Source: an uncultured Hyphomonas sp. | GTDB lineage: Bacteria > Pseudomonadota > Alphaproteobacteria > Caulobacterales > Hyphomonadaceae | DNA length: 64,000 nucleotides | Assembly: GCA_964538945.1 (NCBI GenBank) | Contig: CAZIGV010000013.1 | Span: 12,148-76,147 of the forward strand | Reading direction: 5' to 3' | Shown: piece by piece, positions 1-64,000 of the stretch | How the letters are laid out: every line of letters begins with the position of its first letter | Position numbering within the stretch: the stretch's first letter is position 1 | Notes under the pieces: model-generated | Database searches by the model: none | What the model was told of the DNA's origin: nothing | The model's input: the letters and a program-made list of their open reading frames with translations, nothing else | Program-made: the position numbers and the translations under genes

Positions 1-2
1 TC

Positions 3-1091
3 GAAATCTGCCGCGCAATAGGCGCCGCCGGACTGTCGGGTGAACCGGCAAGGGTCGTGCTCGAGAAGCCGATCGGGACGGATCTTGAATCCGCCCGGGC
101 GATCAATGACGGTGTCGGGCAGGTATTCACGGAGCGGCAGGTCTTTCGTATCGACCACTATCTCGGCAAGGAAACCGTACAGAACCTGATGGTGCTGCGA
201 TTTGCCAACATGCTGTTCGAGCCGCTCTGGTCGCACAATTATATCGACCACGTGCAGATTACGGTTGCGGAAAATCTCGGGCTTGAGGGCAGGGCCGATT
301 ACTATGACCGCTCGGGCGCACTTCGGGATATGGTGCAGAACCATCTCCTGCAGCTGCTTTGCCTGACTGCAATGGAGCCCCCCAACAACCTCGGCGATGA
401 CGATATCCGCACCGAGAAGATCAAAGTGCTCAACGCACTGAGCCCGATTTTGCCGGACCAGGTGCGCAAGCAGACCGTACGCGGACAATATATTGCGGGC
501 CTGTTCGATGGTAAGCCAGCCAAGGGTTATCTGGAAGAGCTCTCCTCGGCGACCGGAAGCCGGACCGAGACATTTGTCGCTGCCAAAGCGGAAGTGAAGA
601 ACTGGCGCTGGGCTGGCGTGCCGTTCTACCTGCGCACCGGCAAACGGATGTCAGGGCGGCATTCTGATATCGTGATCCAGTTCAAGGCGGCGCCGCACAA
701 CATTTTCGACCAGTCGGTTGAGAACGTGAACCGTCTCGTTATCCGTCTGCAGCCGGATGAGGCGGTGCGCCTGTTCGTACAGATCAAGGAGCCTGGTCCC
801 GGAGGGCTGCGCGTCAAGTCGCTGCCTCTGAACCTCTCTTATGCCGAGAGCTTCATGCTGCGCTATCCGGACGCCTATGAGCGCTTGCTGATGGATGTTG
901 TACGCGGAAACCTGTCCTTGTTCATGCGGCGCGATGAGGTCGAGGCGGCCTGGCGCTGGGTGGATGGCCTGATTGAAGCCTGGGACGTCAGCGGTTATCT
1001 GCCTGAGCCATACCCGGCGGGTACGGACGGCCCGCTTTCGGCTGCTATGATGATGGACCGCGACGGACGCAACTGGTGGAGGGAAAGCTAG
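3..1091 (+). CDS. zwf: Glucose-6-phosphate 1-dehydrogenase (5'-truncated by window edge)
   Basis: Frame is open from position 3 (EICRAIGAAGLSGEPARVVLEKP). G6PD motifs VVLEKPIG, RIDHYLGKE, DMVQNHLLQL, WAGVPFYLRTGKR, YERLL. Confidence 0.97.
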   Translation, partial: EICRAIGAAGLSGEPARVVLEKPIGTDLESARAINDGVGQVFTERQVFRIDHYLGKETVQNLMVLRFANMLFEPLWSHNYIDHVQITVAENLGLEGRADYYDRSGALRDMVQNHLLQLLCLTAMEPPNNLGDDDIRTEKIKVLNALSPILPDQVRKQTVRGQYIAGLFDGKPAKGYLEELSSATGSRTETFVAAKAEVKNWRWAGVPFYLRTGKRMSGRHSDIVIQFKAAPHNIFDQSVENVNRLVIRLQPDEAVRLFVQIKEPGPGGLRVKSLPLNLSYAESFMLRYPDAYERLLMDVVRGNLSLFMRRDEVEAAWRWVDGLIEAWDVSGYLPEPYPAGTDGPLSAAMMMDRDGRNWWRES

Positions 1092-1096
1092 GCGTC

Positions 1097-1795
1097 ATGG
1101 AACCGCGGTTGATGACTTACGCCACGCGGGAAGCCGCGTCGAAAGCGGTGTCGGCGTTCGCCGCACAGGCGCTTGCGGCCGATATTGCCCAACAGGGGCG
1201 GGCAAGCCTGTTTGTGTCGGGTGGATCAACGCCCAGGCAAACCTTTGAGATCTTGAGCGGCGAGCCGCTCGACTGGTCGAAGGTTACGGCCGGGCTGGTC
1301 GATGAGCGCTGGGTTCCACCGGACCATGCGGACTCCAATGAGCGCCTCGTTCGGAGCCATCTCCTGAAATCGTTTGCCGGAGCAGCTGGCCTCTTGCCGA
1401 TGTGGACGCCTGGCGTCGATGCCGGACTGGCAGCGGCGGAGCGCGATCTGGCCTACCGTCCCCATTGTGTGTCGCCGTCTTTTGTTCTGCTGGGCATGGG
1501 GACGGACGGGCATACGGCCAGCTGGTTTCCGCGAATGCCCGGGCTCGATAAGGCCCTGACGAGCGATAATGGTCAGTGTGTGATGATGGCGCAGGCAGCC
1601 GGGGCGCCGGTGCCGCATCGGCTGACCTTGACCGGCGCGGCTGTTGTCCGTGCCAGACGTGCTGTTCTGTTGATTTTCGGCCGCGAAAAGCTGGCAGTGC
1701 TGGAGACCGCGATGGCGTCAGATGCGCATGCTTTTCCGGTTCGTTTTGCAATCGACGGCCTTGGTGACCGGTTGCTGATCATGTGGGCAGAATAG
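1097..1795 (+). CDS. pgl: 6-phosphogluconolactonase
   Basis: VSGGSTP, LVDERWVP, SNERLVR, LLGMGTDGHTASWFP. Lies between zwf and edd. Start placed at ATG 1097, downstream of the zwf stop, rather than the ORF-track 1076. Confidence 0.93.
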   Translation: MEPRLMTYATREAASKAVSAFAAQALAADIAQQGRASLFVSGGSTPRQTFEILSGEPLDWSKVTAGLVDERWVPPDHADSNERLVRSHLLKSFAGAAGLLPMWTPGVDAGLAAAERDLAYRPHCVSPSFVLLGMGTDGHTASWFPRMPGLDKALTSDNGQCVMMAQAAGAPVPHRLTLTGAAVVRARRAVLLIFGREKLAVLETAMASDAHAFPVRFAIDGLGDRLLIMWAE

Positions 1796-3631
1796 ATGAC
1801 CATCAAGCTAAACCCTGTCGTTGAAGAAGTAACTGCCCGGATTGAGGCGCGTTCGGCGGATGCGCGCAGCGCTTACCTCGAGCTGATCCGGTCTCGCAGG
1901 CCGACGGGCTTTGCGCGTTCTCGCCTGACAGACGGCAATCTGGCCCATGCGTCGGCCGGCTGTTCGGTGATCGAAAAGGCGCAGATCCTCGGTGCCGGCT
2001 GGCCGGTGATCGGCATCATCACCGCTTACAACGACATGCTGTCGGCGCATGCGCCGTTTGAGGACTATCCGAAACTCTTGCGTGAGGCGGCGCGCGAAGT
2101 TCACGCTGTGGCACAGGTTGCGGGCGGGGTGCCGGCTATGTGCGATGGGATCACTCAAGGTCAGGAAGGGATGGAGCTGTCTCTGTTCTCACGCGACGTG
2201 ATTGCCATGGCATCGGCTGTCGGCCTGTCCCATGACTCTTTCGATGCTGCGCTGCATCTTGGTGTTTGCGACAAGATCATCCCGGGGCTTGTGATTGCGG
2301 CGCTCAGGTTCGGTTGGCTTCCCTCGATATTTGTTCCCGCCGGGCCGATGCCGTCGGGCCTGCCCAACCCGGAGAAAGTCCGCATCCGGCAGCTTTTCGC
2401 CGAAGGAAAGGTCGGGCGCGAGGCTTTGCTCAAAGCGGAGGCTGCAAGCTATCACGGGCAGGGCACCTGCACGTTTTATGGTACCGCCAATTCAAATCAG
2501 ATGCTCATGGAAGTCATGGGGTTTCATCTGCCTGGGGCGGCCTTCCCTAATCCGGGCACCCCGCTGAGAACCGCGCTCACGCGCGCGGCCGCGCAGAAGG
2601 CAGCAAGCCTGACGGCGCAGGGAAGCGACTACCGTCCGCTCGGAGAGCTTTGCGATGCTCGCAGCGTAGTCAACGGTATTGTCGGTCTGATGGCGACGGG
2701 GGGCTCGACCAACCATGCGATACACATTCCCGCCATGGCTGCGGCGGCCGGTTGGGAGGTGACGCTCCAGGATTTCGCCGACCTGTCCAAGGTTACCCCC
2801 TTGCTCGCGCGCGTCTATCCGAATGGTCCGGCGGATGTGAACCACTTCCACGCCGCTGGCGGCATGGGCTTCCTGATCGCGGAGCTGATCAGGGCGGGTC
2901 TGATGCACGGTGATGCGGCAGGTATCGCCGGGCCATTGACTGTCTATGCGCAGGAGCCCGTCCTCGAGGATGGCCGGCTGACCTGGCGGCCGGCGCCGCA
3001 CAGGAGTGCGGACACCGACGTACTCCGGTCTGCTGACAGCCCGTTTTCTTCCGATGGTGGATTACGCCTGATGCAGGGTCTGCTCGGGGAAGGGGTCTGC
3101 AAGGTTTCGGCTGTCAAGGCTTCTCACAGGCTGGTCGAGGCACCGGCAATGGTTTTCGAGTCGCAGGAAGGGCTGAAGGAGGCGTTCGAGGCGGGGAAAC
3201 TGGACCGCGACTTTGTCGCCGTGGTCCGGTTCCAGGGGCCTGCTGCCAATGGCATGCCGGAACTGCACGGGCTGAGCCCGATCCTGGGAGTGTTGCAGGA
3301 CCGCGGTCATAAGGTGGCCCTTGTGACTGACGGGCGCATGTCCGGGGCAAGCGGCAAGATACCGGCAGCGATCCATATCTGCCCCGAGGCTGCGAGGGGC
3401 GGCAACATTGCCAAGCTGCGCGATGGCGACGTCATCCGGCTGGATGCGGAACGGGGGCTGCTGGAAATCAGGGTCGAAGAGGCTGAATTTCATGCGAGGC
3501 AGGTGGCAGAATTCAGGCCAAACCGTTCGCCGGCCGGACTTGGACGGGAGATGTTTGATCTGCTGCGTCAGTCGGTGGGCGCGGCTTCGTCTGGTGCGAG
3601 TCCCTTTACCTTTCCGGGTTTGCGGGCCTGA
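1796..3631 (+). CDS. edd: Phosphogluconate dehydratase (Entner-Doudoroff)
   Basis: IlvD/Edd motifs [56 protein letters not shown] immediately follows the pgl TAG. Confidence 0.97.
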
Positions 3632-4593
3632 TGATGGACGGGCCGGTGCTGGTGGGAGATGTGGGCGGAACGAACGTTCGTTTCGCCTGGGCCGTTCGAC
3701 GGGGCGGCGCGTTCAGGATGGAGCGCTTCGAGGTGCTCCAGGGCAAGGATTTCCCGACCTTCGAGGAGGCCCTCCAGCGTTACCTGGATCAGTCCGGCGT
3801 CAGGCCGGCGCTTGCCTGCTTCGCCATGGCCGGGCCGGTCAAGGATGGGGTTGGGCGGCTTACCAATCGTGACTGGCTGATCTCCGGTGAAACGATTGCT
3901 GCCCGGTTTGGCATTGCGGACGTAATGGTCATCAATGACTTCCTGGCGATGGCGCGGTCGGTGCCTGAACTGGATCAGGACGCCTTTGAGAGCCTTTTTG
4001 AAGGCGATGTTGTTGCGGGAGCGCCCACGATCGTCGCTGGTCCCGGAACGGGATTGGGCGTCTCGACGCTGGTTCCTTCCGGCGAGGGCTGGAGGGTAAT
4101 TTCCGGCGAGGGTGGCCACACCGCCTATTCGCCGCGAACGGACCTCGAGCATGATGTGTCACGCGTGTTGAAGCGCGACCACGGATATGTTTCGAACGAG
4201 CTGATTGCCTCGGGCAGCGGGCTTGTCGCCGTGCACCGTGCCTTCTGTGAATTGTTCGGCCGCAGCTACGAACCCGTCTCGCCTGCAGAAATGCGGGTGA
4301 GGTCTGATGCGGGTGACGGGATGTTCCGGTCGCTGATCGAGCTTCGCGCGCTTGCCGTGATGGGTTTTGTGGGTGATCTGGCGCTGATTAATGGCGCGCT
4401 TGGCGGTGTGGTGCTGGCTGGCGGCGTCTCAGAGCGGATATCAGACTTCCTCAGGACGCCTGCGGCGCGCGAGCGGTTCGTCGCGCGTGGGCCGATGAGT
4501 GATTTCCTGAGCCGGTGTCCGGTAAGACTGCTGCACGAGCCTGTCGCACCGCTGGTCGGAGCCGCCGCGCACTTCGTGCAAGCCCGTAACTGA
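3631..4593 (+). CDS. glk: Glucokinase
   Basis: GDVGGTNVRFA, INDF, GPGTGLG, GEGGH, GGVVLAGGV. TGATG overlap with edd. Confidence 0.95.
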   Translation: MMDGPVLVGDVGGTNVRFAWAVRRGGAFRMERFEVLQGKDFPTFEEALQRYLDQSGVRPALACFAMAGPVKDGVGRLTNRDWLISGETIAARFGIADVMVINDFLAMARSVPELDQDAFESLFEGDVVAGAPTIVAGPGTGLGVSTLVPSGEGWRVISGEGGHTAYSPRTDLEHDVSRVLKRDHGYVSNELIASGSGLVAVHRAFCELFGRSYEPVSPAEMRVRSDAGDGMFRSLIELRALAVMGFVGDLALINGALGGVVLAGGVSERISDFLRTPAARERFVARGPMSDFLSRCPVRLLHEPVAPLVGAAAHFVQARN

Positions 4594-4801
4594 AGCCCGC
4601 CACGTGTGAACCGGCCCCGGCGGTCGATCTGGCACCTTGCAAATTCCGTAATGCAAAATATGCAAAAAAAATAGCTGAGGAACGATAAGTGGCCGGCAGC
4701 GCGCAGATCCATATACCTCCACATATACAAGGAAATACGGAGTAACCGCTCCGGGTCTGTGGCGCGTCCGCAACAATCGGGGGGATATTCCCGACGGCGG
4801 C

Positions 4802-4830
4802 TTGCAAGGTTTGCATTTTGTTGCGATAAA
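4802..4830 (+). promoter_or_regulatory. Putative sigma70 promoter of the TBDR gene, overlapped by a TGCAA-N3-TTGCA inverted repeat
   Basis: TTGCAA (4802-4807), then 17 bp, then GATAAA (4825-4830). Palindrome TGCAAggtTTGCA at 4803-4815. SD GGGAGG at 4867-4872, 5 nt before ATG 4878. Confidence 0.4.
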
Positions 4831-4877
4831 TTTCCAAAGCACTGTTTCGGTAAACGGACGGGCTCTGGGAGGATTAC

Positions 4878-7688
4878 ATGGACGTCAATCTGAAAATGAA
4901 CCGCGCACGCCTCATGATGAGTGCTGCAACAGGTCTTGTTCTGCTCATGTCGGGGGCTGCCTGGGCGCAAACGGACGACCCGGCCGCGCCGGTTGCTGCA
5001 GAACAGCCTGAGGCGCCTGAGGCGGAAGACAGCCGGACGCTTGATAAGGTGGTGATCACGGGTATCCGGTCGTCCATTGAGAACTCGCTGCTGACAAAAA
5101 AGAACGAGACGTCCATCGTCGAGGTCATCTCGTCGGAAGACATCGGCAAGCTTCCCGACCTTTCGATCGCTGACTCGCTCGCCCGCCTCCCCGGCGTCAC
5201 GGCCCAGCGGGTGCGCGGCCGGTCCCAGCAGGTTTCCATCCGGGGCCTGGGTCCTGATTTTTCGCTCGCCTTGCTCAACGGACGTGAAGTGGTGTCCGCC
5301 GGCAATAACCGCGGCGTCGAGTTCGACCAGTTCCCGTCAGAACTGGTTGCCCAGGGTGTTGTCTACAAGACCCCGGATGCGCGACTGGCTGCGACCGGTA
5401 TCGCCGGCGCGGTCGACCTGCGCACCATCCGTCCGCTCGACTATGACGATGTCCGTCTCAATCTTTCGGCCAAGTATTCCCAGAATGACAATGGCCAGCT
5501 GAACCCCGACTTCAATGATGACGGGTATCGCATATTCGGATCCTATATTGACCAGAATGATGCCGGCACGATCGGCTGGTCGCTGGCTGCAACAGTCCAG
5601 TCGAACCCGACGCAGTTCTACTCACGCGAACTGAAGACGAACTCCGGTCAGACGCGGGTCAACCCGGCGACGGGCCTTGTCTATCCCACGGACAATCCGC
5701 GCTCAGGCGTCGTTTCGCGCGAGTTCCAGCGGACGTCTGTGGCAGGAAGCCTGCAGTTTGAACCTACGGAACGCTGGCAGACGACGATCGATGCCTTCTA
5801 CTCGGATACCGAGGATTCGGGCATTTTCCGGGGTGTCGAGACGCCGATTGCCTCCTGGGCCAATTCCAGTCCGGCGCTGATCAGTATCACCGGAACCTCC
5901 GGTTTCGCCGACAGCGCGACCTATCGCCCGGTCAACCCGATCCTTCGCACCGACACCGAAGGCAATACAGCAGAGATCTGGGCGGCAGGCATCAATTCCT
6001 CCTACCAGGTCACGGATCGGCTGAAACTGACCGGTGACCTGTCGATATCGACGCTCGACCGCAATGATATCGACTATGAATCCTATGCGGGTACGGGCTT
6101 CGGCGGTACGGGTGCGTTCGACACCATGACGTTCCTGTTCCCGGATGACGGCGCATATCGCATCAATACGCTCCTCGACTATACCGATCCGTCGGTGGTT
6201 GTTCTCACAGATCCGGGCGGCTGGGGCCAGGTTGGCTTCATCAAGCAGCCGAAGATCGAGGATGAACTCAACCAGATCCGTCTCGAAGCGGAGTATTCAA
6301 CCGACCTTCCCTTCATTTCAGGGCTGGTTGGCGGTGTGATCCTGACCAATCGGGAAAAGACCTTCGATTCCAACGAAGCCTTCCTTCGCGCCGGTCCGGG
6401 GTTTGTCGGCGGTGAGCTGGCGATCCCGGCAAGCACGATCGTGGGCGCCACCAGCTCCGGTTCACTCGGCTTCGACATGATCGCCTACGATCCGGCGCGG
6501 TTCCTGACCGACGGCACGTACAGGCTCGATGATGCCAATGATACCCAGTGGTCGGTCGAAGAGGAACTGCGGACCTGGTATGCGATGGCAAACATCGACG
6601 GTGAGTTTTCCGGTGTGCCGGTCCGCGGAAACATTGGCGTCCAGTACGTTCAGACAGAGCAGTCATCGAGCGGCACACTGAACTTTGCCAATAATCGGTT
6701 CGAGCAGACCGTCGAGGACGATTATTCCAACGTCTTGCCGAGTGCGAACCTCAGCTTCGAGGTGAGCCCGGATACGTTCGTCAGGGTTGCGGCAGCAAAG
6801 ACGCTGACGCGCCCGCGGCTGGATCAGCTTGCCGCCAATCAGGGCCTTGGCTCGAACCCCTTGTCCTGTATCGACACGAACGCCGATCAGCTGCCTGACG
6901 TCGTGGTCGCTGTGAACCCGCAAGCCGGTTTGACCTGCTTCTCACAGTCCGGTGGCAACCCGTTCCTTCAGCCGTATCAGTCCACATCCTATGACCTCGC
7001 CTTCGAGCGTTATTTTGGCTCTGCAACGGCCTTCTCGGTTGCCGTGTTCCACAAGGAGCTTTCCGACTGGGTGATCGATCGCTCGCTCATACTCGATGGG
7101 ACTCAATCGATCGAGGCGGGCGGTCTCGGCGCCTTCCTTGCTGCGAATCCGCAGGTCGCCGATGTGCTGTTCAGCGGTCCGGAAAACTTCGCTGACGGAT
7201 CCATAACAGGGCTTGAAGCGACATTGCGCGTGAGCCTTGACGAGGTGTTACCTGAGGTTCTCGAAGGATTTGGTTTCACGGCGAGCTATACCTATGCCGA
7301 TAACGGACTGAAGAATCCGGCTGGCAATGAGATCGCCATTCCAGGTTATTCCGATACCGTTTGGTCCGGCGACATATATTATGAAAACCATGGCTGGCGC
7401 ACGCGCCTGAGTGCGCGTCACCGTTCCGACTTCCTGTCTGAGATACAGAACTTCGACGGTTCGCTCTCGGGCGCACAGGCACTCGAGGAAACCATGGTGG
7501 ATCTGCAGATCGGCTACGAGTGGGATGAGGGGCCGCTGCAAGGGTTCGGTGTCAATTTTGAAGTGTTCAATCTGACCGACGAACCGTTCGTGACCGAGAA
7601 TGTGACTGCAAATCCTGACGTCACCTTCCCCAGCCGGCATGAGCTGTACGGCACGACCTATAACATCACGATCTCGAAATCGTTCTGA
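4878..7688 (+). CDS. TonB-dependent outer-membrane receptor (Caulobacter/Xanthomonas carbohydrate-type)
   Basis: Signal peptide ending AWA-Q. TonB box LDKVVITG. Plug SSEDIGKLPDLSIADSLARLPGV. Late-barrel motifs NVLPSANLSF and GGNPFLQPY. C-terminal Phe (ISKSF). Confidence 0.95.
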   Translation: MDVNLKMNRARLMMSAATGLVLLMSGAAWAQTDDPAAPVAAEQPEAPEAEDSRTLDKVVITGIRSSIENSLLTKKNETSIVEVISSEDIGKLPDLSIADSLARLPGVTAQRVRGRSQQVSIRGLGPDFSLALLNGREVVSAGNNRGVEFDQFPSELVAQGVVYKTPDARLAATGIAGAVDLRTIRPLDYDDVRLNLSAKYSQNDNGQLNPDFNDDGYRIFGSYIDQNDAGTIGWSLAATVQSNPTQFYSRELKTNSGQTRVNPATGLVYPTDNPRSGVVSREFQRTSVAGSLQFEPTERWQTTIDAFYSDTEDSGIFRGVETPIASWANSSPALISITGTSGFADSATYRPVNPILRTDTEGNTAEIWAAGINSSYQVTDRLKLTGDLSISTLDRNDIDYESYAGTGFGGTGAFDTMTFLFPDDGAYRINTLLDYTDPSVVVLTDPGGWGQVGFIKQPKIEDELNQIRLEAEYSTDLPFISGLVGGVILTNREKTFDSNEAFLRAGPGFVGGELAIPASTIVGATSSGSLGFDMIAYDPARFLTDGTYRLDDANDTQWSVEEELRTWYAMANIDGEFSGVPVRGNIGVQYVQTEQSSSGTLNFANNRFEQTVEDDYSNVLPSANLSFEVSPDTFVRVAAAKTLTRPRLDQLAANQGLGSNPLSCIDTNADQLPDVVVAVNPQAGLTCFSQSGGNPFLQPYQSTSYDLAFERYFGSATAFSVAVFHKELSDWVIDRSLILDGTQSIEAGGLGAFLAANPQVADVLFSGPENFADGSITGLEATLRVSLDEVLPEVLEGFGFTASYTYADNGLKNPAGNEIAIPGYSDTVWSGDIYYENHGWRTRLSARHRSDFLSEIQNFDGSLSGAQALEETMVDLQIGYEWDEGPLQGFGVNFEVFNLTDEPFVTENVTANPDVTFPSRHELYGTTYNITISKSF

Positions 7689-7712
7689 CGTATTCGGGAT
7701 GAGGAAATGCGC

Positions 7713-7747
7713 AGGCCCGCCCCGAACAGGGCGGGCCTTCTGTTTTT
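7713..7747 (+). terminator. Rho-independent terminator-like hairpin after the TBDR gene
   Basis: 10-bp stem AGGCCCGCCC (7713-7722) / GGGCGGGCCT (7729-7738), 6-nt loop, then TCTGTTTTT. Confidence 0.8.
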
Positions 7748-7794
7748 GGCGTTCAGCGGATACTGAAGATTAAAGGCGAGAAGAGGATTATCGG

Positions 7795-9303
7795 ATGCGT
7801 CACAATCCGATCCGTTCAATCGTTATCGTTGGTGGCGGGACCGCCGGCTGGATTGCGGCGGCCGCTTTGTCAAAGCTGCTGCCACGGACCCTTCAGATCA
7901 CCCTGATTGAATCTGAGGCAATCGGCACAGTCGGTGTCGGCGAAGCGACGATTCCCCAGATCCGGCGTTTGAATGGTACGCTCGGGCTCGATGAGGATGA
8001 TTTTCTGCGGTCCACCCAGGCGTCGTTCAAGCTGGGCATCGAATTCGTAAACTGGGGGCGCGTCGGCGATCGCTACCTGCACACGTTCGGTGATCCGGGA
8101 ATAAACCTCGCCAATCTTCACTTCCATCACTACTGGCTGCGCGCGCGCGCCGAAGGAAGTGAGGCGAGCCTTTGGGACTACTCTCTGCACCAACACGTTG
8201 CCCGGTCTAACAGGTTCGGAAGGCTGGAGCGCGTCGGCAACACCTCGATGACGGGACTTGCCTATGCCTTCCACTTCGATGCGTCACTGTATGCTGGCTA
8301 CCTGCGAAAGCTTGCCGAAGCCTGCGGGGTTGTGCGCGTGGAGGGCAAGATCGCGGCGGTAACGCTCAAGTCCGATACCGGGTTCATCGAGAGCGTCTCA
8401 CTGCAGGCGGGGCCTGTCATATCCGGAGACCTCTTCATCGATTGCTCCGGCTTTCGTGGATTACTGATCGGTGATGCCCTCGGTGTCCGATATCAGGACT
8501 GGTCCAGGTGGCTCCCCTGCAACCGGGCCTGGGCTGTTGCCTGCGAACGGGCAGGGCCGCTTTTGCCTTACACGCGCGCGACGGCGCATTCTGCCGGATG
8601 GCAATGGCGCATCCCGCTTCAGCACCGGACCGGCAACGGGCATGTATTCTGCGACAGTTTCATTTCCGAGGATGAAGCCGCACGGGTGCTCACGGACGCT
8701 CTCGACGGACGGATGATCGGTGAGCCCCGGCCGCTGAAGTTCACCACGGGCCGGCGTGAGGCCTTCTGGCACAAGAATTGTGTTTCCATCGGCCTCGCAA
8801 GCGGATTTCTGGAGCCGCTTGAATCGACGTCAATTCATCTGATCCAGTCCAACATTTCCCGGTTGATCGAGCTCTTTCCATCTCGCAGTTTCGATCCGGC
8901 CACGATTGCCGAGTATAACCGCAGGGTCGGTCATGAGTTCGAGCTGATCCGGGATTTCCTGATATTGCACTATAACCGCACAGACCGGAATGATTCCGAA
9001 TTCTGGAACTACTGTCGCAACATGGCCATTCCGGAAAGCTTGGCTGCCAAGGTGCGGTTGTTCGAAGAAAACGGGCTGCTCCACAAGGATCCGGAGGATC
9101 TGTTCAGGGAGTCGAGCTGGGTGCAGGTGATGATCGGTCAGGGCCTGTCTCCGAGAGGTTATCATGCCATGGCAGACCGTCTGTCAACGGAGCAGTTGTC
9201 GGCGTTCCTGGCGGATGTACAGCGCATCATCGCGCGCGCAGAGGGTGCGTTGACCGGGCATGCCGAGTTCATCGAGGCTCACTGCAAGGCGGACTTGCAG
9301 TAG
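7795..9303 (+). CDS. Flavin-dependent halogenase, tryptophan halogenase family (copy 1)
   Basis: GGGTAG (FAD binding), GVGEATIP, FK79LGIEF (PrnA K79 equivalent), WQWRIP (WxWxIP), FLEPLESTS. No signal peptide. Confidence 0.93.
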   Translation: MRHNPIRSIVIVGGGTAGWIAAAALSKLLPRTLQITLIESEAIGTVGVGEATIPQIRRLNGTLGLDEDDFLRSTQASFKLGIEFVNWGRVGDRYLHTFGDPGINLANLHFHHYWLRARAEGSEASLWDYSLHQHVARSNRFGRLERVGNTSMTGLAYAFHFDASLYAGYLRKLAEACGVVRVEGKIAAVTLKSDTGFIESVSLQAGPVISGDLFIDCSGFRGLLIGDALGVRYQDWSRWLPCNRAWAVACERAGPLLPYTRATAHSAGWQWRIPLQHRTGNGHVFCDSFISEDEAARVLTDALDGRMIGEPRPLKFTTGRREAFWHKNCVSIGLASGFLEPLESTSIHLIQSNISRLIELFPSRSFDPATIAEYNRRVGHEFELIRDFLILHYNRTDRNDSEFWNYCRNMAIPESLAAKVRLFEENGLLHKDPEDLFRESSWVQVMIGQGLSPRGYHAMADRLSTEQLSAFLADVQRIIARAEGALTGHAEFIEAHCKADLQ

Positions 9304-10793
9304 GCGTCGATAAAGCTGCGATGGTCAGGCATTGCGGCGACCGCTTCTTCCATAGCTGCCCGGATCTGCCTCATCCGCTCCGGGACGATGTCGCTCTGCT
9401 TGAGCCCGGACAGGGCAGGGGCCCGGGTGGGAATCACGTTCTGGCCGATAAGCACAGCGATCCAGCTCGGATTGGTGAACAGTTCGCGTTCGTCTGAAAC
9501 GACCAGGCCATGTGAGCGGAAGTGCTCGATCTTGTACTTTAGCCGGTCTGGTATCTCCATGTCCGCGCAGTGGCGCCAGAAGTCATCATCCCTGCGTTCG
9601 GTGGCCTTGTAGTGAAGGACCAGGAAGTCACGAATACGCTCATACTCGGCTGAGGTAAGGGCATTGTATTCCTCGGCCAGCAGGGGAGACATTTGCCTGT
9701 CCGGGAAAAGGGCCAGAAGCCTCATGATGCCATACTGGATCAGATGGAGGCTTGTGGACTCCAGCGGTTCCATGAACCCGGCCGACAGCCCGATCGCGAC
9801 GCAGTTCTTGTTCCAGAATCTCTTCCGGCGGCCGGTGACGAAGCGGATGTGGCGCGGCGCGGCGAGGGGGGCGCTGTCCATGGACGCCAGCAATTCCTGT
9901 TCTGCCTCCTGCGTCGAGATGAAGCCGTCACAAAAGACATATCCGTTGCCGACCCGGTGCTGCAGGGGGATGCGCCACTGCCAACCTGCTCGCTTGGCGG
10001 TCGATTTCGTAAAGGGAAACAGGGGTTGATCCGAATTGCATGGCGCGGCCACGGCACGGTTGCAGGGCAGCCATCGGGACCAGTCCTCATATCCGGTCGA
10101 CAAGGTTTTTTCGATCAGCAGGCCGGAGAAGCCCGTACAGTCTATGAAAAGATCCCCTGGCAGTTCGCGCCCGTCCGCAAGTGTCACACTGCGGATAAAG
10201 CCCGAATCAGGGTCCTGCGAGGCGTGTGTGACCCGGCCCTCAATCCGCAGGACGCCGCGCGCCTGCGAATACCTGCGAAGGTAGCCGGCATAGAGGCCGG
10301 CATCAAAATGGTAAGCATAGTCAAAGGTTGACTGAATGAGGCGCTTGTTCCGCTCGGGGTGGCTGAACCGGTTAGCGGCTGACATGGCCCAGGCCATGGA
10401 ATAATCATCGAGTGACGCAACCCTGCCGTTCAGGTGTTCCCGGATCCAGTGCTGGTAGAAAGGCAGTTCATCGAACTCGGCCCCATACTGGCCAAAAGGA
10501 TGAAAGTAGGCGTGGCCCTGCCGGGTCCAGTTGACGAACTCGATCCCGAGTTTGAACGTGCCGCTGGTTTCCCTGAGGAAGGTCTGCTCATCTATCCCCA
10601 GACGGGCATTGAATATTTTCACCGGCGGAATCGTCGCCTCACCCACGCCGATCGTGCCGATTTCCTCTGATTCGACCAGAGTGATCGTGCAAGCCCCTTC
10701 GGTCGCCTTCGCGAGAGCCGCCGCCGCCATCCAGCCGGCCGATCCGCCGCCGAGAATTACGATGCGTTCAATCTGTCCCGAACTGCTCTGCAT
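9279..10793 (-). CDS. Flavin-dependent halogenase, tryptophan halogenase family (copy 2)
   Basis: GGGSAG, GVGEATIP, FK81LGIEF, HPFG, WQWRIP, FMEPLESTS. Convergent with copy 1, with a 25-bp overlap. Confidence 0.93.
   Translation of the reverse strand: MQSSSGQIERIVILGGGSAGWMAAAALAKATEGACTITLVESEEIGTIGVGEATIPPVKIFNARLGIDEQTFLRETSGTFKLGIEFVNWTRQGHAYFHPFGQYGAEFDELPFYQHWIREHLNGRVASLDDYSMAWAMSAANRFSHPERNKRLIQSTFDYAYHFDAGLYAGYLRRYSQARGVLRIEGRVTHASQDPDSGFIRSVTLADGRELPGDLFIDCTGFSGLLIEKTLSTGYEDWSRWLPCNRAVAAPCNSDQPLFPFTKSTAKRAGWQWRIPLQHRVGNGYVFCDGFISTQEAEQELLASMDSAPLAAPRHIRFVTGRRKRFWNKNCVAIGLSAGFMEPLESTSLHLIQYGIMRLLALFPDRQMSPLLAEEYNALTSAEYERIRDFLVLHYKATERRDDDFWRHCADMEIPDRLKYKIEHFRSHGLVVSDERELFTNPSWIAVLIGQNVIPTRAPALSGLKQSDIVPERMRQIRAAMEEAVAAMPDHRSFIDAYCKSALQ
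9281..9301. repeat. Inverted repeat inside the overlap of the two halogenase genes
   Basis: ACTGCAAG (9281-9288), GCGGA, CTTGCAGT (9294-9301): perfect 8-bp arms within a longer imperfect palindrome at 9259-9323. Confidence 0.9.
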
Positions 10794-10860
10794 TTGCTCG
10801 CCTTTTCCTGATCTATGACCCTCTTGAGGCCGCTCCTCCAGTACGCCGTCCGTGACCTAG

Positions 10861-10906
10861 GGCCGCAGCCTGCGGCCGGTGTAACATGCCGCAGAGCGGT
10901 TATAAT
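10861..10906. promoter_or_regulatory. Divergent promoter region (halogenase 2 / nuoA) with palindrome and -10-like element
   Basis: GGCCGCAG-C-CTGCGGCC (10861-10877). Consensus TATAAT at 10901-10906 inside the self-complementary TTATAA. No good -35 found. Confidence 0.35.
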
Positions 10907-11002
10907 GCCGGGCACAGCAGCAGGCGCACCGGTTCGTGTTGCACAAGCGTAAAAACCGTCCTAATCGAGCGGCCGCTGACCCTGTGCCCGGAGGTACCCT
11001 GC

Positions 11003-11377
11003 ATGTCCGAAGTCGAGAGCCTGGCGCTGGATTATCTGCCGGTGATCTTTTTCATCGTGCTGGGCGCGGTCATTTCCGGCCTGTTCGTCCTGGGCTCGGT
11101 CCTGCTGGCCCCTTCAAAGCCGGATCCGGAAAAGAATTCGGCGTATGAGTGCGGCTTCAACGCCTTTGATGATGCGCGCATGAAGTTCGACGTGCGCTTC
11201 TATCTCGTGGCGATCCTGTTCATCATTTTCGACCTTGAGGTGGCCTTCCTGTTTCCGTGGGCCGTCAGCCTCGGCGAGATCGGCGTGCTCGGTTTCTGGT
11301 CGATGGTCGCCTTCCTCGGGGTGCTGACGGTCGGCTTCATCTATGAGTGGCGCCGCGGCGCACTGGAGTGGGAGTGA
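11003..11377 (+). CDS. nuoA: NADH-quinone oxidoreductase subunit A
   Basis: [38 protein letters not shown]. Start set at ATG 11003 after GGAGG (10990-10994). Confidence 0.97.
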
Positions 11378-11949
11378 TGTCAGGTCCAACCTACAAGCCC
11401 TATGCTCTCGGCGGCGCCCGCGCCGGAGTTGAGGGCGGGCACAAGCCCGGCCATGACGATCCCTTCTATACGGGGCTGTCAGACCAGCTCGCGGACAAGG
11501 GTTATTTTACCGCGGCGGCCGACGACCTCATCACCTGGGCCCGGACCGGCTCGCTGATGTGGATGACCTTCGGGCTTGCCTGCTGCGCGGTGGAGATGAT
11601 GCACGCCGGCAACCCGCGTTACGATCTCGAGCGGTTCGGCATGGCCCCGCGCGGCTCGCCCCGCCAGTCGGATGTGATGATCGTTGCCGGCACGCTGACC
11701 AACAAGATGGCGCCGGCCCTGCGTAAGGTCTACGATCAGATGCCGGAGCCGCGCTATGTCATCTCGATGGGCAGCTGCGCCAATGGCGGCGGCTATTACC
11801 ACTACAGTTACAGCGTGGTGCGCGGATGCGACCGGATCGTGCCGGTCGACATCTACATTCCCGGCTGCCCCCCCACCGCTGAAGCGCTCGTGTACGGCTT
11901 CCTGCAGCTGCAGAAGAAGATCCGCCGCGAAGGCTCGATTGAAAGATAG
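11377..11949 (+). CDS. nuoB: NADH-quinone oxidoreductase subunit B
   Basis: [37 protein letters not shown] coupling to nuoA. Confidence 0.97.
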
Positions 11950-11958
11950 GGCAGGCTG

Positions 11959-12570
11959 GTGAACGCTGAAAATCTCCCCGATCTCGCCGCCCATATCGAG
12001 AGCAGGATGCCGGACGCGGTCCGCTCGGCGCAGATCAGGCTGGGCGAGCTGACCGTACTGGCTGAGCGCGACCATATCCTGTCTCTTCTGCGCTTCCTGC
12101 GGGATGATCAGCAATGCAATTTCGAGACGCTGATTGATGTCTGCGGTGTCGACTATCCCGAGCGCAGCGAGCGCTTTGAAGTGGTCTACCACCTTCTGTC
12201 GATGCGCATGAACCAGCGGATCCGTGTGCGTATCCGGGCTGCTGAAGACACAGCCGTGGCGAGCTGCGTGCCGATCTGGCCTGCGGCCAACTGGTTCGAG
12301 CGCGAGGCCTTCGACATGTACGGTATCCAGTTTGCCGGTCACCCGGACCTTCGCCGGATCCTCACAGATTATGGTTTCGAAGGCTTCCCGCTGCGCAAGG
12401 ATTTCCCGCTGACGGGCAATTATGAGGTTCGCTATGATGACCTCGAGAAGCGGGTAACCTATGAGCCGGTAAAGCTGGTCCAGGAGTACCGGAACTTCGA
12501 TTTCCTCTCGCCCTGGGAAGGCATGACGTCTCAGATCCCGGGTGACGAGAAAGCTGGCGGAGGCGCTTGA
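11959..12570 (+). CDS. nuoC: NADH-quinone oxidoreductase subunit C
   Basis: [43 protein letters not shown] start. Confidence 0.96.
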
Positions 12571-12574
12571 TCCC

Positions 12575-13780
12575 ATGGCCGACACCGCACACCTGATCGA
12601 GGAAGACGATCGCAAGTTCACGCTGAACTTCGGCCCCCAGCACCCGGCCGCGCACGGCGTTCTGAGGATGATCATGGATCTCGACGGTGAGATCGTGACG
12701 CGGATCGACAGCCATATCGGTCTCTTGCACCGCGGCACCGAGAAGCTGCTGGAGTACAAGACCTATCTGCAGGGTCTGCCTTACTTCGACCGTCTCGATT
12801 ACTGCTCGCCGATGAACCAGGAGCACGCCTGGTGTCTGGCAATCGAGAAGATGCTCGCCATTCAGGTGCCGCGCCGCGCAAGCCTGATCCGCGTCCTTTA
12901 TTCCGAGATCGGCCGGATCATGTCGCATCTTCTGAACGTGACGACCCAGGCGATGGACTGCGGGGCGCTGACGCCGATCACCTGGGGCTTCGAAGAGCGC
13001 GAGAAGCTGTGCGTCTTCTATGAGCGCGCCTCGGGCAGCCGGATGCACGCAGCCTATTTCCGGCCAGGCGGCGTGCATCAGGACCTGCCGCAGAAGCTGA
13101 TCGACGATATCGCCGCCTGGGCCGAACAGTTCCCCGAAAAGCTCGCCCGCATCGAGGATCTGATCACTGAGAACCGCATCTTCAAGCAGCGCAATGTCGA
13201 CATCGGCGTTGTCGACCAGCGCACGATCATGGACTGGGGGTTTTCCGGCGTGATGGTGCGCGGCTCAGGTCTTGCCTGGGACCTGCGCCGTTCGCAGCCC
13301 TATGAATGCTATTCCGAACTCGACTTCAAGGTTCCGGTGGGCCGGCACGGCGACAATTATGACCGCTATGTCTGCCGCATGGAGGAAATGAAGGAATCGG
13401 CGAGGATCATGCTCCAGTGCATCGCACGCCTCACCCGGGAGGGACCGGGACCTGTGCTGCTTGCCGGGAGCAAGCTGTCGCCGCCGCGCCGGGCCGATAT
13501 GAAGAATTCGATGGAAGCGCTGATCCACCACTTCAAGCTGTATACGGAAGGTTTCCACGTCCCGGAAGGCGAGTGTTACGCGGCCATCGAGGCGCCGAAA
13601 GGCGAATTCGGGGTCTATCTGGTGGCTGACGGCACGAACCGGCCCTACCGCGCCAAGATCCGCGCGCCGGGCTATCCGCACCTGCAGGCGATGGATCATC
13701 TCAGCAAGGGTCATCAGCTGGCAGATGTCTCGGCGATCCTGGGCTCCCTCGATATCGTGTTCGGGGAGGTCGACCGGTGA
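12575..13780 (+). CDS. nuoD: NADH-quinone oxidoreductase subunit D
   Basis: [45 protein letters not shown]. Start set at ATG 12575. Confidence 0.97.
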
Positions 13781-14124
13781 GCGCGTCTTCCGAACTGATC
13801 CAGAAACAGCTGGACGCCTATAACGCCCAGAATATCGACGCCTTCCTTGCCTGCTATGCAGAGGATGCGGTGCTCGCCGGCCTCAACGGCGAAGTCACCC
13901 ATCGCGGCCTTGCCGCTATCCGCAAGCGGCATGAAGATCTTTTCTACGAGTTCCCGAAGAACCATGCGCGCCTGGTCAACCGCATCGATCTGGGAACGAC
14001 GGTGATTGATCACGAACAGGTGGAGCGCGCCCCGGGCGGTGACCGGTTCGAGGTGGCTGCGATCTACACAATCCGGAATGCCAGGATCGCCCGGGTCGAT
14101 TTTGCGCGGGCGGGAGCTGTCTGA
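13777..14124 (+). CDS. SnoaL/NTF2-like (ketosteroid-isomerase fold) protein
   Basis: [22 protein letters not shown]...G...IR...VIDHEQV...[14 protein letters not shown] is typical of SnoaL-like proteins. GTGA overlap with nuoD and SD GGGGAGG. Confidence 0.75.
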
Positions 14125-14576
14125 TGGGCGTCCTTCCGGAGCAGCGCGTCTCGATCATCACGCTCGGGGTCAAAGACCTCGCGGGCATGGTGCGTTTCTA
14201 TACTGAGGTTCTTGGTTTTGAGGACCGCGGTGTGAAGGGCGAGGTGGCTTTCTTCAATGCGGGCGGCATGGCGCTCGGGCTCTGGGACGAGGGCAAGCTT
14301 GCCGCTGATGCCGGGCTTGCGGCGGATCGCAGTGGCAGCTTCCGGGGATTTGCGCTGGCGTTCAACGCGCGCTCCATCGAGCAAGTCGACGAGATTTTTG
14401 ACCGTCTGGGAAAGTCCGGCGTGCGCATTCCCAGGGCGCCGCACAGGACCTATTGGGGCGGATATGCCGGATACTTTGCGGATCCGGAAGGCAATGCCTG
14501 GGAGGTGGCTTTCAACCCCTTCTGGCCGATGGATGAGGCCGGGCGCGTGACCGTGCCTGAGCCGAAGGAGCGATAG
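14124..14576 (+). CDS. VOC (glyoxalase/bleomycin-resistance superfamily) protein
   Basis: SIITLGVKDL...RFYTEVLG; WGGYAGYFADPEGNAWEVAFNP. TGATG overlap upstream and TAG-ATG abutment with nuoE. Confidence 0.85.
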   Translation: MGVLPEQRVSIITLGVKDLAGMVRFYTEVLGFEDRGVKGEVAFFNAGGMALGLWDEGKLAADAGLAADRSGSFRGFALAFNARSIEQVDEIFDRLGKSGVRIPRAPHRTYWGGYAGYFADPEGNAWEVAFNPFWPMDEAGRVTVPEPKER

Positions 14577-15251
14577 ATGGCCTTGCGGCGATTTGATCTC
14601 GAGGCCGGCGGCGACCGTTTCGCCTTCAGGCCCGAAACGGAAGAGAAGATTGCGTTCTGGCGCGGCAAGTATCCGGCCGACAAGCAGCGTTCGGCAGTCA
14701 TTCCGCTTCTCTGGCTGGCCCAGAAGGACAATAATGGCTGGCTGTCGGAGCCGGCGATGCGCGCGGTCGCCGACCGGCTCGAAATGCCGTATATCCGGGT
14801 CTACGAGGTTGCGACCTTCTATACGATGTTCCGCCTGCAGCCTGTCGGCAGGTTCCACGTCCAGCTGTGCGGCACAACGCCTTGCCAGCTGCGCGGCGCA
14901 GAGGACCTGAAGGAGGTCTGCCAGAAGGAAATCGGCAAGGCGATGTTTGTCACTGACGACAAGCGCCTGTCCTGGGAGGAAGTTGAATGTCTCGGCGCCT
15001 GCACGAATGCGCCGGTGGTCCAGATCAATGATGATTATTTCGAAGACCTGACCCCGGAGTCCCTGGCCGCGATCCTCGGCCGCCTTCGCAATGGCGCCGA
15101 AGTGACACCCGGCCCGCAGACCGACCGGATCAACAGTGCGCCGGAAGGCGGGACAGATGTTCTGACCGATCCCTCGCTGTTTGACGCCAGCCGGACCCGT
15201 ATTTCCGCCCTTCCGAACCTCCCCGGTTCCGTCGCCAAGAAAGACGCCTGA
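14577..15251 (+). CDS. nuoE: NADH-quinone oxidoreductase subunit E
   Basis: [36 protein letters not shown] ([2Fe-2S] ligands). Confidence 0.97.
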
Positions 15252-15252
15252 G

Positions 15253-16557
15253 ATGCTGCAGGACAAGGATCGCATTTTTACCAACCTCTATGGCATCCAC
15301 TCGCCCGAACTCGAGGCGGCCAGGCGCCGGGGTGCCTGGCACCTGACGAAGGAGATGCTTGATCAGGGCCCGGACTGGCTGTGTGAACAGGTCAGGGCCT
15401 CGGGCCTGCGTGGGCGCGGCGGGGCAGGCTTTCCGACCGGTCTCAAATGGACCTTCATGCCGAAGGAGGTGCGCGACCGGCCGCATTACCTGGTCGTCAA
15501 TGCCGACGAGTCTGAACCGGGCACATGCAAGGACCGCGAGATCATGCGTCATGATCCCCACCTTCTGATCGAAGGCTGCATGGTGGCAAGCCGGGCGATG
15601 CGCGCCCACACCTGCTATGTCTACATCCGGGGCGAGTATATCGCCGAGCGCCATGCGCTCGAGAAGGCGGTCCGGGAAGCCTATGACGCCCGCCTGATCG
15701 GCCGCAATAACCTCAATGGATGGGACTTCGACCTTTACGTTCACCACGGCGCCGGCGCCTATATCTGCGGCGAGGAAACGGCCCTGCTGGAAAGTCTTGA
15801 GGGCAAGAAGGGCCAGCCGCGGATGAAGCCCCCATTCCCGGCTAATGCCGGTCTTTATGGCTGTCCGACCACTGTGAACAATGTCGAGTCGATTGCGGTC
15901 GTGCCCACCATCCTGCGCCGCGGCGCCCAGTGGTTTGCCGGCTTCGGGCGTCCGAACAATTCCGGGACCAAGCTGTTCTGTATCTCAGGGCACGTCAACA
16001 AGCCCTGCAATGTCGAAGAAGAAATGTCGGTCACGTTCCGTGACCTGATCGAAACCCATTGCGGCGGTGTGCGGGGCGGCTGGGAAAATCTGAAGGCGGT
16101 CATACCCGGCGGTTCGTCGGTCCCGATGCTGCCGGCCGAGCAGATCATGGACGCCTGCATGGACTTCGACACGCTGCGCGACCTGAAATCAGGTCTCGGA
16201 ACGGCCGCCGTCATCGTCATGGACAAACAGACAGACCTGATCAAGGCGATTGCGCGTCTTGCCTATTTCTACAAGCATGAGAGCTGCGGCCAGTGCACGC
16301 CCTGCCGGGAAGGCACGGGCTGGATGTGGCGCGTGCTTCAGCGTATGGTGAAGGGTGAGGCGACGCATGACGAGATCGACACGCTGCTGGACGTGACCAA
16401 GCAGGTGGAGGGCCATACGATCTGCGCCCTTGGCGATGCCGCCGCCTGGCCGATCCAGGGCCTCATCCGCCACTTCCGTCATGAAATCGAAGAACGCATC
16501 AACCGCTACCGCCAGCCCCGCGCCTTCGTGCAGGGCGCCGTGATCGCGGCGGAGTAG
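15253..16557 (+). CDS. nuoF: NADH-quinone oxidoreductase subunit F
   Basis: [48 protein letters not shown]. Start set at ATG 15253. Confidence 0.97.
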
Positions 16558-16562
16558 GGACC

Positions 16563-18653
16563 ATGTCTGACACGTTCAAAGTCAATATTGACGGCCAGGA
16601 ACTCGACGTACCGAAGACGTATACCCTGATGCAGGCCTGTGAGGAGGCCGGCGCCGAGATTCCGCGCTTCTGCTATCATGAGCGCCTGTCCGTGGCCGGC
16701 AATTGCCGCATGTGTCTTGTCGAATGGGAAGGCGCGCCCAAGCCGATCGCGTCCTGTGCGCAGATTGTCGGCGATCTTCGTCCGAACCGGGACGGCTCGC
16801 CCCCGGTGATCCGCACCAGAGGCGCTTATGTCGAGAAGGCGCGCAACGGGGTGATGGAATTCCTCCTGATCAACCACCCGCTTGACTGTCCGATCTGCGA
16901 TCAGGGCGGCGAGTGCGACCTGCAGGATCAGGCGATGGCCTATGGCCGCTCCGAGAGCCGCTTTGACGAGAACAAGCGGGCGGTCGAAGACAAGAATATG
17001 GGGCCGCTGGTTAAGACGATCATGACGCGCTGCATCCAGTGCACGCGCTGTGTGCGGTTTGTTGCGGAAGTCGCGGGCGTCGAGGAGATTGGCATGATCT
17101 CGCGCGGCGAGAGTGCGGAAATCACGACCTATCTCGAAAAGTCCCTGACATCCGAGCTCTCCGGCAATGTGATCGATCTCTGCCCGGTCGGCGCGCTGAC
17201 CTCGAAGCCTTATGCCTTCAATGCGCGGCCCTGGGAGCTGCGCAAGACATCCTCGATCGACGTGATGGACGCCATGGGCGCCGCGATCCGCGTCGATGCA
17301 AAAGGGGATGCGGTAATGCGCATTCTTCCCGAGACGAATGAGGAAGTGAACGAGGAGTGGATCTCGGACAAGTCCCGCTTTGTCTGGGACGGGCTGGCGC
17401 GTCAGCGTCTCGACCGTCCCTATCTGCGCCGGAATGGCAAGCTGCATGCGGTGACCTGGCCGGAGGCCCTGGACGCCGTGAAGTCGGCACTGTCGGTTGG
17501 CGCTGACCGGATCGGGGTTGTTGCCGGTGACCTGATTGAGGTCGAACAGGCGAAGGCGGCGCTGGATTTCTTCCGCTCGATCGGCGTCAAGAACACCGAT
17601 TGCCGGCCGGCCGGCGCGGCCTATGGCACCAGCGGCGTGCGCGAGCATTATCTGCTCAATCCCACGCTGATGGGCGTCGAGGAGGCGGACGCGCTGCTGC
17701 TGATCGGCACAAATCCGCGTAAGGAAGCCGCCGTGTGGAATGCCCGCATCCGGAAATCCTGGCTGTGGGGTAATCTGAACGTGGCCCTGATCGGGCCGGC
17801 GATCGATCTGACCTATCCCTATCTGCATCTTGGCGACGCGCCTTCGGCACTGGGCGCAGACCAGGTGCGGGAGTTCCTCAGGGGGGCGAAGAAGCCGATG
17901 ATCATCGTCGGCGAAGCCGCCCTTTGCCGCGCCGACGGCGCGGGGGTTTTTGCAGCCGCTCTCGGCCTGGCTCAGGACAGTGGTGCGATCGCCGAGGGCT
18001 GGGCGGGTTTCGGTGTTCTGCACTCGGCGGCTGGCCGGGTCGGCGCACTGGATGTCGGTTTCCTTCCGGCCGAGGACGGCAGGACCACCGCGGAGATTCT
18101 CAGCGGCGGGCTCAGCACGGTCGTACTCCTGGGCGCGGATGAAGCCGGTCTTGGCGGGCTGGGCGATGCAACGGTCATCTATGTCGGCTCACACGGTGAT
18201 GCCGGCGCCGCCAGGGCCGATATCATTCTGCCCTGCGCCGCTTATACGGAGATGAGCGCAACCTATGTCAACACCGAAGGGCGTGTTCAGATGACCAGGC
18301 GGGCGGTGCAGCCGAAGGGCGATGCCCGCGAAGGCTGGTCAATCTTCCGGGCGCTGTCGGGGCTGCTGGGCAAGCCGCTGGCCTATGATACGCCAGATCA
18401 GCTGCGTGATCTTCTGCGCGGCAGGCCCGGAGAAAACACGCCCTTTTCCGGCCGCAACTATGCACCGGGCGCCGGCGGCGCGGACGCGCTGAAGGCCCCG
18501 GTTCCGGCCCGGGCCGGCGGGCTTGGCGATGCGGCTTTCGTCTACCCGATCGAGGACTTCCACCTGTCCAATCCCATCGCCCGTGCCTCGCGCACGCTGG
18601 CGGAGTGTTCTGCGCTGGCGACCAGCCTAGACACCGCGATGGCAGCGGAGTAG
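16563..18653 (+). CDS. nuoG: NADH-quinone oxidoreductase subunit G
   Basis: CYHERLSVAGNCRMC, HPLDCPICDQGGECDLQ, CIQCTRCVRF, DLCPVGAL. Confidence 0.97.
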   Translation: MSDTFKVNIDGQELDVPKTYTLMQACEEAGAEIPRFCYHERLSVAGNCRMCLVEWEGAPKPIASCAQIVGDLRPNRDGSPPVIRTRGAYVEKARNGVMEFLLINHPLDCPICDQGGECDLQDQAMAYGRSESRFDENKRAVEDKNMGPLVKTIMTRCIQCTRCVRFVAEVAGVEEIGMISRGESAEITTYLEKSLTSELSGNVIDLCPVGALTSKPYAFNARPWELRKTSSIDVMDAMGAAIRVDAKGDAVMRILPETNEEVNEEWISDKSRFVWDGLARQRLDRPYLRRNGKLHAVTWPEALDAVKSALSVGADRIGVVAGDLIEVEQAKAALDFFRSIGVKNTDCRPAGAAYGTSGVREHYLLNPTLMGVEEADALLLIGTNPRKEAAVWNARIRKSWLWGNLNVALIGPAIDLTYPYLHLGDAPSALGADQVREFLRGAKKPMIIVGEAALCRADGAGVFAAALGLAQDSGAIAEGWAGFGVLHSAAGRVGALDVGFLPAEDGRTTAEILSGGLSTVVLLGADEAGLGGLGDATVIYVGSHGDAGAARADIILPCAAYTEMSATYVNTEGRVQMTRRAVQPKGDAREGWSIFRALSGLLGKPLAYDTPDQLRDLLRGRPGENTPFSGRNYAPGAGGADALKAPVPARAGGLGDAAFVYPIEDFHLSNPIARASRTLAECSALATSLDTAMAAE

Positions 18654-18662
18654 GGCGGCGCC

Positions 18663-19757
18663 ATGAGCAGTGCAATCGAGTCTTTGGGCGGCTTCTGGGG
18701 CCCGCTTCTGGTGCTCGGCCAGATCGGGCTGTTCACGCTCGTCCTGTTGCTGTCGATTGCCTTCCTCCTGCTGCTGGACCGCAAGGTCTGGGCAGGGGTG
18801 ATGATGCGCAAGGGCCCGAACGTGGTGGGACCCTTCGGCCTGTTTCAGTCCTTTGCCGATTTCGGGAAGTTCCTGCTCAAGGAGATCGTCATCCCGGCAG
18901 GGGCGAACAAGTTCGTCTTCATCTTCGCGCCGATCCTGACCTGCACGCTCGCCTTTGCCGCCTGGGCGGCCATTCCGGTTGCGGCCGGGACGGAGGCGGG
19001 CACGAGCTGGGTGGTTGCCGACCTGAATGTCGGTATCCTCTACCTGTTCGCGATCAGCTCGCTCGGCGTCTATGGCATCATCATGGGCGGCTGGGCATCG
19101 AACTCGAAGTATCCTTTTCTCGGCGCCCTGCGCTCGGCGGCCCAGATGGTCTCCTATGAGGTCTCGATCGGACTGGTGATCATCACAGTCATTCTCCTGG
19201 TCGGCTCGATGAACCTCAGCGATATCGTCAATAACCAGGCCGGCGGCATCCAGAACTGGCACGCGTTCAGCTTCCAGAACTTCCCGCTGATCCTCGTCAT
19301 GTTTCCGATGTTCGTGATCTTCTTCATCTCGGCCCTGGCAGAGACCAACCGGCCGCCCTTCGACCTGCCCGAGGCGGAGTCCGAACTGGTCGCCGGATAT
19401 CAGGTGGAGTACGGCTCGACGCCCTACCTCCTCTTCATGCTGGGTGAGTATCTCAACATCGTGCTGATGTGCGCGATGATGACGATCCTCTTCCTCGGCG
19501 GCTGGCATGGCCCGGTGGCGATCGGCGCAGGGCTTACCGGCCAGCTTCCCCCGCTGCTGATCAGCCTGGCCGGCCTGTTCTGGTTCATGCTGAAAGTGCT
19601 GTTCTGTTTCTTCCTCTTCGCCATGGTGAAGGCCATCGTACCGCGTTACCGGTATGATCAGCTGATGCGCCTGGGCTGGAAGATCTTCCTGCCAACCGCG
19701 CTCGCTGCCGTCATTGCGGTGGCGGGCTATGTGACTTACTTCGGAGTTCAGGCATGA
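18663..19757 (+). CDS. nuoH: NADH-quinone oxidoreductase subunit H
   Basis: [52 protein letters not shown]. Confidence 0.97.
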
Positions 19758-20239
19758 GCCTCGCGCAAACCCTTCGCGGCGCCCTGCTGACGGATTTCCT
19801 CGGCGCCTTCTGGGTCGCCCTGAAGGAGATGGTCCGCCGCAAGCCGACCGTGAACTATCCGTTCGAGAAGAACCCTCTCTCGCCGCGTTTTCGCGGCGAA
19901 CACGCGCTTCGCCGGTATCCGAGCGGAGAAGAGCGCTGCATCGCGTGCAAGCTCTGCGAGGCGATCTGCCCGGCGCAGGCCATCACGATTGAAGCAGAGC
20001 CGCGCGAAGACGGCGCCCGCCGCACCACACGGTATGATATCGACATGGTGAAGTGCATCTATTGCGGCTTCTGCCAGGAGGCCTGCCCGGTCGATGCCAT
20101 CGTCGAGGGTCCGAACTTCGAATTCGCAACCGAGACCCGGGAGGAGCTGTTCTATGACAAGGAGCGCCTTCTCGCGAATGGCGACCGTTGGGAGCGGCTC
20201 ATCGCCAAGAACCTAGAGCTGGACGCGCCTTACCGATAG
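19754..20239 (+). CDS. nuoI: NADH-quinone oxidoreductase subunit I
   Basis: Two 4Fe-4S motifs, [12 protein letters not shown] and [12 protein letters not shown]. Confidence 0.97.
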
Positions 20240-20309
20240 CGCGCGCCAAAACACCAACACAGACCGGCCGGCGAGGGGCGCCTCCGGAACAGCAAGGGGC
20301 GAGACGGCA

Positions 20310-20903
20310 GTGGCACTGATCGCATTTGGTTTGATCGCGGCCGTCGTGATCCTGTCGGCGGTGTTTGTCATTGCCGCCCGCAATCCGGTACACTCCGTGC
20401 TCTGGCTGATCCTGGCCTTCTTCTCCTCAGCCGGACTGTTCCTGCTGATCGGGGCCGAATTCCTGGCGATGCTGCTGGTGGTCGTCTATGTTGGCGCCGT
20501 CGCCGTCCTTTTCCTCTTTGTCGTGATGATGCTTGATGTCGATTTCGTCGAGCTCAAGCAGGGAACGCTGCGCTACTGGCCCTTCGCGCTGCTGGTCGGC
20601 CTTATCTTCCTGGCCGAGCTGGCACTGGTCTGGACGGCCGGTATCGATATCAGCCTCGATACGTTTGATCCCTCGCCCGGCGCTGATACCAATACCGAAG
20701 CGATCGGGCGGGTCATGTATACGCAATACCTGCTCCTGTTCCAGCTGGCGGGCGGGATCCTGCTGGTCGCGATGATCGGTGCGATCGTCCTGACGCTGCG
20801 CCATCGCCCGCACGTCCGGCGTCAGGATGTTGGCAGGCAGACCGGCCGGCGGCGTGCGGATGCTATCGAGATGAAAGACCCGGCGCCGGGGCAGGGGATC
20901 TGA
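20310..20903 (+). CDS. nuoJ: NADH-quinone oxidoreductase subunit J
   Basis: [37 protein letters not shown]. Confidence 0.96.
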
Positions 20904-20904
20904 C

Positions 20905-21216
20905 ATGGCTGAACTTGGCATCTCTCACTACCTGATGGTTTCGTCGGCGCTGTTCACGGTCGGCGTGGTCGGCATCTTCGTGAACCGCAAGAACATCATC
21001 GTCATTCTCATGGCGCTCGAGCTGATCCTGCTCTCGGTAAACCTCAACCTCGTTGCCTTCTCGGTCTTTACCGGAACCATCCAGGGACAGATCTTTGCGA
21101 TGCTGGTGCTGACCGTTGCGGCGGCTGAGGCGGCCGTCGGACTGGCGATCCTCGTCGTCTATTTCCGGAACCGAAGGGACATCTCGGTCGAGAATGTCGA
21201 CCTGATGAAAGGCTGA
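20905..21216 (+). CDS. nuoK: NADH-quinone oxidoreductase subunit K
   Basis: [27 protein letters not shown]. Confidence 0.96.
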
Positions 21217-21223
21217 CACCAGA

Positions 21224-23395
21224 ATGCTTCCGGATTACCTTCTGATCTATATCGTCCTGGCGCCCGGCTTTGCGGCGCTGACCGGCCTGATCCACAAATG
21301 GATCGGCGAGCGCGCCGTCATGACCGTGACGACCGGGGTTGTGCTTTCGGCCGGTGCCCTGTCGCTCTACCAGCTGTTCGCCTATGTCGCCGGGCTCGGT
21401 CACGCCGCCGGGGCCGCGCAGCATGCCGGGTTTGATGCCTATCTGACCGCCGGCGCCGCCGCCCCAGCGGTCGAACTCAGGCAGCATATCATCACGCTGA
21501 TGCCCTGGATTCATGTCGGCGACTTCCAGGCGAACTGGGCCATCCGGGTCGATACGCTCTCAATTGTCATGATGGCGGTGATCACCGGCGTCTCCGGTCT
21601 CGTGCACCTTTATTCCTGGGGATATATGAGCGAAGAGCCGCACAAGGCGCGCTTCTTTGCCTACCTCTCGCTGTTCACCTTCATGATGCTGATGCTGGTG
21701 GTGGCGGACAATTTCATTCAGCTCTTCTTCGGCTGGGAGGGCGTGGGCCTGGCGTCCTACCTGCTGATCGGTTTCTGGTACAGGAAGAAGGCGCCGAACG
21801 ACGCCTCGATCAAGGCATTCGTCACCAATCGTGTGGGCGACTTCGGCCTAGCTCTCGGCATTATGGCCGTCTTCTTCATGTTCCGCTCGGTCGAGTTCGC
21901 TCCGGTGCTCGAAGCCATCCGCAGCAATCACGTGATTACCCCATACGCATTTGCCGAACCCTTGCCGGCGCGCGAGTCGGTTATCGTGTTCTTCGGCGAG
22001 CGTATTTATGCGCTGGAGCTGATCGGCATCCTTCTGTTCATCGGCGCGATGGGCAAGTCCGCGCAGCTCTTCCTGCATGTCTGGCTACCAGACGCGATGG
22101 AGGGCCCGACGCCTGTTTCGGCCCTGATCCATGCGGCGACCATGGTGACCGCAGGCGTCTACCTCGTCTGTCTCCTGTCGCCTCTGTTCGAGTACACGGT
22201 CTACGCCTCGGGAATGGTGGCGCTCGTCGGTGCGCTCACCGCGCTCTATGCGGCCACCGTCGGCATGGCCCAGAACGACATCAAGCGCGTGATCGCCTAT
22301 TCGACCTGTTCCCAGCTCGGCTACATGTTCTTTGCAGCCGGTATTGGTGCCTACGAAGCCGCGATGTTCCACCTGTTCACGCACGCCTTCTTCAAGGCGC
22401 TGCTGTTCCTTGGCGCCGGCTCGGTGATCCACGGCATGCATCATGAGCAGGACATGCGCCGGATGGGTGGCCTTGCGAGGTTCATGCCGCTGACCTATGC
22501 TGCCATGCTGATCGGCACGATTGCCATCATCGGCCTCGGCATCCCGCACACTAAGATCGGCTTCTCCGGCTTCTTCTCCAAAGACGCGGTCCTCGAGAGC
22601 AGCTTTGCGGCGGGCACGGCCGGTGTGTCCTTTGCGGAGACCGCTTTCTGGTTCGGCCTGGTCGCCGCTTTCCTGACCAGTTTCTATTCATGGCGGCTTA
22701 TCTACATGACCTTCCACGGGCCTCTGCCGCATGCGGCTGAGGAAGATCACGGGCATAGCCCTGCCGGTCATGGGCCAGCTCATGACGCCCGGGGCGATGA
22801 GGATCATGGCCATGCCCACGCGGCCACGCCGCATGAAAGCCCGGTTGTGATGCTGATCCCGCTGGCGCTTCTCAGCCTCGGCGCGATCTTCGCCGGCGTC
22901 TATTTCTATGATGCCTTCGTCGACGGACAGAATGAGACGTTCTGGGCCGGCAGCCTCTACCGCGCGGCCGAAAATCATGTGCTGCACGACCGGCACGACG
23001 TGCCCGAATGGGTGCTGTGGGCGCCGCTGGGCGTCACACTCGGCGGCTTCCTCATTGCGACGTTCACCTATTTCTTCAATCGCGGTGTCGGGGCCCGGAT
23101 TGCGGCCAGCGGTGGTCCGCTGCACGCCCTGTTCTCCAACAAGTGGTATTTCGACGAGATCTACCAGGCGACCCTGGTGCGTGGCTCTGCCCTCCTGGGG
23201 AACCTGTTCTGGAAGGCCGACAAGAAAGTCATCGACGCCATCGGGCCTGACGGGCTTGCCCGGCTCGCCGGCATCAGCGCGCGCGGTCTGTCGCGCCTGC
23301 ATTCCGGGTATCTTTATCATTATGCCTTCGTGATCATCGGAGCTGCCATTCTCTTCGGTGCCATCATCTGGCTGCGTTCGGGAGGGGTCAGCTAA
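21224..23395 (+). CDS. nuoL: NADH-quinone oxidoreductase subunit L
   Basis: [58 protein letters not shown]. Confidence 0.97.
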
Positions 23396-24897
23396 TGGGC
23401 GGTTTCCCGATCCTCTCGGTCATGACGTTCCTGCCGCTGGCAGGGGCATTGCTCGTCCTGCTTGTGCGTTCAGCGACCTCCGGAAGCGGCCGCGGCGAGA
23501 CGAGTGCGCAGGCGCGCAAGGCGGTCCTGCTGGCGGCGTTCATCATCTCGGCGGCAACCTTTGCGGCCTCGCTCGCCGCCTTCGCGGCTTTCGACCCTTC
23601 GGTCAGCGGCTACCAGCTGGTTGAGCAATATGCCTGGTACGGACCCATCACCTACAAGCTGGGCGTCGACAGCCTGTCCCTGTCGCTGATCCTGCTGACG
23701 ACCTTCCTCACCCCGATCTGCCTGATCGCGAGCTGGAACTCGATCGAGAAGCGCGTGACCGAATATGTCGTCGCCTTCCTCGTCCTCGAAACCTTCATGA
23801 TCGGTGTGTTTGTCGCGCTGGATCTGGTCCTGTTCTATATCTTCTTCGAGGCCGGCCTGATCCCGATGTTCCTGATCGTCGGCATCTGGGGCGGCAAGGA
23901 CCGCATCTATGCCGCGTTCAAGTTCTTCCTCTACACGCTGATCGGTTCCCTGCTGATGCTGATCGCGATGGTCTTCATGATCCTTGCGGCGGGTTCGGCG
24001 GATTTCGAAGTGCTCGAGAGCTACGCCTTTGCACCGGAGGTTCAGACCTGGCTCTGGCTGGCCTTCATGGCGTCCTTCGCCGTCAAGCTGCCGATGTGGC
24101 CGGTGCATACCTGGCTGCCGGACGCGCACGTGCAGGCACCGACCGCCGGTTCGGTGATCCTTGCCGGCGTGCTGCTCAAGATGGGCGGCTATGGCATGCT
24201 TCGCTTCTCTCTGCCGATGTTCCCGGATGCCAGCGCCCTGTTCCAGCCGGCGATGTTTGCACTGGCCGTGATCGCCATCGTCTACACTTCGCTGGTTGCC
24301 TGGCGCCAGAGCGACATGAAGAAGCTGATTGCCTACTCCTCGGTCGCCCATATGGGCTTTGTCACGCTTGGAATCTTTGCGTTCAACGAAACCGGTGTGC
24401 AGGGCGCGATCTTCCAGATGCTGAGCCACGGCCTGATATCCGGCGCCCTGTTCCTGATTGTCGGCGTTGTCTATGACCGCATGCACACAAGGGAGATTGC
24501 GGCCTATGGCGGTCTCGTTAGCCGTATGCCGATCTATGCTTCCTTCTTCATGCTGTTCACCATGGCAAATGTCGGTCTTCCCGGAACCAGCGGATTTGTC
24601 GGCGAGATCCTGACCATGGTCGGCGGCTTTCAGGCGGCGACCTGGGCGGCGGCCGGGGCGGCGCTCGGCGTCATTTTTTCGGCCGTCTACATGCTGACCC
24701 TGTACCGCCGCGTCACATTCGGAGAGATCGTCAACCCGCACCTGAACGACATCAGAGACATGAACCTTGTTGAATGGGTCTGTATCGCCCCGCTCGCCGG
24801 GCTGACGATCCTGTTCGGTGTCGCGCCCAATCTCATTCTCGGGTTCACCGACAGCTCGGCGGCGCGGGTTCTGTCACTCATGGCCGGAGGTCAGTAG
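23395..24897 (+). CDS. nuoM: NADH-quinone oxidoreductase subunit M
   Basis: [41 protein letters not shown]. Confidence 0.97.
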
Positions 24898-24900
24898 ATC

Positions 24901-26334
24901 ATGCTGGACATCACTGCCATCCTGATGACCGTAGCGCCGGAAGTGCTGCTTGCCTTTGCGGGCCTGGCCGGCGTGTTGCTGGGCGCGGTCCTCGCCGAGC
25001 GGTTCAATTCCCTGTCGTTCAAGTTCGCCGCCCTGTCCCTCCTGGGCGCAGCCGCGCTCGCAGGCCTGCATCTGCACGGCGGTGAAGCCTTCAACGGTCT
25101 GGTGCGCACCAACAGCTTCGTGAATTTCACCAAGGTGATCTGTTACGTGCTGGCCGCGGCTGCGCTGCTGATTTCCGAAGGTTTCCTGAAGCGCCATGGG
25201 ACCAGCCGGTACGAATACGCCCTGCTGACGCTGTTCGCGAGCCTTGGCATGGGGGTGATCCTGTCGGCCGCCGATCTGATGACCCTGTATATGGGTATCG
25301 AAACCCTCAGCCTGTCGTCTTACGTCCTGGCCGCCTTCCACCGCGACTCGGCGCGCTCGTCCGAAGCAGGGCTCAAATATTTCGTTCTCGGCGCCCTGGC
25401 CTCCGGCATGTTCCTCTACGGTGCCTCCCTGGTCTACGGGTTCACAGGCACGACGTCCTTCGCCGGGATCGCCGCTGCCGATCTGACAACCGGCGCCCTG
25501 TTCGGCATGGTGCTGATGATCGTCGGACTGGCGTTCAAGATTTCCGCGGCGCCGATGCACGTCTGGACGCCGGACGTTTACGAAGGCGCCCCGACGGCCG
25601 TGGTGGCGTTTTTCGCGTCAGCGCCGAAGATGGCTTCGACCGTCGTCTTTGCAAACATCCTCTTCACCGTTTTCGGATCGGCGCTGATGCAATGGCAGCT
25701 GATCGTCTCGATCATTGCCGGCCTGTCGATGATCATTGGCTCGCTCGGTGCCCTGCTGCAGAACAACATCAAGCGACTGCTGGGCTATTCTTCCATTGCC
25801 AATGTCGGCTACGCGCTCGTCGCGGTGGCGGCGGGTCAGCAGTTTGGGGCGTCGGCCCTCCTGACCTTCTCCACCATCTACGCGGTCTCGACGCTGGGTC
25901 TGTTCGCCGGTGTCCTGGCCATGCGTCGCCGCGGAGGCATGGTCGAGGGCATATCCGAGCTCGCAGGCCTCGGCCGCAACAGGCCCGTCCTGGCGGTGAT
26001 GCTCTCTGTCCTGATCCTGTCAATCGCCGGCCTGCCCCCCTTCGGCGGCTTCTTCGGCAAGTATGAAGTTCTGCGTGCGGGGGTTGAGGCCGACCTTGTT
26101 GCCCTCGCCATACTGGTTGTCATCGCCTCGGTGATCTCTCTGGGCTATTATCTGAAGCTGATAAAGATCATGTGGTTTGATGAGCCGACGGAGCGGTTTG
26201 AAAGGGTAGATATCTCGGTCATGAGTACGGTCGTGATCAGCGCCGTTATGGTGGGTGTTGTCTTCATGGTGTTTATCAGCGAGCTCGGGACCGGCGGCTG
26301 GGCAAGTTATGCAGCGGCAGGGCTTTCCCGTTGA
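24901..26334 (+). CDS. nuoN: NADH-quinone oxidoreductase subunit N
   Basis: [35 protein letters not shown]. Confidence 0.96.
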
Positions 26335-27062
26335 GCCAGGACTGGCCCGTTTACAGGATGGGCACCCTCGACAGCACCAATACAGAAGCCAGGCGGCGGG
26401 TTGTGCAGGGCTTTGCGGATCAGTGGATCATTGCCGGGCAGCAGACGGCGGGCCGGGGCAGGCAGGATCACCACTGGGTGTCTCCGGCGGGCAATGTCTA
26501 TGCCACGGCATTGTTCCGGGAGCCCGGCGGTCTGACGGTCGCGCTGCGCGTGCCGTTTGCTGCCGCGCTGGCGGTAAGCGACGTGGTGCGGGTGCATGCG
26601 CCTTTGGCGGATGCCCGTCTGAAATGGCCCAATGATGTGCGCATAGACCGCCGGAAAGTCTCAGGCATCCTTGTCGAGACGGGCAGTTCAGGCGCCGATT
26701 TCTGGATCGCGGCGGGCATTGGCCTGAATGTCCTGCAATTGCCGCCGGATGTCGGGCAGCCGGCGACCAGCCTGCTGGAGCTCGGCATGTCCGCGGGCAC
26801 ACGTCTCGAAGCCGTTTTCGACACCTTGCGCGGCGCCTTTGCAGATCGCCTCGCGCAGGCCCGTAAAGGCTTCTCCGACATCCGCCGGACCTGGCTTGAA
26901 CGGGCAGAAGGCCTGGGAGAGACCGTTCATGTTCGCGCCGGAGACATTGAAACGCATGGCATTTTCGAGGATCTGGAGCCTGATGGGGCGCTGGTGCTGC
27001 GATTGCCCGATGGATCGCGGCGTTCCATAAGGGCCGGCGAAGTAGAAATCCGCAGGAGCTGA
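26331..27062 (+). CDS. birA: Biotin--[acetyl-CoA-carboxylase] ligase (class I, no HTH)
   Basis: [32 protein letters not shown]. Confidence 0.94.
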
Positions 27063-27068
27063 GGCAAG

Positions 27069-27836
27069 ATGCTGCTCGCAATTGACGTTGGCAACACCAA
27101 TACCGTTTTCGCCCTGCATGACGAAGACAACTGGGTCCATAGCTGGCGCAGTGCCACGGATTCTACAAAAACAGCGGATGACCACGCCTCCTGGTTGTGG
27201 CGCCTGGCCGATATGCACGGTGTGGATCTGTCACGGACTGAAGGCTGCGTGATCTCGACGGTCGTGCCGCAGGCGCAGTTCAATTTCCGTACCCTTGCCC
27301 GTCGCTATCTGAATGTCGACCCCATGTTCATCGGCGATCCGGGGCTGAAAACCGGTGTCGAACTGCGTGTCCGCCATCCCGAACAGGTCGGTGCCGACAG
27401 GATCGCCTCGGCCCTCGGTGCGCATATCAAGTATCCGGGCAATCTGATTGTCATCGACAGCGGCACGGCGACGACACTTGATGTGGTGGCCGCAGACGGC
27501 GCCTTCGAAGGAGGCATCATCTCGCCCGGCATCTACCTCTCGATGCGCGCCCTGCACGAGGCGGCGGCGCAGCTTCCCCGGATCGCGATCCAGAAACCGG
27601 CCCGGGTCATCGGTAAGGATACGGTGTCGGCCATGCAGTCGGGCGTTTTCCTCGGCTATATTGAACTGATTGACGGGCTCGTGCGCAGGGTGAAGGCGGA
27701 GTATGGTAAACCGATGACGGTCGTTGCCACCGGCGGCGTTGCGTCTCTCTTCGAAGGCGCGAGCGAGACAATTGACCATTATGATCAGGATGTCCTGATC
27801 CGCGGTCTGCTCGAAATATGGAAACGGAACCGATAG
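27069..27836 (+). CDS. coaX: Type III pantothenate kinase
   Basis: [32 protein letters not shown]. Confidence 0.94.
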
Positions 27837-27842
27837 ACCCTG

Positions 27843-29528
27843 ATGCCCGACAGCGCCGCGTACACAGACGAACTGGTCTTCCTGCCGCTCGGCGGCTGCG
27901 GCGAGATCGGCATGAACCTCAATGCCTATGGCTATGGCCCGGCAGAGGCGCGCCGGTGGATCATCGTGGATGTGGGCGTCACGTTTGGCGGACCGGATAC
28001 GCCGGGTATCGACCTGATCTGCGCGGATCCGGCTTATCTGACAGGCGAGCAGATCGACGCCGTCTTCCTGACCCATGCCCATGAGGACCATATCGGTGCC
28101 ATCGCCCTGCTATACCCGCTGCTGCGCACCCGGGCGCCGATCTACGCAACCCCGTTCACCGCTGAGCTCGTGCGGGCCAAGATGCAGGAGCGGGGCCTCG
28201 ACACCCGGCTGCTGAAAACCGTCCCGCTCGGCGCCGCGCTCGAGGCCGGGCCTTTTTCGGTCCGCTACATGACGCTCACCCATTCGATCCCGGAGCCGAA
28301 CGCGCTGGCGATCGATACGCCGACCGGCATGATCCTGCATACCGGTGACTGGAAGATCGATCCGGAGCCGCTGATCGGGGAGCGTACGGATATCGACGGG
28401 CTGAAGGCCCTTGGAGATCGCGGCGTCCTGGCCATGGTCTGCGATTCGACCAATGTGTTCGAAGACGGCGAGGCCGGCTCTGAAGACAGTGTCCGCAAAG
28501 GCCTGATCGCGCTGATCGCGAAGCAGACCGGCGCGGTGGCCGTGACGACCTTCGCCTCGAACGTCGCCCGGGTAAGCTCCATCCTCGAAGCCGCGAGGCT
28601 TGCCGGGCGGGAAGTGTGCCTCGTCGGCAGGAGCATGCACAAGATCACCGCAGCGGCCAAAGCCGTCGGCATCCTGCCGCCCCGGCTTGAATTTGTCGAC
28701 GAAGCCGAGGCCGGGTACTTTCCGCCCGGGAATATCCTGTATCTGTGCACCGGCAGCCAGGGCGAGCCGAATGCGGCGCTGACGCGCATCGCGCGCGGCG
28801 ATCACCGGCACGTCACGCTGCGCCCGGACGATACGGTCATCTTTTCGTCCCGCCTGATTCCGGGCAATGAAACGCCGGTCTACGCGCTTCAGAACGCGCT
28901 GGCAGAGCAGGGGATCAGGATCATCACCCCGCGCATGGTGGCTGAGCCCATCCACGTCTCTGGCCACCCCTGCCGGGACGAGCTGCGGCGCATGTACCAA
29001 TGGGTCCGCCCCCGGATCGCCGTGCCCGTTCACGGCGAGCGCCGCCACATCATGGAGCACGCCGCCTATGCCAGATCGATGCAGGTCCAGCATGCGATCA
29101 CGCCGCGCAATGGCAGCCTGATCCGCCTGGCGCCGGGCGAGCCGGAGATCCTCGACGAAGTCCCGGCCGGTCGCCTGATGCTGGACGGGGCGCGTCTCGT
29201 GCCTGAGGCTGCAGAAGGGCTGATCGAGCGCCGCCGCCTGTCGGTGAGCGGCATCATCCTTGCGACCCTTTGTATCGATCATGCCGGCGATATCATCGAC
29301 GGGCCTGTCATCGCCGTGAAGGGCCTGTCGGAGACCGATGGCCGGATTGCCGAGGAGTCGCTCGAGCCGCTCGACGCCGCAGCCGTGAAGGCGTTCGAGA
29401 CCATCAAGCGGCGTGACCGGATGGATGACGAAGTGGTTGAGAAAATCGTCGGACGCGCGCTGCGCAAGGCGTGCGAAGTCGCGTTCGGTATCCGTCCGCT
29501 GATCGAAGTGATCGTACTAAGGAGCTAA
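27843..29528 (+). CDS. rnj: Ribonuclease J
   Basis: LGGCGEIGMN, THAHEDHIG, HSIPE, HTGDWKID, DSTN, GSQGEP, HVSGH, HGE. Confidence 0.95.
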   Translation: MPDSAAYTDELVFLPLGGCGEIGMNLNAYGYGPAEARRWIIVDVGVTFGGPDTPGIDLICADPAYLTGEQIDAVFLTHAHEDHIGAIALLYPLLRTRAPIYATPFTAELVRAKMQERGLDTRLLKTVPLGAALEAGPFSVRYMTLTHSIPEPNALAIDTPTGMILHTGDWKIDPEPLIGERTDIDGLKALGDRGVLAMVCDSTNVFEDGEAGSEDSVRKGLIALIAKQTGAVAVTTFASNVARVSSILEAARLAGREVCLVGRSMHKITAAAKAVGILPPRLEFVDEAEAGYFPPGNILYLCTGSQGEPNAALTRIARGDHRHVTLRPDDTVIFSSRLIPGNETPVYALQNALAEQGIRIITPRMVAEPIHVSGHPCRDELRRMYQWVRPRIAVPVHGERRHIMEHAAYARSMQVQHAITPRNGSLIRLAPGEPEILDEVPAGRLMLDGARLVPEAAEGLIERRRLSVSGIILATLCIDHAGDIIDGPVIAVKGLSETDGRIAEESLEPLDAAAVKAFETIKRRDRMDDEVVEKIVGRALRKACEVAFGIRPLIEVIVLRS

Positions 29529-29532
29529 GCCC

Positions 29533-29961
29533 ATGAGTGACTTCAGGATCGGCCCGCTGAACCATGTCGGCATTGCCGTGCCGGATATCGAACAGGCCTG
29601 CGAAACGTATCGCAGCCTCTACGGAGCCAGCGATATCACGACGCCATTCGACATGCCCGAACAGGGGGTCAGGGTCTGCTTCGTCAACCTGCCAAACAGC
29701 CAGATCGAGCTGATCGAGCCGCTCAGCGAGACCTCGCCGATTGCCAACTTCCTGAAGAAGAACCCGGCGGGCGGGCAGCATCATGTCTGTTTTGAAGTGG
29801 CCGATATCAACCAGGCGGTCACTGAGATGGAAAAGCGCGGTGCAACCGTTCTCGGCAAGCCCCGGATCGGGGCGCATGGGACGATGATCATCTTCGTACA
29901 CCCGAAGAACTCGAACGGCGTTCTGGTCGAGCTCATGGAAACACCGAAAGGGCATCACTGA
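29533..29961 (+). CDS. mce: Methylmalonyl-CoA epimerase
   Basis: LNHVGIAVPD, EQGVRV, IELIEPL, GGQHHVCFEV, GAHG, FVHPK, GVLVEL. Confidence 0.92.
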   Translation: MSDFRIGPLNHVGIAVPDIEQACETYRSLYGASDITTPFDMPEQGVRVCFVNLPNSQIELIEPLSETSPIANFLKKNPAGGQHHVCFEVADINQAVTEMEKRGATVLGKPRIGAHGTMIIFVHPKNSNGVLVELMETPKGHH

Positions 29962-30194
29962 TGGGTATTGCCAGCGCGACGATCGTGTTTGTCCTGGCCT
30001 GGTGGATCTGCTTCTTTGCGGTCCTGCCGATCGGTGTCCGGGGGCAGTGGGAAGACGGCTCGACCGTGCCAGGCACCGAAGAGGCCGCCCCCAGCAAGCC
30101 GATGCTCGGGAAGAAGGTGCTCTGGGCCTCCATCGGCGCGGCCATCATCACCGGCCTGGCCGGGCTGATCATTCCCCGCCTGCTTGCGCAGTAG
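29961..30194 (+). CDS. DUF1467-family small membrane protein
   Basis: WWICFFAVLPIGVRGQ...VPGT...AP...K. Conserved position between mce and proS. Confidence 0.75.
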   Translation: MGIASATIVFVLAWWICFFAVLPIGVRGQWEDGSTVPGTEEAAPSKPMLGKKVLWASIGAAIITGLAGLIIPRLLAQ

Positions 30195-30247
30195 CCGCCT
30201 GACCGGCTAGGTGAAGCCGGGTTCTGAAGCCTGAAAGAGAAACTGCC

Positions 30248-31564
30248 ATGCGCCTGTCGAATTATTTCCTGCCCGTTTCCAGGGAAGCGCCGGCGGACGC
30301 AGCGATTGTCTCCCACCAGCTGATGCTGCGCACGGGCATGATCCGCCAGAATGGCGCCGGTATCTATACCTGGCTGCCGCTCGGATACCGGGTCCTGAAG
30401 CGTATCGAGCAGATCGTGCGCGAGGAGATGAACCGGTCAGGCGCCATCGAACTGCTGATGCCGACCCTCCAGCAGGCCGACCTCTGGCGCGAATCCGGCC
30501 GCTACGAGGCTTATGGCGACGAGATGCTGCGCATCAAGGACCGGCACGACCGGGACTTGCTCTATGGTCCGACCAATGAAGAGCTGATCACGGATGTGTT
30601 CCGGGCCTATGTCAAAAGTTACAAGCAGCTGCCGCTCAACCTCTATCACCAGCAATGGAAGTTCCGCGACGAGCGTCGCCCGCGCTTCGGCGTGATGCGC
30701 GGGCGCGAATTCCTGATGAAGGACGCCTATTCCTTCGACCTGACCGAAGACGGCGCCCGCGCCGCTTATCGGCGGATGTTCTGTGCCTATCTCAACGCCT
30801 TCGACCGGATGGGCCTGACCGCCATTCCGATGCGCGCCGACACCGGCCCGATCGGCGGCGATCTCAGCCACGAATTCATCATTCTCGCCGACACGGGTGA
30901 AAGCGCCGTCTACTGCGACCGCGAGCTGCTGAACCTGCCGCCGCCAGGGCTTGATCTGGATTTCAGCAGCGACCTGACAGCCATTGTCGGGCAGCGCACG
31001 CGGTTCTACGCGGCGACTGAAGAGATGCACGACGCGGCCGCATTCGAGGCGCTGCCAGAGGACCGGCGCGTTTCGGCACGCGGGATAGAGGTTGGTCACA
31101 TCTTCTATTTCGGCACCAAGTATTCGGCGCCGATGAACGCGGTTGTTCAGGGTCCGGACGGTCAGATGGTTCCTGTGCAGATGGGAAGCTACGGTATCGG
31201 TGTTTCGCGCCTGGTCGGTGCCATCATCGAGGCCAGCCATGACGCGCAAGGCATCATCTGGCCTGATGCGGTCGCACCCTTCGCGGTCGGCATCATCAAC
31301 ATGCGTGCCGGCGACGGCGCCTGCGACGCGGCATGCGCGGCCCTGTACCAGCAGTTCGCGGATGCCGGGATCGAAGCTCTCTATGACGATACAGATGACC
31401 GGGCAGGGGCGAAGTTTGCGCGCATGGACCTGATTGGCCTGCCCTGGCAGATCGTGGTGGGGCCGAAAGGTCTCGAAAAGGGGGTTGTGGAACTGAAACG
31501 TCGCAGGTCTGGCGAGAAGGCTGAAATGACCGCCGGAGACGCGGTCCGGAGGGTTACGGGGTGA
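30248..31564 (+). CDS. proS: Proline--tRNA ligase (short form lacking the INS editing domain)
   Basis: [60 protein letters not shown]. 438 aa. Confidence 0.96.
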
Positions 31565-32847
31565 TGCGTGGTGGCACCCGGGCGGCGCTTGCCTTCGGCC
31601 GCCTCGAAAGAACACTCGCCTGGCGGTATCTGCTCGCCCGCCGGGAGCATGGCGGCGCAAGCCTGATCGCCATCATTTCATTTGTCGGCATCTTCTTTGC
31701 CGTCGCCGCACTGATCATCACCATGTCGATCATGAGCGGCTTTCGGGCGACCCTGCTTGATGCCCTGCTTGGCGGTGAACCGCATATCGCCGCCGCCGTC
31801 GACGGCTACCCGCAGGAGGAAGCTGCTGAGATCGCAGGCCTGGTGCGTTCTGTTCCGGAAGTTGAAAGCGTCTCGCCCTATATCGAGCAGTTCGTGCTTC
31901 TGTCGGCCAATGGTGTGCGTACCGGCGGCGTTGTGCGCGCCATTCCGCCAGCGGATCTTGTAACCATGCCGATCTTCAAGGATGGCGGCGCAGCTGCCAT
32001 CGCCAGCGGCTTCGGCGAAGGCCGGAATGGCGGCAACGTCATCATGATCGGCCAGTACCTGGCGGCAAATCTCGGGCTGGTCGTCGGTGACAGGGTCGAG
32101 ATTGTCACGACCCAGATGCGGTCCGGCCCGGTTGGCCAGACGCCGGTCAGCAAGAGCTATGTGGTCGGCGACATCTTCCGCACCGGGAGCGCGCAGCTCG
32201 ACAATGTCTATGTATTCATGCCGATGCAGCAGGCCCAGATCCTGTTCCAGTCCAAGGGCCGTTTCCAGTATCTCGACATCCGGGTGAAAGACCCGGATGC
32301 AACCGAGATCGCCATGCAGAAGATCTCAGATGCAACGGGTTACAGCCTGTTGCTGCGGGACTGGAAAACCAAGAACCGGACCTATCTCGGCGCGCTGAGA
32401 ACCGAACGCGTGATGGTGCGCCTTCTCGTCACGATCATCATGATGATAGCAACCCTGAATATCATTGTCGGGGTCGTCATGCTTGTCAAAAACAAGACCC
32501 GCGATATCGCCATCCTGCGCACGATCGGCCTCAGCCGGGCCGGTGTGCTGCGGGTCTTCCTCATGGTGGGTACGGCCCTGGGTTCGCTGGGTGCCCTGCT
32601 CGGAATGATCGTGGGTGTGCTGTTTATCCTCAACATCGGACCGATCGAATCGCTGATTAATCTGGCGATCGATGGTGAAGTGTTTCCGGCCGAGCAGTAC
32701 GGCCTCGATCACCTGCCGGCGGTCCTCGACTGGGGCGAGGTCTTCAGCACCGGCGCCTATGCCCTCCTGATGTCGATGTTTGTCTCGATCATACCGGCCA
32801 TCTGGGCATCCTCCCAGGACCCGGTCAAAGCCCTGAGGTTCGAATGA
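31561..32847 (+). CDS. lolE: Lipoprotein-releasing ABC transporter permease (single LolC/E-type)
   Basis: IISFVGI...[36 protein letters not shown]. Next to lolD. Confidence 0.88.
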
Positions 32848-33533
32848 CCGGCGTGCCCGTTCTCGAACTTCGTGCGATTGATCGCACTTACCGCACCAGC
32901 GCAGGCGACCTGCCGGTGCTGCGCGGTACGGACCTGCGCATTGCGCCCGGCGAACTGGTGGGCCTGGTCGGGCCGTCAGGCTCCGGCAAGTCGACCTTGC
33001 TGCACACGGCGGGTCTTCTGGAACGCCCGGAATCCGGTGAGGTTCTGCTCGAAGGGGCCGACTGCCTCAGGCTCAGCGAGAACGGACGCACCGCCATCCG
33101 CCGCAGCAAGATCGGCTTCGTCTACCAGTTCCACCACCTGCTTGCCGAGTTCAATGCGCTCGACAATGTCGCCATGCCGCTGATGATTGCCGGAACCGGC
33201 CGCAGGCAGGCGCGTCAGAAGGCCGCCCGCCTGCTGGAGGAGATGGGCCTCAGCGACCGTCTCGATCACCAGCCGGCGCAGCTTTCGGGCGGGGAGCAGC
33301 AGCGCGTCGCCATCGCCCGCGCGCTGGCAAACGATCCGCGCCTGGTCATTGCGGATGAGCCGACCGGCAACCTTGATCCGGCCACCACCGAGCGGGTGTT
33401 TGCAACCCTGATCAAGATGGTGCGCGAAGAGGGGGCGGGCGTCCTCGTGGCAACCCATAACCTCGCCCTGACCCGGCACATGGACAGGGTTCTGACCCTC
33501 CGCGACGGCAAGCTGACCGATTATACGGATTAA
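32844..33533 (+). CDS. lolD: Lipoprotein-releasing ABC transporter ATPase
   Basis: GPSGSGKST, FVYQFHHLL, LSGGEQQR, ADEPTGNLD, VATH. Confidence 0.93.
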   Translation: MTGVPVLELRAIDRTYRTSAGDLPVLRGTDLRIAPGELVGLVGPSGSGKSTLLHTAGLLERPESGEVLLEGADCLRLSENGRTAIRRSKIGFVYQFHHLLAEFNALDNVAMPLMIAGTGRRQARQKAARLLEEMGLSDRLDHQPAQLSGGEQQRVAIARALANDPRLVIADEPTGNLDPATTERVFATLIKMVREEGAGVLVATHNLALTRHMDRVLTLRDGKLTDYTD

Positions 33534-33574
33534 GTGTCTGTGGAAACGTCGCCTTTGCCCACTGGCGAAGGGGG

Positions 33575-33590
33575 TGATTCGGTGAGAATC
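33575..33590. promoter_or_regulatory. Paired GANTC (CcrM) sites upstream of dnaE; one matches the GcrA-type YGAKTCK motif
   Basis: TGATTCG (33575-33581) and GAATC (33586-33590) in a 79-bp intergenic gap. Confidence 0.5.
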
Positions 33591-33612
33591 TGACATTTTA
33601 CGGGTAGGCAAG

Positions 33613-36600
33613 ATGAGCAGTCCGGTCTTCATCCCTCTGGCCATCCGCTCGAGCTATTCGCTGCTCGAGAGCATGATCACGCCGTCTGATATCGCTCAGT
33701 GGTGCAGGACGCACCGCGTGCCGGCGGCCGCCGTGACGGACCGCAACAACCTGTTTGGCGCGCTTGAGCTGTCCAGCAAGCTGTCGGACGCGGGTATCCA
33801 GCCGATCATGGCCTGCTGCTTCGACGTGACCGACGCCGCCCCCAAATCCGAGCCGGCACGCATTTCCCTCTACGCCCAGAACCAGGCCGGTTATCAGCGG
33901 CTGATGTTCCTGTCCTCGCGCGCCTATCTGGACGCCCCGGATGGTGTTCCAAGACTGCATCGCCGATGGCTGCTTGAAGACACAAGCGGGCTGATCCTGC
34001 TCACCGGCGGGTCTGAGGGTGAGGTTGCCCGGCACGTTCTGAAAGGCCGGATGAGCGAGGCGCGCACCGAGCTCTCAACCCTGGCGGGGGCCTTTCCGGG
34101 GCGCTGTTATGTCGAGATCACCCGGCACGCGACCCCGGCTGAACTCAAGAGTGAAGCCGGGCTGCTCGAACTCGCTTACAGCCTCGGGCTTCCGATCGCG
34201 GCATCCCATGACGCACGTTTCATGGCGCCCGGCGATCATACCGCGCATGATGCGCTGATGTGCATCGCGAACGGCCAGTATCTGGGTCAGGACGATCGCC
34301 GGCGCGTTGAGCCGTCTCAATACCTGAAATCGCCTGAGGAAATGCAGGCGCTGTTCGAAGACCTGCCGGAGGCCCTCGCCACAACGGTGGACATTGCCCG
34401 GCGCTGCGCCATCAGGGCAGAGGCCTGCAGCCCGATCCTGCCCAGTTTCAGCTCGGCCGGGCGCTCCGAGCCGGAAGAACTTCGCGTCCAGGCGAGAGAG
34501 GGTCTCGAGCTCCGGCTGAAGGAAGCCGACCGTCTGTATGCGCCGCGTGAGGCGTATGACGAGCGGCTTGCGTTCGAGCTCAGTGTCATCGAGCGTATGG
34601 GCTTTCCCGGCTATTTCCTGATCGTATCCGATTTCATCAAATGGGCGAAGGCAAACGGGATTCCCGTGGGGCCCGGGCGCGGCTCGGGCGCAGGCTCGCT
34701 CGTCGCCTGGTCACTTCTGATCACGGATCTTGATCCGATCCGGTTCGATCTGCTCTTCGAACGCTTTCTCAATCCCGAGCGTGTCTCGATGCCGGATTTC
34801 GACGTCGACTTCTGCCAGGAGCGGCGCGGCGAAGTCATCCGCTATGTCCGCGACAAGTATGGCGCCGACTGCGTAGCGATGATCATCACCTTCGGCACCC
34901 TCCAGGCCAAGGCGGTGGTACGCGATGTCGGCCGCGTGATGCAGATGCCGTATGGCCAGGTTGACCGCCTGGCGAAACTCATCCCGTTCAACCCGGCCAA
35001 GCCGCCGACGCTTGATGAGGCGATCGCAGGTGAGCCCAAGTTCGATGAGGAAATTGCAGCCGATCCGCGCGTTGGCGAACTGATCGAGATCGCGCGCTCC
35101 CTGGAAGGCCTTTACCGCAACGCTGGCACCCATGCAGCGGGTGTGGTGATCGCCGACCGGCCGCTTGTCAATCTTGTCCCGCTCTACAATGATCCGCGCG
35201 CCGAGCTTCCGGCGACGCAGTTCAACATGAAGTATGCCGAGATGGCAGGCCTCGTGAAATTTGACTTCCTCGGCCTGAAGACGCTGACGGTCATCGACCG
35301 TGCGCTGAAGTTCCTCCAGGCGGGTGGCAAGTCTCTCGGCGCGGGCTGGAAGAGCCTGGATGATGCCGCGACGTTCGAGCTGATGGCGAGCGGAGAAACC
35401 CTGGGCGTATTCCAGCTTGAAGGGGCTGGCATGCGCGATACGCTGCGCCGGGTGCGCCCGAGCAATATTGAAGATGTGATCGCGATCATCTCGCTCTACC
35501 GGCCTGGTCCGATGGAAAATATCCCGGTTTATGTTCAGGGTAAGGAGGATCCGGCCTGCGTCACCTACCAGCATCCCGATCTGAAGCCTGTACTCGAGGC
35601 GACCTATGGTGTGCCTGTCTATCAGGAGCAGGTCATGCGGATGGCGCAGGAGGTTGCGGGCTACTCGCTCGGCGAGGCAGACCTGCTGCGCCGCGCCATG
35701 GGCAAGAAGAAAATCGAGGAGATGACCGCCCAGCGCAAACGCTTCGTCGAAGGCGCTGCGCGCACCAAGGGCATGGCCGAGCCGCTTGCCAATGAAATCT
35801 TCGATACGATGGAGAAGTTCGCCGGTTATGGCTTCAACAAGTCTCACGCCGCTGCCTATGCGCTTGTCGGCTATCAGACAGCCTACCTCAAATGCCACTT
35901 CCCGGTTGAGTTCCTGGCGGCCTCGATGAGCCTTGATATTGGCAATACGGACAAGCTTGCCGCCTTCTTTCAGGAAGCCAGGCGCCTGCGCATCCCGGTA
36001 CTGGCACCTGACATCAACACCTCTGGGGCCGATTTTGACGTGCGCGGCGGATCGATCATCTATGCGCTCGGCGCGCTGAAAGGCGTCGGCGTCGAGGCGA
36101 TGCGGCATCTGGTTGCGATCCGCGAAGAGGGCGGCGTGTTCCGGGACCTCTATGACCTTGCCGAACGGATCGATCCGCGCCTGGTGAACAAGAAGGCACT
36201 TGAGTCGCTGGCACGCGCCGGGGCCCTGGACGGGCTTGAGGCGAACCGGTCGCGCGTTCTGGACTCGGTTGCTGTACTGACCCACCATGCCAACAGCACC
36301 GCCGGTGACAGGCAGGGCGGGCAGGGCGGGCTGTTTGCCGAGGCTGAACCCGCACTGCGCCCGCCCCTGCCTTCGCCGAAGCCGTGGACCGTCCAGCAGA
36401 AGCTCGACGAGGAGTTTGCCTCGATCGGCTTCTATTTCTCCGGTCACCCGCTCGATGATGTGCTGGTCTCGCTCGACCGCGACCGGATCACCCTGATCAT
36501 GGAGATCGAGGACCGGGCCGGAGAGGGGCGTCCCCTCGAGATGATCGGCATCGTGCGGGCCCGGAACGACAAGTCCGGGCGCAATGGCAGCAAGTTCTCC

Positions 36601-37035
36601 TTCCTGACCGTCTCGGACCCGACCGGCGAGCGGGATGTCACCGTGTATAGCGAAGCGCTCAGCCAGTACGGCGACCTGCTGCGTCCCGGCAAGGCGATCG
36701 CCCTGACGGTTTCGGTCAAGCAGAATGGCGAGGAGACCCGTCTGATCATGGACAGGGCGATTGAGCTGGACTCAGCCCGCCTCTCCAGGCCCTCCGGCCA
36801 GCTGATTGTCCGGCTGTCCAGCGGTGCAAATCCGGCAGAACTGGCCGGCCTTGTCCGGCGGCTGGAAGGGCTGTCAGACCCGGACCGCGGTTCGATCCTG
36901 CTGGAGGTGCCTCTGGAGGACGGGCGGCTGGTCACCGTGAAGCTGCCCCAGACCTACACGATCAGCCTCAGGGCCCAGCGGGCGCTGAAGGACATTCCCG
37001 GGGTCGAGCGGGTTGTTCCGCGCCGGGCGGCCTGA
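33613..37035 (+). CDS. dnaE: DNA polymerase III alpha subunit
   Basis: PVGPGRGSGAGS, FERFLNPERVSMPDFDVDF, GTHAAGVV, KFDFLGL, FAGYGFNKSHAAAY. Confidence 0.98.
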   Translation: MSSPVFIPLAIRSSYSLLESMITPSDIAQWCRTHRVPAAAVTDRNNLFGALELSSKLSDAGIQPIMACCFDVTDAAPKSEPARISLYAQNQAGYQRLMFLSSRAYLDAPDGVPRLHRRWLLEDTSGLILLTGGSEGEVARHVLKGRMSEARTELSTLAGAFPGRCYVEITRHATPAELKSEAGLLELAYSLGLPIAASHDARFMAPGDHTAHDALMCIANGQYLGQDDRRRVEPSQYLKSPEEMQALFEDLPEALATTVDIARRCAIRAEACSPILPSFSSAGRSEPEELRVQAREGLELRLKEADRLYAPREAYDERLAFELSVIERMGFPGYFLIVSDFIKWAKANGIPVGPGRGSGAGSLVAWSLLITDLDPIRFDLLFERFLNPERVSMPDFDVDFCQERRGEVIRYVRDKYGADCVAMIITFGTLQAKAVVRDVGRVMQMPYGQVDRLAKLIPFNPAKPPTLDEAIAGEPKFDEEIAADPRVGELIEIARSLEGLYRNAGTHAAGVVIADRPLVNLVPLYNDPRAELPATQFNMKYAEMAGLVKFDFLGLKTLTVIDRALKFLQAGGKSLGAGWKSLDDAATFELMASGETLGVFQLEGAGMRDTLRRVRPSNIEDVIAIISLYRPGPMENIPVYVQGKEDPACVTYQHPDLKPVLEATYGVPVYQEQVMRMAQEVAGYSLGEADLLRRAMGKKKIEEMTAQRKRFVEGAARTKGMAEPLANEIFDTMEKFAGYGFNKSHAAAYALVGYQTAYLKCHFPVEFLAASMSLDIGNTDKLAAFFQEARRLRIPVLAPDINTSGADFDVRGGSIIYALGALKGVGVEAMRHLVAIREEGGVFRDLYDLAERIDPRLVNKKALESLARAGALDGLEANRSRVLDSVAVLTHHANSTAGDRQGGQGGLFAEAEPALRPPLPSPKPWTVQQKLDEEFASIGFYFSGHPLDDVLVSLDRDRITLIMEIEDRAGEGRPLEMIGIVRARNDKSGRNGSKFSFLTVSDPTGERDVTVYSEALSQYGDLLRPGKAIALTVSVKQNGEETRLIMDRAIELDSARLSRPSGQLIVRLSSGANPAELAGLVRRLEGLSDPDRGSILLEVPLEDGRLVTVKLPQTYTISLRAQRALKDIPGVERVVPRRAA

Positions 37036-37051
37036 GGCGGCCTGAGGCGGC
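37026..37051 (+). repeat. 10-bp tandem duplication spanning the dnaE stop codon
   Basis: GGCGGCCTGA-GGCGGCCTGA-GGCGGC. Confidence 0.85.
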
Positions 37052-37070
37052 GGAAGGCAGCGGTTTGCTC

Positions 37071-37098
37071 TTGCTCCGGGCCTCAGAAGCTGTATAGC
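37071..37098 (+). promoter_or_regulatory. Putative sigma70 promoter of rpsB-tsf
   Basis: TTGCTC (37071-37076), 16 bp, TATAGC (37093-37098). Confidence 0.5.
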
Positions 37099-37104
37099 AG
37101 CGCA

Positions 37105-37192
37105 CTTCGAAACCATGTCGCGGGTGCATCCGGTGCGACGGGGTCAAACCCGTGGTTCCACCCTGCGACGGCCAACCGGATGGAGAAAATCG
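37105..37192 (+). ncRNA. Structured rpsB 5' leader (t44/S2-autoregulation-like)
   Basis: Outer stem CATCCGGT (37127-37134) / ACCGGATG (37175-37182) encloses hairpin ACGGG-GTCAAA-CCCGT (37138-37153). The right arm abuts the SD GGAG. Confidence 0.55.
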
Positions 37193-37984
37193 ATGGCCCT
37201 ACCTGACTTCTCAATGCGTCAGCTGCTCGAAGCCGGCGTTCACTTTGGTCACCAGACCCACCGCTGGAACCCGCGGATGAAGCCGTACATTTACGGCGAA
37301 CGCTCCGGCATCCACATCATGGACCTCTCGCACACCGTGCCGGCACTGCATCAGGCGCTGGTTTTCGTGCGTGACACGGTTGCCAAAGGCGGCCGGATCC
37401 TGTTCGTCGGCACCAAGCGCCAGGCACAGGATCCTGTGGCTGAGGCCGCGCAGCGCTGCGCCCAGTATTACATGAACCATCGCTGGCTCGGCGGCACGCT
37501 GACCAACTGGACCACTGTGTCCAACTCGATCAAGCAGCTGCGCGAACTCAATGCGATGTTCGAAACCGGGGGCGGCTCGGGCCTTACCAAGAAAGAACTC
37601 CTCGACCTGCAGCGCCGCCGCGACAAGCTGCAGCAATCCCTTGGCGGCATCGCCGATATGGGCGGCCTGCCGGCGGCCATTATCGTCATCGATACCAACA
37701 AGGAAGCGATTGCTGTCCAGGAAGCCCGCAAGCTGGGCATCCCGGTCGTGGCCGTGCTCGACACCAATTGTGATCCGGCGGACGCCGATTACGGTTTCCC
37801 GGGCAATGATGACGCGGCGCGCGCCATCTCTCTCTACTGCAACCTGTTTGCCGATGCCGTCCTCGACGGTCTGGCCGAATCGACCTCCAGCCTCGGTCTG
37901 GACCTTGGCGCCCTGTCGGATGTCAGCGCGCTGGCCGACGCGGATGTCCAGCTTGCAGGCGAGCCGGCTGCCGGCGGCGCCTGA
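37193..37984 (+). CDS. rpsB: 30S ribosomal protein S2
   Basis: [50 protein letters not shown]. Start ATG 37193. Confidence 0.98.
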
Positions 37985-38026
37985 GGGCGCGCTCCGGCGC
38001 ATTAATTCAGATGAAGGATCAAAGCC

Positions 38027-38932
38027 ATGGCTGAGATTACAGCGGCACTTGTAAAGCAACTTCGCGAAAAGACCGGCGCAGGCATGATGGATGCCAAGAA
38101 AGCCCTGGTTGAGAATGCGGGCGATGAAGCCGCCGCCATAGAATGGCTGCGCGCCAAGGGCCTGTCCAAGGCCGCCAAGAAATCCGGGCGTGCGGCCGCT
38201 GAAGGCCTCGTCGCCGTCAGGGTGGCCGCCGATGGCAGGAGCGGGGCGATCGTCGAGCTGAACTCGGAGACCGACTTCGTCTCGCGCAATGAGGGCTTCC
38301 AGAAAGCGCTCGATGCCATCACGGCCGTCGCCCTGTCGACTGACGGTTCGGTGGCCGCCGTGTCGGGCGCGCCTGCGCCTGACGGGGAAGGCAGCGTTGA
38401 TGACATGGTCAAGCGCATGATCGCCACGATCGGTGAAAACATGACGCTTCGCCGGTCCGCGAAGCTGACGGCGGAGGGGCGCGTTGCCTCCTACATCCAC
38501 AATGCCGCCGCCCCCGGAATGGGCAAGGTTGCCGTGCTGGTGGCGCTTGAGGGCGCGGGCGATCTTGACGATACCGGCCGCAAGGTTGCGATGCACATCG
38601 CAGCCACCTCACCGGCTGCGGCCACGACAGCCGAACTCGATCCTGCGCTGATCGAGTCGGAGAAGCGCGTTCTGACCGAACAGGCCCGCGAGAGCGGCAA
38701 GCCGGACGCGGTGATCGAGAAGATGATCGTTGGCCGTATGCAGAAATTCTACAAGGAAGTGGTGCTCGTCGAGCAGCCCTTCATCATGGATCCGGACAGG
38801 ACAGTAGGCGATTTCCTCAAGGCCCAGGGCGCGAGCCTGAAGGGGTTCGTGCACTTCAAGCTGGGCGAAGGGGTGGAAAAGGAAGAGACGGACTTTGCTG
38901 CGGAAGTCGCGTCTATGACAAAAGGCGCCTGA
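38027..38932 (+). CDS. tsf: Elongation factor Ts
   Basis: [41 protein letters not shown]. Confidence 0.98.
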
Positions 38933-38969
38933 CACGTCTTGCCTTTGTCCCCGTGAGGGGCTTTGAACA

Positions 38970-39007
38970 ATCCCGGCTGGGCGGTCTCGCATAGCCGGGA
39001 TTTTTTT
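38970..39007 (+). terminator. Rho-independent terminator after tsf
   Basis: ATCCCGGCT (38970-38978) / AGCCGGGAT (38993-39001) stem followed by a T7 run. Confidence 0.85.
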
Positions 39008-39039
39008 AGTGCGTCGTTTGGAAAGATCGGTGGAAGAAA

Positions 39040-39795
39040 ATGCCGGCGAGTGAGCCTGAAAAGAACCAGTTGAAATACCGGCGCGTGCTTCTGAAGCTTT
39101 CAGGCGAAGCCCTGATGGGCCCCGGCCAGTTCGGCATCGATATCCCGACCTGCATCACATTTGCCCAGGCCATAGCCGAAGCCCGCGCGGCCGGCGCCGA
39201 GATCTGCCTCGTGATCGGGGGCGGGAACATCTTCCGCGGGGTTGCGGGTGCGGCCAGGGGCATGGAACGGGCGCAGGCCGATTCCATGGGCATGCTGGCG
39301 ACCGTGATGAACGCGCTGGCCATGCAGAGCGTGCTGGAGGGCGTCGGTGTGCCAACCCGCGTCCAGTCGGCCCTGAGCATGGACGCCGTGTGCGAGCCCT
39401 ATATCCGCCGGCGCGCCCAGCGCCATATGGAGAAGGGGCGGGTGGTCATCTTCGCCGCCGGCATTGGCAACCCGTTCTTCACCACCGACACGGGCGCGGC
39501 GCTGCGTGCCATCGAAATGAACTGCGACGCGCTGCTCAAGGGCACGCAGGTCGACGGCGTCTATACCGCTGACCCGAAGCTCGACGCCAACGCCACCCGT
39601 TACAAACAGGTCGCCTATGATGAGCTCCTGATCAAGAACCTGCGCGTGATGGACCCCTCAGCGGTGAGCCTTATGCGCGATAACAATATTCCGATCGTCG
39701 TCTTCTCGCTCAAGGAAGAGGGATCCCTGCTCAATGTCCTTTATGGGCGGGGAACATCGACGACGATTTCCAGCCAGGGAGATTCGGCCGAATGA
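39040..39795 (+). CDS. pyrH: Uridylate kinase
   Basis: [43 protein letters not shown]. Confidence 0.97.
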
Positions 39796-40346
39796 GCTAC
39801 AGCAAGCAGGATATTGAACGGCGGATGGAGGGCGCACTGGCCTCTCTCGCCACGGAGTTTTCAGGTCTTCGCACGGGCCGCGCCTCGGTCAACCTGCTCG
39901 ATTCGATCACTGTGTCGGCGTATGGCGGCCTGTCGCCCCTCAGCCAGGTGGCTTCGGTAACCGTGACCGACACAAGGATGCTGTCGGTCAATGTGTGGGA
40001 CAAGACCGTGGTCGGCGCGGTGGACCGCGCGATCCGCGAGTCCGGCCTTGGTCTGAACCCGATCATGGACGGTCAGACGCTGCGCATTCCGATCCCTGCG
40101 CTGAACGAGGAGCGCCGGGTCGAACTTACCAGGATCGCTGGCAAATATGCCGAGGCCGCGCGTGTTGCGGTGCGCAATGTGCGCCGGGATGGCATGGATG
40201 CGCTCAAGAAGATGGAAAAGGCCGGCGAGATCGGCGAGGATCGCCACCGGTCACTGTCCGAAGAAGTGCAGAAGCTGACAGACACCTTCGTGCAGCGCGT
40301 GGATGAGGCGCTCAAGGCGAAGGAAGCGGAGATCATGCAGGTGTAA
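39792..40346 (+). CDS. frr: Ribosome recycling factor
   Basis: [28 protein letters not shown]. Confidence 0.97.
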
Positions 40347-41104
40347 TGGCGCTCACCGGGACGTCCCCTGAACCATCCCATCCGGGGGGGCATCCTCCCG
40401 CGCCCCGGCATGTTGCCATTATCATGGACGGCAACGGACGGTGGGCGAGCGCCAGGGGCCTTCCGAGGACAGCGGGCCATGAACGCGGTGTCGAGGCCCT
40501 CAGACGCACCGTGGAAGCGGCGGGCGAGCTGGGGGTGCGCTATCTCACGGTGTTCTCATTCTCAACGGAAAACTGGCGCCGGCCGGCCGCAGAGGTCAAC
40601 ACCCTGTTCGGATTGCTGAAAGCCTATGTGCAGCGCGACCTGCACAGGCTGAAGCAGGACGGGGTCTGCGTGCGGGTCATCGGCCAGCGCGAGGGGCTGC
40701 CGCCTGACGTTGCCGAACTCGTGGACCGCGCGGAACGGGAAACCGCCGGCAACAGCAGGTTCCACCTGACAATCGCCTTTAACTATGGCGCGCGCAATGA
40801 GATCCTGCGGGCTGCGAACGCGTATGCTGAGGCCCTGCGGGCAGGCGAATGCACCGGGCCACTGGACGAAGCCCGGTTTGCAGCCCTGCTGGATACAAGC
40901 GGTATTCCCGATCCTGATCTGATGATCCGCACCAGCGGAGAGTATCGCATCAGCAACTTCCTGCTCTGGCAGGCCGCCTATGCCGAACTGCTCTTCGTTG
41001 ATGTGATGTGGCCTGACTTCAACCGATCCCACCTCGAAAGTGCGATCAGGCGGTATCATGAACGGGAGCGCCGCTTCGGCGCCGTCGCCCCTGGAGCCAG
41101 CTGA
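40346..41104 (+). CDS. uppS: Undecaprenyl diphosphate synthase
   Basis: HVAIIMDGNGRWA, FSTENWRRP, NYGAR, PDLMIRTSGEYRISNFLLWQ. Confidence 0.97.
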   Translation: MALTGTSPEPSHPGGHPPAPRHVAIIMDGNGRWASARGLPRTAGHERGVEALRRTVEAAGELGVRYLTVFSFSTENWRRPAAEVNTLFGLLKAYVQRDLHRLKQDGVCVRVIGQREGLPPDVAELVDRAERETAGNSRFHLTIAFNYGARNEILRAANAYAEALRAGECTGPLDEARFAALLDTSGIPDPDLMIRTSGEYRISNFLLWQAAYAELLFVDVMWPDFNRSHLESAIRRYHERERRFGAVAPGAS

Positions 41105-41922
41105 TGGGCGACTGGACACCGCCTGAAAAGCGGTTCTCCGAGCTACCTTTGCGCCTGCTGACCGCCCTGATCCTCATTCCGTTTGCCCTGTTTGCGGTCT
41201 GGAAGGGATCCTGGTGGCTGGCTGCGGGCTGCGGCGGCTTCTGTGCGGTCATGATGATCGAATGGTGCCGCATGAGCTCGGCGCCGGATGCCGGCGGGCA
41301 GGCCGTCCTTGCCGCCCTGTTCGGTCTCAGCCTGGCCCTGGCTGACCCGCGGATCAGCGGGGCGATCTTCGCCTGCGCCCTCGGGCTGGCGATCCTCTCA
41401 CCGAAGGCCCGGCCGGAGGCGCGCGTGTCAGGCGGGTTCGGTGTCCTCTACGTCTTCGCCATGGTGGCGGGGCTGTTCGCCTTAAGGGAAGGGCCCTGGA
41501 ACGGTCTCAACGCCGCCCTTTACTTCATGTCATTCGTCTGGGCGTCGGACGCGGCCGCCTACTTCTTCGGACGCCTCCTGCGCGGCCCGCGCCTGCTGCC
41601 GAAAGAGAGCCCGAACAAGACCTGGAGCGGCGCCATCGCAGGCGTCCTTGCCTGCGCCGGCTGCGGCTACCTGGCCGCGGGATGGCAGGGCGCAGCCCCG
41701 GTGGCCTGGATCATCGCCGCCATGCTGGTATCGGTTGGCGCCCAGGCCGGCGACCTGTTCGAAAGCGGTCTCAAGCGGCGTTTCAAGGTCAAGGATTCCG
41801 GAACCATCCTGCCCGGTCATGGCGGCTTGCTCGACCGGGTCGACGGGCTGGGTGCGGTCAGCGTCCTGGCCACGTTGATATTTCTGAGTGTTCCGGCGGC
41901 GCCGCGCCTGCTAGGGATCTGA
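41104..41922 (+). CDS. cdsA: Phosphatidate cytidylyltransferase
   Basis: DAAAYFFG, SPNKTWSG, GDLFESGLKRRFKVKDSGTILPGHGGLLDRVD. Confidence 0.95.
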   Translation: MGDWTPPEKRFSELPLRLLTALILIPFALFAVWKGSWWLAAGCGGFCAVMMIEWCRMSSAPDAGGQAVLAALFGLSLALADPRISGAIFACALGLAILSPKARPEARVSGGFGVLYVFAMVAGLFALREGPWNGLNAALYFMSFVWASDAAAYFFGRLLRGPRLLPKESPNKTWSGAIAGVLACAGCGYLAAGWQGAAPVAWIIAAMLVSVGAQAGDLFESGLKRRFKVKDSGTILPGHGGLLDRVDGLGAVSVLATLIFLSVPAAPRLLGI

Positions 41923-41925
41923 GTC

Positions 41926-43140
41926 ATGTCCGGCACAAGGTGCGTCTCGATTTTTGGATCCACAGGTTCGGTCGGCCAGTCGGCGATCGATGTGATCCGG
42001 CATGCCAATCAGTCTGAACCCCGGTTTGAACTTGTCGCCCTCGCATCCGGGCGCAATGCGGCCGCGCTGGCGGCCCAGGCGCTCGCGATAAAACCGCAGA
42101 TCGCGGTGATTGCTGACGAGACACAGCTGCCGGAACTGCGCCAGCGGCTGGAGGGCAGCGGCATCGAGGCGGCTGGCGGCCAGACGGCGATGATCGAGGC
42201 GGCGTCTCGGCCCTGCGACCGGTTCCTTGCGGCAATCGTTGGCGCCGCCGGGCTGAACTCGACGATGGCGGCTGTGGATGCGGGCAATCACCTGGCGCTG
42301 GCGAACAAGGAAAGCATCGTTTGCGCCGGTCACATCCTGATCGATGCCGCGCAGAGAAAGAACGTCTCGATCCTTCCTGTTGATTCCGAGCACAGCGCCA
42401 TTTTCCAGTGCATCGGCGATGGCCGCTCGCTTGAAAAGCTGACCCTGACCGCCTCGGGCGGACCCTTCCGGCTCGCAGGACTGGAAGAGATGGCCCGCGC
42501 AACGCCGGCGCAGGCCGCAGCCCATCCCAGATGGAGCATGGGTCTCAAGATCTCGATCGACAGCGCCAGCCTGATGAACAAGGCGCTCGAACTGATCGAG
42601 GCGGCGCTTCTGTTCAAGGTCGGCGCTGAGCGCGTCGATGTGCTGGTCCATCCCCAGTCGATCATTCATGGAATGGCTCACTTCACGGACGGCTCGGTGA
42701 TTGCCCAGCTGGGCGCGCCGGACATGCGAACGCCGATTTCGCTTGCTCTGGGCTGGCCTGACCGGATTGAGACACAGGTCGAACGCCTCGACCTCGGCCG
42801 GATCGGCCAGCTGGAGTTCGGGCCCGTCGACGGCGAGAGGTTCCGGTCGATTGACCTGGCCCGGGGCGCCTTCGGGCTGGGCCCGGCCGGCCCGGTGATA
42901 TTAAATTCTGCCAATGAAACCGCCGTCTCTGCCTTCGTAGAGGGTAAATGCGGTTTCCTGGATATCGCCTGGGCGGTTGAAGGCGCACTGGAGCGCTTTT
43001 CTTCCTCGGAATTCGCCTCTACCAAGTGCACAACGCTGGAAGAGGTGGCGTTTCTGGATCAGTTTGGCAGGCGACTTGCTGGAGACCTGCTGAAAAACGC
43101 TCCGAGCGGGGCAGGAGGACGTGCAACGTGGACGGCGTGA
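41926..43140 (+). CDS. dxr: 1-deoxy-D-xylulose 5-phosphate reductoisomerase
   Basis: GSTGSVG, LANKES, PVDSEH, TASGGPFR, HPRWSMGLKISIDSA, HPQSIIH. Confidence 0.97.
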   Translation: MSGTRCVSIFGSTGSVGQSAIDVIRHANQSEPRFELVALASGRNAAALAAQALAIKPQIAVIADETQLPELRQRLEGSGIEAAGGQTAMIEAASRPCDRFLAAIVGAAGLNSTMAAVDAGNHLALANKESIVCAGHILIDAAQRKNVSILPVDSEHSAIFQCIGDGRSLEKLTLTASGGPFRLAGLEEMARATPAQAAAHPRWSMGLKISIDSASLMNKALELIEAALLFKVGAERVDVLVHPQSIIHGMAHFTDGSVIAQLGAPDMRTPISLALGWPDRIETQVERLDLGRIGQLEFGPVDGERFRSIDLARGAFGLGPAGPVILNSANETAVSAFVEGKCGFLDIAWAVEGALERFSSSEFASTKCTTLEEVAFLDQFGRRLAGDLLKNAPSGAGGRATWTA

Positions 43141-44300
43141 TCGGCCAGGGCCCTTTGTTTCTTGCCTGCCTGGTGTTCCTCATGGGCATCGTCGTGGTTG
43201 TCCACGAACTGGGTCACTATCTCGCCGGGCGCGCCTTCGGGGTTGCGGTCGAATCTTTCTCGGTTGGCTTTGGCAGATCCGTTTTCGAACGCCGCGACCG
43301 GTCCGGCACGCGCTGGCGGATCAACTGGATCCCGCTGGGCGGCTTTGTGGCGTTCGCCGACAAGCGCTCGCTCGAGGAGGCGGCCGGGCAGGGGCAGCCG
43401 GCAGAGATCAGCGGCATTGCCTTTGATGAGCTCGGGCCCCTTAAGAAGATCGTCATCAGCCTGGCAGGTCCGTTTGCAAACTTTGTCCTCGCCGCGATGA
43501 TTTACGCGCTGTCATTCGGGGTTAATGGCGTTGCCGTACAGACCGTTCAGGTCGCTGCCACATTACCCGGAACGCCGGCGGAGCGCGCCGGAATCCTCGC
43601 CGGCGACCGTATCCTCGAAGTCGGCGGCAAGGCGATCCTCAACTCATCGGATGTGACCATTGCCGTCATGCTGAGCCCGAATACGCCGCTTGAACTTCGT
43701 CTGGAGCGCGCGGGCGAGCCGATCAGCCTGACCGTCATCCCGGAAGAGGTCGTTCGGGACAATCAGCTCGGGCAGCGGGTCGCGCAGAGCACGATCGGCA
43801 TTCAGATGATGACGACGGCCAGTCCTGAGCCTCTTCGCTATGGTCCGGGCCAGGCCGTTGTCGCCGGCGTTCAGGAGACCGGCATCGCGATCGAGCGCAC
43901 CGTGACGATGCTTGGACGGATCGTGACCGGAAACATGTCCTTCCACACCCTTTCAGGGCCCGTGGGTATCGGGGATGTCTCCCGCCGGGTCGTCAACACT
44001 GTTATGGACCGGCCGGACGTGCCCCTCCCGGACAGGCTGGAGCGTCTGTTCTGGGTCCTGCTCGGCCTGTGTGCGGCCATCTCTGTGGGTGTCGGCTTTT
44101 TCAACCTCCTGCCACTGCCAGTGCTGGATGGCGGGAGGGTTGTGTTTCATGCATACGAAGCCGTGGTCGGCGCAAAAATGCCAGGCCAGATTGAGGCTAT
44201 GGCGCTGCGTGTGGGAGTGTTCGTCTTGGTGGCGATGGTGATCGCGATCACGTGGGGAGACATTCTCGAAACCGGCGTCTTCGACCGAGGACCGAGCTGA
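43128..44300 (+). CDS. rseP: RIP metalloprotease RseP (site-2 protease, PDZ)
   Basis: HELGH, FSVGFG, IPLGGFV, AGPFAN, NLLPLPVLDGG. GTG 43128 after AGGAGGA. Confidence 0.94.
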   Translation: MDGVIGQGPLFLACLVFLMGIVVVVHELGHYLAGRAFGVAVESFSVGFGRSVFERRDRSGTRWRINWIPLGGFVAFADKRSLEEAAGQGQPAEISGIAFDELGPLKKIVISLAGPFANFVLAAMIYALSFGVNGVAVQTVQVAATLPGTPAERAGILAGDRILEVGGKAILNSSDVTIAVMLSPNTPLELRLERAGEPISLTVIPEEVVRDNQLGQRVAQSTIGIQMMTTASPEPLRYGPGQAVVAGVQETGIAIERTVTMLGRIVTGNMSFHTLSGPVGIGDVSRRVVNTVMDRPDVPLPDRLERLFWVLLGLCAAISVGVGFFNLLPLPVLDGGRVVFHAYEAVVGAKMPGQIEAMALRVGVFVLVAMVIAITWGDILETGVFDRGPS

Positions 44301-44335
44301 CCCTGGTCGGCTCCAGAACGAGAGAGTATCCGATC

Positions 44336-46900
44336 ATGCGTAAATTCCTCGTAGCGACAGTTCTCGCGACCAGCGTGTTTGCGCTCGGCGGCGCAGGCCG
44401 GCTTGTCGAAGCCCGCGCCCAGGAGGACAGCCGCTATGGCGGCACGATCCGCTCCATCCTCGTCGAAGGCAACAAGCGGATCGAGGCGCGCACGGTTCAG
44501 TCCTATCTGCTGCTCGAGCCCGGCGATGCGTTTGACCCGGACCGGATCGACCTCTCCCTGAAAACACTGTTTGCGACGAACCTCTTTGCGGACGTCTCGA
44601 TCGATCGTCGCGGCGATGACCTTGTCGTGCGGGTGGTGGAGAACCCGATCATCAACCGGGTGATTTTCGAAGGTAACCGCGCCCTCAAGGACGACAAGCT
44701 GCGTGAGGAAATCCAGGCCGCACCGCGCGGCGTGTTCACCGCGGCGCGGGTCCAGTCCGATGTCCAGCGGGTTCTGGAACTGTATCGGCGGTCCGGGCGT
44801 TTTGCGGCCAAGGTGGAGCCGCAGTACAAGCCGCTTGAACAAAACCGCGTTGACCTGATTTTCGAGATTACCGAAGGCCCGGTGACCGGCGTGCGGTCAA
44901 TCAACTTCATCGGAAACAACGCCTATTCCGACTCCCGCCTGCGCAGCGAGATCGTGACGCGCCAGTCGCGCTTCTGGCGGTTTTTCAGCTCCAACGACAA
45001 TTATGATTCCGGCCGCCTGGAGTTTGACCGCGAACAGCTGCGCGAGTTCTATCAGAACAACGGCTATTATGATTTCCGGGTGACCTCGGCTGTCGCCGAA
45101 CTGACGCCGGATCAGAAGGACTTCTATGTCACCTTCACGGTTGATGAAGGCCGTCAGTATGATTTCGGCGTGATCAAGGTCGAAACCGCGCTCGAAAAAC
45201 TCGATGGCAATGTTCTGGCAGCCGTCGTGCCGATCCAGGAAGGCGACCTGTTCCGCGGAAACCTGATCGAAACCACGATCGATTCGCTGACATATGCCGC
45301 CGGTGTGGCAGGCTATGCCTTCGTGGATATCCGTCCGCAGATCAGTGTGAACGAAGAAACCGGCCGGATCGATATCACCTTCGCCATTGATGAAGGCCCG
45401 CGTGTCTATATCGACCGTATCAATATCGTCGGTAACACCCAGACGCTCGACCGTGTGATCCGCCGGGAACTCCGGATCGCAGAGGGCGACGCCTTCAACC
45501 GCATCCTGCTTGACCGCTCCCGCAACCGGATCCGCGCGCTGGGCTTCTTCAAGGACGTGGAAGTCGTCGAGACGCCCGCCGAGGAGCCGGACCGCACCAT
45601 CGTCGATATCAAAGTCGAGGAACAGTCGACCGGCGAGCTGTCCTTCGCTGCGGGCTTTTCATCCGTCGATGCCTATCTGTTCGATCTGAGTGCCTCGCAG
45701 CGCAACCTGAGAGGGCGTGGCCAGTCGGTTGTGGCGCGCACCTCGCTGTCCAGTCGCCAGCAGATCGTTGACCTTCGTTTTACCGAGCCTCGCTTCCTGG
45801 ACCGCAATCTGTCTGCGGGTGTTGACCTCTTCGCCACCACGCAGGACTTCGAGGAGTTCACAGGCTTTACGAGTGAAACGATCGGCGGGGGTGTCAGGGT
45901 GGCGTTCCCTCTCAACGACCGTATGCAGATGGGGCTCAGCTACCGTCTGCAGGGCGATGATGTGAACATCACAGACCGCAATATCGTCATCGACGCCAGT
46001 GGCGCACTCCTGAGAAGCTTCACCCAGACAGCCGGTCAGTCGACACCGGATGATTTTTCAGATGACGAGTTCCGCGAGCCTGTGCCCTCTGATGCGGGCC
46101 CGGGCGAATCGGTCGTAGATATCTGCGATCCGGCCTATACGCTGCGCGACACCATCTGCCGCTCTGAACGCAGCGACATCTCGAGCATCGTGGGTTACAA
46201 TTTCTTCTGGGATCAGACGAACGACCCGATCACACCAACGCGCGGCTTTGACTTCCGGTTCAGCCAGGATGTCGCAGGCCTCGGCGGTGATGTCAGATAT
46301 GTCCGTACCGAGACGGGGGCAACCTTCTATCGCGGCATCTGGCGCGATGTGGTGGCCAGCGCGAAGTTCGCCGGCGGCTATGTGCTTCCGCTGGATGAAG
46401 AGCAGGGCGTCAGGATCAACAACCGCTTCTTCCGCGGCGGCAGCACGTTCCGCGGGTTCGATGTCGCCGGCCTTGGCCCGCGCGAGATCCTCCGGATTTT
46501 TGATCCCGCCACCGGCGAAGTCATCCAGACGCGCAGCCTCAACTCTCTCGGCGGCAATGCCTATTACCTCGGAACCTTTGAGCTTTCGGTCCCGAACTTC
46601 CTTCCGGAAGAGTATGGCATCAAGAGTGCCCTGTTTGCCGATGTCGGCTCGCTGGGCATGCTTGAAGATGTCGACAAGGGCACCCCGCTCCTGATCAACG
46701 ATGCCTCCTCGCTCGGCTTTCCGGGCCTGTCGGCCGTGCGCATTCCCAAGGATGCCGCGTCGCTGCGCGCTTCGGCCGGTCTCAGCGTTTTCTGGGATTC
46801 GCCCTTTGGCCCGATCCGGTTCGACTTCGCGCAGATCCTTCGCAAGGAAGAGTATGACCGTACCGAATCCTTCCGCTTCTCAACCTCAACCCAGTTCTGA
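44336..46900 (+). CDS. bamA: Outer membrane protein assembly factor BamA
   Basis: POTRA repeats (GNKRIE, GNTQTLDRVIRRE), FRGF, SPFGPIRF, C-terminal Phe. Start ATG 44336. Confidence 0.96.
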   Translation: MRKFLVATVLATSVFALGGAGRLVEARAQEDSRYGGTIRSILVEGNKRIEARTVQSYLLLEPGDAFDPDRIDLSLKTLFATNLFADVSIDRRGDDLVVRVVENPIINRVIFEGNRALKDDKLREEIQAAPRGVFTAARVQSDVQRVLELYRRSGRFAAKVEPQYKPLEQNRVDLIFEITEGPVTGVRSINFIGNNAYSDSRLRSEIVTRQSRFWRFFSSNDNYDSGRLEFDREQLREFYQNNGYYDFRVTSAVAELTPDQKDFYVTFTVDEGRQYDFGVIKVETALEKLDGNVLAAVVPIQEGDLFRGNLIETTIDSLTYAAGVAGYAFVDIRPQISVNEETGRIDITFAIDEGPRVYIDRINIVGNTQTLDRVIRRELRIAEGDAFNRILLDRSRNRIRALGFFKDVEVVETPAEEPDRTIVDIKVEEQSTGELSFAAGFSSVDAYLFDLSASQRNLRGRGQSVVARTSLSSRQQIVDLRFTEPRFLDRNLSAGVDLFATTQDFEEFTGFTSETIGGGVRVAFPLNDRMQMGLSYRLQGDDVNITDRNIVIDASGALLRSFTQTAGQSTPDDFSDDEFREPVPSDAGPGESVVDICDPAYTLRDTICRSERSDISSIVGYNFFWDQTNDPITPTRGFDFRFSQDVAGLGGDVRYVRTETGATFYRGIWRDVVASAKFAGGYVLPLDEEQGVRINNRFFRGGSTFRGFDVAGLGPREILRIFDPATGEVIQTRSLNSLGGNAYYLGTFELSVPNFLPEEYGIKSALFADVGSLGMLEDVDKGTPLLINDASSLGFPGLSAVRIPKDAASLRASAGLSVFWDSPFGPIRFDFAQILRKEEYDRTESFRFSTSTQF

Positions 46901-46928
46901 ACGCGCCAGCTCCAACGAGGAAACTCCA

Positions 46929-47516
46929 ATGATCAAATTCAAAAGCGTCTTCGCCGCGATCGCTCTCCTGACGGGCCCGGCCATGGTCACCGCGCCAATC
47001 GCCTCGGCTCAGGGCACCGTTGTGATGGTCATCGATGAAGGCCAGATCCTTGCCAACAGCAAGGCCGGCAAGGACATGTTCACGAAGCTCCAGAACATCG
47101 AGAACCAGATCAATCTCGAACTGAAAACGCCGCGCGAAGCCATTCAGGCCGACCGTGCCGCCCTGGCGGCCAAGGTCGACGGCAAGACGCAGGAGGCGAT
47201 CCTGTCGGATGCAGCGCTCGTTGCCCAGCTTGAGGCCTTCCAGAAAAAAGCCGCTGAGTTTGCCGCCCAGCGACAGACCGTGACCCAGGAATACGCCGCC
47301 ACCGAACAGAAGGCGTTCAGCGACTTCAACAAGGCGCTGGAGCCTGTCCTGCTTGAAGTGGTCAAGGAGAAGGGGGCTCAGCTGGTTGTGTCAAAAGGAG
47401 AGGTGGTCTTCTCGGCGGATACGATTGACGCCTCTTCGGCCATCATCGCGAAGCTCGACCAGAAGACCCCCGCCATAACCGTCGTGCGCCAGCGCGCCCC
47501 GGCCCCGGCCAACTGA
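46929..47516 (+). CDS. skp: OmpH/Skp family periplasmic chaperone
   Basis: Signal peptide, [15 protein letters not shown], long helical region, position between bamA and lpxD. Start ATG 46929. Confidence 0.8.
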
Positions 47517-47535
47517 ACCCGGAGACGCGACGCGC

Positions 47536-48555
47536 GTGACCGCAGATCCCCGGTTCTATCTGCCATTGGGGCCTCTGACGCTGGAGACGGCTGCGGCACG
47601 CACATCGGCTGAGCTGGTCGGTGAGCCGGACCGGGTGATTTCCGGCATCGCGGCGGCAGACAGCGCAAAGCCGGGCGAGCTCGCCTTTCTCGAAGGGGAT
47701 GGGCAGGGTCATCCCGCGCTGAGCCCTAAGATCGATATGCTTGTCGTCTCGCCGGCGGGGCGCGCCCGTGTTCCGGAAGGCGCCGCCTGCCTCGTCTCCC
47801 GGACGCCGCGTTATACACACGGCCAGATCGGCCTGATGTTGTTCAGGCCGCGCCATCTGGAGCCCTGGGGCACAGATCTGATTTCATCTGAGGCGAGGGT
47901 GCATCCGGGCGCGATCATTGGTCCGGGCGCGGTTGTGGGACCGGGCGCGGCGATCGGGGAAGGCAGCGTGATTGGCCCGAATGCGGTCATCGGGCCGGGA
48001 GTGCAGATCGGCCGTCACTGCCAGATAGGCCCCGGCGCCAGTCTTGTCTGTGCCCTGGTCGGAGACAGGGTGACCCTGCTCGCCGGTGCGAGGATTGGCG
48101 AAAGCGGCTTTGGTGTCACGCAGGGCCCTCAGGGACTTGAAGATGCCCCGCATTTCGGACGGGTGATTCTCCAGGATCATGTATCCGTTGGGGCCAATAC
48201 CTGCATTGATCGCGGTGCGTTCGCAGACACGATCATCGGTGAGCGCACCCGCATCGATAATCTGTGTCAGATCGCCCATAATGTCGTTCTCGGGCGCTCC
48301 GTGATTGTCGCGGCCTTCGGCGGCATATCCGGGTCTGTCCGGGTCGGAGAGGGGGCGATGCTCGGCGGACGGGTGGGCATCGCGGACCACGTCACGGTCG
48401 GCGACGGCGTCAGCCTCGCTGCATCCGCAGGCCTGTTCCGGGACGTGGCGGCCGGTGAGACCTGGGGCGGCACGCCTGCCAAGCCGATCCGCCAGTGGAT
48501 GCGGGAAGTCGCCTGGCTGAACAGGCAGGCCAGCGCGCCCAGGAAGCATGATTGA
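47536..48555 (+). CDS. lpxD: UDP-3-O-acylglucosamine N-acyltransferase
   Basis: Hexapeptide repeats, [23 protein letters not shown]. Confidence 0.95.
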
Positions 48556-48594
48556 GCGGTGGCCTGATAACATTCGCACTGGTAACGAAACATC

Positions 48595-49386
48595 ATGAAC
48601 ACGCTTGTGCATCCCTCTGCTGTTATCGAGGACGGCGCCATTCTGCATGACGGCGTCACGATCGGGCCCTTCTGTCATGTTGGTCCGCGCGCGGTACTGG
48701 GCGCCGGAACCCGTCTGATCTCCCATGCCAGTGTCATCGGCAGCACGACCCTGGGCGCCGGCTGCACCCTGCACCCGCATGCGGTCCTCGGCGGAATACC
48801 CCAGGTGATCGGCCTGGCCGATACCCCGGACTCGCGCCTCGAAATCGGGGAGGGATGCGTTTTTCGGGAATATGCGACGGCGCATACCGGCATGCCGAAG
48901 TTTGGCGGCCTCACCCGGGTGGGGGCCAACTGCTATATCATGATCGGGGCGCATATCGCGCACGACTGCCAGATCGGCAGCCATGTCGTGATGGCCAACA
49001 ATGTTTCCCTCGCCGGACACATTGAGGTCGGTGACAATGTCTGGTTTGGCGGGCTTGCCGCCGTGCATCAGTTCAGCCGCATCGGGCGAAACGCGTTTAT
49101 CGGAGGCGGGGCAATCGTTGTGGAAGATGTCATCCCCTTCGGCTCGGTTGTCGGTAACCATGCCAGGCTCGCAGGTCTCAACACCGTCGGCCTGAAGCGC
49201 CGTGGGTTTTCCAAGGCCGACCTCCATCAGATACGGTCTGCCTACAAGGCCGTATTCGAAGGCGGGGGCTTGTTCAGGGACCGGCTCGAGGCGGCGGCGG
49301 TGACCTTCGCAGATCAGCCGCTCGCCCTGGAACTGGTGAACTTCATCCGGGACGGTGGTGACCGCCCGATCTGCAAGCCGGCCTGA
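48595..49386 (+). CDS. lpxA: UDP-N-acetylglucosamine O-acyltransferase
   Basis: VHPSAVIE, IGPFC, HIAHDC, LAGHIEV, AVHQFSRIG, GLKRRGF. Confidence 0.96.
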   Translation: MNTLVHPSAVIEDGAILHDGVTIGPFCHVGPRAVLGAGTRLISHASVIGSTTLGAGCTLHPHAVLGGIPQVIGLADTPDSRLEIGEGCVFREYATAHTGMPKFGGLTRVGANCYIMIGAHIAHDCQIGSHVVMANNVSLAGHIEVGDNVWFGGLAAVHQFSRIGRNAFIGGGAIVVEDVIPFGSVVGNHARLAGLNTVGLKRRGFSKADLHQIRSAYKAVFEGGGLFRDRLEAAAVTFADQPLALELVNFIRDGGDRPICKPA

Positions 49387-49390
49387 TCGG

Positions 49391-50242
49391 ATGACCGAGC
49401 CGCTGGGACTGATCGCGGGGCTTGGTGACTTACCCGTCGCCATCGCCGAGAATGCCGTCTCCACGGGACAGGGGGTGCATGTCCTGCGGATCAGGGGTTT
49501 CGAGGAGCCGCGCCTTGCGGCCTATCCGGGCAGTGTGGTTGGCCTTGGCGAAGTTGGCGCCGTCATCGCCCGGCTGAAAGCGGCAGGTTGCCGCGACCTG
49601 GTTTTCGCAGGCAATGTCCGTCGGCCGAACTTCTCCGACCTCAAGCTCGATCTCAAGGGAGCGGCGCTCCTGCCCAGGGTGATCCGTCAGGCCCGGCATG
49701 GAGATGATGCGCTGCTGCGGGTGCTCGTCGATGAGTTTGAACGCCATGGCTTCAATGTGATCGGAAGCGAAGAGGCGCATGCGGCGCTGCTGGCTCCGGC
49801 GGGACTGATCGCCGGGGCGCCCCTGTCTGAGGCCGACAGGGCAGATCTGGAAGTCGCTGCCCGTGTTGCCGCAGCCATCGGCGGGCTCGACATCGGTCAG
49901 GCCTGCATCGTCTGTGAGGGTCTTGTTCTGGCGGTTGAAGCCCAGGAGGGCACAGATGAGATGCTGCGCCGGTGCCGCGCCCTGCCGCCTGAGATCCGGG
50001 GCAGCGCGGGCGCGAGACGCGGCGTTCTGGTCAAGCGGCCGAAGCCCTTGCAGGAACGCCGGATAGATCTTCCGACAACAGGCCTGTCCACAGTCGAGCT
50101 TGCGGCCGCGGCCGGCCTTTCGGGAATTGGTGTGGAAGCGGGGGGCGCTCTGATGCTCAATCGTCCGGCCATGGAGGCGCGCGCGCGCGAACTCGGCGTA
50201 TTCCTTTACGGATTCCCGCCTGATCTCGGCATGGGTCAATAA
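49391..50242 (+). CDS. lpxI: UDP-2,3-diacylglucosamine pyrophosphatase LpxI
   Basis: LIAGLGDLP, DIGQACIV, LAVEAQEGTD, DLPTTG. Between lpxA and lpxB. Start ATG 49391. Confidence 0.9.
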   Translation: MTEPLGLIAGLGDLPVAIAENAVSTGQGVHVLRIRGFEEPRLAAYPGSVVGLGEVGAVIARLKAAGCRDLVFAGNVRRPNFSDLKLDLKGAALLPRVIRQARHGDDALLRVLVDEFERHGFNVIGSEEAHAALLAPAGLIAGAPLSEADRADLEVAARVAAAIGGLDIGQACIVCEGLVLAVEAQEGTDEMLRRCRALPPEIRGSAGARRGVLVKRPKPLQERRIDLPTTGLSTVELAAAAGLSGIGVEAGGALMLNRPAMEARARELGVFLYGFPPDLGMGQ

Positions 50243-51393
50243 TGTCCGTTTACATCGTCGCTGCGGAAGCTTCGGGTGACCTGCTGGCACGGGAAGTCGT
50301 TGAATATCTGCGCCGCAAGGCACCCGGAATACGAATTGACGGGATTGGCGGCGCCGAAATGGCACTGGCCGGTATCACCTCCCCGATCGATATCTCGCCA
50401 CTTTCCGTCCTCGGATTTGTTGAGGGCATGAAAGCCTACACCGCAGTCGTCCGGCTGGCCGATCAGGCTGCGGACGATATCTGCGCCAGGAAACCCCGCA
50501 TCGTTGTGCTGGTCGACTCCTGGGGGTTCATGCTGCGGGTCGCTCAGCGCGTCCGGGCCCGCGACCCCTCCATCCGCCTTGTCAAGCTCATCGGGCCGCA
50601 GGTCTGGGCCACACGCGCCGGCCGCGCCAGGACACTCGCCGCAACCGTCGACCATCTGATCTGCATGCACGACATCGAGGTGCCCTACTACGCGCCCTTT
50701 GGCCTGAAGGTCACGGTCATGGGAAATCCGGCCCTGACGCGCAGCGCCCGGGGTGACGGCGCCGCCTTTCGTAAGGCCCATGGCCTGACCGGGGCCGGTC
50801 CGGTTCTCCTTGTCCTGCCGGGCAGCCGGCGCAGCGAGATTGCCAGCGTGGCGCCCGTGCTGATGGCGGCCGCGCGGCGCATCAAGGCGCAGCGGCCAGA
50901 CGTGCATGTCCTTGTCCAGCCTGCCGCATCGATCGCTTCCGGCTTCCGGGAGCGGTTTTCGGACATCAGCGCCTGGGCCAGCCTGAGCCTGAACCCGGCC
51001 GAACGTTATGACGCGATGGCGGCGGCGGACATTGCCCTCGCCTGTTCGGGTACGGTGACCAGCGAGGTCGCCATGCAGGGGGCTGCCCTGATCGTTGGCT
51101 ACCGGACCGGCTGGATCACCTGGGCGCTTGCGCGGGGCCTGCTTTACAGCAAGACCCATATCACCCTGCTGAACATCCTGAACGGGGATCAGGAAATCGT
51201 TCCGGAGTTTGTCCAGACCCGCCTCGATGAGGGGCTGATTGCGGGCAAGGCACTGGACTGGCTTGCCGATCCTGAGGTCCTGGCGGACCAGAGACGGCGC
51301 CAGGCGGAAGCCCTCAGGGCTCTGGTCCGACCGGGCAAGCCTGCCGCTCAGATCGCGGCAGAGGCTATTCTGGACGAAGCCGGGCCGGCTTAA
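50242..51393 (+). CDS. lpxB: Lipid-A-disaccharide synthase
   Basis: [34 protein letters not shown]. Confidence 0.94.
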
Positions 51394-52694
51394 CGGCCGG
51401 TGATCTCAACATAGTCGCGTTTCGGTGCTCCGGTATAAATCTGCCGCGGACGGCCGATCTTCTGGGTCGGATCTTCCAGCATCTCATTGAGCTGCGAAAC
51501 CCAGCCGACAGTGCGCGCCACCGCAAACAGGACGGTGAACATCTTGGTCGGGAAGCCCATGGCTTCCAGAATGATGCCCGAATAGAAGTCGACATTGGGG
51601 TAGAGCTTCTTTTCGATGAAATAGTCGTCCTGCAGCGCGATCCGCTCCAGCTCCATGGCCACCTGCAGAAGCGGGCTGTCGCGCAGGTCGAGCGCATCGA
51701 GGACCTCGTGGCAGGTCTTCTGCATGACTTTGGCGCGCGGGTCGTAATTCTTGTAGACCCGATGACCAAAGCCCATCAGCCGGATGCCGCTGGACTTGTC
51801 CTTCGCCATCTTGACGAAATCCGCCACCTTATCGAGCGTGCCGATCTCCCGGAGCTGGCGCAGCGCGGCTTCATTGGCCCCGCCATGGCTTGGTCCCCAG
51901 AGACTGGCGACGCCGGCAGCGATCGCCGCAAAGGGGTGGGCGCCCGAGGAGGCCACAAGGCGCACGGTGGAGGTCGACGCATTCTGCTCGTGGTCCGCGT
52001 GAAGCATGAAGAACCGGTCCATCGCGCGGGCGAGGATGGGATTGATTTCATAGTCCTCAGCCGTGACCGAGAAGCACATGTTGATGAAGTTTTCCGAATA
52101 GGAAAACCTGTTCAGCGGATCGATGAAGCGCTGTCCGAGATTGTACTTCATGCAACGGGCCGCGAGCGTCGGAAGCTTGGCGATAAGCCGGATCGAGCTG
52201 ATGCGGCGTTCTTCCGGGTCCTCATTGCCCATGGCGCCCGGATAGAAGGCTGCCATCCCGCCGACCGCTCCGGTCAGCATCGCCATCGGATGGCTGTCAC
52301 GGCGGAAACCATCGAAGAACCGGTCCTGCTGGGTGTGCAGAAGCGTATGCTGGCGGATCTCACGCCAGAAGGCATCATATTCTGTCTTGGTCGGCAGCTG
52401 ACCGTTCAGGAGCAGGTAGCACAGTTCGATATAGTTCGACTTTTCGGCGAGCTGTTCGATCGGATAGCCGCGGTGCAGCAGCACCCCCTCATCACCATCA
52501 ATAAAGGTGATCTGGCTCTCGCAGCTGCCGGTCGAGGTGAAGCCGGGATCGAGGGTAAAGTGATTGGTCTCGCCATAGAGCTTGCGGATGTCGATGACAT
52601 CCGGGCCATGCGTGCCAGAATACACAGGCAGCTCCACTGTCTTGCCGGCGACCTCCAGCCTGGCCTTGCCCGCGTTCTTTACCTTGTTTTCCAT
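51390..52694 (-). CDS. gltA: Citrate synthase
   Basis: [41 protein letters not shown]. Confidence 0.98.
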
Positions 52695-52731
52695 CAGCTC
52701 TTTCCCTGTCCAATCCTGCTCTTGTCACGCC

Positions 52732-54201
52732 TCAGCCGGCATGCGCCCGTATCTGGTCGTCAATCCGGCCCAGCGTTTCCTCGCGCCCGAGCCAGTCCAT
52801 AACCGGCGCCAGATCGGGGGCGGGTAGCCCGCCCGTCAATGCCGCCCGTAATGGCGGACCTATCTGCCCCATCGACAGGCCTGCTGCGGTGCAATATGTC
52901 CTGATCGTTTCCGAAATACTAGCGGATGACCAAGCGGCAAGCCCGGACAATTCGACCGAGAGGCTGCCAAGCCGCGCCTTTGCCTCACCGGATAACGCCT
53001 TTTTCGCTTTGTCTGAGAGTTCAAGGGGCCTTGAAACCCGCAGAAAGCGAAAGGCCGAGGCCAGCTGCACAAGCGTGTCCCCGCGGTCTTTCAGATGCGG
53101 CAGTGCCCGGCGGACGCGCTCAGCCGATTCGGCCGGGGCAGGCATGTCCGCACTCAGGAACGGCTCCAGCAGGGCCAGCAGCCGGTCATTGTCAGCTTCC
53201 CGGATGAAGTGGGCGTTGATGCTGGCGAGCTTTTCGAGATCCAGCCGGGCCGGCGCCTTGTTGATGCTGTCGAGATCGAACAGGGCGATCGCTTCCGCTT
53301 CGGTGAAGATCTCCTGGTCGCCATGGCTCCAGCCAAGCCGCAGAAGGTAGGCCTTCAATCCTTCGGGCAGGTAGCCGAGGTCGCGGTAGACCGTGGTCGA
53401 GAGCGCGCCATGGCGTTTGGACAGCTTGGCGCCGTCATTTCCGTGGATCATCGGCAGGTGGGAGAAAGACGGCACATCCCATCCCATCGCCTCATAGATC
53501 GGGATCTGACGGAAGGTGTTGCGCAGGTGATCGTCTCCGCGGATCACATGCGTGACGCCCATGTCGTGATCGTCGACGACAACCGCCAGCATGTAGGTCG
53601 GCGTGGCGTCAGCGCGCAGGAGAACCAGATCGTCGATCTCGGAAGCGTTGACCCTGACCTGGCCCTGCACGCCGTCCTCGACAGTCCTGTCGCCGCCATC
53701 GGGCGCCCTGAGGCGGACCGTGAAGGGCGCATCTGGCGAGGGCGGGGCGCCGCCGTCGCGCCAGGGTGACCGGAAAGGCGCGAGCAGGGCGCCGGCTTCG
53801 GCCAGTAATTCGGTGCGGCGCGCTTCACCGATGCCCGGTGCGCGCGCCTCAAGGCGCTTCTGCTCGCCGAGGTCCCGGCGGGCCTGCAGGTCCTCGGAAC
53901 TGACATAACACCGGAACGCGGTCCCCCGGGACACCATTTCAAGCGCCACGGCCGCGTGCCGGTCGGCCCGGGACGATTGCATCATGGCAGGCTCATCAGG
54001 TGTAAGCCCGAGCCAGTTCATCGCATCCAGAATGGCGGCGGTGGCTTCCGGGGTGGAGCGCTCCCGGTCGGTATCTTCGATCCGCAGGAGAAAGCGCCCG
54101 CCATGCCTCCTGGCATAGAGGTAGTTGAAAAGCGCTGTGCGTGCCCCGCCAATATGCAGCATCCCGGTCGGAGAAGGGGCAAACCGGGTAACAACGCGCA
54201 T
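52732..54201 (-). CDS. gltX: Glutamate--tRNA ligase
   Basis: RFAPSPTG, HIGG, RIEDTD, HVIRGDDH, KLSKRHGA. Confidence 0.97.
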   Translation of the reverse strand: MRVVTRFAPSPTGMLHIGGARTALFNYLYARRHGGRFLLRIEDTDRERSTPEATAAILDAMNWLGLTPDEPAMMQSSRADRHAAVALEMVSRGTAFRCYVSSEDLQARRDLGEQKRLEARAPGIGEARRTELLAEAGALLAPFRSPWRDGGAPPSPDAPFTVRLRAPDGGDRTVEDGVQGQVRVNASEIDDLVLLRADATPTYMLAVVVDDHDMGVTHVIRGDDHLRNTFRQIPIYEAMGWDVPSFSHLPMIHGNDGAKLSKRHGALSTTVYRDLGYLPEGLKAYLLRLGWSHGDQEIFTEAEAIALFDLDSINKAPARLDLEKLASINAHFIREADNDRLLALLEPFLSADMPAPAESAERVRRALPHLKDRGDTLVQLASAFRFLRVSRPLELSDKAKKALSGEAKARLGSLSVELSGLAAWSSASISETIRTYCTAAGLSMGQIGPPLRAALTGGLPAPDLAPVMDWLGREETLGRIDDQIRAHAG

Positions 54202-54401
54202 GATCAGGGCCTTTCAGCATAACGGCCACTCCCGCGCCGATGGGGTGCAGAAACACGAGGTCGTTGCTCAGTGCAAGGGGGGGCGGGCGCGGCCCGGCAG
54301 CGGTGCGCGAGCGGCCCAACACGTCTGCACCGATCCGCCGCCGGAGCGGCACGCCTTTGCGCTTTCTGAAACGGTTCCCCTGCCTTTCAGCAGGGCCATA
54401 A

Positions 54402-54611
54402 ACGGCCATCATCCCTGCCCGGCCGAGAGGTCCCCGGGGGCGCAGGTCTCTGGCCCCTGTCAGCCGGGTTGATCACCTTAAATCAGCGCAGGCCGGCACA
54501 CGCTGCCCCTCCGCCTGCACCGGCGGCCTGATCGCCGTTTGCACACTACCGCCGGCTGCCTTGTGCAGAGCTCCGGCGATCCGCCTGCCCGCCGGCGTCA
54601 GGCGGCAGCGC
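54402..54611 (+). pseudogene. Possible decayed comEC/Rec2 3' remnant (tentative)
   Basis: The 410-bp spacer between gltX and lexA has no credible ORF and sits where comEC usually lies in Alphaproteobacteria. One + frame reads ...CPSACTGGLIAVCTLPPAALCRAPAI..., which only loosely resembles ComEC C-termini. Confidence 0.2.
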
Positions 54612-55289
54612 TCATTCGTACTTTCTTACCAGCGAAACCAGCCGGCCCTGCACCTCGACGCGGTCCGGCCCAAAAATCCGGGTTTCGTAAGCCGGGTTGG
54701 CGGCCTCCAGTGCCACAGAGGCGCCCTTGCGTCGCAGGCGCTTGAGTGTCGCCTCTTCGCCGTCAATGAGCGCAACAACAATATCGCCCGTCTGCGCGCT
54801 CGATGTCCGTTTCAGGATAACGATATCGCCATTGAGTATTCCGGCCTGGATCATGGAATCACCCTGAACTTCCAGGGCAAAAAAGTCGCCCTCGCCAGCC
54901 TCTGCTGGCGCCGGCACATATCCATTGTCCTGCTGGATGGCTGAGATCGGCGAGCCTGCAGCGATACGCCCGACAAGCGGGATCATGCCCGGCCGGTAAC
55001 GGTCATTCATCTGATTGGTAACAAGCGCCGGCCTGAAGTCCCTGCGCTGGCGCATGCCGGGTGTCGGGGTGGCTGAATCCGGCAGCTTCAGGACTTCAAG
55101 CGCCCTCGCCCGGTTAGCCAGCCGCCGGATGAAGCCGCGCTCTTCGAGTGCGGTGATCAGACGGTGGATGCCGGACTTCGAGGCCAGGTCCAGGGCCTCC
55201 TTCATCTCGTCAAAAGACGGCGATACGCCGGTTTCCCGGATGCGGTCATTGATGAAAAGGAGCAGTTCTTTCTGCTTGCTGGTGAGCAT
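54612..55289 (-). CDS. lexA: SOS repressor LexA
   Basis: [10 protein letters not shown]...[28 protein letters not shown] (Ala-Gly cleavage site), GDSM, TLKRL. Start ATG at 55289. Confidence 0.97.
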
Positions 55290-55316
55290 GTCGGGCGCCT
55301 TCAGGAGTGATTCTGT

Positions 55317-55355
55317 GTTCACAACTGTTCTAGATGTGTTCCCGTTTCGGGTCAA
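55317..55355 (-). promoter_or_regulatory. lexA promoter with alphaproteobacterial SOS box (GAAC-N7-GAAC)
   Basis: + strand GTTC-TAGATGT-GTTC at 55327-55341. On the - strand, TTGACC (55355-55350), 17 bp, TAGAAC (55332-55327). An extra GTTC half-site is at 55317-55320. Confidence 0.88.
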
Positions 55356-55391
55356 GCCGGCCGCCCCCGGAACGAGGCCCCGCCGGCCCGT

Positions 55392-56183
55392 TCAGGCCGT
55401 GTCCCGCAATGTCCGGGTAAAGGCACGCCTGTCCGCGCGCTTCATCAGGCTCTCCCCGATCAGGAAACGGCGTATGCCAAATTCGCGCAGGCGGCGGACG
55501 TGCGCGGGCTCTGCAATCCCGCTCTCCGAGACCAGGGACCGGCCGGGCGGCAGCATCGGCGCCAGCCTTTCGCTTGTTCCCAGATCCGTGACCATGCGTT
55601 TCAGGTCGCGGTTATTGACCCCCACCAGCGGTGAGGGCAGGCGCAGCGCACGCTCGAATTCGGCCGCATCATGCGCCTCGACGAGAACGTCCATCCCAAG
55701 TCCCGTCGCCGTCTGATGCAGATCCAGGGCCAGCACGTCATCAACTGCGCTGAGGATTATCAGCACACAATCGGCGCCATGCGCCCGCGATTCGATGATC
55801 TGAAGCGGGTCGATCATGAAATCCTTGCGCAGCATCGGCAGCTGAACCGCCCGCCGGATGGCTCCGAAGTCTTCGAGGCTTCCGCCAAAGCTCGGGCTGT
55901 CTGTTAGGACGGACAGGCAGGCCGCCCCGCCCGCCTCATAGTCGCGGGCAATCGATGACGCGTCCGCGCCAGGCAGAATATCGCCGGCGCTCGGAGACCT
56001 GCGCTTGATCTCGCAGATCAGGGCATTCGCATCGCTCGCAGCTATGCCGGAAAGGGCGGCTTCGAAGCCGCGGGGCATGGCTTGCGCCTGCGCCTGTGCG
56101 AGCAGCGACGGCGTGCTGTGGCGGGCCTTCAGATTACGGACTTCCTCGGCCTTGTATTCGAGTATGCGATCAAGCGCCGTCAT
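55392..56183 (-). CDS. trpC: Indole-3-glycerol-phosphate synthase
   Basis: ICEIKRRSPS, LSVLTD, LRKDF, GVNNRDL, SESGI, LIGESLM. Confidence 0.96.
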   Translation of the reverse strand: MTALDRILEYKAEEVRNLKARHSTPSLLAQAQAQAMPRGFEAALSGIAASDANALICEIKRRSPSAGDILPGADASSIARDYEAGGAACLSVLTDSPSFGGSLEDFGAIRRAVQLPMLRKDFMIDPLQIIESRAHGADCVLIILSAVDDVLALDLHQTATGLGMDVLVEAHDAAEFERALRLPSPLVGVNNRDLKRMVTDLGTSERLAPMLPPGRSLVSESGIAEPAHVRRLREFGIRRFLIGESLMKRADRRAFTRTLRDTA

Positions 56184-57211
56184 GTCACCGGCTCCCCGCC
56201 CGATGCCTTGCGCAGCTTCGCAAGACAGTCGCGCGCCTGGCCGGAATCGATGGCCTCAGCCGCGATCAGAGCGCCTTCGCGCAGGTCCTGGGCGCGCCCC
56301 AGCACCATGAGACCGGCCGCCGCGTTCAGCAGGACCATGTCACGAAACGGGCCGGCATGACCGTCAAACAGCTCGAGGATGGCCCTTGCATTGCCCGAGA
56401 CGTCACGTCCCTCAAGCAGGGACAGCGGATGCGATGCCAGCCCGGCCATACCGGGCTCAACCTCAAATTCACGCAGGCCCGAAGGCGTCACCTCGCAGAC
56501 CCGGGTGGCGCCGGAGATCGACAGTTCATCGACGCCATCGACCCCGTGAACCACCCAGGAGCGCGCAGTCCCCAGCTCTCCCAGCGCCTCCGCCATGGGC
56601 CGCACCCAGCGGGGCGCAAACACGCCGAGTACCTGATGCTGTGCCCCCGCCGGATTGGTCAGCGGGCCCAGAAGATTGAAAATCGTCCGGATGCCAAGCC
56701 GTGTCCGGATCGGAGCAACATGGCGCATCGCGCTGTGATGCGAACGGGCGAACATGAAGCCGACGCCGGCCGTTGCAAGACAGCTGCGCAGGGTTGCTTC
56801 GTCAATTTCGAGGGTGACCCCGAGGGCCTCCAGTACGTCGGCAGAGCCGGTCTTCGGCGGCACGGAGCGGTTTCCGTGCTTGGCCACGCGCCCGCCCGAT
56901 GCCGCGATGACGATGGCACTGGCGGTGGATGTATTGAGGCTCTTCCAGGCGAGCCCGCCAGTGCCGCAGGTGTCAAGGAGGGGGCCGTCAATCGCGACGG
57001 TGCGGGCATGGCGCCGCATGATCCGGGCGCCTGCGACCAGCTCGCCCGCCGTCTCCCCCCGCACGGCAAGGCCCATCAGGAATGCCCCGGTCTCTTCCGG
57101 AGCGACCTGTCCTGTCAGCAGGGAGTCGAATGCCTGCTCAAGCAGGTCTGATGACAGTGGCTCACCGCGGGAAATGGCAAGTAATGAGGCAGTGAGCGCG
57201 CGTTCGGTCAT
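56180..57211 (-). CDS. trpD: Anthranilate phosphoribosyltransferase
   Basis: DTCGTGG, NTST, AKHGNRS, GSADVLEALG, IRTIFNLLGPLTNP, DELS. Confidence 0.96.
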   Translation of the reverse strand: MTERALTASLLAISRGEPLSSDLLEQAFDSLLTGQVAPEETGAFLMGLAVRGETAGELVAGARIMRRHARTVAIDGPLLDTCGTGGLAWKSLNTSTASAIVIAASGGRVAKHGNRSVPPKTGSADVLEALGVTLEIDEATLRSCLATAGVGFMFARSHHSAMRHVAPIRTRLGIRTIFNLLGPLTNPAGAQHQVLGVFAPRWVRPMAEALGELGTARSWVVHGVDGVDELSISGATRVCEVTPSGLREFEVEPGMAGLASHPLSLLEGRDVSGNARAILELFDGHAGPFRDMVLLNAAAGLMVLGRAQDLREGALIAAEAIDSGQARDCLAKLRKASGGEPVT

Positions 57212-57780
57212 TGCGGAATCTGCAGGAGGAAGTTCTTCAGAATGGCATGACCATGCTCGGTCAGGATGCTTTCCGGGTGAAACTGCACGCCGAATACCGG
57301 ACGGGACACGTGATGCATGGCCATGATCTCTCCATCCTCGGTGCAGGCATCAGCGACCAGTTCAGCGGGCAGGGTGGACCGCTCAACCGCCAGCGAGTGA
57401 TAGCGCACGACCGAGAACGACTTTGGCAGGCCTTCAAACAGGACGCCGCCCTCATGGGTGATGAGCGACAGTTTCCCATGCCGGATTTCCCGGGCGCCCG
57501 TCACGACCCCGCCAAACGCCTGTCCGATCGACTGGTGTCCGAGGCAAACGCCCAGAATCGGCAGACGGGCCGGCGCAGACCGGATCAGCTCAAGACAGAT
57601 CCCGGCTTCGTTCGGTGTGCACGGACCGGGCGAAAGCAATAACGCGTCCGGATTCAAGGCAAGCGCCTCAGCGGCCGTCAGGTCATCGTTTCGTATCACC
57701 CGGGTGCGCTGCCCCAGACCCTCAATGTAGTGAACGAGGTTCCAGGTAAAGCTGTCATAATTATCGATCACGAGGATCAT
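57208..57780 (-). CDS. trpG: Anthranilate synthase component II (glutamine amidotransferase)
   Basis: IDNYDSFT, LSPGP, GVCLGHQ, RYHSL, VQFHPES. Confidence 0.95.
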   Translation of the reverse strand: MILVIDNYDSFTWNLVHYIEGLGQRTRVIRNDDLTAAEALALNPDALLLSPGPCTPNEAGICLELIRSAPARLPILGVCLGHQSIGQAFGGVVTGAREIRHGKLSLITHEGGVLFEGLPKSFSVVRYHSLAVERSTLPAELVADACTEDGEIMAMHHVSRPVFGVQFHPESILTEHGHAILKNFLLQIPQ

Positions 57781-59201
57781 TGGTTAAACTCGTAGGCTGC
57801 CGAAAGTTCCGCAGCCCGCCGCAGGGCGCCGGATTTGTGGACGGTCTCGTCATACTCATACTGGGGCAGGGAATCGAGCACCACGCCGCCGCCGGCCTGA
57901 ATATGCAGATGGCCATCCTTGATCACCGCGGTGCGCAGCGCGATACAGGTGTCGAGGTCGCCGTTCCAGCCGAAATAACCGACCGCGCCCCCATAGATGC
58001 CGCGCCGCGAGGTCTCCACCTCATCGATGATCTGCATCGCGCGGATTTTCGGAGCCCCGGAGACCGTGCCTGCCGGGAAGCCCGCCAGCAGCGCATCGAC
58101 CGCATCAAGGCCCTGACGCAGATCGCCCTCAACATGGCTGACAATGTGCATCACATGGCTGTAGCGCTCGACCACGAAGCTTTCCGTCACCGTAACACTG
58201 CCATAGGCGGCGACGCGGCCGACATCATTACGTCCGAGATCAAGCAGCATCAGGTGCTCAGCCATCTCCTTGGGGTCGCAGAGCAGCTCCTGCGCACGCC
58301 GGGCATCTTCTTCCGGATCGCCGCTGCGCGGGCGCGTACCGGCGATCGGCCGGATCGCCACGCGTCCGTCCCGCACCCGCACCAGGATTTCCGGGCTGGA
58401 GCCGACGAGGCAGACATCGCCGAGATTCATCAGGAACATGAAAGCCGAAGGGTTCAGTCGCCGCAGCGCCCGGTAAAAACTGATCGGTCTGCGCCGGAAC
58501 GGGGTCGAAAAACGCTGGCTGGGGACAACCTGGAAGATGTCCCCGGCCTTGATATACTCACGGCAGGTTTCCACGATGTCGAAATAGCGCTCCTGGGTCG
58601 TGTCCGAGGTCAGCGTTACAGGCTCAGCGGCCTGATCCTTGGGCGCAATCGAGGCCAGGGTTTCGAGGCGTTCCTCAACCCGGTCCAGAAGCGCCTCGAT
58701 CCCCGCCAGATCATCCTCCTCCTGGCGTCCGACAAGCAGAAGCTCCTGGTAAAGATGGTCAAAGATCACAACAATGCGCGGCACCACGAGCAGGGCTTCC
58801 GGCACGCCCAGCCGGTCCGGTCTGGTGATCTCGACCGGCTCGACATACTGGATCATGTCATAGCCGAGATAGCCGAAAGCACCGGACGCCATGGGCGGGA
58901 TGCCTGACGGGGCCTCAGCCCGCGCAGCGGTTACAAAGCGCCGCAAAGCCTCGATGGGTGTTCCCGCCTCAACCACCTGATCCCGGAAATCGCCGGTCCG
59001 GCTGGTCGATGCAACGCCGTCCTGAATACGAAACCAGAGGCCCGGCTCGATGCCGATGAAAGAATAGCGGCCAAGGCGTTCCCCGCCGGCAATCGATTCG
59101 AACAGGAAACTGCCCGGCGCCTCCGCGCCCAGCTTGAGCAGGGCGCCGACCGGTGTCTCGATGTCCCCGATCCGCCGCCGGATAATCAGCCGCGCGGTCA
59201 T
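57777..59201 (-). CDS. trpE: Anthranilate synthase component I
   Basis: GDIFQVVPS, GSSPEILV, IAGTR, AEHLMLLDLGRND, FPAGTVSGAPKIRAM, YGGAVGY. Confidence 0.95.
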   Translation of the reverse strand: MTARLIIRRRIGDIETPVGALLKLGAEAPGSFLFESIAGGERLGRYSFIGIEPGLWFRIQDGVASTSRTGDFRDQVVEAGTPIEALRRFVTAARAEAPSGIPPMASGAFGYLGYDMIQYVEPVEITRPDRLGVPEALLVVPRIVVIFDHLYQELLLVGRQEEDDLAGIEALLDRVEERLETLASIAPKDQAAEPVTLTSDTTQERYFDIVETCREYIKAGDIFQVVPSQRFSTPFRRRPISFYRALRRLNPSAFMFLMNLGDVCLVGSSPEILVRVRDGRVAIRPIAGTRPRSGDPEEDARRAQELLCDPKEMAEHLMLLDLGRNDVGRVAAYGSVTVTESFVVERYSHVMHIVSHVEGDLRQGLDAVDALLAGFPAGTVSGAPKIRAMQIIDEVETSRRGIYGGAVGYFGWNGDLDTCIALRTAVIKDGHLHIQAGGGVVLDSLPQYEYDETVHKSGALRRAAELSAAYEFNQ

Positions 59202-61111
59202 TGCGCTTCCGAAATTGATCGCTTGTAGGCGGCAAGGGCAGCCGGGTTGGTGCGCACCTTGACGCTCCTGGTGATCTCGGACTGCAGGGCCCGGACAAGA
59301 TCCTGGCCGAGCGCCGCCGAGGCCGCGGCTGTCAGTTCGCCGCCGAGGCCAGCCATCATCTGTTGGCTGGGCGGCTCGACTGTTTCGACCTTCAGGATCA
59401 CGTGCAGACCGGGCGAGCCCGTGGGCAGGCTCACCGTGTTACCGAGGCGTGTCGCGAACATGGCGTCCTGGATCGGGCGGGGGATGCCGGACTGGCCCGC
59501 GGCCAAACGGTTGACAGCCTGCGGAAGGGTTTCGATCACCGCGCCGGCCGAGGCGGCAGCCTCTTCAAAGCTTTGCGTGCCCGATCCGATGCGATCGATC
59601 AGCGCGTTGACTGCATCCAGGGCTGCGCTGCGCTCGCGCTCGGCAACCAGCGAGGCCCGCACGCTGGTCTCGATCTCCTCAAAGGCAGGGGTCGATGCCG
59701 GGATGATCTCACGTATGCTGGCAATATAGATCGCATCCGGCGTGTCAAACCGGCTGGTCAGCTCGCCCTGTTCGAGACGGAAGGCCTGCGCGAGCGCGCC
59801 GGAGGCCTCGGTGAGAAGTGTAAACGGGCGGCCTGTCTCAGTCACGCCGGCCGCGTCGACCGGCAGGAAGCTGAGCACCGGAACCTTCAGATCTGCCGCG
59901 ATCTGGCTGAGATCATAGCCTGCCGCCAGAACCTCATCCAGACGCTCTGTCTTCTCGCTGAAGATCAGCTGGGCGCGCTCACGCGCCAGCTCGTCACGGA
60001 TCAGGCCCGCGACGTCTTCGAGGGGCTTGACCGGACCGGGCTGGACGGAGATCAGGCGCGCGACGATCCACTGGCCGTTGATTTCGCGGGGACCGAACAT
60101 GGCGCCGCTCTGCTTGCCGGCGCCGAACATCGCTTCGCGCAAGGCTTCATCCGCAACTTCGGCGCCCCGGCTGGTCCGCAGCGTGTTGGAGACGGCGCCC
60201 GGGACCGAATCCGGATTGCCGCCGCCGGCCAGCAGGCCGAAAGCCTCCCGGGCCGCATCGCGGCTGTCAAAGGCAAGCTCTGCATAGGTGCGCTGGTCAG
60301 GATCCGAAAAGCGCTGGGATTTCGTGGCCTCATAGAGGGTTGCCACTTCCTGGTCGGTTACAAGGATTTCGCCGACGAAATCCTCAGCCGAGAGGCGCAG
60401 CAGATCAAGCCCGCGCCGTTCCGGCCGCTTCAGCTGCTCGAGGTTTGCGTCATAATAGGCGCGCACCTCCTCCGGCGACAGGGTGACCGGCGCGGCCCCT
60501 TCCAGGGGGTTGTAGAAGAACCAGGACACGTTCCGGGTTTCTCCGAAATAAGCCACCTGAAGGTCTGTCAGCACCTTCGGGGCAGAAACCGCGGCTGTCG
60601 CGGCGGCCTGCATGGTCTGAATCGCAAGGTCGTCGCTGATCTGCTGTTCAAATTCCCTCAGGCTGAAGCCAAGCTGCTGCAATCTCTGGCGCAGCAGAGC
60701 CGGGTCCAGCTCCCCGGTCAGGGGGTTCTGAAACGCCTCAATGGAGCCTGTTTCCTCAAGGACGGCGTCAGTGGAGGGCTTCAGTCCGAGGCGCGCCGCA
60801 TAGCCGAGCACGGTGATGCGGGCCGTCTCGGCCTCGACAATCCGGTCAATCTCCCCGTTCTCGAGCGCATCGCTCTTGGTCAGCGGTTTCTCGCTGGCCG
60901 CGTTGATGTTGCGCAGGACGCTTTCGACGCGACGGTCCAGTTCAGCAGGATCGAAGCCCCTGGCGCCAGCCTGGGCAATATTCGCGCCCAGGCCGCCCCG
61001 TATCTGGCTGACGATCGAATCAACGCCAAAAAAAGCCATGCCGACGATGATGATCATCACGACAAACTTGCCAAAGACCGAGTTGGTCAGCCGTTTCATC
61101 AAGGCAAGCAT
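59198..61111 (-). CDS. ppiD: PpiD-like membrane-anchored periplasmic chaperone (SurA N-terminal/rotamase domains)
   Basis: N-terminal TM anchor (VVMIIIVGMAFFGV), long helical periplasmic body, degenerate rotamase region, conserved position between tpiA and trpE. Start ATG 61111. Confidence 0.8.
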   Translation of the reverse strand: MLALMKRLTNSVFGKFVVMIIIVGMAFFGVDSIVSQIRGGLGANIAQAGARGFDPAELDRRVESVLRNINAASEKPLTKSDALENGEIDRIVEAETARITVLGYAARLGLKPSTDAVLEETGSIEAFQNPLTGELDPALLRQRLQQLGFSLREFEQQISDDLAIQTMQAAATAAVSAPKVLTDLQVAYFGETRNVSWFFYNPLEGAAPVTLSPEEVRAYYDANLEQLKRPERRGLDLLRLSAEDFVGEILVTDQEVATLYEATKSQRFSDPDQRTYAELAFDSRDAAREAFGLLAGGGNPDSVPGAVSNTLRTSRGAEVADEALREAMFGAGKQSGAMFGPREINGQWIVARLISVQPGPVKPLEDVAGLIRDELARERAQLIFSEKTERLDEVLAAGYDLSQIAADLKVPVLSFLPVDAAGVTETGRPFTLLTEASGALAQAFRLEQGELTSRFDTPDAIYIASIREIIPASTPAFEEIETSVRASLVAERERSAALDAVNALIDRIGSGTQSFEEAAASAGAVIETLPQAVNRLAAGQSGIPRPIQDAMFATRLGNTVSLPTGSPGLHVILKVETVEPPSQQMMAGLGGELTAAASAALGQDLVRALQSEITRSVKVRTNPAALAAYKRSISEAQ

Positions 61112-61156
61112 GCAAATCGTCTCTTTTTGGTATGGGTTTGCCGTTTGGCTCACAGC

Positions 61157-61185
61157 TTGCTAGGCGACGGGCCCGTGACTTGCAA
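61157..61185 (-). promoter_or_regulatory. Putative sigma70 promoter for ppiD-trpEGDC
   Basis: - strand TTGCAA (61185-61180), 17 bp, TAGCAA (61162-61157). Confidence 0.3.
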
Positions 61186-61200
61186 GATAGGGAACGCGGC

Positions 61201-61959
61201 ATGAACCGTCTGCTGATTGCCGGAAACTGGAAGATGAACGGCCTGCGCGCCGACCTGGGCACGATCAGGCAAATCGCGGCCAGCCTGAGCAGCCCCGCCG
61301 CCGGTCCGGAGGCGCTTCTGTGCGTTCCGGCCACGCTGCTGGCCGAGGCGTCGGCCACGGCGGCGGGCACGGCGCTGAAAACGGGCGGCCAGACCTGCCA
61401 TTCTGCCGACAGGGGCGCCTTCACCGGAGATCTGTCGGCCGAGATGCTGGCCGAAGCCGGCGCAGCCTACGTCATCGTCGGCCATTCCGAGCGCCGGACG
61501 GCGCATGGCGAGACGGACGCGGTCGTGGCCGCACAGGCCGCCGCAGCCCTGAAAGCCGGCCTGACCCCGATCCTTTGCCTGGGCGAAACCCTTCAGCAGC
61601 GCGCCGGCGGCGAGACGCTGAGCGTGATCCGGCGGCAGCTGGAAGGCTCGCTCGCGGGCCTGACCGATGCTGCCCGTCTTGTCCTTGCCTATGAGCCCCT
61701 CTGGGCCATCGGCACAGGTCAGGTGGCAACCTCCGGCCAGATTGCCGAAGTGCATGACGACATCCGCCGTTTTCTGGGGGAGCGCTTCGGCGGGGCCGGC
61801 AACCAGGTCCGCATCCTCTATGGCGGCAGCCTGAACCCCGGCAATGCCGCCGAAATCCTGGTGATTTCGAATGTCGGTGGCGGCCTGATCGGCGGCGCGA
61901 GCTTGAAGGCGGCGGACTTTCTCGCCATCTACCGGACGGCGGGCGCACTCAGGGTGTGA
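61201..61959 (+). CDS. tpiA: Triosephosphate isomerase
   Basis: [44 protein letters not shown]. Start ATG 61201. Confidence 0.97.
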
Positions 61960-62032
61960 TCCGTCCGGCTTGGCGAAAGCCCGTAAGCGGGATAAGCGAG
62001 CGCGAACTCCTTGATCAGCCAGGCTCCGAACC

Positions 62033-64000
<1,968 letters not shown>

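What the first reader, a model, noticed from the sequence alone, without database searches (positions are those of the whole stretch)
9259..9323. Two convergent paralogues share a palindromic 3' overlap that encodes the same C-terminal motif on both strands
Seen: the 25-bp overlap (9279-9303) reads H-C-K-A-D-L-Q-stop on + and Y-C-K-S-A-L-Q-stop on -. The core is a perfect inverted repeat ACTGCAAG-GCGGA-CTTGCAGT. It extends to an imperfect 65-bp palindrome centred at 9291 (21 of 30 arm positions match; HAEFIEAHCK versus HRSFIDAYCK). Each gene's L-Q tail is dictated by the antisense of the other's conserved C-K codons. The genes are otherwise well diverged, so this is not a recent inverted duplication. 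Inference: the spacer was deleted until the two conserved Cys-Lys motifs interlocked. The hairpin, present in both mRNAs, may serve as a shared bidirectional terminator or processing site, and the overlap permits antisense or collision-based mutual regulation.
Basis: partly seen in the sequence, partly recalled or inferred. Interest (0 to 1): 0.65.

Follow-up and report, generated by a model that had tools for sequence, protein, structure and literature searches.

The report
Interlocked 3' ends of two convergent halogenase genes
Two old paralogous halogenase-like genes face each other with no spacer, so each reads 3 codons into the antisense of the other's conserved C-terminal motif and stops there; the palindrome and hairpin follow from this geometry and show no sign of being a conserved signal.

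Summary
Gene A (7795-9303, +) and gene B (9279-10793, -) are Trp_halogenase-family paralogues, 50% identical. They overlap by 25 bp around a perfect 8-bp inverted repeat.

The cause is geometric. The family ends in a conserved motif [H/Y/N]-C-x-[A/S]. A's H-C-K-A (9280-9291) and B's Y-C-K-S (9302-9291) abut and share one wobble base. With wobble opposite wobble, the antisense of [H/Y]-Cys codons necessarily reads Gln-stop. Each gene therefore ends inside the other's motif.

The TonB receptor-A-B module with a squeezed junction recurs in 27 other loci (Hyphomonadaceae, Parvularcula, Maricaulis, Emcibacter). Junction lengths across all 28 loci, the window included:
- 25 bp overlap in 16 loci
- 22, 28, 31, 40, 19, 21, 8 or 4 bp overlap in the others
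- a 4-bp spacer in one locus

A and B are separate old subfamilies, so this is not a local inverted duplication.

The strong hairpin is specific to this lineage. Most orthologous junctions fold no better than gene-body sequence, there is no covariation, and no U-tract follows the stem. The terminator and regulatory ideas are not supported, but they are untested. This is an ordinary kind of feature (a convergent gene overlap) in an unusually tidy form.

The parts
4878..7688 (+). TonB-dependent receptor, first gene of the conserved receptor-A-B module
   Evidence: Pfam Plug and TonB_dep_Rec_b-barrel. An orthologue lies upstream of A in nearly all pair loci.
7713..7738 (+). Intrinsic-terminator-like hairpin with a T-run after the receptor gene
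   Evidence: 10-bp stem with 9 GC pairs, followed by TCTGTTTTTG. It shows that canonical terminators are used in this locus, unlike at the A/B junction.
7795..9303 (+). Gene A, a flavin-dependent halogenase-like protein of 502 aa
   Evidence: PF04820, E = 1.9e-189. Nearest solved structures are 9luq, Xcc4156 (6y1w) and BrvH (6frl). The GGGTAG, FKLGIEF, GWQWRIP and EPLEST motifs were read.
9279..10793 (-). Gene B, a paralogous flavin-dependent halogenase-like protein of 504 aa
   Evidence: PF04820, E = 9.5e-190. It is 50% identical to A with no gaps and belongs to a separate subfamily.
9279..9303 (.). 25-bp 3' overlap of A and B, with third codon positions facing each other
   Evidence: The same 25-bp overlap is present in 15 other loci.
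9280..9291 (+). A's conserved C-terminal motif H496-C497-K498-A499. Its antisense supplies B's Leu-Gln-stop.
   Evidence: Family consensus [HYN]-C-x-[AS]: Cys in 188 of 254 homologues, Ala or Ser in 212 of 254. Codon reading.
9291..9302 (-). B's conserved C-terminal motif Y498-C499-K500-S501. Its antisense supplies A's Asp-Leu-Gln-stop. It shares base 9291 with A's motif.
9281..9301 (.). Core hairpin or palindrome: 8-bp arms 9281-9288 and 9294-9301, loop 9289-9293
   Evidence: The central 31 nt fold at -16.9 kcal/mol. The hairpin is not conserved in orthologues.
9259..9323 (.). Extended imperfect palindrome, 21 of 30 arm positions. The arms are the homologous codons H-x-x-F-I-x-x-[HY]-C-K of the two genes read on opposite strands.

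Best explanation
This is a conserved convergent (tail-to-tail) gene overlap. It arises because two anciently diverged paralogues are packed against each other with zero spacer.

**What is shown**
- The family's functional C-terminus is the motif [H/Y/N]-Cys-x-[Ala/Ser]. In homologues elsewhere, what follows it is a free tail of 0-29 residues.
- In this locus the two motifs abut back to back and share one wobble base, 9291.
- Third codon positions face each other. In this phase the antisense of (C/T)A(C/T)-TG(C/T), which encodes [His/Tyr]-Cys, is necessarily CA(A/G)-T(A/G)N. That reads Gln and then, with the right neighbouring base, a stop codon.
- Each ribosome therefore reads three more codons through the antisense of the partner's motif and terminates inside it.
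- The palindrome is the DNA image of the same conserved peptide encoded on both strands about one axis. The perfect 8-bp stem appears in this lineage because both genes happen to use the same codons: (C/T)AC TGC AAG.

**What is inferred**
- The state arose by loss of the intergenic DNA and of both original stop codons.
- It persists because only indels in multiples of three, and few substitutions, are tolerated by both genes.
- The hairpin is a by-product, not a selected signal.
- Transcription most probably runs past the junction into the partner gene and is ended by Rho or by polymerase collision.
For: **Geometry and code logic**
- Read directly from the sequence.
- Across 254 homologues the motif is conserved: Cys in 188, Ala or Ser two residues later in 212. 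The tail after Cys is 2-31 aa in genes outside pairs (list).
- Among homologues that keep the Cys, the last residue is Gln in 34 of 45 pair genes, against 5 of 143 other genes.

**Comparative series, 28 loci including the window**
- Overlap of 25 bp in 16 loci.
- Overlaps of 22 bp (2 loci), 28, 31, 40, 19, 21 and 8 bp (1 each), and 4 bp (3 loci).
- A 4-bp spacer in one locus.
- 25 of the 28 are of length 3n+1, that is, the same phase.
- The other two phases would give tails of 6 codons, or of 68 and 35 codons.

**A and B are old, separate subfamilies**
- A is 60-62% identical to single-copy genes of Sphingomonadales, against 50% to B.
- One gammaproteobacterial MAG (L085) carries A and B in tandem on one strand.
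- Within-genome A-B distances (0.64-0.93) are as large as or larger than the largest A-A or B-B distance (0.71).
- A-A and B-B distances correlate at r = 0.80, so the pair has diverged together as a unit.

**The hairpin is not conserved**
- 65-nt folding percentiles at orthologous 25-bp junctions mostly fall between 0.3 and 0.98.
- 68.4% of cells pair, against 67.0 +/- 1.3 in column shuffles. The covariation score is 0.203 against 0.181 +/- 0.019, reached by 66 of 500 shuffles.
- No terminator is called at the junction.
- Rfam finds nothing there: the only match in 9000-9600 is a below-threshold chance hit about 110 nt upstream (E = 0.21).
Against: - In this genome the hairpin is unusually stable, in the best 1% of windows on both strands. 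A local effect on transcription or mRNA decay cannot be excluded.
- A few relatives also have strong junction hairpins (L012, L010, and L005 on one strand).
- One measure, the number of further pair types, was reached by only 15 of 500 shuffles.
- The junction has stayed within -40 to +4 bp in every lineage found. Selection for tight convergence could also explain that.
- The direction of change (deletion rather than insertion) is inferred from an unbootstrapped NJ tree.
- No strand-specific RNA data exist for the window's organism.
Confidence: 0.8

Rival explanations
1. The junction hairpin is a selected bidirectional terminator or pause site of the collision type. Converging polymerases pause at the stem-loop present in both transcripts, collide there, and both mRNAs end at the junction.
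For: - A stable hairpin is present in both strands' RNA in the window.
[quoted passage not shown] They need a stem-loop to fix the collision site (preprint 10.1101/2022.10.23.513370).
- No other terminator is called for either gene.
Against: - Hairpin strength is not conserved among orthologous junctions.
- There is no significant covariation.
- Synonymous differences break the stem in L005, L009 and L012, although the residues are identical.
- Junctions with 4-8 bp overlap mostly lack any hairpin: L021 and L082.
- A 151-nt metatranscriptome contig spans the junction of a Henriciella-like relative. At least one transcript therefore runs more than 50 nt past it, although DNA carry-over is possible.
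Confidence: 0.1
2. The zero-spacer convergent layout is kept by selection because overlapping antisense transcription, in the manner of an excludon, or RNase III cleavage of the paired 3' ends, couples or mutually excludes expression of the two paralogues.
For: - The convergent layout with a junction between -40 and +4 bp is found in all 28 loci, while the outer flanks change.
- The two mRNAs necessarily share at least 25 complementary nucleotides.
- The excludon concept is established (PMC7154746, listed).
Against: - All the loci are orthologous, so this may be one event plus inertia under deletion bias.
- Overlap length and sequence vary freely wherever both proteins allow it.
- There is no expression evidence. 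Both genes show low RNA coverage together in one metatranscriptome.
Confidence: 0.08
3. The palindrome is the fossil of a fold-back (hairpin-primed) inverted duplication of a single ancestral gene, with its axis at the loop.
For: - The symmetry is exact: tails of equal length, axis at 9291.
- The two proteins align without gaps.
Against: - A and B fall in different old subfamilies. Each is closer to genes of other orders (about 60%) than to the other (50%).
- The two subfamilies occur singly, and once in tandem on one strand.
- Nucleotide identity is only 56%.
- The symmetry follows automatically from the phase once one gene stops in the partner's motif.
Confidence: 0.02

Closest known systems
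Convergent (tail-to-tail) overlapping gene pairs of prokaryotes, formed by loss of a stop codon and extension to the next antisense stop (Rogozin et al. 2002, as cited in PMC2478687; Lillo and Krakauer 2007, PMC2174442)
   Same: - Both are real genes whose 3' ends overlap on opposite strands.
- The overlap is conserved across species.
- The phase, as I read that paper's notation, is (123:213). That is the phase of the common 4-nt overlaps such as TTAA.
- Origin by loss of the original stop codons fits the stop-mutation model that the paper favours for convergent overlaps.
   Different: - The partners are paralogues, so the overlap is symmetric and palindromic.
- Each stop codon is supplied by the partner's conserved [H/Y]-Cys codons.
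- At 25 bp it falls in the phase that holds only 18% of convergent overlaps of 5 nt or more.
Bidirectional, collision-dependent terminators between convergent E. coli genes (Ju et al. 2019, as cited in preprint 10.1101/2022.10.23.513370)
   Same: - A stem-loop without a U-tract sits where two convergent transcription units meet.
- It is present in both transcripts.
   Different: - Here the stem-loop lies inside both coding sequences.
- It is fully explained by coding homology.
- It is not conserved in orthologues.
- No 3' ends have been mapped.
BrvH and Xcc4156, flavin-dependent halogenases annotated as tryptophan halogenases that brominate indole; the native substrate of BrvH is unknown (PMC5945002, PMC7754283, PMC7336383)
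   Same: - A matches 6y1w (Xcc4156) at E = 2.4e-155 and 6frl (BrvH) at E = 6.4e-141.
- The alignment to Xcc4156 runs through the C-terminal H-x-x-F-[IL]-x-x-[HY]-C-x-A motif.
   Different: - Activity and substrate of A and B are untested.
- Here the genes belong to a TonB-receptor module that lies next to Entner-Doudoroff genes.

Membership tests
Convergent overlapping gene pair | Both overlapping reading frames are real genes up to their stop codons | tested here: met
   Both proteins align to family homologues through the C-terminal motif. Both hit PF04820 at about E = 1e-189.
Convergent overlapping gene pair | The overlap is conserved in other genomes and is not an annotation or assembly artefact | tested here: met
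   26 of 27 related loci overlap, 15 of them by exactly 25 bp. The junction is identical in four independent runs.
Intrinsic (Rho-independent) terminator | G+C-rich stem-loop | tested here: met
   8-bp perfect stem; the central 31 nt fold at -16.9 kcal/mol.
Intrinsic (Rho-independent) terminator | A run of U directly after the stem | tested here: not met
   The + strand continues AGGCGTCGATAAAG and the - strand GAGCCTCGATGAAC. The scan calls no terminator at the junction.
Bidirectional collision-type terminator | A stem-loop at the meeting point of convergent units, seen in both transcripts | tested here: met
   for this genome only.
Bidirectional collision-type terminator | Coincident 3' ends of both transcripts at the element | not testable with these tools
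   No RNA run holds the window. In a relative, only undirected metatranscriptome contigs are available, and one of them spans the junction.
Conserved structured RNA or DNA element | The structure is maintained across orthologues, with compensatory changes | tested here: not met
   Pairing equals the column-shuffle expectation, with no significant covariation. Most orthologous junctions are not outliers in folding energy. Rfam has no match at the junction.
Recent inverted duplication or fold-back palindrome | Arms that are nearly identical, and copies that are each other's closest relatives | tested here: not met
   56% nucleotide and 50% protein identity. A and B lie in separate subfamilies.
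Flavin-dependent halogenase (Pfam Trp_halogenase PF04820) | Full-length domain match, plus the GxGxxG, WxWxIP, catalytic Lys and Glu motifs. The motif definitions come from my knowledge of PrnA and RebH. | tested here: met
   GGGTAG/GGGSAG, GWQWRIP, FKLGIEF and EPLEST were read in both translations. Enzyme activity is not testable here.

The most novel reading that the evidence does not exclude
The zero-spacer interlock is kept by selection, not by inertia. Convergent transcription through the shared 3' end, helped in this lineage by the strong hairpin as a pause site, makes the two halogenase paralogues regulate each other through polymerase collision or through pairing of their mRNA 3' ends. 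The pair would then act as a built-in toggle or balance within a TonB-receptor uptake module.
Probability: 0.08. Interest if true: 0.55.

Novelty: new member of a known kind. Interest (0 to 1): 0.27.

Why it matters
**What it offers**
- It is a clean, well-replicated example of how a conserved protein motif on one strand fixes the stop codon and last residues of a gene on the other strand.
- It shows how far two genes can be packed together before function is lost.
- It is useful for teaching and for benchmarking models of overlapping-gene evolution or design.
- For annotators, the Asp-Leu-Gln / Ala-Leu-Gln tails are antisense shadows, not functional residues.

**What it does not do**
- As it stands it does not open a new mechanism.
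- It would matter more only if the junction proved to control expression of the two paralogues.

Tried and rejected
- **Assembly chimera at a palindrome:** rejected. Four independent runs and 27 related loci show the same architecture.
- **Local inverted duplication:** rejected on phylogeny and distances.
- **Gene conversion homogenising the 3' ends:** the last 10 codons are 80% identical against 56% overall, but 6.4% of 10-codon windows are at least as similar. Within-genome A-B distances are never small.
- **Known RNA family at the junction:** none. The only match is a chance snoRNA hit below threshold.
- **Intrinsic terminator:** no U-tract.
- **RNA data for the window's organism:** none found. 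The metatranscriptome contigs for a Henriciella-like relative are undirected, of low depth and possibly contaminated with DNA, so they show only that something spans the junction.
- **Structure prediction to place the terminal Cys:** not run. It would have needed a costly homologue search and does not bear on the junction question.
- **One literature query** failed on a syntax error.
Full report
**1. The observation**

Gene A (7795-9303, +, 502 aa) and gene B (9279-10793, -, 504 aa) converge and overlap by 25 bp, 9279-9303.
- A ends H-C-K-A-D-L-Q-stop. B ends Y-C-K-S-A-L-Q-stop.
- The core is the perfect inverted repeat ACTGCAAG (9281-9288) / CTTGCAGT (9294-9301) around the loop GCGGA.
- The wider palindrome centred on 9291 matches at 21 of 30 arm positions.
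- As RNA, the 65 nt fold at -29.0 kcal/mol (+) and -26.8 kcal/mol (-), with z about -4.2 against shuffles. They rank in the best 1% of 65-nt windows of the two genes.
- A perfect 8-bp repeat with a 3-8 nt loop is not rare in itself. The window has 13, and shuffles give 9.3 +/- 3.8. Only its position on the junction is notable.
- Contigs from four independent metagenome runs carry the identical junction.

**2. What the genes are**

- Both are full-length members of Pfam Trp_halogenase PF04820, at E about 1e-189. They are 50% identical over 497 residues with no gap.
- Both keep the flavin-binding GxGxxG motif, the WxWxIP motif (GWQWRIP), and the Lys (FKLGIEF) and Glu (EPLEST) of flavin-dependent halogenases. 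I read these; the motif definitions come from my own knowledge of PrnA and RebH.
- The nearest solved structures are 9luq, Xcc4156 (6y1w) and BrvH (6frl). Xcc4156 and BrvH brominate indole, and BrvH's native substrate is unknown (PMC5945002, PMC7754283, PMC7336383).
- Upstream lies a TonB-dependent receptor (4878-7688), followed by a canonical terminator-like hairpin with a T-run (7713-7738).
- Further upstream are zwf, pgl, edd and glk. Downstream, divergent from B, the nuo operon begins.

**3. Why the ends interlock**

In 254 homologues collected from 159 loci, the C-terminus carries a conserved motif: [ML]-P-x-H-x-x-[FY]-[ILV]-x-x-[HYN]-C-x-[AS].
- Cys is present in 188 of 254, and Ala or Ser two residues later in 212 of 254.
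- In genes outside convergent pairs, the part after the Cys is 2 to 31 residues long. Many end exactly at C-x-A.

In the window, A's H-C-K-A occupies 9280-9291 and B's Y-C-K-S occupies 9302-9291. The two minimal C-termini therefore abut and share one base, 9291, which is the wobble position of both.

The codon phase puts third positions opposite each other, and first positions opposite second positions.
- In this phase the antisense of (C/T)A(C/T)-TG(C/T), encoding [His/Tyr]-Cys, must read CA(A/G), which is Gln, followed by T(A/G)N.
- T(A/G)N is a stop when the preceding codon ends in the right base.
- Here GCT before A's CAC gives B's TGA, and GCC before B's TAC gives A's TAG.
- So each gene reads three extra codons (D-L-Q or A-L-Q) through the antisense of the partner's motif and stops inside it.

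The symmetry needs no separate explanation. The phase relation is reciprocal, so once A stops in B's motif, B must stop in A's motif.

The other two phases would give tails of 6 codons, or of 68 and 35 codons. The observed phase is therefore the least costly, and one more of the three would also be tolerable.

Among homologues that keep the Cys, the final residue is Gln in 34 of 45 pair genes, against 5 of 143 other homologues.

**4. Relatives**

Two scans of species-representative genomes gave 27 further loci with the A-B pair convergent and with an orthologous TonB receptor upstream of A. Counting the window, junction lengths across the 28 loci are:

| Junction | Loci |
|---|---|
| 25 bp overlap | 16 (the window; Hyphomonas, Henriciella, Hirschia, Algimonas; and Parvularcula in another phase) |
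| 22 bp overlap | 2 |
| 28, 31, 40, 19, 21, 8 bp overlap | 1 each |
| 4 bp overlap | 3 |
| 4 bp spacer | 1 (Maricaulis) |

- 25 of the 28 have length 3n+1, the same phase. This is what one expects if only in-frame indels survive in a stretch read by both genes.
- The number of bases between the two Cys codons runs 55, 32, 26, 14, 11, 8.
- In Litorimonas and some Algimonas the Cys motif has been lost from both genes, and the overlap is only 4-8 bp.
- On the A-clade tree the 25-bp state is spread over the core Hyphomonadaceae. The looser junctions sit in outlying branches.
- This fits progressive loss of spacer down to the functional limit. The direction of change is an inference from an unbootstrapped NJ tree.
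- The outer flanks (glk, nuo) are shared only with the closest Hyphomonas genomes, so the three-gene module is the conserved unit.

**5. Not an inverted duplication**

- A and B fall in separate clades whose common ancestor is the root of the 254-sequence tree.
- A is 60-62% identical to single-copy genes of Sphingomonadales. B is 59-60% identical to single-copy genes of Burkholderiales and gammaproteobacterial MAGs. A and B are 50% identical to each other.
- One gammaproteobacterial MAG (L085) has an A-type and a B-type gene in tandem on one strand.
- Within-genome A-B distances (0.64-0.93) are never smaller than typical between-genome distances.
- A-A and B-B distances across the pair loci correlate at r = 0.80, so the pair has diverged as a unit without homogenisation.
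- Codon-aligned nucleotide identity is 56%. The last 10 codons reach 80%, a value met or exceeded by 6.4% of 10-codon windows.

**6. Is the hairpin a signal?**

- No U-run follows the stem on either strand, and the scan calls no terminator there. The receptor gene, by contrast, has a textbook terminator.
- Of the 14 other 25-bp junctions in the same phase, only L012 has a hairpin that stands out on both strands, and L005 and L009 stand out on the minus strand only. L010, with a 22-bp overlap, also stands out. At most of the rest the percentile among gene-body windows is 0.3-0.98.
- The three closest relatives (about 80% protein identity) have central hairpins of only -6 to -9 kcal/mol, against -16.9 here.
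- On the alignment of 15 junctions, the full palindrome pairs in 68.4% of cells. Shuffling partners among genomes gives 67.0 +/- 1.3. The covariation score is 0.203 against 0.181 +/- 0.019, reached by 66 of 500 shuffles.
- Pairing is thus explained by both arms encoding the same conserved residues, not by coupling within a genome.
- One measure, the number of further pair types, was reached by only 15 of 500 shuffles. I treat this as weak.
- L005, L009 and L012 encode the same HCK/YCK residues but use different synonymous codons in A and B, and this interrupts the stem.
- Rfam has no match at the junction.
- No RNA run holds the window.
- In two marine metatranscriptomes, contigs matching a Henriciella pelagia-like locus include a 151-nt piece that spans the junction. 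It runs from 52 nt before B's stop to 74 nt beyond A's stop. At least one transcript therefore seems to continue past the junction. These contigs are undirected and shallow, and DNA carry-over is possible.

**7. Comparison with what is known**

Convergent overlaps are a recognised class.
- They are thought to arise mainly by loss of a stop codon and extension to the next stop.
- 4-nt forms such as TTAA and CTAG dominate.
- Among convergent overlaps of 5 nt or more, the phase seen here, (123:213) as I read the notation, accounts for 18% (PMC2174442).
- Long conserved convergent overlaps exist but are uncommon (PMC2478687).

This case belongs to that class. Its twist is that the partners are paralogues, which makes the overlap symmetric and palindromic and has each conserved motif supply the other gene's stop codon.

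Collision-type bidirectional terminators of E. coli use a stem-loop without a U-tract to position head-on collisions (preprint 10.1101/2022.10.23.513370). The window's hairpin could in principle act that way. The lack of conservation argues that such a role, if it exists, is incidental.

**8. Verdict**

- The sequence observation is correct.
- The proposed terminator or regulatory function is not supported by comparative evidence, and it remains experimentally untested.
- This is a neat but ordinary convergent gene overlap. I put 0.8 on the by-product explanation, and about 0.2 in total on a functional role for the hairpin or for the tight convergence.

Noticed in passing
window 57-4593: An Entner-Doudoroff gene set (zwf, pgl, edd, glk) lies directly upstream of the TonB receptor and the halogenase-like pair. 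This hints that the module belongs to a sugar-uptake context, not to a secondary-metabolite cluster.
   Followed up: partly
window 10794-11002: B is transcribed divergently from nuoA across a gap of about 210 bp. The longest nuoA ORF starts at 10886, but the Pfam match fits a start at the ATG at 11003. This flank is shared only with the closest Hyphomonas genomes.
   Followed up: partly
L016 5496-5503; L021 5500-5503; L082 5515-5518: In Litorimonas and some Algimonas, both paralogues have lost the otherwise conserved C-terminal Cys motif. They end a few residues after the F/Y-I/V element and overlap by only 4-8 bp. The Cys is therefore dispensable in at least these lineages.
   Followed up: partly
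L019 5482-5506 (Parvularcula lutaonensis): B ends R-Y-A-P-A-A-Q-F-stop. This looks like a 1-nt loss inside the Tyr-Cys codons (TAT-GCG in place of TAT-TGC), which shifts the frame. It may be real or a sequencing error.
   Followed up: no
L085 451-3458: A gammaproteobacterial MAG carries an A-type and a B-type gene in tandem on the same strand, 20 bp apart. This is a possible picture of the arrangement before one gene was inverted.
   Followed up: partly
L007 3800-7200 (Henriciella pelagia-like), runs X23 and X24: In two marine metatranscriptomes, contig depth over the 3' end of the TonB receptor gene is 42-56. Over A and B it is mostly 0-8. This fits strong receptor expression with termination before A, but contig depth is a poor measure of expression.
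   Followed up: no
L033, L053, L059, L062, L063, L068, L074: In other proteobacteria, homologues occur as same-strand tandem arrays of three or four copies. Each array includes a very divergent copy, 24-36% identical to A or B. The convergent pair is thus one of several ways this family is multiplied next to TonB receptors.
   Followed up: no
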